Of a stretch of 42,350 nucleotides of DNA, positions 1 to 42,350 are shown piece after piece. The DNA is taken from IMG/VR virus record IMGVR_UViG_2636415673_000001, positions 1 to 42,350 of that record; one strand, written 5' to 3'. Position numbers and translations under genes: made by a program. Positions within the stretch are counted from its first letter, which is position 1. Each line of letters starts with the position of its first letter. A model generated the notes under the pieces. The model was given only the letters and a program-made list of their open reading frames with translations. It searched no databases and was not told the DNA's origin. Origin of the DNA: a virus. Taxonomy: Duplodnaviria; Heunggongvirae; Uroviricota; Caudoviricetes.

Positions 1-477
1 ATGAAACTCATCAGTAATGATCTGCGCGATGGCGATAAGCTGCCGCATCGTCATGTCTTTAACGGCATGGGTTACGATGGCGATAATATTTCACCGCATC
101 TGGCGTGGGATGATGTTCCTGTGGGAACGAAAAGTTTTGTTGTCACCTGCTACGACCCGGATGCGCCAACCGGCTCCGGCTGGTGGCACTGGGTAGTTGT
201 TAATTTACCCGCGGATACCCGCGTATTACCGCAAGGGTTTGGCTCTGGTCTGGTAGCAATGCCAGACGGCGTTTTGCAGACGCGTACCGACTTTGGTAAA
301 GCCGGATACGGTGGCGCAGCGCCGCCGAAAGGCGAAACCCATCGCTACATTTTTACCGTTCACGCGCTGGATGTAGAACGTATTGATGTCGATGAAGGTG
401 CCAGCGGCGCGATGGTCGGGTTTAACGTCCATTTCCATTCTCTGGCAAGCGCCTCGATTACTGCGATGTTTAGTTAA
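1..477 (+). CDS. ybhB: YbhB, PEBP-family (kinase-inhibitor-like) protein; host gene on the bio side of attB
   Basis: 158-aa ORF starting at base 1; translation matches E. coli YbhB as remembered; lies immediately outside the prophage junction. Confidence 0.9.
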   Translation: MKLISNDLRDGDKLPHRHVFNGMGYDGDNISPHLAWDDVPVGTKSFVVTCYDPDAPTGSGWWHWVVVNLPADTRVLPQGFGSGLVAMPDGVLQTRTDFGKAGYGGAAPPKGETHRYIFTVHALDVERIDVDEGASGAMVGFNVHFHSLASASITAMFS

Positions 478-567
478 TCACTCTGCCAGATGGCGCTATG
501 CCATCTGGTATCACTTAAAGGTATTAAAAACAACTTTTTGTCTTTTTACCTTCCCGTTTCGCTCAAG

Positions 568-582
568 TTAGTATAAAAAAGC
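568..582. other. attR: attR core (15-bp lambda common core O)
   Basis: ttagtataaaaaagc = reverse complement of lambda core GCTTTTTTATACTAA; identical 15-mer in same orientation at 41006..41020. Confidence 0.9.
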
Positions 583-740
583 TGAACGAGAAACGTAAAA
601 TGATATAAATATCAATATATTAAATTAGATTTTGCATAAAAAACAGACTACATAATACTGTAAAACACAACATATGCAGTCACTATGAATCAACTACTTA
701 GATGGTATTAGTGACCTGTAACAGAGCATTAGCGCAAGGT
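583..740. promoter_or_regulatory. lambda attP P arm (Int arm-type sites, IHF/Xis/Fis region)
   Basis: Sequence adjoining core matches remembered lambda P-arm; arm-type motifs cagtcactat (~677..686) and attagtgacctgtaacag (~707..724). Confidence 0.7.
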
Positions 741-925
741 GATTTTTTGTCCTCTTGCGCTAATTTTTTGTCATCAAACATGTCGTTCTCCAGAGAAGCA
801 TAAAGCCTTGCAATCAAGTGCAAAGCTTTGTGTACCAGAGTTTTCCTCATCAACTACCGCAAGTATCGATCGATTGAGACTTGGATGATAGACTTCATAC
901 CTTTCAGAACTCATTGATTAAATAA

Positions 926-1288
926 ATGTTAAATATATTTGCAAGGTACACCTCGATTGGTGTGCTGAACACACTTATACACTGGGTGGTTTTTGGTGTA
1001 TGTATCTATGCCGCGCATACCAATCAGGCTCTGGCAAACTTCGCAGGTTTCGTTGTGGCTGTGAGTTTTAGCTTCTTCGCGAATGCAAAATTCACATTCA
1101 AAGCATCAACTACAACGATGCGCTACATGTTATATGTCGGGTTCATGGGAACACTCAGTGCTACTGTTGGATGGGCTGCTGATAGATGCGCACTTCCCCC
1201 GATGATAACTCTTGTCACCTTCTCCGCCATCAGCCTGGTGTGCGGTTTCGTCTATTCAAAGTTCATTGTCTTTAGGGATGCGAAATGA
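926..1288 (+). CDS. gtrA: GtrA, bactoprenol-linked glucose translocase (flippase)
   Basis: 120-aa hydrophobic protein with GtrA-family N-terminus ([13 protein letters not shown]...); first gene of a three-gene operon overlapping gtrB by 4 nt. Confidence 0.85.
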
Positions 1289-2199
1289 AAATTTCTTTAG
1301 TCGTTCCGGTCTTTAACGAAGAGGCCACGATACCTATTTTTTATAAAACCGTGCGCGAATTTGAAGGGCTTCAGCAGCATGAAGTCGAGATAGTCTTCAT
1401 AAACGATGGCAGCAAAGACGCTACAGAATCAATTATCAACGAGCTTGCTGTTGCCGACCCGCTTGTGGTTTCGCTGTCGTTCACACGTAACTTCGGCAAA
1501 GAACCCGCCCTGTTCGCAGGTCTGGACCATGCTACCGGGGAGGCAATTATCCCGATTGACGTTGATCTGCAAGACCCTATCGAAGTTATTCCTTACTTGA
1601 TAGAGAAATGGCAGGCCGGTGCAGATATGGTTCTGGCTAAACGCTCTGACCGCTCCACTGACAGCAGGCTGAAGCGTAAATCTGCTGAGTGGTTCTATAA
1701 ACTTCATAACAAAATCAGCAACCCTAAGATAGAAGAAAATGTTGGCGACTTCCGGCTCATGTCTCGCGAAGTAGTAGAAAACATTAAGCTCATGCCAGAA
1801 CGAAACCTGTTTATGAAGGGTGTGCTGAGCTGGGTTGGTGGTCGAACCGATGTCGTAGAATATGCGCGAGCAGAACGCGTTGCAGGAAGCACAAAGTTCA
1901 ATGGATGGAAGCTCTGGAACTTAGCGCTGGAAGGGATCACTAGCTTTTCTACTTTCCCTTTGCGCATGTGGACTTATATAGGCCTGTTTGTGGCAACCTT
2001 ATCATTCCTTTATGGAGCATGGATGATTGCTGATAAATTGATGTTTGGAAATAGTGTTCCAGGTTACCCTTCTATCATTGTATCAATATTGTTTCTTGGT
2101 GGAGTTCAGTTAATAGGCATAGGAGTTCTTGGAGAGTATATAGGAAGAATTTATGTTGAAGTTAAGCAACGACCAAGATACATTCTAAAGGATAAGTAA
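1285..2199 (+). CDS. gtrB: GtrB, bactoprenol glucosyltransferase (GT2 family)
   Basis: 304 aa; N-terminal GT2 signature (VVPVFNEE...FINDGSKD), C-terminal TM helices; ATGA overlap with gtrA. Confidence 0.9.
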
Positions 2200-2200
2200 A

Positions 2201-3667
2201 ATGACTTTAAATATAAAAAAAACAGCCATATATATCATTGGATTTATATTCTTGACTTTCTTCTACGCCTCGATTTCAAAACAGATTTTGCCAAGTTCGG
2301 ATGCTGTTTCTGGACTTCTTGAGGGTAAGGACATTGCGGACGGAAATTGGACGCTTAGTGGATGGTATCTCTCTACAGTATCATTCTATTTTACAGACAT
2401 AATATGGTACGGGCTTGCTTCAAAGGTATTCTGGTACGGACAGTACCAAGCATACTGCATACCGGCAATTATGTATTCAATGGTTACATTGATGACATTT
2501 TATCTTTCAAAAGAAAGGCTTTCATCGTTATGGGCCATTTCATTTTGCGTTGCGCTGCCTTCTGGGTTTGCAGTATTAAACGTATTAATACCTGTGATAC
2601 ATGTCGGCACATATGTATCCATGTTGTTTTGCTTCATAATGTTAGACAATTTTTCCAAAACAAGATCGTTAATTTCTCTATCTCTTTATATTTTAGTGTT
2701 AGTTCTAGCTTGTTTCAGTGATGACATCATAAAGCTACTCATTATTGCACCAGTAGCAATATCATCAGTGGTTTTTATAGTAAAAACCAAAAGCCAAAAA
2801 AATCTGATCATACTAGTTGCAACTATATTTGCATATGTTGCATCAAAAATTATGACCATGTACGCAAGAGCTCATAACTGGTACATTTTGCCAGGCGTTC
2901 CAGATCCAACATTTGTTGCATTTGATGATATCCTGAATAATTTATACTTATTCGTAAAAGGATTCCTCCTATACAGTGGAGCTTTCTTCTTTGGCAAATC
3001 ACCTTCTGATATTACAGCGCTTATTTCTGTTTTTTGTTTTGTTGTAATGATTTTACTTCTTATATTAGTTGCAATGTCAGTAAAGGAAATATTCAAAACC
3101 TCCATGGTCAATATGGCTATATGTATAGCTTGTATTATAATGATACCAGCATACCTTGCAAGTAACCGTCCAATAGATGAATGGACTATAAGATATATCG
3201 TTCCATTTTTTATACTAGCACCTGTTGTTATTGGCAGATCTAACAACTCCAGAGGGTGGAAATTCATCGCATTAGGGGTTGTTACAACATTTATTCTCTT
3301 TTGTTCTATTTATATGCATGAAAAAAAAGACAATTCTAATGATATTATAAATCAGATAAAACACACTGTAAGGCAGAATAACCTCACAAACGGGTATGCA
3401 TCTTTCTGGTTTGCTTCATCAGCAAGTATAGATGGAGACATATCAATTGCTCCGATTGATGTAAACCGAGGTTTGAATATACTTGCATGCAATAAATGGT
3501 TGTCAAAAAACTATTGGTATGAGCGCGGAGGAAATTTCATAATTACAGATGATGAGGTTATGAGAAATATAACAATTAAAGAGATTGGTAATCCATCAAA
3601 GGTTATTGACGTCGGAGATAAGAAGATTTTTGTTTACGATAAAAACATTACATTCAACTGCAATTAA
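2201..3667 (+). CDS. GtrC-type serotype-specific O-antigen modifying glycosyltransferase (polytopic membrane protein)
   Basis: 488 aa, many TM segments, strongly AT-rich; third position of a gtrAB operon between attachment site and tailspike as in P22/Shigella serotype-converting phages. Confidence 0.7.
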   Translation: MTLNIKKTAIYIIGFIFLTFFYASISKQILPSSDAVSGLLEGKDIADGNWTLSGWYLSTVSFYFTDIIWYGLASKVFWYGQYQAYCIPAIMYSMVTLMTFYLSKERLSSLWAISFCVALPSGFAVLNVLIPVIHVGTYVSMLFCFIMLDNFSKTRSLISLSLYILVLVLACFSDDIIKLLIIAPVAISSVVFIVKTKSQKNLIILVATIFAYVASKIMTMYARAHNWYILPGVPDPTFVAFDDILNNLYLFVKGFLLYSGAFFFGKSPSDITALISVFCFVVMILLLILVAMSVKEIFKTSMVNMAICIACIIMIPAYLASNRPIDEWTIRYIVPFFILAPVVIGRSNNSRGWKFIALGVVTTFILFCSIYMHEKKDNSNDIINQIKHTVRQNNLTNGYASFWFASSASIDGDISIAPIDVNRGLNILACNKWLSKNYWYERGGNFIITDDEVMRNITIKEIGNPSKVIDVGDKKIFVYDKNITFNCN

Positions 3668-3675
3668 TTAAATAA

Positions 3676-3694
3676 GCGGGTGCTAAGCACCCGC
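3676..3694. terminator. Bidirectional stem-loop between convergent gtrC and tailspike
   Basis: Perfect 8-bp stem gcgggtgc/gcacccgc with 3-nt loop, A/T-rich on both sides, between two convergent stop codons. Confidence 0.6.
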
Positions 3695-3698
3695 ATTA

Positions 3699-5462
3699 TC
3701 ATACACTTGTACCATCCGCCCTCTTCCATTCAGATGATACTGTGTTATACCATATTGGAAGACCTAGCGTTGTATCATAATACATCTGCCCACTGACTGG
3801 TGCTGTAGGGCGCTGCGCAGTCGGTCCACGGTTTTGATAAGTCGTCTGAGTATCATTAACACCTAGACAAGCTATAATACGGTTTTTGCGTTCTTCCGAT
3901 GTATTAAGGTAAATCTTGGTTGTCATATCGCTATCGAAAGAAACGCCATTGATGGTTATGCCGTTACAGTTATCGCCGGGGTCTGTGATCCCAAGTGGTT
4001 GCACGTAGTAACCCCCCCGGATATAAGATGTACCCATAGCACCGCCGATGACAGATACCTCTTTGCAATTTACCAACGATAGACCGCCAGTCTTATTTCC
4101 GTTGTATATATTATTCGACAAAGAGCATTGTTCAGCATTTTCCAACACCATGCCAAACTCACCACAGTAGGTGATAGTGTTTCCTGTAAACGTCAGGTTT
4201 CTAGCGCCTTTAATATTAATTCCACGGGCGTTGTTTGGTCTCCCAGCACTAATAATGTTACCGCTGATGGTAGCGTAAGCTAGACTCTCCATATCAAAAG
4301 CAGTACCGTCGATGGCATCGAAAACGCTATTTGAAATTATAACCGGATAACCCGCGAATTGGTCTGTTCCGCCAACCCCACCAAGAGTTGTACGTGTCCT
4401 TACCGCGTAATCTCCAACAAACATCGTACATTGGCTGATATATAAATCGGCGGTATCCCATACGTCAATCGGAGAGTTAGAACTGAAACACATAAGAAAC
4501 TTAGGTGATTCGCTGATGAACTCCACAGTATTTAAATCCGCACGCCCCAAGAATGGACTACCCCAACGTTCGCACCGGAAGAAGTTAACGTAATGGTAGT
4601 TGTTCATAGTAGTTTGTGCGTTATAGAAAAACACCCGATCAAACTCTAAGTTCTGGACATGACGACAAACAATCCAGTTAATCAGCACGTCGGATGATAT
4701 GACTACATCTCGGAATATGCCACCCTGTTTCCACTGACTAGCAGCCGGGCCAGACCCTGTAAGGGTAAACATAGTGAAGGTTGAATCAGAACCTAGATAT
4801 TTAATCTCTGGATTTTTTGCGTTACCAATAATTTCATATTTTGCTGGAAGCTCAATGTCTCTGGTCTTCATTCCATATATGCCAGAACCTTTCAAGTGAA
4901 TTTTTCTTGCGCCTGAAGCGAATGCCTTCTGAAAGGCTATGCTATTATCTGTTATTCCAGAATCGTCTTTGCCACCAAAGTCTTCCAAAAATACAAAATC
5001 ATCCAGCTTTTCTTGTACATTCCTGAAGACAGCACCATCAACAACAGATGGTAATCCATACTTATACTTTACTGTTTCAGGGAATGCCCCGCTTGCAAAC
5101 TCTCCCTCTAGCTCATGCCGGAACTGGTCCGGGTCATACTTGATAATGTTTGGATAGTAGAACTGCTGTGTGCCATATGCGTCATACACAGCCATTGAAT
5201 GTCCCTGTACGGTAACGAACTTTGCAATCTGTCCGTTATATACCGGATAACCAGCAGCGTTAATGATGATTGGTTGCGAAACAGGAACGTGAGAGCCGTC
5301 TTCATTCTCCATATAAACCTGAATCTGGTTTTCTGGATTTACCGGGTCAGTATCAATTTTACCGATATAAATTTTTCCATTGGCAACCGCTTTAAAAGAA
5401 CGCGCCATAGTGAAGAGTTGCGAAGGCATACTCACTACAACATTGGCTGTAATGTCTGTCAT
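3699..5462 (-). CDS. Tailspike protein: P22 gp9-type head-binding N-terminal domain fused to a different receptor-binding/beta-helix domain
   Basis: First ~110 aa match remembered P22 tailspike N-terminus ([34 protein letters not shown]...); remainder unrelated to the P22 endorhamnosidase domain. Confidence 0.85.
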
Positions 5463-5518
5463 TTAATTTGCTCCAGATACAAGAAATCGCCGCAGCATGG
5501 CCACGGTGAATTTTGGGC

Positions 5519-5543
5519 ATAAAAAAACCCAGCCGAAGCTGGG
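5519..5543 (-). terminator. Intrinsic terminator upstream of tailspike gene
   Basis: cccagc-cgaa-gctggg hairpin followed on the minus strand by a 7-U run. Confidence 0.6.
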
Positions 5544-5595
5544 TCGTTGCGTTGGTTATCTGTCAGTAGTTATGTACTGGCTGAAGGATTTGTAC

Positions 5596-5616
5596 AAAAA
5601 AACCACCTGACGGTGG
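5596..5616 (-). terminator. Intrinsic terminator (tandem with 5519..5543)
   Basis: ccacc-tgac-ggtgg hairpin flanked by A7 (minus-strand U-run); also a T5 tract on the plus side. Confidence 0.5.
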
Positions 5617-5709
5617 GTTAATTTTTGCATTTACCTGGGCCATATTGACTACTTATAAAATGAGTTCAATATTTAATCGCCCAATAACGGGTGTATGTTG
5701 AGGTATATC

Positions 5710-5889
5710 ATGGCGAAAAAACCAGGTGAAAACACAGGAAAAAACGGCGGAATATACCAAGAAGTTGGCCCACGCGGCGGTAAGAAAGACAATTTTGCCA
5801 CCGTCAAGGACAACGAAAGGCTTCCACCAACAACAAAGCCAGGTCATGGCTGGGTATTGGATAAGCGAACTCCAGACAGCAAAAAGTAA
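5710..5889 (+). CDS. Small Gly/Lys-rich protein (resembles YjzC-type small stress proteins; family not verified)
   Basis: 59-aa ORF with GAGGT RBS 5 nt upstream, candidate ttgact -35 at 5645..5650, own terminator at 5896..5918. Confidence 0.55.
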   Translation: MAKKPGENTGKNGGIYQEVGPRGGKKDNFATVKDNERLPPTTKPGHGWVLDKRTPDSKK

Positions 5890-5895
5890 TAATCA

Positions 5896-5918
5896 AGCCG
5901 GTTCACTCCGGCTTTTTG
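5896..5918 (+). terminator. Intrinsic terminator after 5710..5889
   Basis: agccgg-ttcact-ccggct hairpin followed by TTTTT. Confidence 0.7.
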
Positions 5919-6268
5919 ATATGTCGCTCGCAGAACTCAACAAGCCTGCTCATTAAGTAGCAGTAAGTCTCATTAGCTCTTCCTGGTTCAACATCAACAC
6001 CGACCCTTGAGCAGATATCGAATGCCATGTGAGCGCACTCATGGGCAATAGTAGATAGTTTGCCATTGAACACGCCTATCACATGCAAAACACCATTCTC
6101 GCTGCTCATTGTATGAGACGCTCCGTTGGCATCCGAGTCCTGCACGTCCACACCAAGTTTTTGATGCAGGCGTTGCCATTCTGGAAAGTCTCTACAAAAC
6201 ACAATTGTACCGCTCTCAAAGAGCGGAACGAGCATCTTTGGTACGTTTCCAATGTTAACTTTTTTCAT
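5903..6268 (-). CDS. Small HExxH-motif protein (putative zincin-like metallopeptidase), paralog of 20924..21313
   Basis: 121 aa; HECAH motif; shares IGVF...HECAH...NETYCY...R.V blocks with the 129-aa protein at 20924..21313. Confidence 0.6.
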
Positions 6269-6298
6269 GGTATCCTGCGTAAAACTAAGGAGGTTGGT

Positions 6299-6793
6299 GT
6301 GTCTGATTCTATGAGTTACGCTGTGCTAGTTGCCGCAACTCTATTTCTGGGGATAGGGTTGCAGATTGCGTGGTTCTTTTTTTCTAGTTTTATTAAACGT
6401 AAAAGAATTGAATCAAGGATATCTGAGATTTCTATTGCTATAGGGAAAAATGCTGAAAATCCAGAGAATGAGGCCTGCGCACTGAATTACCTTAAAGAAA
6501 AGTTTTCCCCTGAAAAATTTGAAAACAGAATTACTGATGCTCTTGGATTGGTAATATCAGTAATTCATATGCCACTAAGTTTACTGATAACAGTGTGGTA
6601 CTTCGCCATGATCGCCGGAAGAATATTTGGTTTCATGAATATAGATCCTGTAGTTCTTTGGGTTCCAATGATACTGCAATTGTTGTTAAGCGTTGCTATC
6701 TTTATTTTTTCTGTTTTTATAAAAATTGTCTTTGGAAGATACCCCGGAGAAGCGAAGGGATTTAATAAAGAATTCATAAAAACTATAAAATAA
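6299..6793 (+). CDS. Polytopic inner-membrane protein, putative SieA-like superinfection exclusion protein
   Basis: AAGGAGG RBS 5 nt before GTG 6299 (alternative ATG 6311); several TM helices; AT-rich; sits between gp16 and tailspike where P22 carries sieA/immI. Confidence 0.45.
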
Positions 6794-6815
6794 ATGCCGT
6801 CCCTGGCTTACAGTG

Positions 6816-8657
6816 CTACTGCCGGGTAGCTTCGTTAACTAAGAGCGGGCGCACGGCAGTAGCCGCCTGATTTAGCGCTCTTTCATAGGCTGGTGTTCCT
6901 GCTTTGGTGTTTGCCAAACGTAAGAGAGCATTCCTTGCTGCTTTTGACTCATACAAGCGCATCATTGCACCGAAACCAGCCTCAAGCCCCATTGATACGC
7001 CAAGAGTCGCAGTTGCGCCAATCGTCCTTATCCTGTTGGCTTGCGATTGCCCCGTCTGAGTTACTACATTTGCGGTGTCTGACCTTGCTGTTTGCTGTAG
7101 AACTTCATGAAGAGCATCAAGCTCTTTCATGTGCTTTCCAGAAAAAATAGTGTTGTAAATTTCACCGCCTGACTGAGATTTCAGCTTATTAACTTCAGTG
7201 ATGAACTTGGCTGGAGAGTCACCTGCCTTTTCCGCTATTTTGCTGACGTAAGCTGCACGCATAGCATCTTTCCCTTTATCATCCAATGCGCTCCAGATTC
7301 GTTTCACGTCAGATGGTTTTCTACTTAATACAACGGTATTTATAAGTTCAGGACTGGCTTCACTGCTTGCCTTGTTGAGCTTGTTAGCAATGTTTTTATT
7401 AAGCACCTTATTATAAACGTTTGCATAATCGGAATTTGCTTTAAGGTATTTTGCTGCGTCTGATGCACCTAGGTTTTTAGCAACTGCGTTACGAAGGTCT
7501 TTTGACATTGCATTCTCTACCATATTGGTAGCTGCTTTTGCCTGGTTGGGGAAGACCATAGCATCTCCCTGAACATTAGATCTAAATGCTGTTCTGTGCT
7601 GACGCAAGAGATCAAACGTAACATCCAAATCAGTTGCAGGGTTTGCTAATTCTTCACGTAGGTTACGCAAGGATGTAAGCAGGCTTTGATTAGCAGACGT
7701 CCCAAGCCGTTCCTGTCTTGCGATCGCTGTATTCAGAGCATTCATGGTGTTTGTGGTATCAACTGCGGCATTACCCATTTTATTGGTGACGTCATTGATA
7801 ACAGCGCCAGCGGCATCCTTCCGCCCCCTTAACGTGGTGATCAGAGATTTCACCACATCATCAGGGTTGTACTCACCAAAACGGTCAAAATAATTGCTTA
7901 CCAGCTTACTACGCGTTGCATATTGCTCCGCTCTCTTTGAGCCTGTCCCGAGCAAAGCCCCCTCGGCATCCTGAGTAAGGCCGCGAGTGAAAGCATTTTT
8001 CGGCGGGATAACATCAGATGTCATTGGTGTCACGCCCATCGATTCTGATGTGGCAATTTTCTTCGCCACTTCTGGCGCAATATCACCTTTTATAGCCGTT
8101 ATTCCACGCCCTATTCCCTTTGCTGCTGCGGAAAGAACCCCCTGAGCGGCAAGGTTAACTCCGGCATTTTTGGCTGCATTTTGTGCGAAATCGCCTTTCT
8201 GATTTGCGGCCTCTGCCAGTGATCCAATAGCCATGCTTCCTGCCGTTCCAACTCCTGGAACTAAATACCCACCAATTGTTTCACCGGCTTGCGCGTAGGG
8301 GTCTGTCGGTCTGTCTACTGGACGATAAACATCATCCAAAACCTTGGGTCCACCAAGCCCCTGACTGATTGCATTAATCAGGCTTGCGCCGCCCTGCAAT
8401 ACGTCAAATGGTATGTTTACCAGACCACGACCTGCCTGTTCTGCAATTTGCCCTGCACTTTGACCACCAGTGAGCCAATCGCCAGCTTGTTGCATCAATG
8501 AAGGTTCTTCACGTGCTGGTTCATTATTGGCCTGATTAACTGTTTGTTGCTGAACAGCCTGACCAGCAAAATACTCATCAATGGCGGTGCCAATATCTTC
8601 CGTGCTCGTACCATCAGGGAAGGTAAATGTCTTACCGTTTGCAGTTACTTTCATCAT
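6816..8657 (-). CDS. Ejection (internal virion) protein gp16
   Basis: 613 aa; matches P22 gp16 in size and order (after gp20). Confidence 0.85.
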
Positions 8658-10120
8658 TCCACCGTAAATTGAATGCCTGATTTTGAGGTATATGATCCGG
8701 ATTGACTCTGCTGCTGTTGGGTATTTGTCGGTTGTTGGCTATTGCTCTGTTGTTGACTATTTGCAGCACTTGAAACCACCAAAGCATCATAAACGCGACC
8801 AGACTGACCACGTAATGAGTTATATTGGCCCTGCATTTTCCGCATTTTTGTTTCAGTAGCAGCCTTGGAATCACCGGGCTGAGGCAGGTACATTTTGGAA
8901 TACTCCTGCATCTCTGGCAGAGTAATTGCTGCACCTGTTTCTGGGCGCAAAATTGCATACAAGGCGTCTCTCGCATTTACCATATATTGCTGCTCAGCTG
9001 GTGATAGGCTTAAATTTGCAATAGTCCCATCACCAAGAGAGCGATTTATTAATGCAACTCGCTTAGGGTCAATGCTTTTACTAAGCTGATTCATTGAGTC
9101 CATTGAATCTTTTAATCGCAAAGCAAATCCTGCCGCCTTCTTGGAACCCTCATTAGCCTTATCTATGATGCTTTGCGCTTGTGGCAAGCTAATTGGTTTA
9201 ATGCCATCACCAGATATAGGTTGGTTTAGTTTTCCGGCTTCCTCGCTGCCATCGGTGTAATACTTAGTTACAGAGCCATCAGGATTGGTTTCAACCTTAA
9301 GTAATTTCTTAGCATTGGGATTAATTCCTGCCGCTGCCGCAAATGCCGCCGCCCCCTCTGGATCCGCCTTTAACATTTGCGCGTACTGATTGTAATTCTG
9401 CATTGCGGCTGTTGGTGCATATGCTGACGTTAACGCATTTGCTCGGCTAATATCCTGCCCTCTCGCCTGAAGTGCTTCGCCAGCCTGATTGCTGCGGATT
9501 GTCTCTGCCAGTCTGCCTCTGTCAATCTCACGACCAGCCATCTTGTCCTGAACATTGAAGTAATCAATCGGACCAAGAGCAGCCATTCCGAGGTGATCAA
9601 CAAACTCACCAAATCCTGAAGGATTCTGCTGATACATCTGAGCAACGTTGTTAGGGTCAACGCCGACGCGCGCCAGTTCCTTGGCGTTGTTTTGCAGCCA
9701 TGATTGCATTGCTTCTGGAGACGAGGCCGCAAGGCGTGCGCCAGCTGCTAAGGTGCCGATAGAATTACGCTGCTCTTCATCAATGAATCCCATGCCTTTA
9801 CGAACGGATTCAATCTGGTCTGGATATTGAGTAGCCAACTGACGCAAAGCACCGCGATCACCAGACGCATAAGCATTAGCGTATGCCTGCTGAAATTCTT
9901 TCTGCCGCTGAGCCTGCTTTTCCTGCTGAAACACCCCCGCAATACCTGAAAGTCCTTGCAAAGCAGTCAGCCCAACATTGTTAGCGCCTGAACGCTCAAT
10001 ATCATTGTTCTGCCTGATAAGCTGAAGCGTATTGCCGATGTCATTTACGCTCGGAGCGTTTGAGTTGACGCCGCCGATACCAGCCAACAATCCGCCATTT
10101 GATCCTTGCCAAGTAGCCAT
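8654..10120 (-). CDS. Ejection protein gp20
   Basis: 488 aa; P22 gp20-like sequence and position. Confidence 0.85.
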
Positions 10121-10129
10121 GATTACCCC

Positions 10130-10822
10130 TTAAAACAACGAACCAAGCAATCCGATACCAGCACCAATGCCAGCGCCCCAAGGTGTTGATGTTCCCAAAA
10201 GGCTGGCAAGACCTGCACCGGCAATCGCACCGGACGTTCCGCCGCTAATTGCTGTCTGAAGACTTGATGGTTTGTTGGCATTAGCAGCGGCAAGAGCTGC
10301 GCTTTGCTGTGCAATGCTGCTCATGTTGTTGGCGTACGTCTGCCCGGCGTTTGCCTGACCTTGCAGAGCACCAAGCCCAACGTTTGCCAGATTGTTGTAA
10401 TTGCTCATCTGGTTTGATAACCAAGACTGACCGAGAGTCGGCGCGATCGTAGCCAGTTGATTGCTTGTGGCTGTCGAACCAAGTCCCCCCGTCGCCTCCG
10501 CAGCAGCAAGATTCTGGTAGCGAGCCTGACCTGCAAGGTCTTTATACTGCTGAGAGTTGTAATACTGATTAAGTGCCTGCCCCTGTCCTTCTAAACTGGA
10601 AAGATTCTGAAGCTGGTTAACATACTGCTCCGCAAGCGGCGTGAACGGAGCAAGGTTTTTCATGATCGTCTGCCACTGCTGATTTTGCAGGTCTGCGGCA
10701 TACTTCTGAGCTTCTGCGGCATACTTTGCGCTTTTATCAGAACTGCCACCTTTCCCGCCTTTTTCAGGGCAATAAGGTTCCTCGCCGCGCAGTTTTCTGC
10801 CCAGCTTAAATGCATATAACAT
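10130..10822 (-). CDS. Ejection protein gp7
   Basis: 230 aa; N-terminus MLYAFKLGRKLRGEEP...KGGKGGSSDKSAKYAAEAQK matches P22 gp7. Confidence 0.85.
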   Translation of the reverse strand: MLYAFKLGRKLRGEEPYCPEKGGKGGSSDKSAKYAAEAQKYAADLQNQQWQTIMKNLAPFTPLAEQYVNQLQNLSSLEGQGQALNQYYNSQQYKDLAGQARYQNLAAAEATGGLGSTATSNQLATIAPTLGQSWLSNQMSNYNNLANVGLGALQGQANAGQTYANNMSSIAQQSAALAAANANKPSSLQTAISGGTSGAIAGAGLASLLGTSTPWGAGIGAGIGLLGSLF

Positions 10823-10824
10823 GG

Positions 10825-11283
10825 CTATCTCCCGTGATTCAGGAATTCGATTAGTTCTTCGCGTGTAGCACTGTAAAATGTCACGTCATCCACGCCTTTG
10901 AAGTATTTCTTGATGGTTCCTACACGATTAAGGCCAATCATTGCGCAGTACATCTGCCCGTGGCGGAATTTGCGCGCAGCGAACGATGTGACACACTGAA
11001 CAGTGGTGTTAGTCAGAATGTATCTCCAGAACGCCAGCCCGATTTCCTTGCTGAATCCACGAACCTCTGGCAGGTACATGGCGTGGCAATCGAATGTCAG
11101 CGGCTGAATCTCCTGATAGTAAACAATTCCGCCGAACTGCCCGTGCACGTTCACCTCAAAGTAACGGCATTCAGGCTTGTAGTCGTATCCATCACCGTTG
11201 TTGCTCCCGGCGATAATGTCAGGGTGATTTCCCACGGCTTCTATCAGGTCGATGTTTCGCGTTGGTTTGAACTGAATCATCAC
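10825..11283 (-). CDS. gp14 head/ejection-associated protein
   Basis: 152 aa in the P22 gene-14 position between gp26 and gp7. Confidence 0.7.
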
Positions 11284-12128
11284 TGCTCCGCGATTATCTT
11301 GATGGTTGTGGCAGTAAACGCCGCACCATTCGACTGAATGGTTAACGTACTGCCATTTGTGGCAAGAAAGCCGTCTTTATCCACGCTGAAGAATGTAGCT
11401 AACAGGATGTTGTCGGTTGTTGTCGCCGCATTACGACTGCTGACCAGTGTGTCAGGAACAGAGCCGGAAAAGGTTAGCTGCATTGATCTGTTGGTGGTTC
11501 CGCTGGGCCACGTCCCGACAATCGACAGCTTGAAGAACAAGGTTTTGTTCTCGTTGAACACAACCATCTTGTTGTTAACGGTGTCGAAGAATGGTGCCAA
11601 CGTGCCGGATGACGGCGTGAGCGTTTTCAGCATGCTAACAAGGTTGGTCGGCGCTGTCGGGATGGTTACAGATACGCCAGAGTAAACAACCTCTGACTTC
11701 TTGCGAGTAGTGGCATACTCCAGAGCATCGATGCGCGTTTCATGGTCTGAAACCTGCGATTCCAGCGACTGAACTCTGGTATCAAGCGACGCAATATCGC
11801 TTTCATTCTGAGCGATTCGCGTTTCATGTTCCTGAAGAGTTGATTCTGCCTGGCTGATTCGCTCCTCATGATTAACAAGCGTTGCTTCCGCAGCAGAAAT
11901 TCGCTGCTCATGGTCAGCGAGAATCACATCCTGCTCATCGTTCCTGACCTGTGCATCATAAGCGCCCTGTCCGGCCTCGTTGGCCTTGTTAGCCACGTTA
12001 CCAACATCAGTACCCTGTGCGATAACGTAAAGCAGATACGACTGCGAGAAGATATTGCGTGGAAGGACTGATGTGTCGAGCCGCGTCGCCTGAACAATAA
12101 CAGGTGTATTGAGATTCGAATCCGCCAT
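11280..12128 (-). CDS. Tail needle gp26 with divergent C-terminal region (possible knob)
   Basis: N-terminal ~60 aa match P22 gp26 (MAD..LN.PV..QATRLD...[14 protein letters not shown]); heptad-rich middle; longer, different C-terminus. Confidence 0.85.
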
Positions 12129-13546
12129 TACTCAATCCTTATCTGAGCGCCAGACAGAGTGACAGGTGACTTCGTGATAACGCGCAATTTGAAGCCGACA
12201 TTTTTCCTGATGCGCCCTACTCGCTTCCACAAAACACGTTTGTCATAAACGAACGGTTCATTCTGCTCAATCATCTGCTCACGTCCGTAATTGATTCCGT
12301 CAGTGGTTGCAGAGAGAAAAAGGCGGTCGGCGTACTGCGCAACGCCAGTTGACGATTCAACCTCAAAGTCAAACACCCTGGCGTTATCAGCTTTGAACAA
12401 CGGAGTAAACAGCAGGTGTTCCTGTTGCTTGTCGTACTGGCTGCTGATGTCGAACTGCAATTTCCCGGTCACGGATTCCAGCTTATCGCCGCACGTTATC
12501 TGATTGCCTTCGTAAATGAAGTCGATAGCGCGGTACACATCGTCATACAGGCCTGTTTTCAGTACACACCATTGCGGACCATTGGCGCTTGAAGATGCGT
12601 CGTACACGAGAACATGGCGCGGAAGATGGATAATCAGCAGCTCATGCGCATCAAATCGCAGAGACTCCATCACACCATCAGCCAGTTCATCAGCAGTGTA
12701 GGAGCGGAGAATTTTCTCAATGCTCGCGCTGGCGATTGGTGATACCTGACCGGATCCGATGATGTACACAGACGGCGCACCTGTTGCCGGATTGCTGATG
12801 AACGCATACGAATCAGCAAACGGCGTTTTGCAGTAGGTTCCGGCAATACCTTTCTGCACCATCAGCGATGGCTGTGCGACATACAAAGCGGCACCAACGG
12901 TGGTTGCACCAGTCAGGGAAAAATACTCAATCGTCGATGAACCAAAGCAGACGATGAAGTCTCGCCATGTGCCGATACCGATGATGCCGTCCGGCTGCGA
13001 TTCTGCGCGATATTGTGCACTGTAGCGGTCAGGATGCGATTCGTCTTCAAGGTCAGTGATGAACCATGAATCCGTGCCGTCTTTTGACCACGCATAACGC
13101 CCACGTAAGCGCGTAATGTCGCGGACCGAGCCTAACTCATACTGCGTGAATCCGCTATCAGTAGGCCAGTTTGAGACTGTTTTAACCGTGCCATCATAAC
13201 GATACTCGACCAGTTGACCATTAACGCCTACCGCCTGTGATGTTCGACCGTGCGCCATTGATACGCGACCACTTCCTGCAACATCACCGACTTCACTTTC
13301 GCCCTTATACAACTTGCCACCACACACGCGATAAACAGCACTCTGCGCCATGTTGTACTCGACGCCGCGCGATACGCCGTTCACATCAGAACGTTTGGCA
13401 ATGCCCGGGAATGAGCGAAGATATCCGCTGCTGTTGAGGATTTCTTTGGGTGTAGCCAGCATATTCACTGGAAGATAGTCGATATAGTCGGCGTTTCGAA
13501 AGTCTTTGCCGACACCTTTCATAAGCGGAAGTTGCTGAATCGGCAT
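12128..13546 (-). CDS. Tail hub protein gp10
   Basis: 472 aa, near-colinear with remembered P22 gp10. Confidence 0.9.
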
Positions 13547-14047
13547 TTATTCGCTCCCGTTATCGCAAGGTTCCTTCCGGTGGAAGTAATTCCAACCGTT
13601 CCACTTCGCCAACTGGTTACCGCTACCAACAGGCATACGGTTTGGATAACCGGACTTACATTTAGCGGCTTTTGCTCTGTCCATTGCAGACAGTTTGACG
13701 AGTCGCTCTTTCCCGTATCTGGCAGTGGTTATAAGTTTTGCTGACGATTCCAGCGCATAATCCGGAGCAATGCGGCAGGCAAGGTTGAAAATGACGGCAT
13801 TGATAGCGTTATTTGATAAACCGTGCTCATCGCCCGGATCCGGAGCGACATCTGCATCAGCAAAAATGTAGCCAACGTTGATACCAGGTGACACATCACC
13901 GCCAAGCCATTCAGCCATCATCATTTCAAGGTCGTTGACGCCGTCTTCCATAGACTGCGGTTCGACATCGGTTAACGTGGCATTTGATGCAACACCGAGC
14001 TTACGTAATGCTGCAAGGACTAAATCACCCTTCGTTGTCAGGTTCAT
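13547..14047 (-). CDS. Head completion / tail accessory protein gp4
   Basis: P22 gp4-like ([16 protein letters not shown]...[12 protein letters not shown]); start placed at internal Met of the longer track ORF. Confidence 0.8.
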
Positions 14048-14255
14048 CTGCTGCCGCCTTAGGTTTTCGACCAGGCTTTTTACGCTGTTTTTCTTCTGGC
14101 TCTGGCTCTGCAACATCCTTCAAAAGCTCATCAGGATGTGAAAACCAACCAGCATCCAGATATTCCTGAAGCTCTTCGGCTTTCACGATTTCAAAGTCGT
14201 AGCCAACTCCTTTCCACTTCTTCATGTCGCCATGACGAAAGATCATGTGTGTCAT
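14025..14255 (-). CDS. Small acidic/basic-tailed hypothetical protein between coat and gp4
   Basis: 76 aa from ATG with GGAG RBS; C-terminal Lys/Pro-rich tail. Confidence 0.45.
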
Positions 14256-14299
14256 GCTTGTCTCCAGATAAAAAAGGGAGCCGAAGCTCCCTCTGGTTA

Positions 14300-15595
14300 T
14301 CACGCAGTCTGGTTAGGCAGACCAACACCAATTGCCTCTGGTCGTACAGCACATGCTGAATACCACACAGCAATACGGCACTTACCAGACAGAGTGTTGA
14401 TATCACCCTGCGTTGCGAAGATGCCGTTAACACCAATGCCAGGAATGCTGAAGGAAGACGTTTTCATGCCAGCAAACAGTTCATGGGTTACCGGGATCGG
14501 CTGAGATAGCAGACGGATTGAGTCATCAGCCCAGAACACGTTAGCGGTGGTTGTTGCCACGTTCAGAACGTTTACCGTAGTGGTATCAGCAAGAGAGGTG
14601 TTTACGTTAGCGTAAGCCTTCTCTTCTTTTGTCAGTGACGCGTCATCCAGTGCAATCGGCTTCGGCGTGATTTCGATGTGAGTACCATCGATCACACGGG
14701 TGATTGAGAAAGTAGCATCATCAGTTAGCACGTTCTTCGCCATCTGAGACAGGAATTTCACACCAGTGAAACTGATTTTGTCGCCGCGCTTAAATCCGGT
14801 GGTGGAGGATACGGTCACCGTTGCAACACGGTTGTCGACGTTCTCTTTGTTACCATCGGTATCAAGGGTGTATGCCTGCGGCTTAAACTTCTGCGCACCA
14901 GAAACAGTTACACCAGTAGCGGTTGACTTGGTAACTGCCGGAAGTTTCGGTGAGCGAAGAATTTCATCAAAGCCAGCAATCTGACGCTGAATAGTACCGT
15001 TGCGATACGCGTCTTCAGTAACGCGACCAAAGATGTCACCATCTACCAGGTTGCGGCCTGCTTTACGGTAATCGTCAGGGTTCAGGAAGTAACTGATGCC
15101 CATATCGCGGTTGAGTTCGCGGGAGAACATCAGGCGCTCTGCATCAGACACAAAATCCCAGCCAGACAGGCCAGTAGATGGACCAATTGCGCGGGTATCG
15201 TGAACAACAAGCGAGCCCATTTCAGTTGCCTGTTTGGCAATCGCTGACTCAATGTTATTCGCCAGTTTTTTGGCAGATGCCTGGATGCGGCGACGGTAAG
15301 AACGCTCATCACGCAGGTCATCTGCACGAAGCTCGAAGAAATCGTTATCCGGATCGCCCATGTTGCATTTCACGGAGAGTTCCAGAATCCCGGTTGCGTT
15401 GCCAGTTAAATCCCAGCCAGTCTGGGTTGGCGCTTCCTGCTCAACAGGCATCCACACGGTGTTGCTTGAACGCTGCATGGATTCTGCCGGAGGGGTGTAT
15501 TTTGTCACTTTTGACGCCATTGGCGTCAGATTCTGGACGGTTTCGATGATTTCATCCAGAGCATACGTGACCAGTTGACCTTCATTTAATGCCAT
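14300..15595 (-). CDS. Major coat protein gp5
   Basis: 431 aa; strong match to remembered P22 coat (MALNEGQ...GVGLPGQTA). Confidence 0.95.
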
Positions 15596-16506
15596 TATCG
15601 AATTCCTTTATTCAGTTGCGCCTTGAGCTTGCGGTACGTCTCTACATCCCCTTTGTTTGCTGCCGCCTCCATCTGCTTTTCAATCGCAGAGATATTTGCA
15701 GCAACAGCGTGTCCCTGAATGGGTTCATCAGGTAACGGGGCTTCTGAAACAGGCTTGGCTCGAGGCTTGAGAGTTAAACGTTCTGACAGTCGAGTGAGTT
15801 CAATCAGCGCGGATTGCCCGTCCATCGCCAGCAACTGGCGTGTTTTCTCAGGATTAGCACCAAGGTGATACATGAGAGCGGCGGATTTCTCCGGGAAGAG
15901 GCGCATGATGTCGGCACCGACTGCTGGCGGCACCAGTTGCATGAATGCATCCTCTTTCTCCTGATAGTCAGGGATATTGAGCTTTTCCGCTGCGTCGTAG
16001 TGCTTACGGGCTGCCTCGACGTATTGCGCTGATTGCTGGGTGAACTCCTGAGTTTTGCGACCCTGCTCGGCGACAGCCTGGCTTCGTGCGTCCATAGCCT
16101 TGATCTGCCATTCACTGTTTGCCTGCTGGAAGGCAGCCAGTGCGCGGCTCTGGTCATAGTCGTACTTAGCCAGTGCGTCTTCGGAAAGATAATCGTTAGG
16201 GTCTGGTTGTTTTGGTAACTCAGGGTTCACCCGCAGGTGCTCCGGCAACTCTCCACGCTTAACCGCTTCCATCTGCTGCTCAAGCTCACGCTGGCGTTTG
16301 CGTTCGATGCGGCGACGGGCAAATTCAGCATTAGTTGCCGGGTCTTGTTTTGGTTTCTCATCGTCTTTCAGGACAATCTCGAAGCCTTCTTCCTGACCTG
16401 CGTTGTCGTTGGCATTATCGACAACTAAGCCATCAGCAGATGCCGCTGCATGATTGCCGGGCAGGGTTAATTCTTCAGAAGCCTGAATGTCGGTGGTTTG
16501 GTCCAT
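15595..16506 (-). CDS. Scaffolding protein gp8
   Basis: 303 aa; P22 gp8-like throughout. Confidence 0.9.
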
Positions 16507-16519
16507 GATTAACTCTCTC

Positions 16520-18685
16520 TTATTGAGGTGTCTCGGCTACTCCGCCGGAGGGGATTTGAACTTGACGCATAAGATTCGCGAAATCCATGCGTTGTGAATG
16601 AGTCTGGTCTGCATCTTTAAGAAGCAGCTCAGCGTTAGCACGAGCATCTTTGCTGCGCTGTTGCTGGAATTGACCTACGAGCTTGAGGTACTCACGCAGT
16701 TCTGCCTGCTTGTCGAGGTCCATATTGTTGAAGATTTCTGCAATCTTCGCGGCGTTGAGTTGGTTTTGGGCTTCAACCTTGGCGGCTTCAACCTGAATCT
16801 GCGCCTGTTGGTTCTCTGCCTTGAGCAATTCAGCCTGACCTTGCAGAAGGATACCCTGCGCCTGAATTTGCTCTGCTGATGGCTGCTGCGGCTGCTGTTG
16901 AGCCTGCTGTACCATCTCCATCTCTTCAGGTGTTTCTGGTTTCTTCAGCCCCATCATCACCAGTTGCTTGTTCGCGTACTCCCGCATCATCTCTACGCCT
17001 TTACCGTCAAGCAGTGTGAAGTATTGCAGCATCAGCATCTGGAACTCTGGAGTACCTTGCGGAACCTTGGTGAGCAACTCCTGAATCTCTGCACGGTTCT
17101 GTTCCTTCATACTCTGGAAGGATGGTCCGACGTCTGTATAGCACTCATAGCGACCGCGAATGTCGTTGAGTGTGACCACATTGCCAGACTGGTAATCTAC
17201 AACTTGCGCATAGAGTTGAACGTCTTTCTCGCTTCCATCTTCAAGTGTCAGCGTTACATGACGAGGAACGTCATAAATATCGTTGACCATTGAGGCATAA
17301 ATCTCGCCATCACGTCGCATTGCGGTAGCCAGGTTATCCTGAAACACGTATGTCTCAAGGTCCGCCCGCATGTTCAGTTGATTGACGGTATCGAAAGCGA
17401 CCTGAGAGTTTGCCGCCTGCGCATCCACGCCAAGACTAGCCACCTCTTTCACTGCGTTGGTGGCAGCCTCAAGCATGTAAGCGTTGGCTTGCGGCACTTC
17501 AGGGTTTTCCATGTAGGAGATTGGACCAATCGGCAGGTCGTTACCGTTTTCATCGGTCCTGTTCTGCAGATAGTACGGATAGTCATCATTTCCACCGTAC
17601 ATGTATTCGTAGCCTTCGATTTGCTCAGGGAAGAAGGTCGGTTTCTTCTTCGGTGAACGAGCAACAATATCGGCGTTGAACGACATGATCATGTTACGAA
17701 GGCGTTGACCGTCTTTCGTCAGCCTTACCACTCCTTCGTAGCACTCCTTGTCACCAGCGAATGACCATTCGCCATACACTGGAACGATTGGAATATGCTC
17801 TCCGGCTATCTTCTCGCGGTCTTTCAGTATCTGCGTGCAGGTGATGATCGACTTATACACACGCCGACGCTTCACCTTGCGCTCTGCTACCTTAATGAAT
17901 CCACGATTAGCCAGGTCGTCGATGACGTCTTTGATATCCTGCTGGTAATAGCTGACCGGCTCACCTGTCAGCGGGTCGCGGTAGATGAAGACTTTCTCCT
18001 TCTTCTCTTCTACCTCGTAATACTCAGCGACGTAGACGACATCATTCGATACCCACGGAAACAGCCATGTGTCGTTCGGATTCTGGAAAGATGGCAGGGT
18101 GTCAGGATCAATACCGTAATCCTCTGCGAACTCTTTCCAGCCATTGCGCGACAAGGCGTTAATCACCGTGCAGTGCTTAGCGTCGCTCTTATCCATCTGC
18201 TTGCTGTTGGCGTCCCATATGACGTGTGAGCAGGCTTCATGGATTGGAAGGCGTCGGATTACCTGATTGTTGCTTGTTGGGTCGTTGTCTTCGTACTGGG
18301 TGACCAGACGCCATGCACCAACGCCGGACTCTATCTGCTCACGAACTCCAACGTTAACGGCAATCTTTGCCGTGTTATGGCGCATATCAGTACGATACAT
18401 CCCCATCAGCACATCGGCAGCATCAGGATTAGCGCCGTCTTTGGGTCGGAAGAGAACGTCGATAGGGTTCCGGCGCATCTCTGCGACCAGTTTCCTGACC
18501 ACCGGGCGGACAACATCGAATTGTCCGCGATATTGCAGGGTGGTGTAGTTTGATAGCCAGTCATCCCATTGCGACACTCGGCTAAAATACAGGTCATTTG
18601 TCGCCTCGGTTCTGGCTTCATCGCTCGCCATCCAGTCTGCGTCAAACTTACACAGAATGGAATTGAGTCTGTTTTCGTCGGCCAT
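16520..18685 (-). CDS. Portal protein gp1
   Basis: 721 aa; P22 portal-like N-terminus and glutamine-rich C-terminal barrel segment. Confidence 0.95.
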
Positions 18686-20185
18686 TTAAGTTCTCCGTGC
18701 GATGGGCCTGATTGGGGCTGGTATCTTTTTCTCTTTTGGTTTTTTGATGTCGCGCATCATTTTTGCGAAGCGGCGCATCATGTATGCATAGCGAACGGCG
18801 GATAGCACGTCGTCGTTAAGCTTGACGATTTTCCCGTTTTCATCACGGTGATAGAGGCGGAACTCCTCAAAGAATGGCTCACAGGTGTTGAATACTTTGA
18901 AGCGACCGTCGAGCATCATGTCTCGCAATTCAGTGATGCCAGGCTCAACAGCATTACCTCCATCAGGCCATGTTGCATGCTCCTGCAACATCATAAAACC
19001 AGCGTCCGCGTACTGCCCTTTAAGCTGCTCACCGCCGCCCTTCTCGTGCTGGTTTCCGTCATGAGGCCATGCGGTTGGCACTTTATGCGCCCATGATTTA
19101 ACAGCTCCCCACGCCTGAACGGCTGTCTTCTCTTTCGCCTTCCACACGCGTGAAACGTAGATTGTGTCTGCGTCCTTATCCCACCAAAGCTGAACCTGCG
19201 CCTGCGGGTGATCCCATCCGAAATCCATCCCGCCAATCACGTAGAAGTGATCAGGACACTCGAACGGCTGACACTTAATAGTCTCTTCCGGTATCTGGAA
19301 GATTCGACCACTACCCATCGTAGGAATACCGCGAGCACGCGCCTCTCTCTCATGCTCAGGATAAGATGCGATGATTTGCTCTTTCTGTTCGTCTGTGTAG
19401 TGCTCAGCGTCGTAGATGGTCATGTTGACCACTTTCTGCGACTTGCTGGGATTCTTCAGGAACTTGGTAACAACGTCAGACATCCCCATCAGCGGGGTAA
19501 ACGTCAGAATTGAGAATTGACCGTATTTGTTGGTACGGGTAAGACCTTCGCCATAAATGCTGTATGGTGGCTCTTCGTCAAACCACACGCCGTGGATTGT
19601 GTCACCCTGCCAGCGAGCACGGCCTTGCGAGTATGGTTTGAAGTAGCAGATTGAAATGCCATCTTCAACGCCATCAGCCGTGTGATGCTTAACCAGAAGA
19701 TGATCAACAAGGTTCGGAAAGAAAGGAGACTTCTTCCAGCTAATGATGTCCTCTTTCGGTATTGAACCGTATCCCGGTTCATCATTCTCTTCAATACGAC
19801 CGCACAGGATGCGTTGAGTCGTTTTGGTTACCGTCTCGTTTGTCTCGCCGCCAATCCAGAAGACAACAGGCTCATAGAAACGCTTACCTTTCCACTCACC
19901 GCCATATTTACCATCAGCAGGATAGCCTTTTGTGCCCGGATAACGCCCTGTAAGGTGAAACGCGACTTCAGCAGCACCAGTAAATGACTTACCAAGCTGG
20001 TTACCAGCCATAAAACATCGCTCTGGGTAGTCATGTCCGGCGTCGATGAACTCACGCTGTTTGCTGTATGGCGTAAATTCATATAGCAGGTGTGTGTTCC
20101 GGTAGTTCTCTTCTTCTTCGAGTAGCTCGAGCAACTCGATTTGCTCTTCGTCGCTCAGGTTATCAAGAATCGCGTCCAGTTCCAC
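18686..20185 (-). CDS. Terminase large subunit gp2
   Basis: 499 aa, P22 TerL-like; overlaps 3' end of TerS. Confidence 0.95.
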
Positions 20186-20651
20186 GGTTGAATAGCTCCT
20201 TGATACGAGAGCGTCGCTTATCGCGATCTCCCTTATCAGGTGTCACGTCTTCAACTTGCGACTGCTCTTTGAGGCCCAAATCACGGGCGATGATGTTAGC
20301 GTTGAGAAGGTCAGCGGCTGCGCCAGAGAATTTCTGATCGTAGATGACCTGCTCTGCTCGCGTAACGACTTCAGATAAATCTTCTCTCAGGCGATATGTG
20401 CGCCATGTTTCAAGCGTCACATCAATGAACAGAGTGAGGCCGGTAATGGTCATCGCTCGCATCTTGGCGATAGGTTCTTGTATCACTTCACCCTGATACG
20501 AGAACGCCTTCATCTCCCATAGCGGGTTAGCTTCCACCCACTCGAAGTATTCACAACAAGCAGCCCACAGCGCCTCAGGCGATTCGAATTTAGGGTTTCG
20601 CCCATGACTACTGCGGGCCTCCCAAAATCGGTTGCCCTTTGGTGCTGCCAT
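20163..20651 (-). CDS. Terminase small subunit gp3
   Basis: 162 aa matching P22 gp3; contains pac sequence. Confidence 0.95.
20361..20384 (-). other. pac: pac site (headful packaging initiation)
   Basis: Minus-strand gaagatttatctgaagtcgttacg inside the TerS gene, matching the P22 pac consensus as remembered. Confidence 0.7.
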
Positions 20652-20745
20652 ATTGATTATTTCCCTTCTGCTTGCTTATCCCATTCATCGCGGAATTTGG
20701 ATGGGTTGTCGAAGCCCTGAGAGCCTGAACAAACTTTGATTACCA

Positions 20746-20940
20746 TTACTTAGCTCCTTCCTGCTTGCCTGTGTTTGATGTCGTTTCAGCAGCAGCCCCA
20801 GAGCAATTAATGCTACCCGCAACACCATATCCATAACCAGTCTTGAAGAAATTGTTGCCAGTAAATTGGTTAACAATCTTCCCGCAGCACGGGCAGCGTT
20901 GGCATTGGCAATAAGGGGATTGATTATTCCAGTGATACAT
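20746..20940 (-). CDS. Small Cys-rich hypothetical protein
   Basis: 64 aa from internal ATG; CQCQRCPCCGK cluster; overlaps neighbour start. Confidence 0.35.
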   Translation of the reverse strand: MYHWNNQSPYCQCQRCPCCGKIVNQFTGNNFFKTGYGYGVAGSINCSGAAAETTSNTGKQEGAK

Positions 20941-21313
20941 CTTGTTTCTCCTGAATGAATGGCAGGAAGTGATTAACCATCCTGTCCAGCATGTAACAGT
21001 ACGTCTCGTTGGCATCTTCAGGGCTTGTCGTCACGCCGACATCAGAGCAAACGTAAAAGCAGACGTGGGCGCACTCATGAACGAGCGTAGCGATCTGCTG
21101 ATCGAATACTCCAATCAGATAGCATCGCTCACCCGTATCAGTGTTTTCATAGTTGCTTGCAAGCCCAAGATTGAATGGCTTCTCATCCCCGCTGCCGCCA
21201 AGGAATTTATCAGCGTGCTGAAACTGTTCTCTGGTTGTTGCGAGGTAGACGTGTGCACTTTGAAACAGCGGAATGGTGAACGCCGGGAGTTTGTGCCATT
21301 TGGCCTTAGCCAT
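20924..21313 (-). CDS. Small HExxH-motif protein, paralog of 5903..6268
   Basis: 129 aa; HECAH motif and shared blocks with 5903..6268. Confidence 0.6.
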   Translation of the reverse strand: MAKAKWHKLPAFTIPLFQSAHVYLATTREQFQHADKFLGGSGDEKPFNLGLASNYENTDTGERCYLIGVFDQQIATLVHECAHVCFYVCSDVGVTTSPEDANETYCYMLDRMVNHFLPFIQEKQDVSLE

Positions 21314-21314
21314 A

Positions 21315-21557
21315 TCACACTCCAGCGGTGAACAGGTCTAACGCTTCCTTCGATTTACGCACCGCTTCAAATGTGCGGATCGTGATATCCGAATTAGCGC
21401 CGCCTGACTGGAAGTGAATTTTGAATAGCTCAAGCTTCAACTCGTCAGTGCCAATGAACTGAAATGCTTCTTCTGCGGCTGCGTTCTGGTTCATGACCAG
21501 TTTGTAAATCTCTAACTGGAATTTCTGTTCTTCAGTCATGGGAATAATCTCTGCCAT
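21315..21557 (-). CDS. Hypothetical protein
   Basis: Start placed at ATG with GGAG RBS (MAEIIPMTEEQ...); coupled to downstream HExxH gene. Confidence 0.5.
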   Translation of the reverse strand: MAEIIPMTEEQKFQLEIYKLVMNQNAAAEEAFQFIGTDELKLELFKIHFQSGGANSDITIRTFEAVRKSKEALDLFTAGV

Positions 21558-21704
21558 TGTTGGCTCCATTTATCCGTTAAAAGGGATATCAGTTAAGTTA
21601 TCCCGTGTAGGGTATAAGCCATTATCAAAGCCACTCTGTAGGGAATGGCTTTTGTGATGGCAATAAAAAAGGCCGCCTGAGCGACCTTTCATTTTTCATC
21701 CGTT

Positions 21705-21923
21705 TTAATCATCTGGGTAATTAAGCGGCATCCAGTGTGTAACCTTGCTTGCTCCTGAATCGATGAATGCCTTGGTTCTCTGCCAGTAAGAGCCCATACA
21801 TGATAGTTTGAACACGTCACCAGTATCAGTAAGAGCTATAACCTCTTTAGACCACATTCCTTCTTTGCTTTCTGGTAGCCGGTGTTCAACATTGACCCAT
21901 TGGTTTCCGTTATCATCCATCAC
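21705..21923 (-). CDS. DUF551-like small protein
   Basis: 72 aa; C-terminal W-MPL-P motif shared with C-terminus of 38333..38878; followed by hairpin plus U-run near 21665..21695. Confidence 0.55.
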   Translation of the reverse strand: MMDDNGNQWVNVEHRLPESKEGMWSKEVIALTDTGDVFKLSCMGSYWQRTKAFIDSGASKVTHWMPLNYPDD

Positions 21924-22159
21924 AACCTCGTCTTGTTGTTCGCCATAGATTCAGTGGCAGGCGGTGACGAGTCCGCTTTTCGGGAGCTACCCTAGCCACT
22001 GCTTGATTCTATCCGATGTCTTTCCATCAGTCCGCCACCACAAAGAATCTTTTTTGCCATAAGGCTGGAGGTTCATCTTTCAGTGGCTGCCAGTGTTATT
22101 TCCCCACTTACTGGCTTGGGTTGTTTCGTGGTACTGCTGTTAATTAGTGAGTCCTGGGA

Positions 22160-22645
22160 TTATTTCAGTTCGTTACCAGGAATTTCTTTTAGCTCTTTCA
22201 AATGACAACGATTGAGGCTAAACCACTCCCCGTGCGACCTATAGTTGTAATATTTTTGGTGCAATTTGGTTTCAAGCTCTCTATCGGCCGGAATCTTTGC
22301 AATTAGATTTAGCTTCCCACCACTCATGCGAGATATCTCTGAAATTCGTTTATTAACCCTGCGACTAAACCCTATTTTTGTTAGCCCACTATCTTCAGCA
22401 TGCAGAACGTACACATATGATTTTTGCGAAGCACTGGGTGCGACTTTGTTGTAATTAATCATGTCAAACATGAAGCCTTGCTTTAGCAAAGTTTCAAAAA
22501 AGATAGAATTAACACACCCATTCCTTCTCAGCTCTGCACTTAGCTTGTCAATTTCCTCTATGATGTCGCCAGACCCCTTTCCACTTATAAGAAAATCTTG
22601 GTACATGCGACCAATTCTTGAGGTAATTTCAACAAAGTTATTCAT
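22160..22645 (-). CDS. T5orf172 / GIY-YIG-like domain protein (putative nuclease), AT-rich moron
   Basis: 161 aa; motif YVYVLHAEDSGLTKIGFSRRVNKRISEI...GEWF typical of T5orf172-type GIY-YIG domains; AAGGT RBS. Confidence 0.6.
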   Translation of the reverse strand: MNNFVEITSRIGRMYQDFLISGKGSGDIIEEIDKLSAELRRNGCVNSIFFETLLKQGFMFDMINYNKVAPSASQKSYVYVLHAEDSGLTKIGFSRRVNKRISEISRMSGGKLNLIAKIPADRELETKLHQKYYNYRSHGEWFSLNRCHLKELKEIPGNELK

Positions 22646-22790
22646 AGCGTTTACCTTTTAGAAAGATGAGCCTGTTCGCACAGAAAAGCCGCCCCGAGAT
22701 GGTCGCCACCATATACGGCAGTTCTCAGGCTCAGCTTTCTGAAAGACTCGGGATTGTTACGCGCTGCGATGCGCGGTTTACTGCAGATGT

Positions 22791-22815
22791 AAAAAAGCCC
22801 CGCAAATGCGAGGCT
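22791..22815 (-). terminator. Intrinsic terminator downstream of Rz/Rz1
   Basis: Minus-strand agcctcgc-attt-gcggggct hairpin (one mismatch) followed by UUUUUU. Confidence 0.55.
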
Positions 22816-22989
22816 AAATCTTGGTATTTGTAATGAACTGGCTCTTATCTCAACGCAGCCCCTTACCGCGCGCCAGATGCTCAATATCAAGCATCAGCAA
22901 TGAGATGTTTAATCTGGATTCACTCCAGAAGTGATCACCACCCTGTCTACAGAGCCAGATGTGAAGGATGATGAGTAAAATTATCGCTA

Positions 22990-23457
22990 TCATCGAAGGC
23001 ATTGCGTCCTGATGTATTCCTGAAGCGTTCTCAGTGCTGTTTGGTCGCTGATGATTCCGTCCCGGATACCGAGAACGTTTCGTCCAGCAACTGGAGAGAG
23101 TTCGACGGTGGCATCATTGCCCATGCCGGAGGCGCTGGAGGTTTCGGCTGAGGATGGCACAGGGCATTTTCCTTTGACGAGCACCCGACCACCATTATCA
23201 AGCTTGCGCCGAAGAGCATCATTTTCAGCTTTCGCATCAGCTAACTCCTTCGTGTATTTTGCATCGAGCGCAGCAACATCACGCTGACGCATCTGCATGT
23301 CAGTAATTGCCGCGTTCGCCAGCTTCAGTTCTCTGACATTTTTGTCGCGCTGGGCTTTGTAGGCGATGGCGTTATCACGGTAATGATTAACAGCCCACGA
23401 CAGACAGACGACGATGCAGATAATCAGAGCGGAGATAATCGCGGTTACTCTGCTCAT
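22990..23457 (-). CDS. Rz: Spanin inner-membrane subunit Rz
   Basis: 155 aa; lambda Rz-like N-terminal TM and coiled coil. Confidence 0.9.
23031..23237 (-). CDS. Rz1: Spanin outer-membrane lipoprotein Rz1 (embedded in Rz, +1 frame)
   Basis: Lipobox VVGCSS and Pro-rich stretch; fully embedded in Rz as in lambda. Confidence 0.8.
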
Positions 23458-23930
23458 ACCTCAATCTCTCTGACCGTTCCGCCAGCTTCTTTGAATTTTG
23501 CAATCAGGCTGTCAGCCTTATGCTCGAACTGACCGTAACCAGCCCCCGGCAGTGAAGCCCAGATATTGCTGCAACGGTCGATTGCCTGACGAATATCACC
23601 GCGATCAATCATCGGTAAAGCGCCACGCTCCTTAATCTGCTGCAATGCCACAGCGTCCTGACTTTTCGGAGAGAAATCTTTCAGTCCAAGCTGCTTACGG
23701 TAGGCATCCCACCAACGGGAAAGAAGCTGGTAACGTCCGGCTGCTGTTGATTTGAGTTTGGGGTTTAGCGTGACAAGTTTGCGAGGGTGATCGGAGTAAT
23801 CAGTGAATAGCTCTCCGCCAACAATGACGTCATAACCATGATTTCTGGTTTTCTGACGTCCGTTATCAGTTCCCTCTGACCACGCCAGCATATCGAGGAA
23901 CGCCTTACGTTGATTATTGATTTCCACCAT
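23454..23930 (-). CDS. R: Endolysin R (lytic transglycosylase)
   Basis: 158 aa matching lambda R. Confidence 0.95.
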
Positions 23931-24237
23931 CTTCTACTCCGGCTTTTTTAGCAGCGAAGCGTTTGATAAGCGAACCAATCGAGTCAGTACCGATGTAGCC
24001 GATGAACACGCTCGTTATATAAGCGAGATTGCTACTTAGTCCGGCGAAGTCGAGAAGGTCACGAATGAACCAGGCGATAATGGCGCACATCGTTGCGTCG
24101 ATTACTGTTTTTGTAAACGCACCGCCATTATATCTGCCGCGAAGGTACGCCATTGCAAACGCAAGGATTGCCCCGATGCCTTGTTCCTTTGCCGCGAGAA
24201 TGGCGGCTAACAGGTCATGTTTTTCTGGCATCTTCAT
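23914..24237 (-). CDS. S: Holin S (S107/S105 dual start)
   Basis: Matches lambda S; Met1-Lys2-Met3 dual-start motif present. Confidence 0.95.
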
Positions 24238-24479
24238 GTCTTACCCCCAATAAGGGGATTTGCTCTATTTAATTAGGAATAAGGTCGATTACTGATAGAA
24301 CAAATCCAGGCTACTGTGTTTAGTAATCAGATTTGTTCGTGACCGATATGCACGGGCAAAACGGCAGGAGGTTGTTAGCGCAGCCTCCTGCCACCCGCTT
24401 TCACGAAGATCATGTGTAGAAGGCCGCAGCGTAACTATCACTGATGAGTTCAGGATAGCCAGTGGCTACGGCTCAGTTA

Positions 24480-24555
24480 TGGTGCTGGTTAACGGACTTG
24501 AACCGCTACCCATTCGCTTACAAGGCGACTGCTCTACCATTGGAGCTAAACCAGC
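24480..24555 (-). tRNA. tRNA-Thr (anticodon UGU), phage-borne
   Basis: 76 nt folding by hand into a cloverleaf: 7-bp acceptor GCTGGTT/AACCAGC, D-stem GCTC/GAGC, anticodon loop CTTGTAA, T-loop TTCAAGT, encoded CCA; one G-A mismatch at top of anticodon stem. Confidence 0.65.
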
Positions 24556-24560
24556 ATATT

Positions 24561-24635
24561 TGGCGGGACAGCGTGGACTCGAACCACGATAAGAAGGTTA
24601 ACAGCCTTCCGTAATGACCTTTATACGACTGACCC
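24561..24635 (-). tRNA. tRNA-like gene, anticodon GUU (Asn); possibly degenerate
   Basis: 75 nt; anticodon arm GAAGG-CTGTTAA-CCTTC and T-arm CGTGG-TTCGAGT-CCACG perfect, encoded CCA, discriminator G; U-U mismatches in acceptor and D stems. Confidence 0.5.
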
Positions 24636-24640
24636 AAATA

Positions 24641-24665
24641 AAAAATCCCGAAACCGTTATGCAGG
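24641..24665 (-). terminator. tR' (late operon terminator, Q-antiterminated)
   Basis: Minus-strand ...gcataacggtttcgggattttttat matches remembered lambda tR'. Confidence 0.75.
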
Positions 24666-24822
24666 CTCTAACTATTACCTGCGAACTGTTTCGGGATTGC
24701 ATTTTACAGACCTCTCAGCCTGCGATGGTTGGAGTTCCAGACGATACGTCGAAGTGACCAACTAGGCGGAATCGGTAGTAAGCGCCGCCTCTTTTTATCT
24801 CACTACCACAACGAGCGAATTA
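24666..24822 (-). ncRNA. Short pR' leader transcript (lambda 6S-RNA equivalent), approximate bounds
   Basis: Region between pR' and tR' matches the lambda 6S RNA template as remembered; no ORF in the track. Confidence 0.45.
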
Positions 24823-24860
24823 ACCCATCGTTGGGTCAAATTTACCCAACTTTATTCAAA
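24823..24860 (-). promoter_or_regulatory. pR' late promoter with overlapping qut site
   Basis: Minus-strand TTGACT (24857..24852) - 17 nt - TAAATT (24834..24829), as in lambda pR'; directly downstream of Q. Confidence 0.7.
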
Positions 24861-24909
24861 AAGTCAATATCATGCCGTTAATATGTTGCCATCCGTGGCA
24901 ATCATGCTG

Positions 24910-25533
24910 CTAACGTGTGACCGCATTCAAAATGTTGTCTGCGATTGACTCTTCTTTGTGGCATTGCACCACCAGAGCGTCATACAGCGGCTTAACAGTG
25001 CGTGACCAGGTGGGTTGAGTAAGGTTGGGGATTAGCATCGTTACAGCGCGATATGCGGCGCTTGCAGGCATTCTTGAATAGCCGACGCCTTTGCATCTTC
25101 CGCACTCTTTCTCAACAACTCTCCCCCACTGCTCTGTTTTTGCTATATCAACCGCACGGCCTGTACCGTGACAATCTCTGCATCTTGCGCCCGGCGTCGC
25201 GGCACTACGGCAATAATCCGCATAAGCGAATGTTGCGAGCACTTGCAGTACCTTTGCCTTAGTATTTCCTTCGAGCTTTGCCACACCACGGTATTTCCCC
25301 GATACCTTGTGTGCAAATTGCATCAGATAGTTGATAGCCTTTTGTTTGTCGTTCTGGCTGAGTTCATGCTTACCGCAGAATGCAGCCATTCCGAATCCGG
25401 CTTGTGATTGTGCCATCCCCATAGCAGCCATCACATCAGTACCGGAAAGAGAGTCAGAAGCCGTGGCCCGTGGTGAGTCGCTCATCATCGGGCTTTTTGG
25501 CGAATGAAATTTAGCTACGCTTTCGAGTCTCAT
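24910..25533 (-). CDS. Q: Late antiterminator Q
   Basis: 207 aa essentially identical to remembered lambda Q. Confidence 0.95.
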   Translation of the reverse strand: MRLESVAKFHSPKSPMMSDSPRATASDSLSGTDVMAAMGMAQSQAGFGMAAFCGKHELSQNDKQKAINYLMQFAHKVSGKYRGVAKLEGNTKAKVLQVLATFAYADYCRSAATPGARCRDCHGTGRAVDIAKTEQWGRVVEKECGRCKGVGYSRMPASAAYRAVTMLIPNLTQPTWSRTVKPLYDALVVQCHKEESIADNILNAVTR

Positions 25534-25718
25534 GATCTTCCCCTTTTGCCCTGTTTGACCATCAGGACGCCGTTAACTATTACGTGACGCTCGCCTTTGC
25601 TGTCTCGGTTGTACTTGAGCACTGTTCCTCTTGCGCAGGAAAGCATCCTCGCCACTTCGGTCTGATTGCCTCGTGTCTGGATAAGAAGCTCTGGTATCGT
25701 TTGAATTGTGGCGTTCAT
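25530..25718 (-). CDS. ninH: NinH
   Basis: 62 aa; GNQTEVAR...RGTV..Y...IVN.VLMV matches lambda NinH. Confidence 0.8.
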   Translation of the reverse strand: MNATIQTIPELLIQTRGNQTEVARMLSCARGTVLKYNRDSKGERHVIVNGVLMVKQGKRGRS

Positions 25719-26077
25719 ACGTTCTCCAGTTCGGTGATTTTTATTCCAAGCCTTCCGCCTGGTACTTTCACACCACGAATTACGCGAATGTCATCGAATT
25801 GCTCGTCGTCTTCCGCAAATCCGGCGTGGATAAGGGAGTCGAGTAAACCTTTCAGGATGTTGTCGAGGTCGCGGCGGCGGGAGTCTGGAACGTCTGCGAT
25901 TACTTTGATGCGGAGTCGTGATTTGGTGAAAATGTCTAACTTAAGTTGGCGGATGATTTGCTGAACGTCTTTTCGGTATTTCTGGCCTTTATCGCTGATG
26001 TAGTATTGGCTTCCTCGTCTTCGCCAGTAGGTATTCACCGACGGCGGGTATGGAAGCGCAAACTGATATTCGTTCAT
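25715..26077 (-). CDS. rusA: RusA Holliday-junction resolvase
   Basis: 120 aa; PDSRRRDLDN motif and overall RusA similarity; occupies the ninG slot. Confidence 0.85.
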   Translation of the reverse strand: MNEYQFALPYPPSVNTYWRRRGSQYYISDKGQKYRKDVQQIIRQLKLDIFTKSRLRIKVIADVPDSRRRDLDNILKGLLDSLIHAGFAEDDEQFDDIRVIRGVKVPGGRLGIKITELENV

Positions 26078-26364
26078 GGCTTAATCTTTCCCTCCTTCAG
26101 CAGTATCGCCTGCGTCCTGATCACGCCTTCGAGGTGGTAAAGTCTGGCGTCTTTGTTGTCGAGGTTATGGGTGCGTCGGTCGATTTCATCGTGACACGCA
26201 CTACAAGCCCATGCACCGATCAGGTCGTCAGGCTTCATTCCCGTTCCGCAAATTCCAGCCATCCGGTAATGTGCCAGAACTGTAGTTTCAGGGTTGCCAT
26301 TGCATACGCCGTAAATACGTACCTGGCATTCTCTGCCGCGTGCTTCTTTGCGTAGGTTAGCCAT
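26074..26364 (-). CDS. nin-region Cys-rich (zinc-finger-like) protein
   Basis: 96 aa with four spaced Cys; coupled to neighbours. Confidence 0.55.
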   Translation of the reverse strand: MANLRKEARGRECQVRIYGVCNGNPETTVLAHYRMAGICGTGMKPDDLIGAWACSACHDEIDRRTHNLDNKDARLYHLEGVIRTQAILLKEGKIKP

Positions 26365-26633
26365 TATGGTTCACTCCAGTAATTCTCAATTGCAGCAGCC
26401 ATTCTCTGCATCCACTCTGCCAGCTTTAACGCGGCTTCTCTTTCAGAACCACATTTAGGGAAATCCTTCATTTCCATGCTGGCCTTATATGTTCTGAATG
26501 CCAGGTCTCCGGTAATAACCAGCTCCTGATCAAGCACAGAGCGTTTATTCCGGTGTTGAACGTAATAGACAGATTCAGTCCGCATTTCTTCTCTGTCTTT
26601 TTTGAAGGAAATAAGCTCAGAGAAATCACTCAT
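26364..26633 (-). CDS. nin-region hypothetical protein
   Basis: 89-aa ORF in operon context. Confidence 0.5.
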   Translation of the reverse strand: MSDFSELISFKKDREEMRTESVYYVQHRNKRSVLDQELVITGDLAFRTYKASMEMKDFPKCGSEREAALKLAEWMQRMAAAIENYWSEP

Positions 26634-26838
26634 CGTCTTCTTCCTCGAACATTGAGCTATTCGGATCGCTCATCAGTTCTGCGCAGCAGTGCTCACATAC
26701 GTGAACTTCCAGCACATGCAGCTTCTGACCGCAATTAGCGCACGTTAAAGCCCGCTCGACGCTTTCTTGTTCGTAACTTCGATTTGGGTCAATCACCTTG
26801 TATTCCTCGCACGATGTCTTAGCCACCGGATATCCCAC
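26626..26838 (-). CDS. ninF: NinF-like protein
   Basis: C-terminal [38 protein letters not shown] matches lambda NinF; true start uncertain (overlaps ninE 3' end). Confidence 0.65.
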
Positions 26839-26975
26839 AGGTGAGCCGTGTAGTTGAAGGTTTTTACGTCAGATTCTTTTGGGATTGGCTTGCGTTTATT
26901 TCTGGAGCGCTTCGTTGGAAGGTATTTGCAGTTTTCGCAGATGATGTCGGTGATACTTCGTCGCTGTCGTCTCAT
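26793..26975 (-). CDS. ninE: NinE
   Basis: 60 aa from internal ATG ([20 protein letters not shown]...) matching lambda NinE; ATGA overlap with ninB stop. Confidence 0.75.
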
Positions 26976-27388
26976 TCGTACCTCCTGTCGGTAAATCTGA
27001 CACCCTGACCAATAGCCCATGCTGTCGTGTACTCAATCAGGCTTGCCATGCGCTTCACGCTCATCTGTGCGCTGCTTTCGCGAATGTTGACGTATTCACC
27101 TTCAAGGCCGGGCAAAACATCAGCTTCCTGTTTTGTTGCCACTGCATGACCGCTAATTAACAAAACCTTCCATTGTTCCGGTTTTAACCATTTGCCGCAC
27201 CATTGAACCTGACGAGCGATATCCGCCAGCATCGCGTGAAATTTTGCGTTCTGGTCAAGGTTGCGCTTGTAGTCAGTAATGCGGATGGTAACTGGCTTGT
27301 CTTTATCGAGTGGTGTTGCGAGGATGGCGTTGATTGCGGCTTGCTGTTGTTGTTTACCACGGAGGAAGATTGTTTGCTTCATCGTCAC
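26972..27388 (-). CDS. ninB: NinB (Orf-family recombination mediator)
   Basis: 138 aa; similarity to lambda NinB (DQN.K.....DI.RQV.W.G.WL). Confidence 0.8.
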
Positions 27389-27699
27389 TCCTTCACTTTG
27401 ACTCCAACGGCGCGGATGTTTTCCTCATAAGCATCCATTCCATCGCCGAAGCCATTGGAATAATCAACAGTAAACCCTTTGGATAATGCTTCTCTGCTGT
27501 CGATAAACTTTGGCGCGGTTATTTCAATAGCTGCTCGTGATGCCTGCCATAAAGTCCACCACTCATTTAAGGAGTGACGAATATCCATACTTGAAAATGC
27601 GAAGTACCTATCACCATTTCTTGCCTCGGTTATCATCTCGAATGGTAATCTCAATTTTTTGGCAACGTATTCTTCAAACTGCTTTCTTGATTCGTCCAT
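27385..27699 (-). CDS. Hypothetical protein (head of nin region)
   Basis: 104-aa ORF, operon-coupled. Confidence 0.5.
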   Translation of the reverse strand: MDESRKQFEEYVAKKLRLPFEMITEARNGDRYFAFSSMDIRHSLNEWWTLWQASRAAIEITAPKFIDSREALSKGFTVDYSNGFGDGMDAYEENIRAVGVKVKE

Positions 27700-27710
27700 A
27701 TCAATCCCCG

Positions 27711-27911
27711 TTATGACAGGTTAATTTTCACCCAACCCTTCCCACGCACATTTGCAACAAGCCCTTTCTTTCTCAGGTATTGCATACGACGATCGATGGT
27801 TTCGATATACATTCCATTGCTCCGCCATTTAAGCCAGATATCAAAAACAGGTGTTGGTCTTTCACTCAGCATTGAAAGAATGTTTTGATCTAATTTTTCG
27901 TACTTGCTCAC
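27711..27911 (-). CDS. Small basic protein, possible winged-helix DNA-binding protein
   Basis: 66 aa; basic C-terminal half. Confidence 0.45.
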   Translation of the reverse strand: MSKYEKLDQNILSMLSERPTPVFDIWLKWRSNGMYIETIDRRMQYLRKKGLVANVRGKGWVKINLS

Positions 27912-28234
27912 AAATACCCTCTCTCACTTAATCGCGCCCACGCTTCGTTAAACTCTTCTCGGGTTGCGCCGGATTTTCTTTCTTCAAACATCATGCATTC
28001 GCTGATGTCTCCCCATGACTTTGGTCGCTTTTCAGCGAACAGATCATCCCATTCGAATACCCAGCGGCCTGATTTTCGGTAGTGGTAAATGGTCAGCCAT
28101 GTTGTGCTGTTCGCTGGATACCCATAGAGAACTTCGACTTTTTGATCACGGTCTTTATGCTTTTTCAGCAGGATAAAGCCAGCAACCAGCGAAGCTCCGG
28201 CAAGAATGATGATTGGAATTTGCCAGTCAGCCAC
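27908..28234 (-). CDS. Membrane-anchored hypothetical protein
   Basis: 108 aa; single N-terminal TM helix (IPIIILAGASLVAGFILL) then soluble domain. Confidence 0.5.
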   Translation of the reverse strand: MADWQIPIIILAGASLVAGFILLKKHKDRDQKVEVLYGYPANSTTWLTIYHYRKSGRWVFEWDDLFAEKRPKSWGDISECMMFEERKSGATREEFNEAWARLSERGYL

Positions 28235-28249
28235 ACTTCCCTCTCCCCC

Positions 28250-28280
28250 AAATAAAAAGGCCTGCGATTACCAGCAGGCC
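28250..28280 (-). terminator. Intrinsic terminator between replication and nin genes (tR2-like)
   Basis: ggcctgc...gcaggcc 7-bp stem then minus-strand UUUUUAUUU. Confidence 0.65.
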
Positions 28281-28310
28281 TGTTATTAGCTCAGTGATGT
28301 AGATGGTCAT

Positions 28311-30191
28311 TTAATACTCCGTCACGTTTTCCTGTCGCCACGCCTCGTCATATTCCGATTTCGGCATATTGGCGATGTAGCTATATGGCGATCCTGATTC
28401 AAGTTGCAGGAACTGGTGCGATTGCTCGTCAAGGAACAACGGGACACCACCTTCCCAACCTTCGCCGTTACGTTGTTTTTCAAGCATCAAAACAGATGCC
28501 GGAGATGCCAGTAGCTGTTCGTCCTTCTCTGACATCTTTTCACCACTCTGAACTCTCTGTAACGCTCTCTCGCGAGCCTTGTTACGCCAGATGATAAAAA
28601 GGTTGTCTGTCAGGTCTGTTATCGCTCCAGAGCCTTTTACGTCCATTTTCCCGGTTGGTTTTTCTTCGCTGTCTCCTTTTCTGGAGTGAGTAACGAGAAT
28701 GACGTGGGAGTTTGTTTTGTTTTTGAAGTCACAAATCGAGTCAACAAATGCTTTCTGCCCGTTATAGTCATCGTCACCTATGCCGCATTTCATCAGGCTG
28801 TCGATGATGAATAACTGGATGCCGTATCGGCGGCGAGCGTAGTCGAATATTTCGATCAGCCTGTCGGCTTTCGCCGTTCCGGTCAGGCCAAACACCCAGA
28901 GTCTTTCGTCATAAAATTTAAATGCAGAGTCAATTTCCAGCACTGGCGGCATCTTGCAGCACGTTGCCTGACGGGTAAGTCGCTTAAGGAGAATACCAGG
29001 CTTCAGCTCAAGTGACGCGATGCATGTCTTCACACCCTGACGCATTGCCTCAAGTGCCATATGCCCGACAACCTCCGTTTTTCCGTGACCGTTCACACCA
29101 TTGACCAGCGTCAACTCTGCCTCACGGAACTGGAATTTATCTGCCAGAGATTCCCACGGTGGATTAAACAGATACTGCTGCTTGCCGTAGAAAGCGTTGA
29201 TAGTGTCCTGGTAAAACTCTCGCGCGCTGTAGAGTTCTTCAGGGTCGAAGTAGGATGCCGTGCCGATGTACTGCCAGATTTCATCCTCGGTAACACCGTT
29301 CATCAGGCATTCGTTGATGTCTTTGTACGGCAGAGTAACAAGACGGCAACGATGTTCACCGAGTCGGCTTGCGATTTCCCTTGCGGCTTCACGACCAACA
29401 TCATCAACGTCCATCGAGATGAATATTTCCTCAAACCTGTCGAGGTTGTGATACTCAAACTCAATCCACTGTTGCTTAGCGCCTTTTCCTCCACCAAACG
29501 GCACGGATAACGCCGAGATGCCGTATTGCGCATAGCTCATACAATCAATTTCGCCTTCGCAAAGCACAACCGCCCTCACGCCAGCGTCCAGAGCCTGCCA
29601 TCCGAACAGACAAGGTTCACAATCACCTTCTGCCATAATGACTTTCTTCCCGTCCGGGCGCTCAGTGCTGATTCGCTTGACCTGCAACAACTCACCATCG
29701 CGTTTGTACGGAAGCACCAGTGCATCAAGTTCTCGTTCTCCATTCCACACCTTGCCGCTGACAACCTCGTAGCGCTTTACGACTTCTGGCGATATGCCAC
29801 GCGATTGCAGGTACTCAAGATGGGATTCTGTTCTGGTAACGTAGCGGGCTATTTTCTTGCGATCAGGTCTGGAGAATTTCTTCTCACGTTTGGCATCGAA
29901 ATGGTGATCGTCATCCTTGATACCGAGAAATGCTTTCGCTTCCTGCATAGCCTGATGCAGGTTAATTCCACGACATGCCATCCACAAATCAAGCATGTCA
30001 CCGCCGTCTCCCTCAGCGAAATCAGCCCATTTTTTCTTGCCGCTAAGATTGACCTTAAGGCTGTTTCCCTTGTCACCGTTGACGTTACCGGCAACCCACT
30101 CATGCCCCTCTTTCTTGCCGTTTGGCAACAGGTGCGGAGCCACCCTGTCAACCTGCGCCCAAAGCAGGTCGCTAAGTTCACTTGGCGTCAT
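28311..30191 (-). CDS. Bifunctional DNA primase/helicase (Toprim primase N-terminal, DnaB/RecA-like helicase C-terminal)
   Basis: 626 aa; Walker A NGVNGHGKT, Walker B-like LFIIDSL, N-terminal primase-like region. Confidence 0.8.
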   Translation of the reverse strand: MTPSELSDLLWAQVDRVAPHLLPNGKKEGHEWVAGNVNGDKGNSLKVNLSGKKKWADFAEGDGGDMLDLWMACRGINLHQAMQEAKAFLGIKDDDHHFDAKREKKFSRPDRKKIARYVTRTESHLEYLQSRGISPEVVKRYEVVSGKVWNGERELDALVLPYKRDGELLQVKRISTERPDGKKVIMAEGDCEPCLFGWQALDAGVRAVVLCEGEIDCMSYAQYGISALSVPFGGGKGAKQQWIEFEYHNLDRFEEIFISMDVDDVGREAAREIASRLGEHRCRLVTLPYKDINECLMNGVTEDEIWQYIGTASYFDPEELYSAREFYQDTINAFYGKQQYLFNPPWESLADKFQFREAELTLVNGVNGHGKTEVVGHMALEAMRQGVKTCIASLELKPGILLKRLTRQATCCKMPPVLEIDSAFKFYDERLWVFGLTGTAKADRLIEIFDYARRRYGIQLFIIDSLMKCGIGDDDYNGQKAFVDSICDFKNKTNSHVILVTHSRKGDSEEKPTGKMDVKGSGAITDLTDNLFIIWRNKARERALQRVQSGEKMSEKDEQLLASPASVLMLEKQRNGEGWEGGVPLFLDEQSHQFLQLESGSPYSYIANMPKSEYDEAWRQENVTEY

Positions 30192-30295
30192 GATTCCCTC
30201 AGATTGAGATTTTTAAACCAGAAATCGACAAATGAAATACTTAACCAGCCGTGGTTATAACCAGCGACCAGTAGCGATTTGATTTTTGATTTCAT
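30188..30295 (-). CDS. Small ORF translationally coupled to primase-helicase
   Basis: 35 codons; stop overlaps helicase ATG (ATGA); no RBS assessed. Confidence 0.25.
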   Translation of the reverse strand: MKSKIKSLLVAGYNHGWLSISFVDFWFKNLNLRES

Positions 30296-30298
30296 GGT

Positions 30299-31159
30299 TC
30301 ACCTGTCGAAAAACACGTAGCCAGTTTTCGATACGGTGATTGCGGATGATGGTTTGGATTGTGGTTGAATGGTTTCTGGCTTTTCGTCGTTCCAGCGTTG
30401 ACCGTTCAGGTAGCTCGATGGTAACAACCTGTCGAATCCGAACTGCTTACCATTCCTGCATGCGATGTCTTCTGCCAACATCGTGGCAAACTCGCTTGCC
30501 GTACCCCTGGTAGTTTTACGCCATTCCCTGAACTGTGTTCTGAATGCCGAAGCTGCGTTTTTCTTCCCGGCTTTCCGCATGCCTGCACACCAGAATATTT
30601 CCTCGAATGCCTTGTCGGTTTCTTCGTGACGGTCAGGTGATTTTTCACACTCCGTCCGAACACTTTCGGACATAGTGTTTTTATTATTTCTTTTTTCTTT
30701 TGTAATAGTTTCTTTTGTGTGTCCCTGTTTTGGTGACAGCGCTGTCACCGTTTTGGTGACACTTTTTGTCACCAATGCAGTGACATTATCACCAGAGTAG
30801 TGACACCCTTCGATTTGCCATTCCTCGATGTTCTTGTTAGGCCCGATTTGCTGGCCTTCGCGAAGGATAACCTTCATCGCGATAAGCTCATTCTTGGCCT
30901 TGTTTACCTTCTGTCTTGGCAGCCTGGTAATTTGAGCTAACTGACTATCAGAGATGCGATCCATCTTTTTACCGTAGCCGTATGTTTTACGGCATATGGC
31001 GTGGGCAACCTTGCTCTGATTTTTCGTTAAATCTGCGCCGATAAGCTCTTCATACAGGGCATTTGCAAGACGGGTATAACCATCTTCAACTTCTGCCACA
31101 CGACGCTCCACAGGCCGTTGTGAAGGCCTTAAATGTGTTACGGTTGCAAGATTACTCAT
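30299..31159 (-). CDS. Replication initiator, O / P22 gp18-like
   Basis: 286 aa; N-terminal similarity to lambda O and P22 gp18; AAGGAG RBS; origin repeats inside gene. Confidence 0.85.
30676..30808. repeat. ori: Phage replication origin: AT-rich tract plus GTGAC-type iterons including an 18-bp perfect palindrome
   Basis: AT-rich 30676..30720, then ggtgacagcgctgtcacc (30732..30749) and about five more gtgaca/tgtcacc/tatcacc repeats at ~10-bp spacing, within the O-like gene. Confidence 0.7.
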
Positions 31160-31298
31160 GACCTTTCTCCTTCTGCATCAGCTTCACTTTTTCCAACTCA
31201 GCCCGGAATCGACCAGGCTGCTTGAAGCTGGACAGGAAGCGATCACGTAGTATGTGTTTGTGAATTTTGTCCTGGTAAGGACTGAGTTGTTTTGTCAT
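31152..31298 (-). CDS. Small hypothetical protein between cII and O
   Basis: 48 aa; ACAGGAG RBS; stop overlaps O-like start; translated by hand with no internal stop. Confidence 0.4.
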
Positions 31299-31332
31299 AA
31301 TTACTCCTGTGGATTGATCCAGTCTTTCTACA

Positions 31333-31614
31333 TCAGGCCTCGAAGAATTCGCCGTTCTTCGGGGCTTTTTCTTTTGTCAGGTAATTGGCAAGCCGCTTAG
31401 TCAATTCAGCCATTTCATCGTCTTCGATTCCGTATTCCAGAACAGCAAGCATCATGCTTACCTGCGAGAAGAAACCATTCTTCCATCGGCTTACCTGATA
31501 TTCAGGAACCCCCATTGCTCGAGCGAATGTCTTCTGCCCCATCAGTGCCAGTTTGTTCAGCAAGGCTGACTCGATGCGAGCCGCTTTCTTGCTTTTAGTT
31601 GCAATAGTACCCAT
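31333..31614 (-). CDS. cII: CII-like transcriptional activator
   Basis: 93 aa with lambda CII-like core (RIESALLNK...QISRWK...LAVLE); AAGGAA RBS. Confidence 0.8.
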
Positions 31615-31690
31615 AGATAATTTCCTTAATGATTAGATAGAGTTGGCTTCGCAAAGAAACGCAAAACCATAGAGATTTGTTTCTGGTAAT

Positions 31691-31722
31691 GCCCTTTTTC
31701 AGGGCGGGGATGTGTAAGAGCG
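31691..31722 (-). promoter_or_regulatory. nutR: nutR (boxA + boxB)
   Basis: Minus-strand boxA cgctctta (31722..31715), 9-nt spacer, boxB gccctgaaaaagggc (31705..31691), as in lambda. Confidence 0.85.
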
Positions 31723-31730
31723 AGAATGTC

Positions 31731-31946
31731 TTAAGCGGCTTTGTGTTCCGGCGGGAACACGTCATCAAGACTGACTTTTGCACCTAACTTGTTTAGGCAC
31801 TCAACAAGAGCACGGCATGTTTTAAGGTCTGGGAAGCGACGACCAGATTCCCAATGTCCGATAGCTCCCTGTGTGCATCCAACTGCCTTAGCAAGTGTTG
31901 TTTGAGAGATATTCAGTGACTCTCGATATTTTCGTAGGTTGCTCAT
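31731..31946 (-). CDS. cro: Cro-like repressor (HTH)
   Basis: 71 aa from internal ATG with GGAGGG RBS; HTH QTTLAKAVGCTQGAIGHWESG; divergent from cI. Confidence 0.8.
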   Translation of the reverse strand: MSNLRKYRESLNISQTTLAKAVGCTQGAIGHWESGRRFPDLKTCRALVECLNKLGAKVSLDDVFPPEHKAA

Positions 31947-32058
31947 ATGCCCTCCATAGTAACCATGAAACAATAATACGATATGTACTTTTAGAATGCA
32001 AACAAAAAAATACATCTTGTGCATGGATGGTTTTAGTACAGAGCGTAATAATAAGGGT
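31947..32058. promoter_or_regulatory. oR / pR / pRM immunity control region
   Basis: 112-bp divergent intergenic region; repeated gtac/tttag-containing imperfect palindromes shared with the pL region; operators not resolved. Confidence 0.6.
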
Positions 32059-32718
32059 ATGAAAATGAAATGGTATGAACTGGCTAGATCCAGAATGAAA
32101 GAACTCGGCATAACTCAAGAGAAGTTAGCTGAAGAGCTTGGTATGACGCAGGGTGGAATTGGTCACTGGTTGCGCGGATCTCGTCATCCATCTCTTGACG
32201 AGATTGGTGTGGTGTTTAAATACCTTGGTATTGATAACGTCTCATTCAACCACGACGGTACATTTTCACCTGTTGGCGAATACTCATCTGCCCCCGTTAA
32301 AAAACAATATGAGTACCCTGTTTTTTCTCATGTTCAGGCCGGGATGTTCTCGCCTGAGCTTAGAACCTTTACCAAAGGTGATGCGGAGAGATGGGTCAGC
32401 ACAACCAAAAAAGCCAGTGATTGTGCGTTCTGGCTTGAAGTTGAAGGTAATTCCATGACCGCGCCAACAGGATCCAAGCCAAGCTTTCCTGACGGGATGT
32501 TAATTCTCGTTGACCCTGAGCAGGCTGTTGAGCCAGGTGATTTCTGCATAGCCAGACTTGGTGGTGACGAGTTTACCTTCAAGAAACTGATCAGGGATAG
32601 CGGTCAGGTGTTCCTACAGCCACTAAACCCGCAATATCCAATGATTCCATGCAATGATAGCTGTTCCGTAGTAGGGAAAGTTATCGCCAGCCAGTGGCCT
32701 GAAGAGACATTTAGTTAA
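32059..32718 (+). CDS. cI: CI repressor: non-lambda N-terminal HTH domain fused to lambda-type S24 autoprotease C-terminal domain
   Basis: C-terminal ~130 aa match lambda cI ([20 protein letters not shown]...), N-terminal ~90 aa do not; start 32059 or 32065. Confidence 0.9.
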
Positions 32719-32749
32719 CAGCCTCACAACTCTAAAACACACAACAATA

Positions 32750-32778
32750 ACCCGACCTTAGCGTCGGGTTTTCTTTTT
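32750..32778 (+). terminator. Intrinsic terminator after cI
   Basis: acccgac-ctta gc-gtcgggt hairpin followed by TTTTCTTTTT. Confidence 0.75.
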
Positions 32779-32819
32779 CCAAAATATAAACCCATTAAAT
32801 ACAAAGCGTTATAAAAAAC

Positions 32820-32890
32820 TAATTATATTTAGAACATTTTGTATTGACTCGATAAAGTACAAATCGTACTATTTAGCCATCAGCAGGACG
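32820..32890 (+). promoter_or_regulatory. pL promoter with oL operators
   Basis: ttgact at 32844..32849, -10-like gtactat ~32867..32873; downstream sequence matches the lambda pL leader into nutL. Confidence 0.65.
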
Positions 32891-32911
32891 TACTAACCAC
32901 CATGAAGGTGA

Positions 32912-32942
32912 CGCTCTTAAAAATTAAGCCCTGAAGAAGGGC
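32912..32942 (+). promoter_or_regulatory. nutL: nutL (boxA + boxB)
   Basis: boxA cgctctta 32912..32919; boxB gccctgaagaagggc 32928..32942, as in lambda nutL. Confidence 0.9.
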
Positions 32943-33052
32943 AGCATTCAAAGCAGAAGGCTTTGAGTAGCGCGAAATGCAGCTGCAAGACAGCAACCGT
33001 GGAGATAAGCATCACGGCGCGTTACTCAAAGCTAACTGACAGGAGAATCCAG

Positions 33053-33379
33053 ATGGATGCACAAACACGCCGCCGCGAACGTCGCGCAGAGAAACAGGCT
33101 CAATGGAAAGCAGCAAATCCCCTGTTGGTTGGGGTAAGCGCAAAACCAGTTAACCGCCCTATTCTCTCGCTGAATCGAAAACCGAAATCACGAGTAGAAA
33201 GCGCACTGAATCCGATAGACCTTACGGTGCTGGCTGAATACCACGAACAGATTGAAAGCAACCTGCAGCGTATTGAGCGCAAAAATCAGCGCACATGGTA
33301 CAGCAAGCCACGCAGTGAAATAGGTGTGACTTGTGTTGGTCGCCAGAAAATGAAATTAGGCAGCAAACCACTTATTTGA
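33053..33379 (+). CDS. N: Antiterminator N
   Basis: 108 aa matching lambda N (MDAQTRRRERRAEKQAQWKAANPLLVGVSAKPVNRP...); AGGAG RBS. Confidence 0.95.
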   Translation: MDAQTRRRERRAEKQAQWKAANPLLVGVSAKPVNRPILSLNRKPKSRVESALNPIDLTVLAEYHEQIESNLQRIERKNQRTWYSKPRSEIGVTCVGRQKMKLGSKPLI

Positions 33380-33387
33380 GGTGAGAT

Positions 33388-33858
33388 ATGACAAAATCAT
33401 GGAGCGTACCTTTTCCTGAATCAGAAACTGAACATGATGGAATGCCTGTTTTCTGGAGATTCCAGGCGACAGTTGAAGAAGATGGGATAAAAATATTCGC
33501 ACTTCAATATATAGCTTTTCATCAGACAGAGCATTATGCATGGTTGGTTCCTGCGCATTGGATTGTTAATTTTAAACCAGCACCAAATCAGTGGTTACAG
33601 GAATGGAAACAAAGGAGAAATAGATATGCAATTAAGAAAGTAGCAAAAAATGCAGAAAGATCTTTTGCATTCCCAACGAAGAAACTTGCCATTGAGAGTT
33701 TATTGCGCCGGAAGAAATACCATTTAATGAGAATCAAACAAGATTTGGCTGTTGTATCAACTCTTGTTGATGGGATGAAGAATATTGATACATCAACACC
33801 AGATATTGAATATAACTTTGGGCACAACCAAGAAACAGAAAATTGGGTATTTTATTAG
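33388..33858 (+). CDS. AT-rich hypothetical protein (moron) immediately downstream of N
   Basis: 156 aa; GAGG RBS; visibly AT-rich codon usage; followed by stem-loop and terminator; no family recognised. Confidence 0.6.
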   Translation: MTKSWSVPFPESETEHDGMPVFWRFQATVEEDGIKIFALQYIAFHQTEHYAWLVPAHWIVNFKPAPNQWLQEWKQRRNRYAIKKVAKNAERSFAFPTKKLAIESLLRRKKYHLMRIKQDLAVVSTLVDGMKNIDTSTPDIEYNFGHNQETENWVFY

Positions 33859-33872
33859 TACGAGTAAGCACT

Positions 33873-33900
33873 GTGTATTCATTCCAACGAGTGAATACAC
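33873..33900 (+). other. Stable stem-loop without U-tract
   Basis: 9-bp stem gtgtattca/tgaatacac with 9-10-nt loop, 15 nt after the moron stop. Confidence 0.4.
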
Positions 33901-33962
33901 GGAGCAATGTCGCTCGTAACTAAACAGGAGCCGACTTGTTCTGATTATTGGAAATCTTCTTT

Positions 33963-33987
33963 GCCCTCCAATGTGAGGGCCTTTTTA
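33963..33987 (+). terminator. Intrinsic terminator (tL1-like)
   Basis: gccctc-caatgt-gagggc hairpin followed by CTTTTTAT. Confidence 0.7.
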
Positions 33988-34052
33988 TATGCATACCAAT
34001 AACGCTTCACTCGAGGCGTTTTCGTTATGCAATCAAACAGAAGGAGCATCCT

Positions 34053-34223
34053 ATGCAACAGTTCGCTATTGCAGGGGCGGCATCGGTTCGCCCTTTCAAC
34101 CCGATTTTATCGGTGCAGCATTCACGAAAAAATATTTTAACCGGAGCAGACTTTAAACAACCTCGCGTTAAGAGCTTGCTGGATCGTCTTGTTGAGTTTC
34201 TGAATCAAAAGGTACAGCCATGA
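34053..34223 (+). CDS. CIII-like small protein (putative FtsH inhibitor)
   Basis: 56 aa; AAGGAG RBS; loose resemblance to lambda CIII (MQ.FAIAG...L.D.L..LNQ); assignment tentative. Confidence 0.4.
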   Translation: MQQFAIAGAASVRPFNPILSVQHSRKNILTGADFKQPRVKSLLDRLVEFLNQKVQP

Positions 34224-34384
34224 AAAAACCAACTTACGAGGAACGGGAAGAAGCCCTGAAAGAGCTTAGAAGAATGGCTTTCGCCAGACGCACTAACTCT
34301 CACAACTGCGGCCCATTTCAGTACTCTGATTTATGCGAGGACATCATTGAGGTAACTCAACTGATTAAGGTCGTTAAGCAATGA
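34220..34384 (+). CDS. Small hypothetical early protein
   Basis: 54 aa; ATGA-coupled to upstream ORF. Confidence 0.4.
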   Translation: MKKPTYEEREEALKELRRMAFARRTNSHNCGPFQYSDLCEDIIEVTQLIKVVKQ

Positions 34385-34539
34385 GCATTGCGGATACATG
34401 GTCAGACGAAGAATTCATTCGTCAGATGAAAGATTTAATCGGTAACGAAGGAGATATTCATGTCACTTGCAACCACAGTGAAGGAGAGCAAGTTACAGAG
34501 ACGCATGTACACACAGAAAGCTCTCTGGTATCGCCATAA
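34381..34539 (+). CDS. Small hypothetical early protein
   Basis: 52 aa; ATGA-coupled. Confidence 0.35.
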   Translation: MSIADTWSDEEFIRQMKDLIGNEGDIHVTCNHSEGEQVTETHVHTESSLVSP

Positions 34540-34640
34540 TGGCGACCGCGAAGGAATGCGGGTATGCCTTAATTTGTCCCGAGTCGAAGTATTAAATCAG
34601 CGTTATTTCCTTGGGCCATGTCCATTCTGAGAACAATCAT

Positions 34641-35246
34641 ATGAGCAAAGAATTTTACGCAAGACTGGCAGCTATTCAGGAGAATCTGAACGCGCCAAAG
34701 AATCAGTACAACTCATTCGGTAAATATAAATACAGAAGCTGCGAAGACATTCTTGAAGGCGTTAAGCCGTTACTGAATGGCCTGTTTTTATCAATCAGCG
34801 ATGAAGTTGTGTTGATTGGTGATCGGTATTATGTGAAAGCCACGGCAACTATTACCGATGGCGAAAACAGTCATACGGCAACCGCTCTTGCACGAGAGGA
34901 AGAAAGCAAGAAAGGAATGGATTCTGCACAAGTTACGGGAGCCACAAGCTCTTATGCACGCAAGTATTGCCTCAATGGTTTGTTCGGCATTGATGATGCG
35001 AAAGATGCAGATACCGACGAGCATAAACATCAGCAGAACGCAGCAGCAAAGCAATCAAAACCATCACCTACACCTGAACAGGTTCTAAAAGCATTCACTG
35101 ACGCAGCATTGCAGAAAAACACCGTGGAAGAGCTTAAACAGGCGTTCGCCAAAGCGTGGAAGATGCTCGAAGGCACACCGGAGCAGCACAAAGCGCAGGA
35201 CGTTTACAACATCAGACGAGACGAATTAGAAGGAGCTGCTGCTTAA
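34641..35246 (+). CDS. erf: Erf single-strand annealing recombinase
   Basis: N-terminus MSKEFYARLAAIQENLNAPKNQYNSFGKYKYRSCEDILEGVKP matches P22 Erf. Confidence 0.9.
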   Translation: MSKEFYARLAAIQENLNAPKNQYNSFGKYKYRSCEDILEGVKPLLNGLFLSISDEVVLIGDRYYVKATATITDGENSHTATALAREEESKKGMDSAQVTGATSSYARKYCLNGLFGIDDAKDADTDEHKHQQNAAAKQSKPSPTPEQVLKAFTDAALQKNTVEELKQAFAKAWKMLEGTPEQHKAQDVYNIRRDELEGAAA

Positions 35247-35629
35247 TGGCACATTCGATTACTGTAAGACTAAACAAGCCCGCAAGAGAGTTTCAGGCCG
35301 GGGAAAATATCGGATTCAACATCCGTGCTGGCGTTCAGTATTACGATCGCCAGACAAAAAAGAAAGAATGGACAAACTACAGCGCCGTTGTATTTGCCAA
35401 GCCGGGAGCGCAAGCGGATTACTACCGTAGTGTTCTTGTTGAAGGTGGCATTGTAGAAATTACCGGAGAAAACATCAGGGTTGATGTTTATCAGGGGCAA
35501 AATGGTCAATCAATCACTCTTGAATTACTGAATGCAAAGATTGGATTTGCAACTTCAGGAAACAGCCAACAGCAGCAAAGTAGCAATCATCAAAATCATC
35601 CTGAATACGACGATTCAATTCCCTTCTAA
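35246..35629 (+). CDS. SSB-like protein with canonical acidic C-terminal tip (DDSIPF)
   Basis: 127 aa; stop-start overlap with erf (TAATG); AGGAG RBS; C-terminal ...PEYDDSIPF resembles the E. coli SSB tail DDDIPF. Confidence 0.6.
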   Translation: MAHSITVRLNKPAREFQAGENIGFNIRAGVQYYDRQTKKKEWTNYSAVVFAKPGAQADYYRSVLVEGGIVEITGENIRVDVYQGQNGQSITLELLNAKIGFATSGNSQQQQSSNHQNHPEYDDSIPF

Positions 35630-35652
35630 AGTAGCAACATAAGGATTCCATT

Positions 35653-35949
35653 ATGCCAGCGCCTCTGTATGGTGCGGATGACCCACGCCGCTGTTCCGGC
35701 AATTCCGTATCGGAAGTGCTGGATAAATTCAGAAAAAACTACGATCGAATAATGTCTCTACCGCAGGAATCGAAAGAGGAAAAGGAATTTCGCCACTGTA
35801 TATGGCTTGCAGAGAAAGAAGAACGAGAGCGAATTTACCAGACATCAATCCGACCATTCCGCAAAGCCACATATACCCACTTCCCTGAATATATCGACCC
35901 GCGCCTGCGTAATTACCGCTCACGCTATGGCGCTATCAGTAATGACTGA
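35653..35949 (+). CDS. Hypothetical early protein (size and position compatible with a P22 Abc-type anti-RecBCD protein; not verified)
   Basis: 98-aa ORF with RBS. Confidence 0.5.
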
Positions 35950-35959
35950 GGAATTTACC

Positions 35960-36124
35960 ATGAGAGGACTTGCATACAATCCCGGCATTCTTCCGGCAGA
36001 AATGATTATTCGCCAACGCGTAAAGCCAATGCCATCGAGAGAGGAATTGCTTAAGAGAAATTCTTTTCCTTCAGTGAATCAAAACAAATATCTGAATGCG
36101 ATGTGGCGGAGTGGGAAGAAATGA
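35960..36124 (+). CDS. Small hypothetical protein
   Basis: 54 aa; GAGGA RBS. Confidence 0.4.
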
Positions 36125-36627
36125 AACAAATGTCACTAATTGAGATGGATGGATTTCTGAAAGGTAAATGCATCCCACGAGATTTAAAGGTTAACGAAAC
36201 AAACGCTGAATATCTGGTGCGTAAATTTGCTGAAGCGGAGGCCAAGATTTCGGCTCTGTCCGAAGACCACCAGAAAGCGATTGAGTCAATTAAGCAGGCT
36301 GATGCAGCTGTTAAATTGGCACACGAGAAGTTTTCAGCGCTTGCGGCGGAGAATGCGGGGCTGAATAAATTTATCGCACAGAGTTGCTACGTGTTTGATG
36401 GCGAGCAGGATGAGCTATCTGATGCGTATATCTGCGCAATAGACGGAAAGATGCCGCAAACCCCAGCCACCGATGCTTTCCTGGCTGAAATTGAACGCAA
36501 AGCAATCCGCAAGTTCATTAACAGCATTGAATACATCCTGCGTGACAAGTTGTCACCGTATGACACCGAAGAGATGCTTGAAGCTATGCGTATTTTTCTG
36601 GAAGAACAGGGAGGTGAGCAAAAATGA
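36121..36627 (+). CDS. Hypothetical early protein
   Basis: 168 aa from ATG overlapping upstream stop (ATGA). Confidence 0.55.
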
Positions 36628-36929
36628 CGATCACAAAACAACGGGTAGAAGAAATCATATCCCGCATTGAAATGTATGGGCATGGCGCAGGGTATACCGC
36701 CGAAGAGGTTTATGACCTGGCTGTACTGGCGCTGAATTTATCAAATATCGCAAACCTGAAGCGATACGAGCTTGATATGGGTGGTTGTGACTCGTGCGGT
36801 CAGGATTGTGGCGCTGACATGACTGAAGATTCTGATGGCGATTATGTCCTGTTTGATGACGTAGTTAAGTTGTTTGAGTTTGATACATTCGAAAGCCCAG
36901 CAAAGGAGGCAACCAGTGAGCAAGATTGA
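36624..36929 (+). CDS. Hypothetical acidic protein
   Basis: 101 aa; GGGAGGTGAG RBS. Confidence 0.55.
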   Translation: MTITKQRVEEIISRIEMYGHGAGYTAEEVYDLAVLALNLSNIANLKRYELDMGGCDSCGQDCGADMTEDSDGDYVLFDDVVKLFEFDTFESPAKEATSEQD

Positions 36930-37779
36930 CTATCAGGCACTGCGTGAGGCGGCAGAGAAAGCAACGTGTGGCGAGTGGTCGCTCGAATATGGAAAGGGCC
37001 GATTTGATGGTGATGATGCACTAATTCATCGTGAAGTTGCTGGATATATTCCTATTTGCAGAATTGAAGGAGCGCATCCTGAAAGTGGTTTCGATGAAGA
37101 TTTCCAAATGGAACAGCAGGCCAATGCTGAATTCATCGCCGCAGCCAATCCAGCTACCGTGCTGGCATTACTGGATGAACTGGAAAGAAACCAGCAATAC
37201 ATCAAATCCCGCGACCAGGAGAACGAGGATATTGCGCTAACGGTTGGGAGGCTGCTAATCGAAAACGGCCAGCTTGTTGCCGATACGCTACGCCACTTAG
37301 CTGATAACGAAATCGACTCTGATTATTTTGCTATCACCTCAACGAATGAGAACGGTACTGAAATTGATCATGAGATGGCTATTACCGATTACGCACTGCA
37401 AGCTGCCGGAACTGTAGACGAGTTGATAGCAGCGCTGGAAGCCGCAGAGAAGCGCAACGCAAAATTACAAAGCGAGAATGCATACATCCGCAACAGGTAC
37501 AAAGAACTGGACCTATTAATCGGGAAAAACATTCTGGTCATGCAGGCTGCGATTATCGAATGGCAGGCAACTGGCGACGCTAAGAGCGGACTGGCATGGA
37601 TTTATAACACACTGTTTGGCCCTGGCGAATTGCCGGACGAATCTGAGAAAGATGCTCAGGCCTACTTTAATCGCAAATATGCACCGATTGACGAAAAGCT
37701 CATGGAGCTTCACAAGTGGTTTTGGGAACAAAGTGAAGCCGAGCGCGCCGCTGGTATTCACATAAAAGGAGGTGAGTAG
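36916..37779 (+). CDS. Ea22-like early protein
   Basis: GTG start with AAGGAGG RBS 6 nt upstream; lambda ea22-family-like architecture in the expected position. Confidence 0.6.
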   Translation: MSKIDYQALREAAEKATCGEWSLEYGKGRFDGDDALIHREVAGYIPICRIEGAHPESGFDEDFQMEQQANAEFIAAANPATVLALLDELERNQQYIKSRDQENEDIALTVGRLLIENGQLVADTLRHLADNEIDSDYFAITSTNENGTEIDHEMAITDYALQAAGTVDELIAALEAAEKRNAKLQSENAYIRNRYKELDLLIGKNILVMQAAIIEWQATGDAKSGLAWIYNTLFGPGELPDESEKDAQAYFNRKYAPIDEKLMELHKWFWEQSEAERAAGIHIKGGE

Positions 37780-37784
37780 TGCGT

Positions 37785-37952
37785 GTGGCATGTATCGGCT
37801 TGTTACCGTACCCGACTCGTTTTTGGGCTTCTGCGCTAATTGCAAAGCCGCATGTCCTGATGGCTGACAGGATCATTCCGGCACCGAAACGCCGTACAGG
37901 CGTTGCAGCGGCGAAACGAGCAGCAAAGAAACGCAGGAGAGCAAAACGATGA
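37785..37952 (+). CDS. Small Lys/Arg-rich hypothetical protein
   Basis: 55 aa from GTG after AAGGAGGTGAG. Confidence 0.3.
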   Translation: MACIGLLPYPTRFWASALIAKPHVLMADRIIPAPKRRTGVAAAKRAAKKRRRAKR

Positions 37953-38137
37953 AAAACCGTAAAGCAAAAATCCTATTAGCTCGCAGAAACGGTGTTGGGG
38001 TCTGGCGATGGGTGAGGATTAGTAACAGACGGTTGAGGCTTACGGGGTTTTTAGGGGTGATGGGGCACAGCTGTTGCAAAAAGCCCAGCGCGGCGCAAAA
38101 CCGATGGAAAAACCACTTGCGCACTAAAGGAGAGTGA
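37949..38137 (+). CDS. Small basic hypothetical protein
   Basis: 62 aa; CAGGAGAG RBS. Confidence 0.4.
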   Translation: MKNRKAKILLARRNGVGVWRWVRISNRRLRLTGFLGVMGHSCCKKPSAAQNRWKNHLRTKGE

Positions 38138-38138
38138 G

Positions 38139-38330
38139 ATGAACGGACAAATATCAATTGTTCGACCGGGAGCATGTGACGATCGCGAGATACGAATGAT
38201 TATTCGTCTGGCAATGGGGAAAACAATAACTGCTCTCATTACTCCTGAAAATCTCGCATTAGCATTAACAGGAAAGTCAGACCTGCCAGTAGAGCTAAAG
38301 CTGCGAAACGTTGAGATTAAAGTGAAATAG
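38139..38330 (+). CDS. Small hypothetical protein
   Basis: 63 aa; AAAGGAGAG RBS. Confidence 0.45.
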   Translation: MNGQISIVRPGACDDREIRMIIRLAMGKTITALITPENLALALTGKSDLPVELKLRNVEIKVK

Positions 38331-38332
38331 TT

Positions 38333-38878
38333 ATGAATACTCTTACCAAAGAATGGTTACAGAACACGATTACCAGCATTGAGTCAGCACGGGATGAAAT
38401 ACCGTTCGGACTCGATGAAGATCAAAACAACATGCTTACCGCATTAAAAATTGCACTGGCATCGCTGGAAGCCGAACCTGTAAGCCAGACTTACAACTTG
38501 CCAGAATTAATCGAAGGGATGGAAGTTTCCATTGATGTAAGCACTTGTGATGCTGATTTAGGTAATCGCTATTTCGGCACCGTCACCGAGGCGTTAGAAC
38601 TTGATACTGCCAAGAATGGTTACATCCTCCTGGTTCAGGACGCAGAGCCAAACTTCGATGTAAATGGCAACTCTCCGGTAACTCCGGATGGTTGGATAAG
38701 CTGTAGTGAGCGAATGCCGAACGACGCGCAGTGGTGCGTAGTGAACACAGAATACGGGTATTACGTGCAATGCTGGTCTGAAGGTCAAGGGTGGCTTGGT
38801 GATGATACCAGCATCCCTGAATGCGATGTAATCAATTGGATGCCGCTACCAGAACCACCGCAGGAGGTGAATCCGTGA
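38333..38878 (+). CDS. DUF551-domain protein
   Basis: 181 aa; C-terminal W..C....P......INWMPLPEPP motif shared with 21705..21923. Confidence 0.6.
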   Translation: MNTLTKEWLQNTITSIESARDEIPFGLDEDQNNMLTALKIALASLEAEPVSQTYNLPELIEGMEVSIDVSTCDADLGNRYFGTVTEALELDTAKNGYILLVQDAEPNFDVNGNSPVTPDGWISCSERMPNDAQWCVVNTEYGYYVQCWSEGQGWLGDDTSIPECDVINWMPLPEPPQEVNP

Positions 38879-39102
38879 GTAAATCAGAATTCCTCCAAAA
38901 GTTAGACTCGCTCGCTTCAGAGTGTCACGCACTGGCCTGCCAGCTAGACATTGGCGATGAACGCACTGAGATGTTTGAAATATACAACGTGCTGAGAAGC
39001 CTTGGACGTAGCGGATATGCAAGCCAGATAAGCAAAGGTACCAACCCACTGTTATGGGCGGTTGACGATAACGACGATGATTGGGATGAGGATGATGAGT
39101 GA
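38875..39102 (+). CDS. Small acidic hypothetical protein
   Basis: GTG start after CAGGAGGTGA; acidic C-terminus DDNDDDWDEDDE. Confidence 0.45.
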   Translation: MSKSEFLQKLDSLASECHALACQLDIGDERTEMFEIYNVLRSLGRSGYASQISKGTNPLLWAVDDNDDDWDEDDE

Positions 39103-39386
39103 TGGCTAACCTTCAACTGGCAGTTAACGGTGAATACTTCGACCAGATGAAGTCAGGTGAGAAAACGGAAGAGTATCGCCTGTGTAATAACTACTGGAAT
39201 AAGCGAATCATGTTCCGGGAATATGACCGCCTGATTATCACAAAGGGATATCCGAAGCGCGACGATTCCAGCCGCAGAATTGATATTCCGTATGACGGAT
39301 ATGAAATCAAGACAATCACACATCCGCACTTTGGCGATAAACCGGTAAAGGTGTTCGCGATAAAGGTAAATATCGGCAATAAATAA
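39102..39386 (+). CDS. Hypothetical protein
   Basis: 94-aa ORF overlapping upstream stop. Confidence 0.5.
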   Translation: MANLQLAVNGEYFDQMKSGEKTEEYRLCNNYWNKRIMFREYDRLIITKGYPKRDDSSRRIDIPYDGYEIKTITHPHFGDKPVKVFAIKVNIGNK

Positions 39387-39387
39387 C

Positions 39388-39417
39388 AATCCTCGCACTC
39401 GCGGGGATTTATTTTAT
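39388..39417 (+). terminator. Intrinsic terminator
   Basis: aatcctcgc-actc-gcggggatt hairpin (one G-U) followed by TATTTTAT. Confidence 0.55.
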
Positions 39418-39458
39418 CTGAACTCGCTACGGCGGGTTTTGTTTTATGGAGATGATAA

Positions 39459-39626
39459 ATGCACTTCCGAGTCACAGGTGAATGGAATGGAGAACCATTC
39501 AACAGAGTTATCGAAGCAGAGAACATCAACGACTGCTATGACCACTGGATGCTGTGGGCGCAGATAGCACATGCAGACGTAACCAATATTCGAATTGAAG
39601 AACTGAAAGAACACCAAGCCGCCTGA
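39459..39626 (+). CDS. orf55-like small protein
   Basis: 55 aa, below the ORF-track cutoff; GGAG RBS; same position as lambda orf55 upstream of xis. Confidence 0.5.
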   Translation: MHFRVTGEWNGEPFNRVIEAENINDCYDHWMLWAQIAHADVTNIRIEELKEHQAA

Positions 39627-39639
39627 TGGCGGTTTTTTC
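39618..39639 (+). terminator. Intrinsic terminator
   Basis: ccgcc-tgat-ggcgg hairpin followed by TTTTTTC. Confidence 0.6.
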
Positions 39640-39665
39640 TTGCGTGTAATTGCGGAGACTTTGCG

Positions 39666-39884
39666 ATGTACTTAACACTTCAGGAGTGGAACGCACGCCA
39701 GCGGCGCCCAAGAAGCCTTGAAACAGTTCGTCGATGGGTGCGCGAATGCAGGATATTCCCTCCTCCGGTTAAGGATGGAAGAGAGTATCTGTTCCACGAA
39801 TCAGCGGTAAAGGTTGACTTAAATCGACCAGTAACAGGTAGCCTTTTGAAGAGGATCAGAAATGGGAAGAAGGCGAAGTCATGA
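39666..39884 (+). CDS. xis: Excisionase Xis
   Basis: 72 aa matching lambda Xis. Confidence 0.95.
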   Translation: MYLTLQEWNARQRRPRSLETVRRWVRECRIFPPPVKDGREYLFHESAVKVDLNRPVTGSLLKRIRNGKKAKS

Positions 39885-40932
39885 GCGCCGGGATTTACCC
39901 CCTAACCTTTATATAAGAAACAATGGATATTACTGCTACAGGGACCCAAGGACGGGTAAAGAGTTCGGATTAGGCAGAGACAGGAGGATAGCAATCACTG
40001 AAGCTATACAGGCCAACATTGAGTTATTTTCAGGACACAAACACAAGCCTCTGACAGCGAGAATCAACAGTGATAATTCTGTTACGTTACATTCATGGCT
40101 TGATCGCTACGAAAAAATCCTCGCCAGCAGAGGAATCAAGCAGAAGACACTCATAAATTACATGAGCAAAATTAAAGCAATAAGGAGGGGTCTGCCTGAT
40201 GCTCCACTTGAAGACATCACCACAAAAGAAATTGCGGCAATGCTCAATGGATACATAGACGAGGGCAAGGCGGCGTCAGCCAAGTTAATCAGATCAACAC
40301 TGAGCGATGCATTCCGAGAGGCAATAGCTGAAGGCCATATAACAACAAACCCGGTCGCTGCCACTCGCGCAGCAAAATCAGAGGTAAGGAGATCAAGACT
40401 TACGGCTGACGAATACCTGAAAATTTATCAAGCAGCAGAATCATCACCATGTTGGCTTAGACTTGCAATGGAACTGGCTGTTGTTACCGGGCAGCGAGTT
40501 GGTGATTTATGCGAAATGAAGTGGTCTGATATCGTAGATGGATATCTTTATGTCGAGCAAAGCAAAACAGGCGTAAAAATTGCCATCCCAACAGCATTGC
40601 ATGTTGATGCTCTCGGAATATCAATGAAGGAAACACTTGATAAATGCAAAGAGATTCTTGGCGGAGAAACCATAATTGCATCTACTCGTCGCGAACCGCT
40701 TTCATCCGGCACAGTATCAAGGTATTTTATGCGCGCACGAAAAGCATCAGGTCTTTCCTTCGAAGGGGATCCGCCTACCTTTCACGAGTTGCGCAGTTTG
40801 TCTGCAAGACTCTATGAGAAGCAGATAAGCGATAAGTTTGCTCAACATCTTCTCGGGCATAAGTCGGACACCATGGCATCACAGTATCGTGATGACAGAG
40901 GCAGGGAGTGGGACAAAATTGAAATCAAATAA
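39862..40932 (+). CDS. int: Integrase Int (tyrosine recombinase)
   Basis: 356 aa matching lambda Int; overlaps xis 3' end. Confidence 0.95.
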   Translation: MGRRRSHERRDLPPNLYIRNNGYYCYRDPRTGKEFGLGRDRRIAITEAIQANIELFSGHKHKPLTARINSDNSVTLHSWLDRYEKILASRGIKQKTLINYMSKIKAIRRGLPDAPLEDITTKEIAAMLNGYIDEGKAASAKLIRSTLSDAFREAIAEGHITTNPVAATRAAKSEVRRSRLTADEYLKIYQAAESSPCWLRLAMELAVVTGQRVGDLCEMKWSDIVDGYLYVEQSKTGVKIAIPTALHVDALGISMKETLDKCKEILGGETIIASTRREPLSSGTVSRYFMRARKASGLSFEGDPPTFHELRSLSARLYEKQISDKFAQHLLGHKSDTMASQYRDDRGREWDKIEIK

Positions 40933-41005
40933 TGATTTTATTTTGACTGATAGTGACCTGTTCGTTGCAACAAATTGATAAGCAATGCTTTTTTATAATG
41001 CCAAC
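40933..41005. promoter_or_regulatory. lambda attP P' arm (Int arm-type and IHF sites)
   Basis: Matches remembered lambda P' arm; arm-type motif ctgatagtgacctg. Confidence 0.8.
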
Positions 41006-41020
41006 TTAGTATAAAAAAGC
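41006..41020. other. attL: attL core (15-bp lambda common core)
   Basis: ttagtataaaaaagc, identical to 568..582; int-proximal junction. Confidence 0.9.
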
Positions 41021-41066
41021 AGGCTTCAACGGATTCATTTTTCTATTTCATAGCCCGGAGCAACCT

Positions 41067-42350
41067 GTGAACACATTTTCAGTTTCCCGTCTGGCGCTGG
41101 CATTGGCTTTTGGCGTGACGCTGACCGCCTGTAGCTCAACACCGCCCGATCAACGTCCTTCTGATCAAACCGCGCCTGGTACCTCTTCTCGCCCGATTCT
41201 GTCGGCAAAAGAAGCGCAGAATTTCGATGCTCAACACTATTTTGCATCCCTGACACCAGGTGCGGCAGCGTGGAATCCTTCCCCGATTACCCTGCCTGCA
41301 CAACCTGACTTTGTTGTCGGCCCGGCGGGTACTCAAGGTGTAACGCATACCACGATTCAGGCGGCGGTAGATGCGGCAATTATCAAGCGTACCAACAAGC
41401 GCCAGTATATTGCCGTGATGCCTGGTGAGTATCAGGGAACGGTATATGTCCCTGCCGCTCCGGGTGGAATTACTCTGTACGGTACAGGTGAAAAACCGAT
41501 TGATGTGAAGATTGGGCTTTCCCTTGATGGGGGCATGAGCCCTGCCGACTGGCGTCATGACGTCAACCCGCGCGGCAAATATATGCCAGGTAAACCAGCG
41601 TGGTATATGTACGATAGCTGCCAGAGCAAACGCAGCGACAGTATCGGCGTTCTCTGCTCTGCGGTCTTCTGGTCACAAAACAATGGCCTGCAACTGCAAA
41701 ACCTGACCATCGAAAACACGCTGGGCGATAGCGTAGATGCGGGTAACCATCCGGCGGTGGCACTGCGTACTGATGGCGACAAAGTGCAGATCAATAACGT
41801 CAACATTCTCGGTCGTCAGAATACCTTCTTTGTCACCAACAGTGGTGTGCAAAACCGTCTGGAAACCAACCGTCAGCCGCGTACTCTGGTGACCAACAGT
41901 TACATTGAAGGGGATGTGGATATCGTTTCTGGTCGCGGCGCAGTGGTGTTCGATAACACCGAATTCCGCGTGGTGAACTCACGTACTCAGCAAGAAGCGT
42001 ATGTGTTTGCACCGGCTACGCTGTCTAACATCTATTACGGTTTCCTCGCCGTAAACAGCCGTTTCAATGCTTCCGGTGATGGCGTGGCGCAACTGGGTCG
42101 CTCGCTGGATGTTGATGCCAATACCAACGGTCAGGTGGTGATCCGTGATAGCGCCATCAACGAAGGTTTTAACACGGCGAAACCGTGGGCCGATGCGGTG
42201 ATTTCCAATCGTCCATTCGCAGGTAACACCGGCAGCGTTGACGATAGCGACGAAATACAACGCAATCTGAATGACACTAACTACAACCGCATGTGGGAAT
42301 ACAATAACCGCGGCGTGGGTAGTAAAGTGGTTGCAGAGGCGAAGAAGTAA
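41067..42350 (+). CDS. ybhC: YbhC, pectinesterase-like outer-membrane lipoprotein; host gene on the gal side of attB
   Basis: 427 aa; GTG start with GGAG RBS; lipobox LTAC; matches E. coli YbhC as remembered. Confidence 0.9.
   Translation: MNTFSVSRLALALAFGVTLTACSSTPPDQRPSDQTAPGTSSRPILSAKEAQNFDAQHYFASLTPGAAAWNPSPITLPAQPDFVVGPAGTQGVTHTTIQAAVDAAIIKRTNKRQYIAVMPGEYQGTVYVPAAPGGITLYGTGEKPIDVKIGLSLDGGMSPADWRHDVNPRGKYMPGKPAWYMYDSCQSKRSDSIGVLCSAVFWSQNNGLQLQNLTIENTLGDSVDAGNHPAVALRTDGDKVQINNVNILGRQNTFFVTNSGVQNRLETNRQPRTLVTNSYIEGDVDIVSGRGAVVFDNTEFRVVNSRTQQEAYVFAPATLSNIYYGFLAVNSRFNASGDGVAQLGRSLDVDANTNGQVVIRDSAINEGFNTAKPWADAVISNRPFAGNTGSVDDSDEIQRNLNDTNYNRMWEYNNRGVGSKVVAEAKK

Follow-up and report, generated by a model that had tools for sequence, protein, structure and literature searches.

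A single-gene cassette behind the antiterminator gene N of a P22-like lambdoid prophage: an already catalogued gene with a possible role early in phage growth

What does a foreign-looking gene placed directly behind the antiterminator gene N contribute to a lambdoid phage, and when would it be expressed? The question is raised by an open reading frame (ORF) of 156 codons in the stretch of DNA analysed here (42 350 nt, referred to below as the window), which corresponds to an entire P22-like lambdoid prophage whose insertion site lies between ybhB and ybhC. The order of elements on the plus strand is cI, a pL-like promoter, nutL, a lambda-type N and then the ORF (Table 1). The region flanking the promoter (32874–32964) shares 96.7% identity with the pL/nutL region of lambda, and the hairpin GCCCTGAAGAAGGGC within it is presumably boxB. 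Positions 33026–33308 share 97.9% nucleotide identity with lambda N.

Table 1. Coordinates of the features around the ORF, given as positions in the window
Feature	Position	Strand	Remarks
pL-like sigma-70 promoter, TTGACT-17-TACTAT	32844–32872	+	
nutL hairpin GCCCTGAAGAAGGGC, taken to be boxB	32928–32942	+	Within segment matching lambda region annotated Nutl
Lambda-type antiterminator gene N	33053–33379	+	3' end divergent
Left linker of the cassette, 61 nt	33327–33387	+	Includes RBS GAGGTGAG; identical in HK97 and 933W
ORF, 156 aa	33388–33858	+	ATG at 33388; stop TAG at 33856–33858
14-bp hairpin	33871–33902	+	Part of conserved lambdoid backbone, not gene-specific
Intrinsic terminator (33963–33980) with T-run	33963–33990	+	Homologous to lambda terminator 33952–33931
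Second intrinsic-terminator-like site (34001–34020)	34001–34030	+	Homologous to lambda 33512–33493

N ends with a TGA codon at 33377–33379 and is separated from the ATG of the ORF by a spacer of 8 nt (GGTGAGAT, 33380–33387). A Shine-Dalgarno-like sequence, GAGGTGAG, resembling a GAGG-type ribosome-binding site (RBS), was found at 33378–33385, overlapping the N stop codon. These positions agree with the first-pass annotation of this DNA, which had described the ORF as starting 8 nt past the N stop with its own RBS. Given the short gap and the overlap of the RBS with the N stop, the gene belongs to the same transcript as N, and its translation would probably be coupled to that of N. The description of the ORF as AT-rich was likewise borne out, with a GC content of 36.3% compared with 47.2% for the window, among the lowest 3.3% of all windows of 471 nt, and a GC content at third codon positions of 28.7% compared with 60.2% in N. 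Most of the other 471-nt windows that are as AT-rich are supplied by a cluster at the prophage end, beside the tailspike gene (926–3667), which comprises a low-GC gtrA/gtrB-like pair (yfdG, yfdH) and a hypothetical gene encoding 488 amino acids and has the look of a lysogenic conversion cluster for O-antigen modification.

Purifying selection on the ORF shows that it is a real gene. Comparison with an 85%-identical homologue gave a dN/dS of 0.16; in more distant pairs of homologues, in which synonymous sites are saturated, pN was 0.17–0.27. Homologues with 55–85% identity were found in Pectobacterium, Brenneria, Cronobacter, Rosenbergiella and one Salmonella phage, and conservation among 20 of these spans the full length of the protein. 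An overlapping minus-strand ORF of 79 amino acids (33588–33827, TTG start) was set aside because the pattern of conservation tracks the plus-strand frame, and no sign of it being a gene was seen.

Judged by sequence identity, this gene is already catalogued, as HK97 gp45, 933W L0079, phrog_1636 and WP_000167595.1. At the nucleotide level it is 99.4–100% identical to HK97 gene 45, L0079 and the homologue in H-19B, and the encoded protein is 100% identical to the L0079 product. The match to the phrog_1636 profile (E = 2.7e-112) extends over residues 1–156 of the 156-position profile, for which the PHROG annotation reads 'unknown function'. In the matching prophage of Escherichia coli strain LSC52 the PGAP label is 'hypothetical protein' (WP_000167595.1), and all names in the 639-member cluster of the protein are either 'hypothetical' or 'prophage protein'. 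Copies of the gene were detected in 80 phage records, the majority of them from Stx1a and Stx2a phages, and in 561 of 5426 complete E. coli genomes (about 10%). It is carried by the textbook phages HK97, 933W and H-19B, by most Stx1a and by many Stx2a phages, and has stood without a function for 25 years. A literature search for L0079, gp45, the accession numbers and the phrog identifier brought up neither experimental data on the gene nor a paper that assigns it a function, and a sequence-string search of the supplements of two large accessory-gene screens did not recover the protein. The gene is a well-defined 'known unknown' and not a discovery.

The calculated mass of the protein is 18.6 kDa. 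The highest Kyte–Doolittle mean over 19 residues is only 0.56, indicating that it has no transmembrane segment. A basic central part (residues 61–130, pI 10.9, 17 K/R) lies between acidic flanks with a pI of 5.0 (residues 1–60) and 4.2 (residues 131–156), in keeping with the earlier picture of a protein of 156 amino acids with a basic centre and no transmembrane segment. When 1.84 billion representative proteins were searched with a profile, 87 relatives were retrieved, most of them 130–160 amino acids long and aligned over residues 19–140. All 73 relatives in the resulting alignment matched phrog_1636 and none matched Pfam; scans of the ORF protein and these relatives with Pfam, NCBIfam and PADLOC returned nothing above noise. 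Against the defence models of PADLOC-DB the best E-value of the query was 0.018, and no model was common to more than 3 of the 73 relatives. The statement in the first-pass annotation that the protein fits no nameable family thus stands, the PHROG entry of unknown function aside. No similarity in sequence or fold to known anti-defence or host shut-off proteins was found.

Three specific relationships were considered and rejected. Alignment of the 73-sequence profile with lambda Ral by hhalign gave a probability of 0.1, and there was no match to Pfam families including PF14354. A strand–helix motif, 'RSFAFPTKKLA', suggested an AP2/integrase arm-type DNA-binding domain (a three-stranded sheet with a helix), which hhalign rejected. 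Kinship to the ORF that fills the same position in a P22-like Salmonella phage was also rejected by hhalign.

Structure prediction with AlphaFold from an alignment of 20 close homologues was poor (pLDDT 59.5). This model was replaced by one based on the 73-sequence alignment built from the profile search, which reached a pLDDT of 95.7 and a pTM of 0.82. The predicted structure consists of a long beta-hairpin with a third strand (residues 19–55), followed by two short helices, a short strand (83–86), a helix of 33 residues (98–130) and an ordered C-terminal tail. Modelling and fold comparison had been proposed at the outset; they yielded no similarity to any PDB chain, and matches only to uncharacterised viral proteins. 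These were 14 matches at E < 1e-3 in a library of predicted viral structures, from phages of Erwinia, Achromobacter, Delftia, Rhizobium, Sinorhizobium, Cellulophaga and Tenacibaculum, several of which belong to virulent groups (N4-like, Vi1-like). The model thus represents a confidently predicted fold without a solved relative. Conservation in the broad family falls on aromatic residues of the core, on glycines and on the basic residues K84, K87, R91 and R108/K109, with a family motif similar to K-x-x-K...S-R-F-A-F-x-T-K-x-x-A...R-K...H-L. No catalytic constellation of acidic or histidine residues was found among the conserved positions.

The ORF had been said to show 'typical moron architecture', with a stem-loop and an intrinsic terminator downstream of it. 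Both structures were found where they had been reported, in a segment (33850–34010) with a fold z-score of −4.4, but the moron assignment did not hold. The lambda homologue of the terminator is tL2a, and its counterpart is annotated as a putative terminator in the HK97 record; the lambda homologue of the second terminator-like site is tL2b. Positions 33867–33989 are 96.7% identical to lambda 33923–34045, the interval between ral and ea10, and a non-coding element of 131 nt that holds the hairpin and terminator (33862–33992) is at least 95% conserved in 325 phage records, lambda included, which is about four times the number of records with the ORF gene. Since lambda has these structures without the gene, and since they occur in 325 records compared with 80, the hairpin and terminators belong to the lambdoid backbone. 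On the upstream side, no promoter-like site was found on the plus strand between pL and the ORF, the pL-like promoter being the only such plus-strand site within 32600–34400. A moron can be tested on three counts here: a base composition unlike that of its neighbours was observed, a promoter of its own directly upstream was not, and the terminator is not part of the inserted unit, as it lies in the region shared at 96.7% identity with a phage that is without the gene. On this sequence evidence the gene is not a moron, as two of the three testable features are lacking.

The 131-nt element occurs in far more records than any single flanking gene and acts as a fixed slot boundary. An Rfam scan of 32700–34300 gave no match to an RNA family, so that the hairpin in this element is not a described sRNA; it may function as an RNA processing site, an sRNA or a recombination linker. 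A promoter-like site on the minus strand (TACACA-17-TAAAAT, 33849–33877) lies in the hairpin region and is aimed at the 3' end of the ORF. With a score of 9 of 12 it could be due to chance; HK97 has the same site, and at the homologous position in lambda it would face ral and sieB. The ea10/ssb gene, located between tL2a and tL2b in lambda, is missing here, and the tL2a-like and tL2b-like terminators are adjacent as a result. The next ORF after the terminators (34053–34223) begins with MQQFAIAG, as cIII does.

Alignment of the window with HK97 and 933W showed near-identity from 33327 to about 33981. This block begins with the 61-nt linker, which encodes the C-terminus of N in the window and is non-coding in HK97 and 933W, where it lies past the stop codon of an unrelated N. 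The use of the same 61 nt as coding sequence here and non-coding sequence there marks them as a recombination linker, and clearly so: it is the trace left when recombination transferred the cassette from one type of N to another. The ORF is carried as a single-gene cassette, with a 61-nt relic of the N 3' end as its left edge and the conserved hairpin/tL2a element as its right edge. The slot between N (or Nun) and the hairpin–terminator element is occupied by sieB, orf28 and ral in lambda, by sieB and another ORF in a P22-like Salmonella phage, by a minus-strand gene in HK446 and by IS903 in HK022. The cargo thus differs between phages, the slot itself is conserved, and the ORF gene is one of the alternatives that can be swapped into it; the N-proximal part of the pL operon is indeed a swap hotspot, in line with the first-pass annotation.

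Outside the lambdoid slot, the family was found in a variety of contexts. A locus search with the alignment of the close family gave seven loci. One family member follows an unrelated N-like gene with a gap of 2 nt, as tight a junction as that seen here. Prophages of Pectobacterium and Brenneria have a family member as the last gene before xis-int. In Salmonella phage NX263, the whole record of which is without an annotated integrase or repressor, and in a related contig, the family member opens a small operon and is followed by a gene for a ParB-like DNA-binding protein. The early-left operons of five distinct distant prophages that include a family member encode C5 DNA methylases in four cases and a Lar restriction-alleviation gene in one, an association that is weak as such genes are common in these operons anyway. 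All-against-all BLAST of upstream and downstream neighbours (10 + 10 loci) identified no conserved partner gene, which indicates that the gene is a stand-alone unit. Since the family also occurs in apparently virulent phages, a function in lytic growth is favoured over one in lysogenic conversion.

The reading that we prefer, with a probability of about 0.4, is that the gene product is made early and acts by binding rather than as an enzyme, in the service of host takeover or counter-defence. When pL fires, on infection or induction, the ORF protein would be made together with N. As the gene lies upstream of the first intrinsic terminator, its expression would probably be independent of N antitermination; Rho-dependent termination may take place inside the gene. 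In the repressed prophage the gene would be silent. The model predicts a protein with an acidic N-terminal sheet built on the long beta-hairpin and an acidic, aromatic C-terminal tail, and between these acidic parts a very basic module made up of a strand and the 33-residue helix. With no catalytic motif, and with core aromatics and basic residues conserved, stoichiometric action is most likely. The binding partner of the protein would be either a polyanion, whether DNA or RNA, or a host protein of acidic character. Binding would most likely serve to take over the host or to counter its defences, for instance by disabling a host barrier directed against DNA, which would make the protein a functional stand-in in the slot of Ral. 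It would be dispensable cargo that improves lytic growth in some hosts. The points in favour of takeover or counter-defence are circumstantial, namely the ral slot, the probable immediate-early timing, the patchy, cassette-like distribution and the company of methylase and Lar genes elsewhere. A role in defence, which had been offered alongside anti-defence as a hypothesis, is disfavoured by the location in a repressed pL operon and by relatives in phages without an annotated integrase or repressor.

A bolder version of this reading is that the ORF protein is the founding member of a new family of single-protein counter-defence (or host shut-off) factors whose fold has not been seen before. 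It would be produced along with N from the first pL transcript, and the family would be widespread in Shiga-toxin phages and in prophages of the HK97-like and P22-like kinds, with more distant members in virulent phages that infect many groups of bacteria; we regard this as rather unlikely. Should the protein turn out to serve counter-defence or host takeover and to be produced with N at the very start of induction, phages would be credited with a new family of such proteins, and there could be consequences for the way in which Shiga-toxin phages achieve productive infection of hosts new to them.

A basic protein that resembles a nucleic-acid binder would fit a phage-intrinsic regulatory or DNA-metabolism role equally well, and such a role is almost as plausible as the takeover or counter-defence reading. 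The protein would then be a nucleic-acid-binding factor without any anti-defence role that tunes the early programme through transcription or antitermination, recombination, the start of replication or the choice between lysis and lysogeny. This would be consistent with the conserved K/R residues in the basic strand–helix module, with the invariable location of the gene within early operons (beside N, recombination genes or xis-int) and with the ParB-like protein encoded next to it in NX263 and the related contig. However, the position of the gene is variable, with neither a conserved partner nor a conserved neighbouring site, and the protein has no match to known DNA-binding folds. Moreover, only a minority of similar lambdoid phages carry the gene, judging from the excess of backbone records, which points to dispensable cargo and not to a core regulator.

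Less probable still is a Kil-like factor that kills the host or arrests its growth through an early shutdown of division, replication or transcription, to the benefit of the phage. The expected early expression, the lack of an enzyme motif and a basic patch that could block a host machine are all compatible with such an activity, and the gene shares its operon with kil and cIII-type genes; yet the protein has no similarity to known host shut-off proteins, and the gene is stably carried in about a tenth of complete E. coli genomes, though repressed there. A moron-type role in lysogenic conversion or superinfection exclusion, in which the prophage would express the gene to shield the lysogen from other phages, might be suggested by the AT-rich, foreign-looking composition of the gene, the terminator downstream and the presence of sieB in this slot in lambda and P22-like phages. 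Such a role is very improbable, because there is no promoter-like site from pL to the ORF, the gene lies on the N strand 8 nt behind N in a repressed operon (sieB, by contrast, is on the opposite strand) and homologues occur in phages without an annotated integrase or repressor, while the terminator is backbone and no PADLOC models match.

Two further loci in the window were recorded. Genes for tRNA-Thr(UGU) and tRNA-Asn(GUU) are located on the minus strand between a Q-like antiterminator gene and the lysis genes (24480–24635). Phage tRNA-Thr(UGU) genes are reported to counter the tRNA-cleaving OLD defence protein (2026 preprint, 10.64898/2026.07.10.737580), and in light of that work this tRNA pair could be a counter-defence element. 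A gene of the GIY-YIG nuclease family, inserted on the minus strand (22160–22645) with the lysis cassette on one side and the gene for the small terminase subunit on the other, may encode a homing endonuclease or an accessory nuclease.

Compared with known systems, the early binding protein that we favour for host takeover or counter-defence shares features with several phage genes. With classical morons such as HK97 gene 15 it has in common an atypically low GC content, a single gene and a downstream terminator; it differs in lacking a promoter of its own, in an RBS that lies over the N stop and in a terminator that is shared backbone. The likeness to T7 Ocr (gene 0.3) is that the ORF protein would be among the first made from an early promoter and is small and non-enzymatic. 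Ocr is an acidic, all-helical DNA mimic, whereas the core of the ORF protein is basic, and its model matched none of the solved structures, that of Ocr included. The N-proximal slot also carries sieB in lambda and P22-like phages, where SieB is produced in the lysogen from a promoter of its own. The sieB gene is on the opposite strand, whereas the ORF is promoterless, lies on the N strand and not antisense to pL, and encodes a soluble product with none of the membrane-spanning segments of a SieB-type protein. Lambda Ral is also a small accessory early protein encoded in the pL operon, on the same strand and in the same slot between N and the hairpin/tL2a element, but it has 66 amino acids compared with 156 and its sequence is unrelated. 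In one distant prophage a family member lies two genes downstream of a Lar-family gene, which indicates that the two are not simple alternatives. The closest counterparts are HK97 gp45, 933W L0079 and the H-19B homologue, which are the same gene in the same place after N with the same hairpin and terminator next to it; in HK97 and 933W an unrelated N ends 58 nt upstream of the gene, whereas here a lambda-type N reads through the 61-nt linker and the gap is 8 nt.

Follow-up and report, generated by a model that had tools for sequence, protein, structure and literature searches.

The closest described counterpart of the locus analysed here is the small RNA PreS (LPR1) of phage lambda, which is among the first lambda trans-acting sRNAs shown to reprogram the host. 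In lambda, it is found as an Hfq-dependent RNA of ~88 nt together with a processed form of ~68 nt, is made only in the lytic cycle and has its 3' end at the terminator tL2a; of its targets dnaN and alaS, the first is activated at the level of translation and the second is repressed (Silverman et al. 2024, bioRxiv 10.1101/2024.10.31.621285). A plasmid-borne LPR1 that starts at +1, and therefore does not include the hairpin H0 described below, is functional (bioRxiv 10.1101/2024.10.31.621285). For delta-lpr1, phenotypes in plaques and in DNA replication are on record. The release of PreS from the pL transcript is undescribed in the 2024 version of this preprint, in which the main text uses none of the terms hairpin, stem-loop, RNase E and RNase III, no statement is made on how the PreS 5' end arises, and the supplements hold no RNase-mutant or RACE data for LPR1; H0 is a candidate mRNA/sRNA junction element. 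In the literature searched, nothing relevant was found on older mapping of RNase III or other processing sites in the pL operon, and the prophage sRNAs HnrS and Pas of two recent papers come from other loci.

Two further kinds of described element resemble parts of this locus. The sRNAs MicL, CpxQ and ArcZ are derived from 3'UTRs by RNase E processing, and PreS is like them in being an Hfq-type sRNA from the 3' part of a longer transcript, in sharing the terminator of its parent, in having a further short form, and in carrying stem-loops (H1 and H2 here) 3' of the presumed cuts. In the case of MicL, RNase E takes its position from tandem stem-loops on the 3' side of the cut, and the sequence upstream is dispensable (Updegrove et al. 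2018, bioRxiv 10.1101/341578). The MicL model differs from the present locus in having no conserved hairpin that abuts the cut on its 5' side, and the link of PreS to RNase E is by analogy. The other kind is the REP element, which downstream of malE acts as an intercistronic or 3'-terminal mRNA stabiliser. Like these stabilisers, H0 is a stable stem-loop without a U-run that follows soon after a stop codon (3-14 nt in many loci) and that would become a 3' end after cleavage; unlike them, it has no sequence relation to REP and is linked to a downstream sRNA, and its protective effect is putative. In addition, the record of phage Sf6 (NC_005344) carries a 'boundary sequence', bsq4, which covers exactly the block from hairpin to terminator (L168 701-813). 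This label is descriptive and refers to conserved DNA at module joints, whereas the block is read here as a putatively expressed RNA module that consists of a hairpin and an sRNA.

The DNA analysed (hereafter the window) is the whole 42,350-nt stretch of a Caudoviricetes genome in IMG/VR (IMGVR_UViG_2636415673_000001). The + strand of the region of interest is the early-left (pL) operon of a lambdoid phage, as shown by the N gene (Table 1), which a cI-like gene precedes. No terminator lies between N and the 156-aa ORF that follows it. This ORF is a homolog of L0079 according to the annotation of 933W, yielded no domain in a Pfam search, and is one of several alternative genes found upstream of H0. 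The window is without ea10 and ssb, and 33981-34052 joins the PreS terminator straight to 933W pre-cIII sequence, an arrangement common to many viral contigs.

Table 1 Features of the PreS region in the window, stem types of H0 and related loci in other records.
Feature	Position, arms or loci	Strand	Basis or occurrence
N, antitermination protein with lambda-type arginine-rich N-terminus	33053..33379	+	Pfam PF11438 N36, 1.5e-26; phrog_271, N-like
156-aa ORF ('moron' of the initial annotation)	33388..33858	+	phrog_1636, 2.7e-112, no function assigned
H0 hairpin	33873..33900 (RNA pairs 33871-33902)	+	Sequence, fold, five stem types, covariation
PreS/LPR1 homolog, 85 nt counted from +1 through the T-run	33902..33986	+	Lambda alignment; preprint primers for +1
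H1 mini-hairpin, GAGC-AAUGUC-GCUC, at the PreS 5' end	33902..33915	+	Paired in every aligned sequence
H2 internal PreS hairpin, AACAGG/CUUGUU	33923..33940	+	RNAalifold, compensatory changes
PreS seed, identical to lambda	33937..33953	+	Stretch deleted in lpr1-delta-seed (primers P970/P971)
Intrinsic terminator, tL2a homolog, PreS 3' end and Hfq-binding module	33963..33986	+	Stem 33963-33980, T-run 33982-33986
Second terminator-like hairpin, before the cIII-like gene	34001..34020	+	Terminator scan; 933W counterpart between ssb/ea10 and cIII
cIII-like ORF	34053-34223	+	phrog_550
H0 stem type A	GTGTATTCA/TGAATACAC		Window, lambda, 933W
H0 stem type B	TATAGCAGA/TCTGCTATG		P22, APC_JM3.2
H0 stem type C	AATGCGGA/TCCGCATT		ES18
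H0 stem type D	AATGACCA/TGGTCATT		
H0 stem type E	TATCGACT/AGTCGATA		
Diverged PreS homologs	L170 701-800 (Salmonella phage 34, species P22); L171 701-800 (ES18); L174, L178, L183, L189, L232		
Lambda-identical contigs	L124, L129, L132, L134, L138, L139, L144, L148, L151, L153, L154, L157, L158, L161		

The core of H0 is a perfect 9-bp inverted repeat on the + strand, GTGTATTCA (33873-33881) and TGAATACAC (33892-33900), whose arms are separated by the 10-nt spacer TTCCAACGAG. As RNA, the hairpin forms 14 contiguous pairs out to C33871-G33902, U.G pairs included, with a CAAC loop. Its folding energy on the + strand is -20.2 kcal/mol against -5.6 ± 2.2 kcal/mol for shuffled sequences (z -6.7; 0 of 200 shuffles equal it), and the minus strand of the region has a weaker fold (-14.6 kcal/mol). 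The strong, perfect 9-bp stem-loop that the initial annotation had noticed in the sequence is thus borne out by both the sequence and the fold energy. It had been placed 15 nt after the stop codon of the 156-aa ORF and about 60 nt before a terminator; the stem does lie closely 3' of the stop (TAG, 33856-33858), with 14 nt rather than 15 in between, and the terminator scan puts the start of the intrinsic terminator 62 nt past H0. The view that H0 has no U-tract and is unlikely to terminate also stands: GGAGCAAUG, which has no U-run, directly follows the hairpin, and H0 is not among the sites called by the terminator scan. An intrinsic terminator was accordingly rejected, given also the A+U-rich stem and the lack of a U-tract in all five stem types described below. 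A boxB hairpin has a 5-bp stem and a GNRA-like pentaloop and lies near boxA, upstream of N; H0 was rejected as the boxB of a nut site because its stem length and loop differ and it is located downstream of N. An Rfam scan of 32700-34700 with E up to 10 returned only noise (E above 2), and nothing over 33860-33990.

Perfect stems of at least 9 bp with a loop of 3-12 nt occur seven times in the 42-kb window against 1.9 expected from first-order Markov random sequences built on the base-transition frequencies of the window. Since such a stem is not rare in 42 kb, the significance of H0 comes from its conservation and covariation rather than from its existence. The six further perfect inverted repeats of at least 9 bp lie at 486-508, 2769-2789, 24363-24392, 30753-30775, 32178-32204 and 40989-41018.

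H0 and the next ~110 nt have near-identical counterparts in the ral-ea10 interval of lambda and in the L0079-ssb interval of 933W, and H0 by itself is identical in lambda. As judged by this alignment, the sequence behind H0 is a homolog of the Hfq-dependent lambda sRNA PreS/LPR1: 33902-33971 is identical to lambda base for base, 33972 in the terminator loop is A here and G in lambda, and the tail after the terminator stem is CUUUUUAUAU in the window and GAUUUUUUAUCU in lambda. The two loci share the hairpin, the sRNA body from +1 to the terminator loop including the seed, the kind of terminator, and the location in the pL operon, where both follow N on its strand. They differ in that the window has the 933W L0079-type ORF for ral and no ea10, in the one base of the terminator loop, and in the tail. 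Within the seed, M1 (CTG, 33941-33943) pairs with dnaN and M2 (GAA, 33951-33953) pairs with alaS (P838/839, P888/889; bioRxiv 10.1101/2024.10.31.621285). The first ~20 nt of PreS, including H1, hardly vary, and this also holds for loci that were collected with just the 27-mer of the seed; the invariance of H1 is partly due to selection of the loci, as the collecting pattern for many of them spans H1. H2 has the general form AACNNG/CNNGUU and covaries between body types, with A-U replaced by G-C at one pair and A-U, G.U or G-C present at another.

Going downstream from N, the scan meets no terminator-like site before the one that closes this block, and this terminator had been described as tL1-like. 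It is a tL2a homolog instead: Sf6 (NC_005344) has the aligned terminator labelled 'homology to phage lambda; tL2A', and tL2a is identified in the preprint as the 3' end of LPR1. The map of the window is corrected on these two points, in that the terminator is tL2a and at the same time the sRNA terminator, and the ~60 nt between H0 and the terminator, taken for a spacer, are by homology the body of a functional sRNA, PreS/LPR1. A 31-aa ORF at 33907-34002 (MSLVTKQEPTCSDYWKSSLPSNVRAFLYAYQ), which has GGAG just upstream, inside the sRNA, is probably no gene, as its ATG is ATA in all P22-type homologs. Among 5,426 complete E. coli genomes, 2237 have the PreS module, and its copy number in a genome reaches six.

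In lambda, +1 is placed at GAGCAATG (GAGCAATGTCGCTCG) by primers P810, P1103 and P969 (Table S5), and the homology arm for the full deletion ends ...GTGAATACACG (...CACTGTGTATTCATTCCAACGAGTGAATACACG) (bioRxiv 10.1101/2024.10.31.621285). The primers and the deletion arm indicate that the authors put the sRNA 5' end 1-2 nt past the hairpin and left the hairpin in place; as defined by them, PreS does not include the hairpin, which is undiscussed in the preprint. The window equivalent of +1 is G33902, the last base of the extended H0 stem. From +1 to the end of the T-run, lambda PreS has 87 nt, in agreement with the reported ~88 nt band, although +1 is placed by northern size and the authors' primer design and not by a nucleotide-resolution end map. 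For the initial annotation, the absence of a processed end at this position would have spoken against its proposal; an RNA 5' end is in fact placed here, by northern size and primer design, which leans towards that proposal. The promoter scan of the window found no + strand promoter-like site upstream of +1. A promoter of its own was rejected for PreS on this result, on the absence, by eye, of a -10/-35 shared across the five hairpin types, and on its lytic-only expression. PreS is seen only while pL is active.

The conservation of H0 was analysed in a comparison set collected by scans of viral contigs with a 27-mer of the PreS seed and a 19-mer of the P22-type 5' end, and from annotated phage records and other fetched loci. 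As a result, 253 out of 254 PreS 5'-motif matches with enough flank were found to have a hairpin ending 0-2 nt before GAGCAAU, and the sole hairpin-less match (L218) is a chance match without a PreS body. The lower stem of H0 exists in at least five unrelated versions (types A to E, Table 1). Compensatory flips also occur within types, for example in B' (TATAGCTGA/TCAGCTATG), as does an A-to-G change that yields a U.G pair. The stem has 14 pairs in type A and ~11 in types B-E, including two G.U; its three apical pairs (A-U, U.G and U-A) are nearly invariant, the eight pairs below them are freely replaced, and the loop has 4-6 nt. All H0 variants fold at -12 to -20 kcal/mol save two with a stem mismatch (-5.9 and -7.1 kcal/mol), and a U-tract after the hairpin is absent in all five types.

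In a focused MAFFT alignment of 36 distinct sequences, with all types in one register, standard pairs fill 98.4% of the cells, a share that falls to 23-50% once the 3' partners are displaced by 1-3 columns, and 9 of the 12 H0 pairs are changed on both sides. The covariation score of this alignment is 0.544 against 0.131 ± 0.015 for shuffled alignments, none of which reached it (0/500), and RNAalifold independently predicted the same helix with a covariation term of -4.09 kcal/mol. The focused alignment was used because, in a wider MAFFT alignment, the H0 register was shifted and RNAalifold did not call H0. These comparative data show that H0 has been selected for its structure and not for its sequence, as a structured functional RNA hairpin would be. 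A G.U pair is conserved at columns 10-37 in 18 of the 36 sequences (all non-A types) and at columns 19-28 in 33 of them, and every one of the 42 unique variants folds more stably as + strand than as - strand RNA, showing that the selected molecule is the + strand RNA, namely the pL transcript, rather than a DNA palindrome or an antisense RNA.

The boundaries of homology indicate to which side H0 belongs. BLAST homology to lambda-type phages starts at 33868, the 5' foot of the hairpin (query position 8), and homology to P22-like phages starts exactly at 33902, that is, at +1 (query position 42). The same hairpin is located after ral in lambda, after L0079 in 933W and after other genes elsewhere. 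Type A is combined with three sRNA body types and at least three upstream flanks, and type B with three body types and two flanks. The type-A hairpin is present in 325 phage records, equal to the number with a lambda-type module at at least 95% identity, and among the loci examined neither the hairpin nor the sRNA was found alone. H0 is thereby shown to travel with the sRNA and not with any particular upstream gene. The initial annotation had suggested that H0 may control the gene upstream; with the same hairpin behind ral, L0079 and others, and lambda homology starting at the hairpin foot, a role specific to that gene looks unlikely. From the nearest upstream stop to the stem there are between 3 and 73 nt, a variation which also suggests no fixed relation to the upstream gene. 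Distances of 3-5 nt are seen in 30 loci of type A, in most of type B and in types C-E, the class of the window has 14 nt, and the ral class has about 44-67 nt.

The sRNA family also reaches the P22-like and ES18-like phages of Salmonella. Their PreS homolog has diverged (Table 1), with BLAST identity of 80-84% over the first ~55 nt; the 5' 20 nt and the covarying internal hairpin are kept, but neither the seeds (e.g. CUGGUUAAUCGAAAAAUCAUCCCUUGAUG) nor the terminators are the same, and a third body type is found among these homologs. The conservation survey in the preprint had an identity threshold of at least 92% (bioRxiv 10.1101/2024.10.31.621285), and the diverged Salmonella-phage variants seem to fall outside it. 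They probably have other targets. Moreover, Escherichia phage vB_EcoP-611R6 (L001 2100-2200), the closest relative of this part of the window, has a chimeric sRNA that consists of a lambda-type 5' part and seed up to GGAAAUC followed by a P22-type 3' part and terminator, showing recombination inside the sRNA gene.

Based on these results, we favour, with about even confidence, the reading that H0 is a junction or insulator hairpin between the upstream mRNA and the 3'-derived sRNA, and that PreS is cut at the 3' foot of H0. In this scheme, PreS lacks its own promoter, and an endonuclease would excise it from the long pL transcript at the 3' foot of H0. RNase E is the most plausible candidate and would, as with MicL, be guided by stem-loops that lie downstream of the cleavage site. 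The upstream mRNA (N and the 156-aa ORF here, ral in lambda) would then be closed at its 3' end by a stable hairpin followed by no more than 2 nt, and such a capped 3' end would resist 3'-to-5' exonucleases; stable hairpin ends with almost no single-stranded tail are poor substrates for PNPase, RNase II and RNase R. H0 may also keep the 5' domain of PreS from pairing with upstream sequence. Since the sequence upstream of MicL is dispensable, an action of H0 mainly on the upstream product is favoured. The tight, conserved spacing fits protection of the upstream 3' end, and insulation of the PreS 5' domain fits a module that is shuffled among many contexts. A role of H0 as a MicL-type determinant was rejected, because the determinants of MicL lie 3' of the cut and are not an upstream stem-loop; if the rules of MicL hold, H0 would not be needed for the cut, and its selective value would lie in the putative protection or insulation. 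The class that the initial annotation had suggested for H0, an element of RNA processing or stability, is still the most reasonable one for a strong + strand stem-loop without a U-tract, but the element is tied to the downstream sRNA PreS.

A weak point of the junction reading is the cut site itself. RNase E is reported to prefer RN|WUU, to which CG|GAGCAAU at +1 is, by eye, a poor match, and the linker between H0 and H1 is only 1-2 nt long, leaving little single-stranded RNA for RNase E unless H1 opens. Furthermore, a purely structural barrier would give no reason for the conservation of the apical A-U/U.G/U-A motif. One speculative and rather unlikely reading is that H0 is a dedicated cis-acting biogenesis element of the phage sRNA, whose apex would be read by a specific host or phage factor, whose lower stem would set the cleavage point, and which would couple PreS release to the upstream message. 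If this were true, the coupling could reach upstream translation where the stop is only 3-5 nt from the stem, and H0 would represent a 5'-flanking determinant of sRNA processing, a kind absent from RNase E models that use determinants 3' of the cut.

It is also doubtful, though conceivable, that H0 serves the sRNA only, without stabilising the upstream mRNA. It may determine where cleavage takes place, as a ruler or as a barrier to scanning RNase E, it may shield PreS from decay started upstream, or it may insulate H1, H2 and the seed so that they fold correctly in any context. The spacing of 0-2 nt to +1, strictly conserved across the five hairpin types, is in keeping with such a role, as are the reassortment of H0 with upstream genes while it is always linked to the sRNA, and the variation in the distance to the upstream stop. 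However, upstream sequences have no effect on the cleavage of MicL, and the function of the plasmid LPR1 without H0 indicates that H0 is unneeded for the folding and activity of the sRNA once its 5' end is given.

A cut by RNase III within the H0 stem, which would make the PreS 5' end near the stem base and part the mRNA from the sRNA, appears improbable. A structure-specific nuclease would suit a double-stranded RNA conserved for pairing and not for sequence; the type-A stem has 14 bp, and a northern band of ~88 nt cannot tell +1 from an end 2-3 nt inside the stem. Elsewhere in the pL RNA of lambda, namely in the N leader and at sib, RNase III does cleave. However, typical E. coli substrates of RNase III have about two helical turns, ~11 bp is the minimum, and stems of 11-14 bp are at the low end; types B-E, with only ~11 pairs of which two are G.U, amount to about one helical turn. 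The annotated +1 is at the foot of the stem and not inside it, and no rnc data were found in the literature searched.

That H0 acts on RNA polymerase as a U-less terminator or a pause hairpin, for example by slowing it before the sRNA and tL2a, is very improbable: a stable nascent-RNA hairpin ~60 nt before a terminator would suit this, but a U-tract follows none of the five types, the terminator scan leaves H0 uncalled, and PreS synthesis requires transcription through H0. We give equally little credence to a palindrome that works as DNA and not as RNA, be it a protein operator or a recombination 'boundary sequence', and to a chance hairpin, for although the Sf6 record names the whole block bsq4 and mosaic junctions are found at both of its ends, a DNA palindrome would have T.G mismatches at the conserved G.U pairs, every variant favours the + strand, and replacement of the whole stem with pairing kept argues against both a sequence-specific protein site and chance.

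The sRNA PreS/LPR1, the terminator tL2a and the mosaic boundary annotation are already known, and the hairpin sequence is present in lambda. New relative to the 2024 preprint is that the hairpin is, on the comparative evidence, a separately evolving, structure-conserved element fixed at the 5' boundary of the sRNA.

In addition, a scan of genome contigs with a 19-mer found no new hairpin types; the matches were lambda-identical contaminants, a few prophage copies in E. coli and Shimwellia, and chance matches (Ruegeria and others). The lambda-identical contigs (Table 1) are from assemblies of bacteria such as Pseudoxanthomonas, Shewanella, Bradyrhizobium, Kitasatospora, Neobacillus and Pseudomonas, several of them with low coverage, and in such unrelated bacteria they most likely represent contamination with lambda DNA. 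On the minus strand of the window, a sigma-70-like site at 33877-33849 (TACACA-17-TAAAAT) overlaps the 5' arm of H0 and faces the 156-aa ORF; it was rejected as a promoter because such sites are at chance level (2 found against 3.6 expected) and its flank is not conserved in lambda. Finally, the C-terminal half of the repressor gene at 31996-32718 appears to resemble that of lambda cI, and its N-terminal DNA-binding half does not; if the repressor is such a hybrid, it would combine a different immunity specificity with a lambda-type N.

Follow-up and report, generated by a model that had tools for sequence, protein, structure and literature searches.

The window analysed here is a stretch of 42,350 nucleotides of viral DNA (Caudoviricetes; IMG/VR record IMGVR_UViG_2636415673_000001) in which a short gene of the SSB-1b type lies between the recombination genes erf and abc2. 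The features of the locus are listed below by position in the window.

34641..35246, + strand: erf, encoding a 201-aa single-strand annealing protein (Pfam ERF, 2.1e-44)
35073..35243, + strand: Erf C-terminal three-helix module, codons 145-201, a putative SSB-tip interaction domain (from tblastn, alignment and AF2 helices)
35229..35248, + strand: candidate translational coupling junction, GAAGGAG plus TAATG (from sequence reading)
35246..35629, + strand: SSB-1b-type gene, homologue of HK022 gene 40, HK97 gene 40 and HK446 gp31, 127 aa, stop codon included (from the ORF list)
35246..35557, + strand: predicted OB-fold domain, codons 1-104, beta strands plus a helix at residues 55-63 (from AF2 pLDDT, fold matches and hhalign)
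35558..35602, + strand: disordered Q/N/S-rich linker, codons 105-119 (pLDDT below 50 at residues 107-121)
35603..35626, + strand: C-terminal tip EYDDSIPF, codons 120-127, a predicted SSB-Ct-like docking motif (from sequence and family conservation)
35653..35949, + strand: abc2, anti-RecBCD gene (Pfam Anti-RecBCD_p2, 2e-61), the downstream member of the recombination module

By direct reading of positions 34400-36200 together with the ORF list, the SSB-1b-type ORF starts with ATG at 35246-35248 and ends with TAA at 35627-35629. The erf stop codon TAA is located at 35244-35246 and its final A serves as the first base of the following ATG, giving the one-base overlap TAATG, while a Shine-Dalgarno-like GAAGGAG lies at 35229-35235, within the 3' end of erf and 10 nt ahead of the ATG. 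The 127-aa product ends in ...NHQNHPEYDDSIPF (an ending also given as ...SGNSQQQQSSNHQNHPEYDDSIPF), with PEYDDSIPF as its final residues. The original prediction, which was made from the sequence alone, had already given these coordinates, the length of 127 aa, the TAATG overlap and the PEYDDSIPF tail, and all of them agree with the sequence and the ORF list. It had also described the gene as tightly coupled to erf, and this holds well beyond the window: among 80 related IMG/VR loci carrying the Erf type of the window, the gene directly follows erf in every one (80/80), the one-base overlap is kept in 79/80, abc2 comes next in 80/80, and intact copies are present in 76/80, the loci having been retrieved with an Erf protein query and being near-identical ones that serve linkage counts but not covariation. 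The same one-base overlap is found at erf/abc1 of P22 and at a pair of Sak4-like and SSB genes in a Leminorella prophage. A local promoter scan found no promoter-like site near the SSB-1b gene, and the terminator-like sites around it numbered three against 2.7 expected in shuffled sequence, with none standing out. Because there is no local promoter and terminators are at the level of shuffled sequence, we consider the gene to be read from the operon transcript, and its translation is probably coupled to that of erf.

The gene order in the window is kil-like gene, 52-aa ORF, erf, SSB-1b gene, abc2 and DUF2737. The order erf, SSB-1b gene, abc2 also occurs in HK022 and HK446, and HK97 gene 40 was confirmed to lie between erf and abc2, while the order in P22 is arf, erf, abc1, abc2 and orf56. 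A 56-aa ORF upstream of erf (34460-34630) was considered as an analogue of P22 Arf, and no similarity was found between them. The Erf of the window is 75% identical to P22 Erf overall, with 92% identity in residues 1-135 and 31% in residues 153-201, and its C-terminal domain is 40% identical to that of an SSB-1b-linked Vibrio Erf. At the DNA level, similarity to P22 covers 34641-35101 (79%) and 35650-36102 (84.5%) with nothing between, so that the gap from 35101 to 35650 marks a replaced block made up of the last ~48 erf codons and the SSB-1b gene. Distant SSB-1b relatives (30-50% identity) are encoded directly after Erf in Edwardsiella GF-2, Vibrio 14E30.1 and E. coli KW1E, and in the Leminorella prophage the relative comes directly after a Sak4-type AAA_24 annealase, with a one-base overlap. 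SSB-1b genes are thus associated with single-strand annealing proteins generally, and most often with Erf.

The SSB-1b gene is conserved among lambdoid phages. At the DNA level it shares 99.7% identity with HK022 gene 40 and 97.9-99.7% with 24 other lambdoid phage records, the best of 50 matching records, and 579 of 5426 complete E. coli genomes (~10%) carry the gene, which PGAP mostly labels there as a hypothetical protein. The protein is 94.5% identical to HK97 gp40 over 127 aa by tblastn and 99% identical to HK446 gp31 (HK446_031). The family comprises 320 clusters at 90% identity and, in a set of 1.84 billion proteins, only 219 representatives at 50% identity; because it is so small and compact, its profile fails to reach the huge canonical SSB family. 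Among fifty distinct closely related alleles, the eight most divergent gave pN/pS values of 0.1-0.3 in the SSB-1b frame, and the single most divergent one carried 6 synonymous and 1 nonsynonymous changes in its OB part against 6 synonymous and 5 nonsynonymous changes in its linker, indicating that the linker is relaxed. Disrupted copies were found in 4/80 IMG/VR loci, HF4s has a split copy, the match in mEp234 is restricted to the first 48 residues, and in the HK97 reference sequence a 1-nt insertion in gene 40 destroys the tip, so that the end reads ...DDSNPILI, whereas the tip of the window copy is intact; essentially only the tip distinguishes the HK97 reference protein from that of the window. 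Given these disrupted, split, partial and frameshifted copies, the gene appears to be dispensable in some phages, and P22 uses nearly the same Erf N-terminal domain without any phage SSB. Such dispensability might suggest that the ORF is a decaying gene, but the selection signal in its frame speaks otherwise and makes this account unlikely; the SSB-1b gene is a real gene under selection.

Curated models do not recognize the 127-aa protein. Pfam gave no match at E<=1, TIGR00621 'ssb' scored 16.4 bits (E 0.0084), below its cutoff of 53.95, and sequence and profile searches of the PDB returned only marginal SSB matches (E 0.04-0.3). PHROG 44, named 'single strand DNA binding protein', matched residues 2-127 with 101 bits (E 1.8e-28), and the distant family members of Edwardsiella GF-2 and E. 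coli KW1E weakly match PF00436 (E 0.003-0.008). An AlphaFold2 model of the monomer was built from 46 diverse homologues and had a mean pLDDT of 83.9, with values above 90 across most of residues 10-100. The model has the OB topology: its beta strands form a barrel, and a single helix (residues 55-63) follows strand 3 and precedes strand 4. A Foldseek search of the PDB with this model gave 47 matches at E<=1e-3, every one of them an SSB (bacterial, some mitochondrial) or PriB, and a fold search of BFVD matched phage SSBs. When the family profile was aligned with E. coli SSB by hhalign (probability 82.5%, E 9.7e-6), Y32, W42, F50 and Y82 were paired with W40, W54, F60 and W88 of E. coli SSB in an alignment of moderate confidence. 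These four residues of E. coli SSB stack on ssDNA. In the alignment of 46 sequences, position 32 is Tyr in 45/46 (one His), position 42 is Trp in 45/46 (one Tyr), position 50 is Phe in all 46, and position 82 is Tyr in 38 and Phe in 8. On the basis of the predicted structure and the moderate-confidence profile alignment, we place the protein in the SSB/PriB OB lineage, from whose other members it has diverged strongly. The original prediction of an SSB-like protein, which the lack of an OB fold would have refuted, is supported at the level of the structure model.

The rest of the protein also resembles an SSB. The linker is Q/N/P/S-rich across the family and ranges from 16 to 80 residues with a median of 21, which is also its length here when counted from the last OB strand; the short family forms, of 123-134 aa, are the enterobacterial prophage ones. 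At the C terminus, DDSIPF shares 5/6 positions with DDDIPF, the end of E. coli SSB, retaining the terminal Phe, Pro, Ile and two Asp residues. Among proteins of 115 aa or longer, an x-P-[FWY] ending is present in 82/109 from the 90%-cluster set and in 65/120 distant representatives, and in a further 1 member of the close set and 9 distant representatives one to three extra residues trail behind the motif. About two to three acidic residues precede x-P-[FWY] in the family, the tip pattern being [FYW]-D-D-x-I/P-P-F, with variants such as QFDDSIPF, EYDDSIPF, WDDxPPF and DFDDDIPF, and the Leminorella prophage member (P0094) carries the exact host-type tail MDFDDDIPF. The host-SSB-type acidic tip first noticed in the window is accordingly kept across the SSB-1b family. 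Because the tip is conserved and the linker hypervariable, the tip is considered to be under selection and the linker free to vary, as in canonical SSBs.

Compared with canonical SSBs (E. coli SSB and others covered by PF00436 and TIGR00621, and the phage 'SSB-1' proteins of Sf6 and ES18), the window protein has the same predicted OB fold, with its helix linking strands 3 and 4, an aromatic residue at each of the four stacking positions, a disordered linker and an acidic IPF tip. However, the identity in the OB domain is only ~15-19%, below all curated model thresholds, and the window protein is more compact, with a linker of ~15-21 residues and a total of 127 aa against ~55 residues and 178 aa in E. 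coli SSB. PriB has an SSB-like OB fold without linker or acidic tip; since the window protein has both a linker and a conserved IPF tip, it is not of the PriB type. The closest known counterparts are HK97 gp40, HK022 gene 40 and HK446/HK75 gp31, which share with the window gene the family, the nuclease-free module type and the fold-based assignment as a diverged SSB. In a survey of 325 lambdoid phages, HK97 gp40 was named 'SSB-1b' from its AlphaFold 3 fold, and a module type consisting of anti-RecBCD, SSB and annealase (SAP) was defined with HK75 as its prototype (PMC12315714, Genome Res 2025).

We next consider the annealase. In a single-sequence AF2 model, the Erf of the window consists of an N-terminal annealing domain, a disordered linker (approximately residues 122-141) and a three-helix C-terminal domain (residues 145-200), whose helices span residues 145-158, 162-176 and 180-200 with pLDDT values of 83-92. 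In tblastn searches, the last 51 residues of Erf matched the C terminus of an AAA_24 (Sak4-type) protein of Erwinia EhrS_59 (51% identity, E 4e-9) and the C termini of RecT-family proteins of Enterobacter Tyrion and Klebsiella BUCT711 (49% identity), the annealase core types having been assigned by Pfam. The motif of this module, P-[DE]E-x-L-x-x-F ... W-x-x-L ... EQ-x-KAK-[DE]-V-Y-x-[IL]-R-x-x-EL, is also present in the Leminorella Sak4-like protein, in Vibrio Erfs, in the Erf of mEp013 and, more distantly, in P22 Erf. The shared C-terminal matches imply that one small helical module is attached to three annealase cores, namely Erf, Sak4/AAA_24 and RecT. Downstream of a module-bearing annealase lies an SSB-1b gene in the window, Vibrio 14E30.1 and Leminorella, a canonical PF00436 SSB gene in Vibrio BT-1011, and no phage SSB gene in EhrS_59, Tyrion, BUCT711, mEp013 and P22, and the Erfs of GF-2 and KW1E lack the module, yet SSB-1b relatives come next. 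Because the module occurs without a phage SSB and because these two module-free Erfs precede SSB-1b, we downgraded the idea of a strictly co-adapted cassette of Erf C-terminal domain and SSB-1b to a hypothesis, the pairing of the two not being exclusive.

Taking fold, tip and gene neighbourhood together, we consider it likely that the 127-aa protein, with its predicted SSB/PriB-like OB domain (~104 aa), linker (~15 aa) and host-like tip EYDDSIPF, acts within an Erf-SSB-Abc2 module by coating ssDNA and recruiting Erf through its tip. The protein would be expressed from the early-left (PL) operon with its translation coupled to that of Erf. Where Abc2-modified RecBCD or replication yields ssDNA, the protein would cover the strand and leave the tip exposed; the exposed tip would recruit the three-helix C-terminal domain of Erf, and Erf would then displace the SSB and anneal the complementary strands. 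We infer this mechanism from the precedents of HK620 SSB/Sak4, 80alpha SSB/Sak and Redbeta/host SSB. Because its tip is host-like, the SSB-1b protein can probably dock host SSB-interacting proteins too, and conversely Erf probably reads host SSB as well.

The precedents are experimental. The HK620 protein HkaK, formerly labelled 'abc1', is an SSB; its final six residues (NDYPPF) are required both for the binding of Sak4 to SSB-coated DNA and for the stimulation of Sak4 annealing and recombineering (PMC5928155). In 80alpha, the C-terminal domain of Sak and the last 7 residues of the phage SSB are both required to anneal SSB-coated DNA (PMC11846896), and Redbeta uses its C-terminal domain to contact the final ~9 residues of host SSB, an interaction needed in vivo (PMC11611040). 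The specificity of annealases for their hosts is considered to depend on SSB tails (PMC12054835). HkaK ('SSB-2') resembles the window protein in occupying the same slot between annealase and abc2, in the same early mislabelling as abc1 and in having a host-like tip, here NDYPPF, needed for stimulation of the annealase. Unlike the window protein, its partner is Sak4 rather than Erf, and it is reported to be a non-homologue of bacterial SSB (PMC12315714). In the 80alpha Sak/SSB and lambda Redbeta/host SSB systems, the annealase combines a flexible linker with a small helical C-terminal domain and recognizes the final 7-9 SSB residues (PMC11846896, PMC11611040); the model of the window Erf has a matching layout, although the annealase families and hosts differ and the tip interaction demonstrated in those systems is proposed here by analogy. 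Of the two roles suggested in the original prediction, the other being competition for host SSB partners, service in Erf-mediated recombination is backed directly by experiments on comparable phage SSB/annealase pairs (PMC5928155, PMC11846896), and it is the most likely role of the protein.

The host-like tip also allows a different reading, in which the protein is a decoy or hijacker for host takeover: the tip would titrate ExoI, RecJ, RecQ, RecO, PriA and the Pol III chi subunit, or redirect them on phage ssDNA, shielding phage ends or bringing in host replication-restart factors, and any help to Erf would be secondary. The SSB-Ct features read by host partners are the terminal Phe, Pro-1, Ile-2 and the preceding Asp residues. 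All of them are kept in the tip of the window protein, and some relatives, such as P0094, carry the exact host tail MDFDDDIPF. The neighbouring Abc2 is another hijacker of a host enzyme, and the presence of the Erf C-terminal module in phages without their own SSB indicates that a phage SSB is not strictly needed by Erf. We nevertheless regard this reading as rather unlikely as the main role of the protein, because the gene is consistently found directly after an annealase gene and translationally coupled to it across distant lineages, many relatives have tips that are not host-like (e.g. WDDxPPF), and phage SSB tails have been shown to act on the annealase of the phage itself (PMC5928155, PMC11846896). 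Such a role is plausibly compatible with the recruitment of Erf, the two not being mutually exclusive.

Position in the genome was the basis of another assignment. The GenBank record of HK022 annotates gene 40 as 'likely analog of P22 Abc1' because it occupies the position of P22 abc1, which would make the protein an accessory factor that modifies RecBCD together with Abc2 rather than an SSB. The window gene does lie exactly where P22 has abc1, after erf and before abc2, and it overlaps erf by one base and is coupled to it in the same way. The DNA homology to P22, which ends at 35101 within erf and returns at 35650, indicates that the two genes are allelic replacements. However, P22 Abc1 (94 aa) is unrelated in sequence (hhalign probability 0.2%) and lacks an SSB-like tip, and the predicted fold of the 127-aa protein is an SSB-type OB fold. 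The same positional argument applied to HK620 hkaK, experimentally an SSB (PMC5928155). We therefore rejected identity with an Abc1 analogue, as there is no sequence or profile similarity, the fold is of the SSB type and only the genomic position is shared, and a corresponding function is very improbable. It is also quite unlikely, if somewhat less so, that the protein is a general replication SSB for O/P-type replication of the phage genome, placed among the recombination genes by mosaic history alone. SSBs of the bacterial type act in both replication and recombination, and the host-like tip would permit contacts with the host replisome. Against this, the gene sits in the PL recombination module and travels with annealases of different families (see also PMC12315714), and 177 of 246 Enterobacteriales-infecting lambdoid phages with recognizable Rec-module genes have no SSB gene (PMC12315714). 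Replication is possible as a second role of the SSB-1b protein, beside the ssDNA coating and Erf recruitment that we prefer.

As SSB-1b has been named (PMC12315714), and as PHROG 44 and several phage records call its relatives SSB, the finding was already known as a prediction, and the window gene is an ordinary member of a described family. Our search of the literature found no experiments on the SSB-1b protein, and as late as July 2026 the gene was given as 'uncharacterized' in a preprint (10.64898/2026.07.10.737580). The phrase 'C-terminal tail' does not occur in the main text of PMC12315714, and four points seem not to have been stated explicitly so far, namely the family-wide host-like tip, the match of the aromatic residues to those of E. 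coli SSB, the broken tip of the HK97 prototype and the C-terminal module shared among annealases. If the proposed mechanism holds, the window would provide another case of a general rule, by which phage annealases act by way of the few residues at the end of an SSB; certain phages would bring their own SSB to guarantee the contact with the annealase. A firm annotation as SSB would aid the reading of prophage recombination modules and of screens for triggers of defence systems; one such system, Retron-Eco8, senses phage SSBs (PMC13402713). The compact 127-aa SSB and its cognate Erf could be a useful recombineering pair, as cognate annealase/SSB pairs improve portability (PMC12054835), though the practical value is modest.

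The distribution of the Erf module suggests, as a hypothesis, that the module recognizes ...DDxIPF tips of host and phage origin alike, and argues against strict co-adaptation with SSB-1b. A more specific proposal, which we put forward tentatively and hold to be possible rather than probable, is that the ~55-aa module is a portable reader of SSB tips shuffled among Erf, Sak4/AAA_24 and RecT, with SSB-1b as a phage-borne copy of its ligand (DDxIPF), the two forming a self-contained docking pair. Such a pair, if real, would make the recombination module less dependent on host SSB, and the mosaic breakpoints relative to P22, inside the Erf C-terminal domain and just before abc2, would fit its movement as a unit. 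The module shared by Erf, Sak4 and RecT proteins also offers a specific candidate case of the 'partner-interaction domain shuffling' left unanalysed in PMC12315714.

The right half of the window (20001-42350) was found to be a mosaic lambdoid (pro)phage, which carries a lambda-type N gene and a lambda/HK022-type integrase together with a non-lambda repressor and an Erf-SSB-Abc2 recombination module. The best single phage match, vB_EcoP-720R6, covered only 59%, at 97.3% identity.

Features of the right half of the window
33053-33379, lambda-type N gene
34381-34539, + strand, 52-aa ORF just before erf, two genes upstream of the SSB gene
34460-34630, + strand, 56-aa ORF matching PHROG 1723, labelled 'recombinase'
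35073-35243, + strand, three-helix C-terminal module of Erf (codons 145-201)
39862-40932, lambda/HK022-type integrase

Comparison with P22 revealed sharp mosaic breakpoints at 35101/35102 and 35649/35650. While homology of 79-85% extended over erf codons 1-154 and over abc2 and orf56, no similarity to P22 was detectable between the two breakpoints. The swapped block comprises the C-terminal approximately 48 codons of Erf and the SSB gene, in place of which P22 has its own Erf C-terminus and abc1.

The three-helix module of Erf was also carried as a C-terminal domain by Sak4-type (AAA_24) and RecT-type annealases from phages or prophages of Erwinia, Leminorella, Enterobacter, and Klebsiella. 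Where scored (EhrS_59, Tyrion, and BUCT711), the identity of the module was 49-51%, and the Erf-module motif was present in the alignment of the Leminorella prophage protein. The module seems to be a mobile domain for partner interaction, common to three unrelated annealase cores.

Recurrences of the module at annealase C-termini (positions within each compared locus)
L091, 1801-1947
L092, 1801-1941
L095, 1801-1941
L088, 2138-3001

Two SSB genes of other phages are listed below.

SSB genes of other phages
L096, 787-1176 (AF069529.1 23786-24175), - strand, HK97 SSB-1b gene (gene 40), the published SSB-1b prototype
L094, 1936-2484, canonical PF00436 SSB of Vibrio phage BT-1011, downstream of an Erf with the same C-terminal module

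The HK97 reference copy has a 1-nt insertion near its 3' end and therefore the protein ends in ...VYDDSNPILI, not ...DDSIPF; this insertion is either a real mutation of the laboratory strain or a sequencing error. In the same record, the product name 'Gp40' is attached to both gene 40 and erf. In phage HF4s (L002, 3001-3396), the SSB-1b gene lies in two ORFs, an 'ssb protein' of 94 aa and a 36-aa ORF, and mEp234 (JQ182732.1 23243-23386) matched only the first 48 residues of the window's SSB-1b protein, at 100% identity, indicating a gene that would be truncated or hybrid. Evidently, the SSB-1b gene has been lost or remodelled in some phages. The BT-1011 SSB contains PPMSFDDDIPF followed by 16 additional residues (APIGLQYGRNLLHVI...), because of which its tip would be internal; the extension could come from read-through or a frameshift, or be a problem of the annotation.

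The 52-aa and 56-aa ORFs immediately upstream of erf overlap in different frames and each matched its own PHROG, the former PHROG 2123, likewise labelled 'recombinase'. HK022 and HK97 have a similar overlapping pair, annotated 42 and 42.1. We considered the 56-aa ORF as a relative of P22 Arf, and the two proved unrelated on comparison. The 52-aa ORF shared 79% identity with HK446_033 ('Gp33'). According to a 2026 preprint (10.64898/2026.07.10.737580), HK75 Gp33 by itself sets off toxicity of P2 OLD, an abortive-infection protein, and may represent a novel manipulator of RecBCD.
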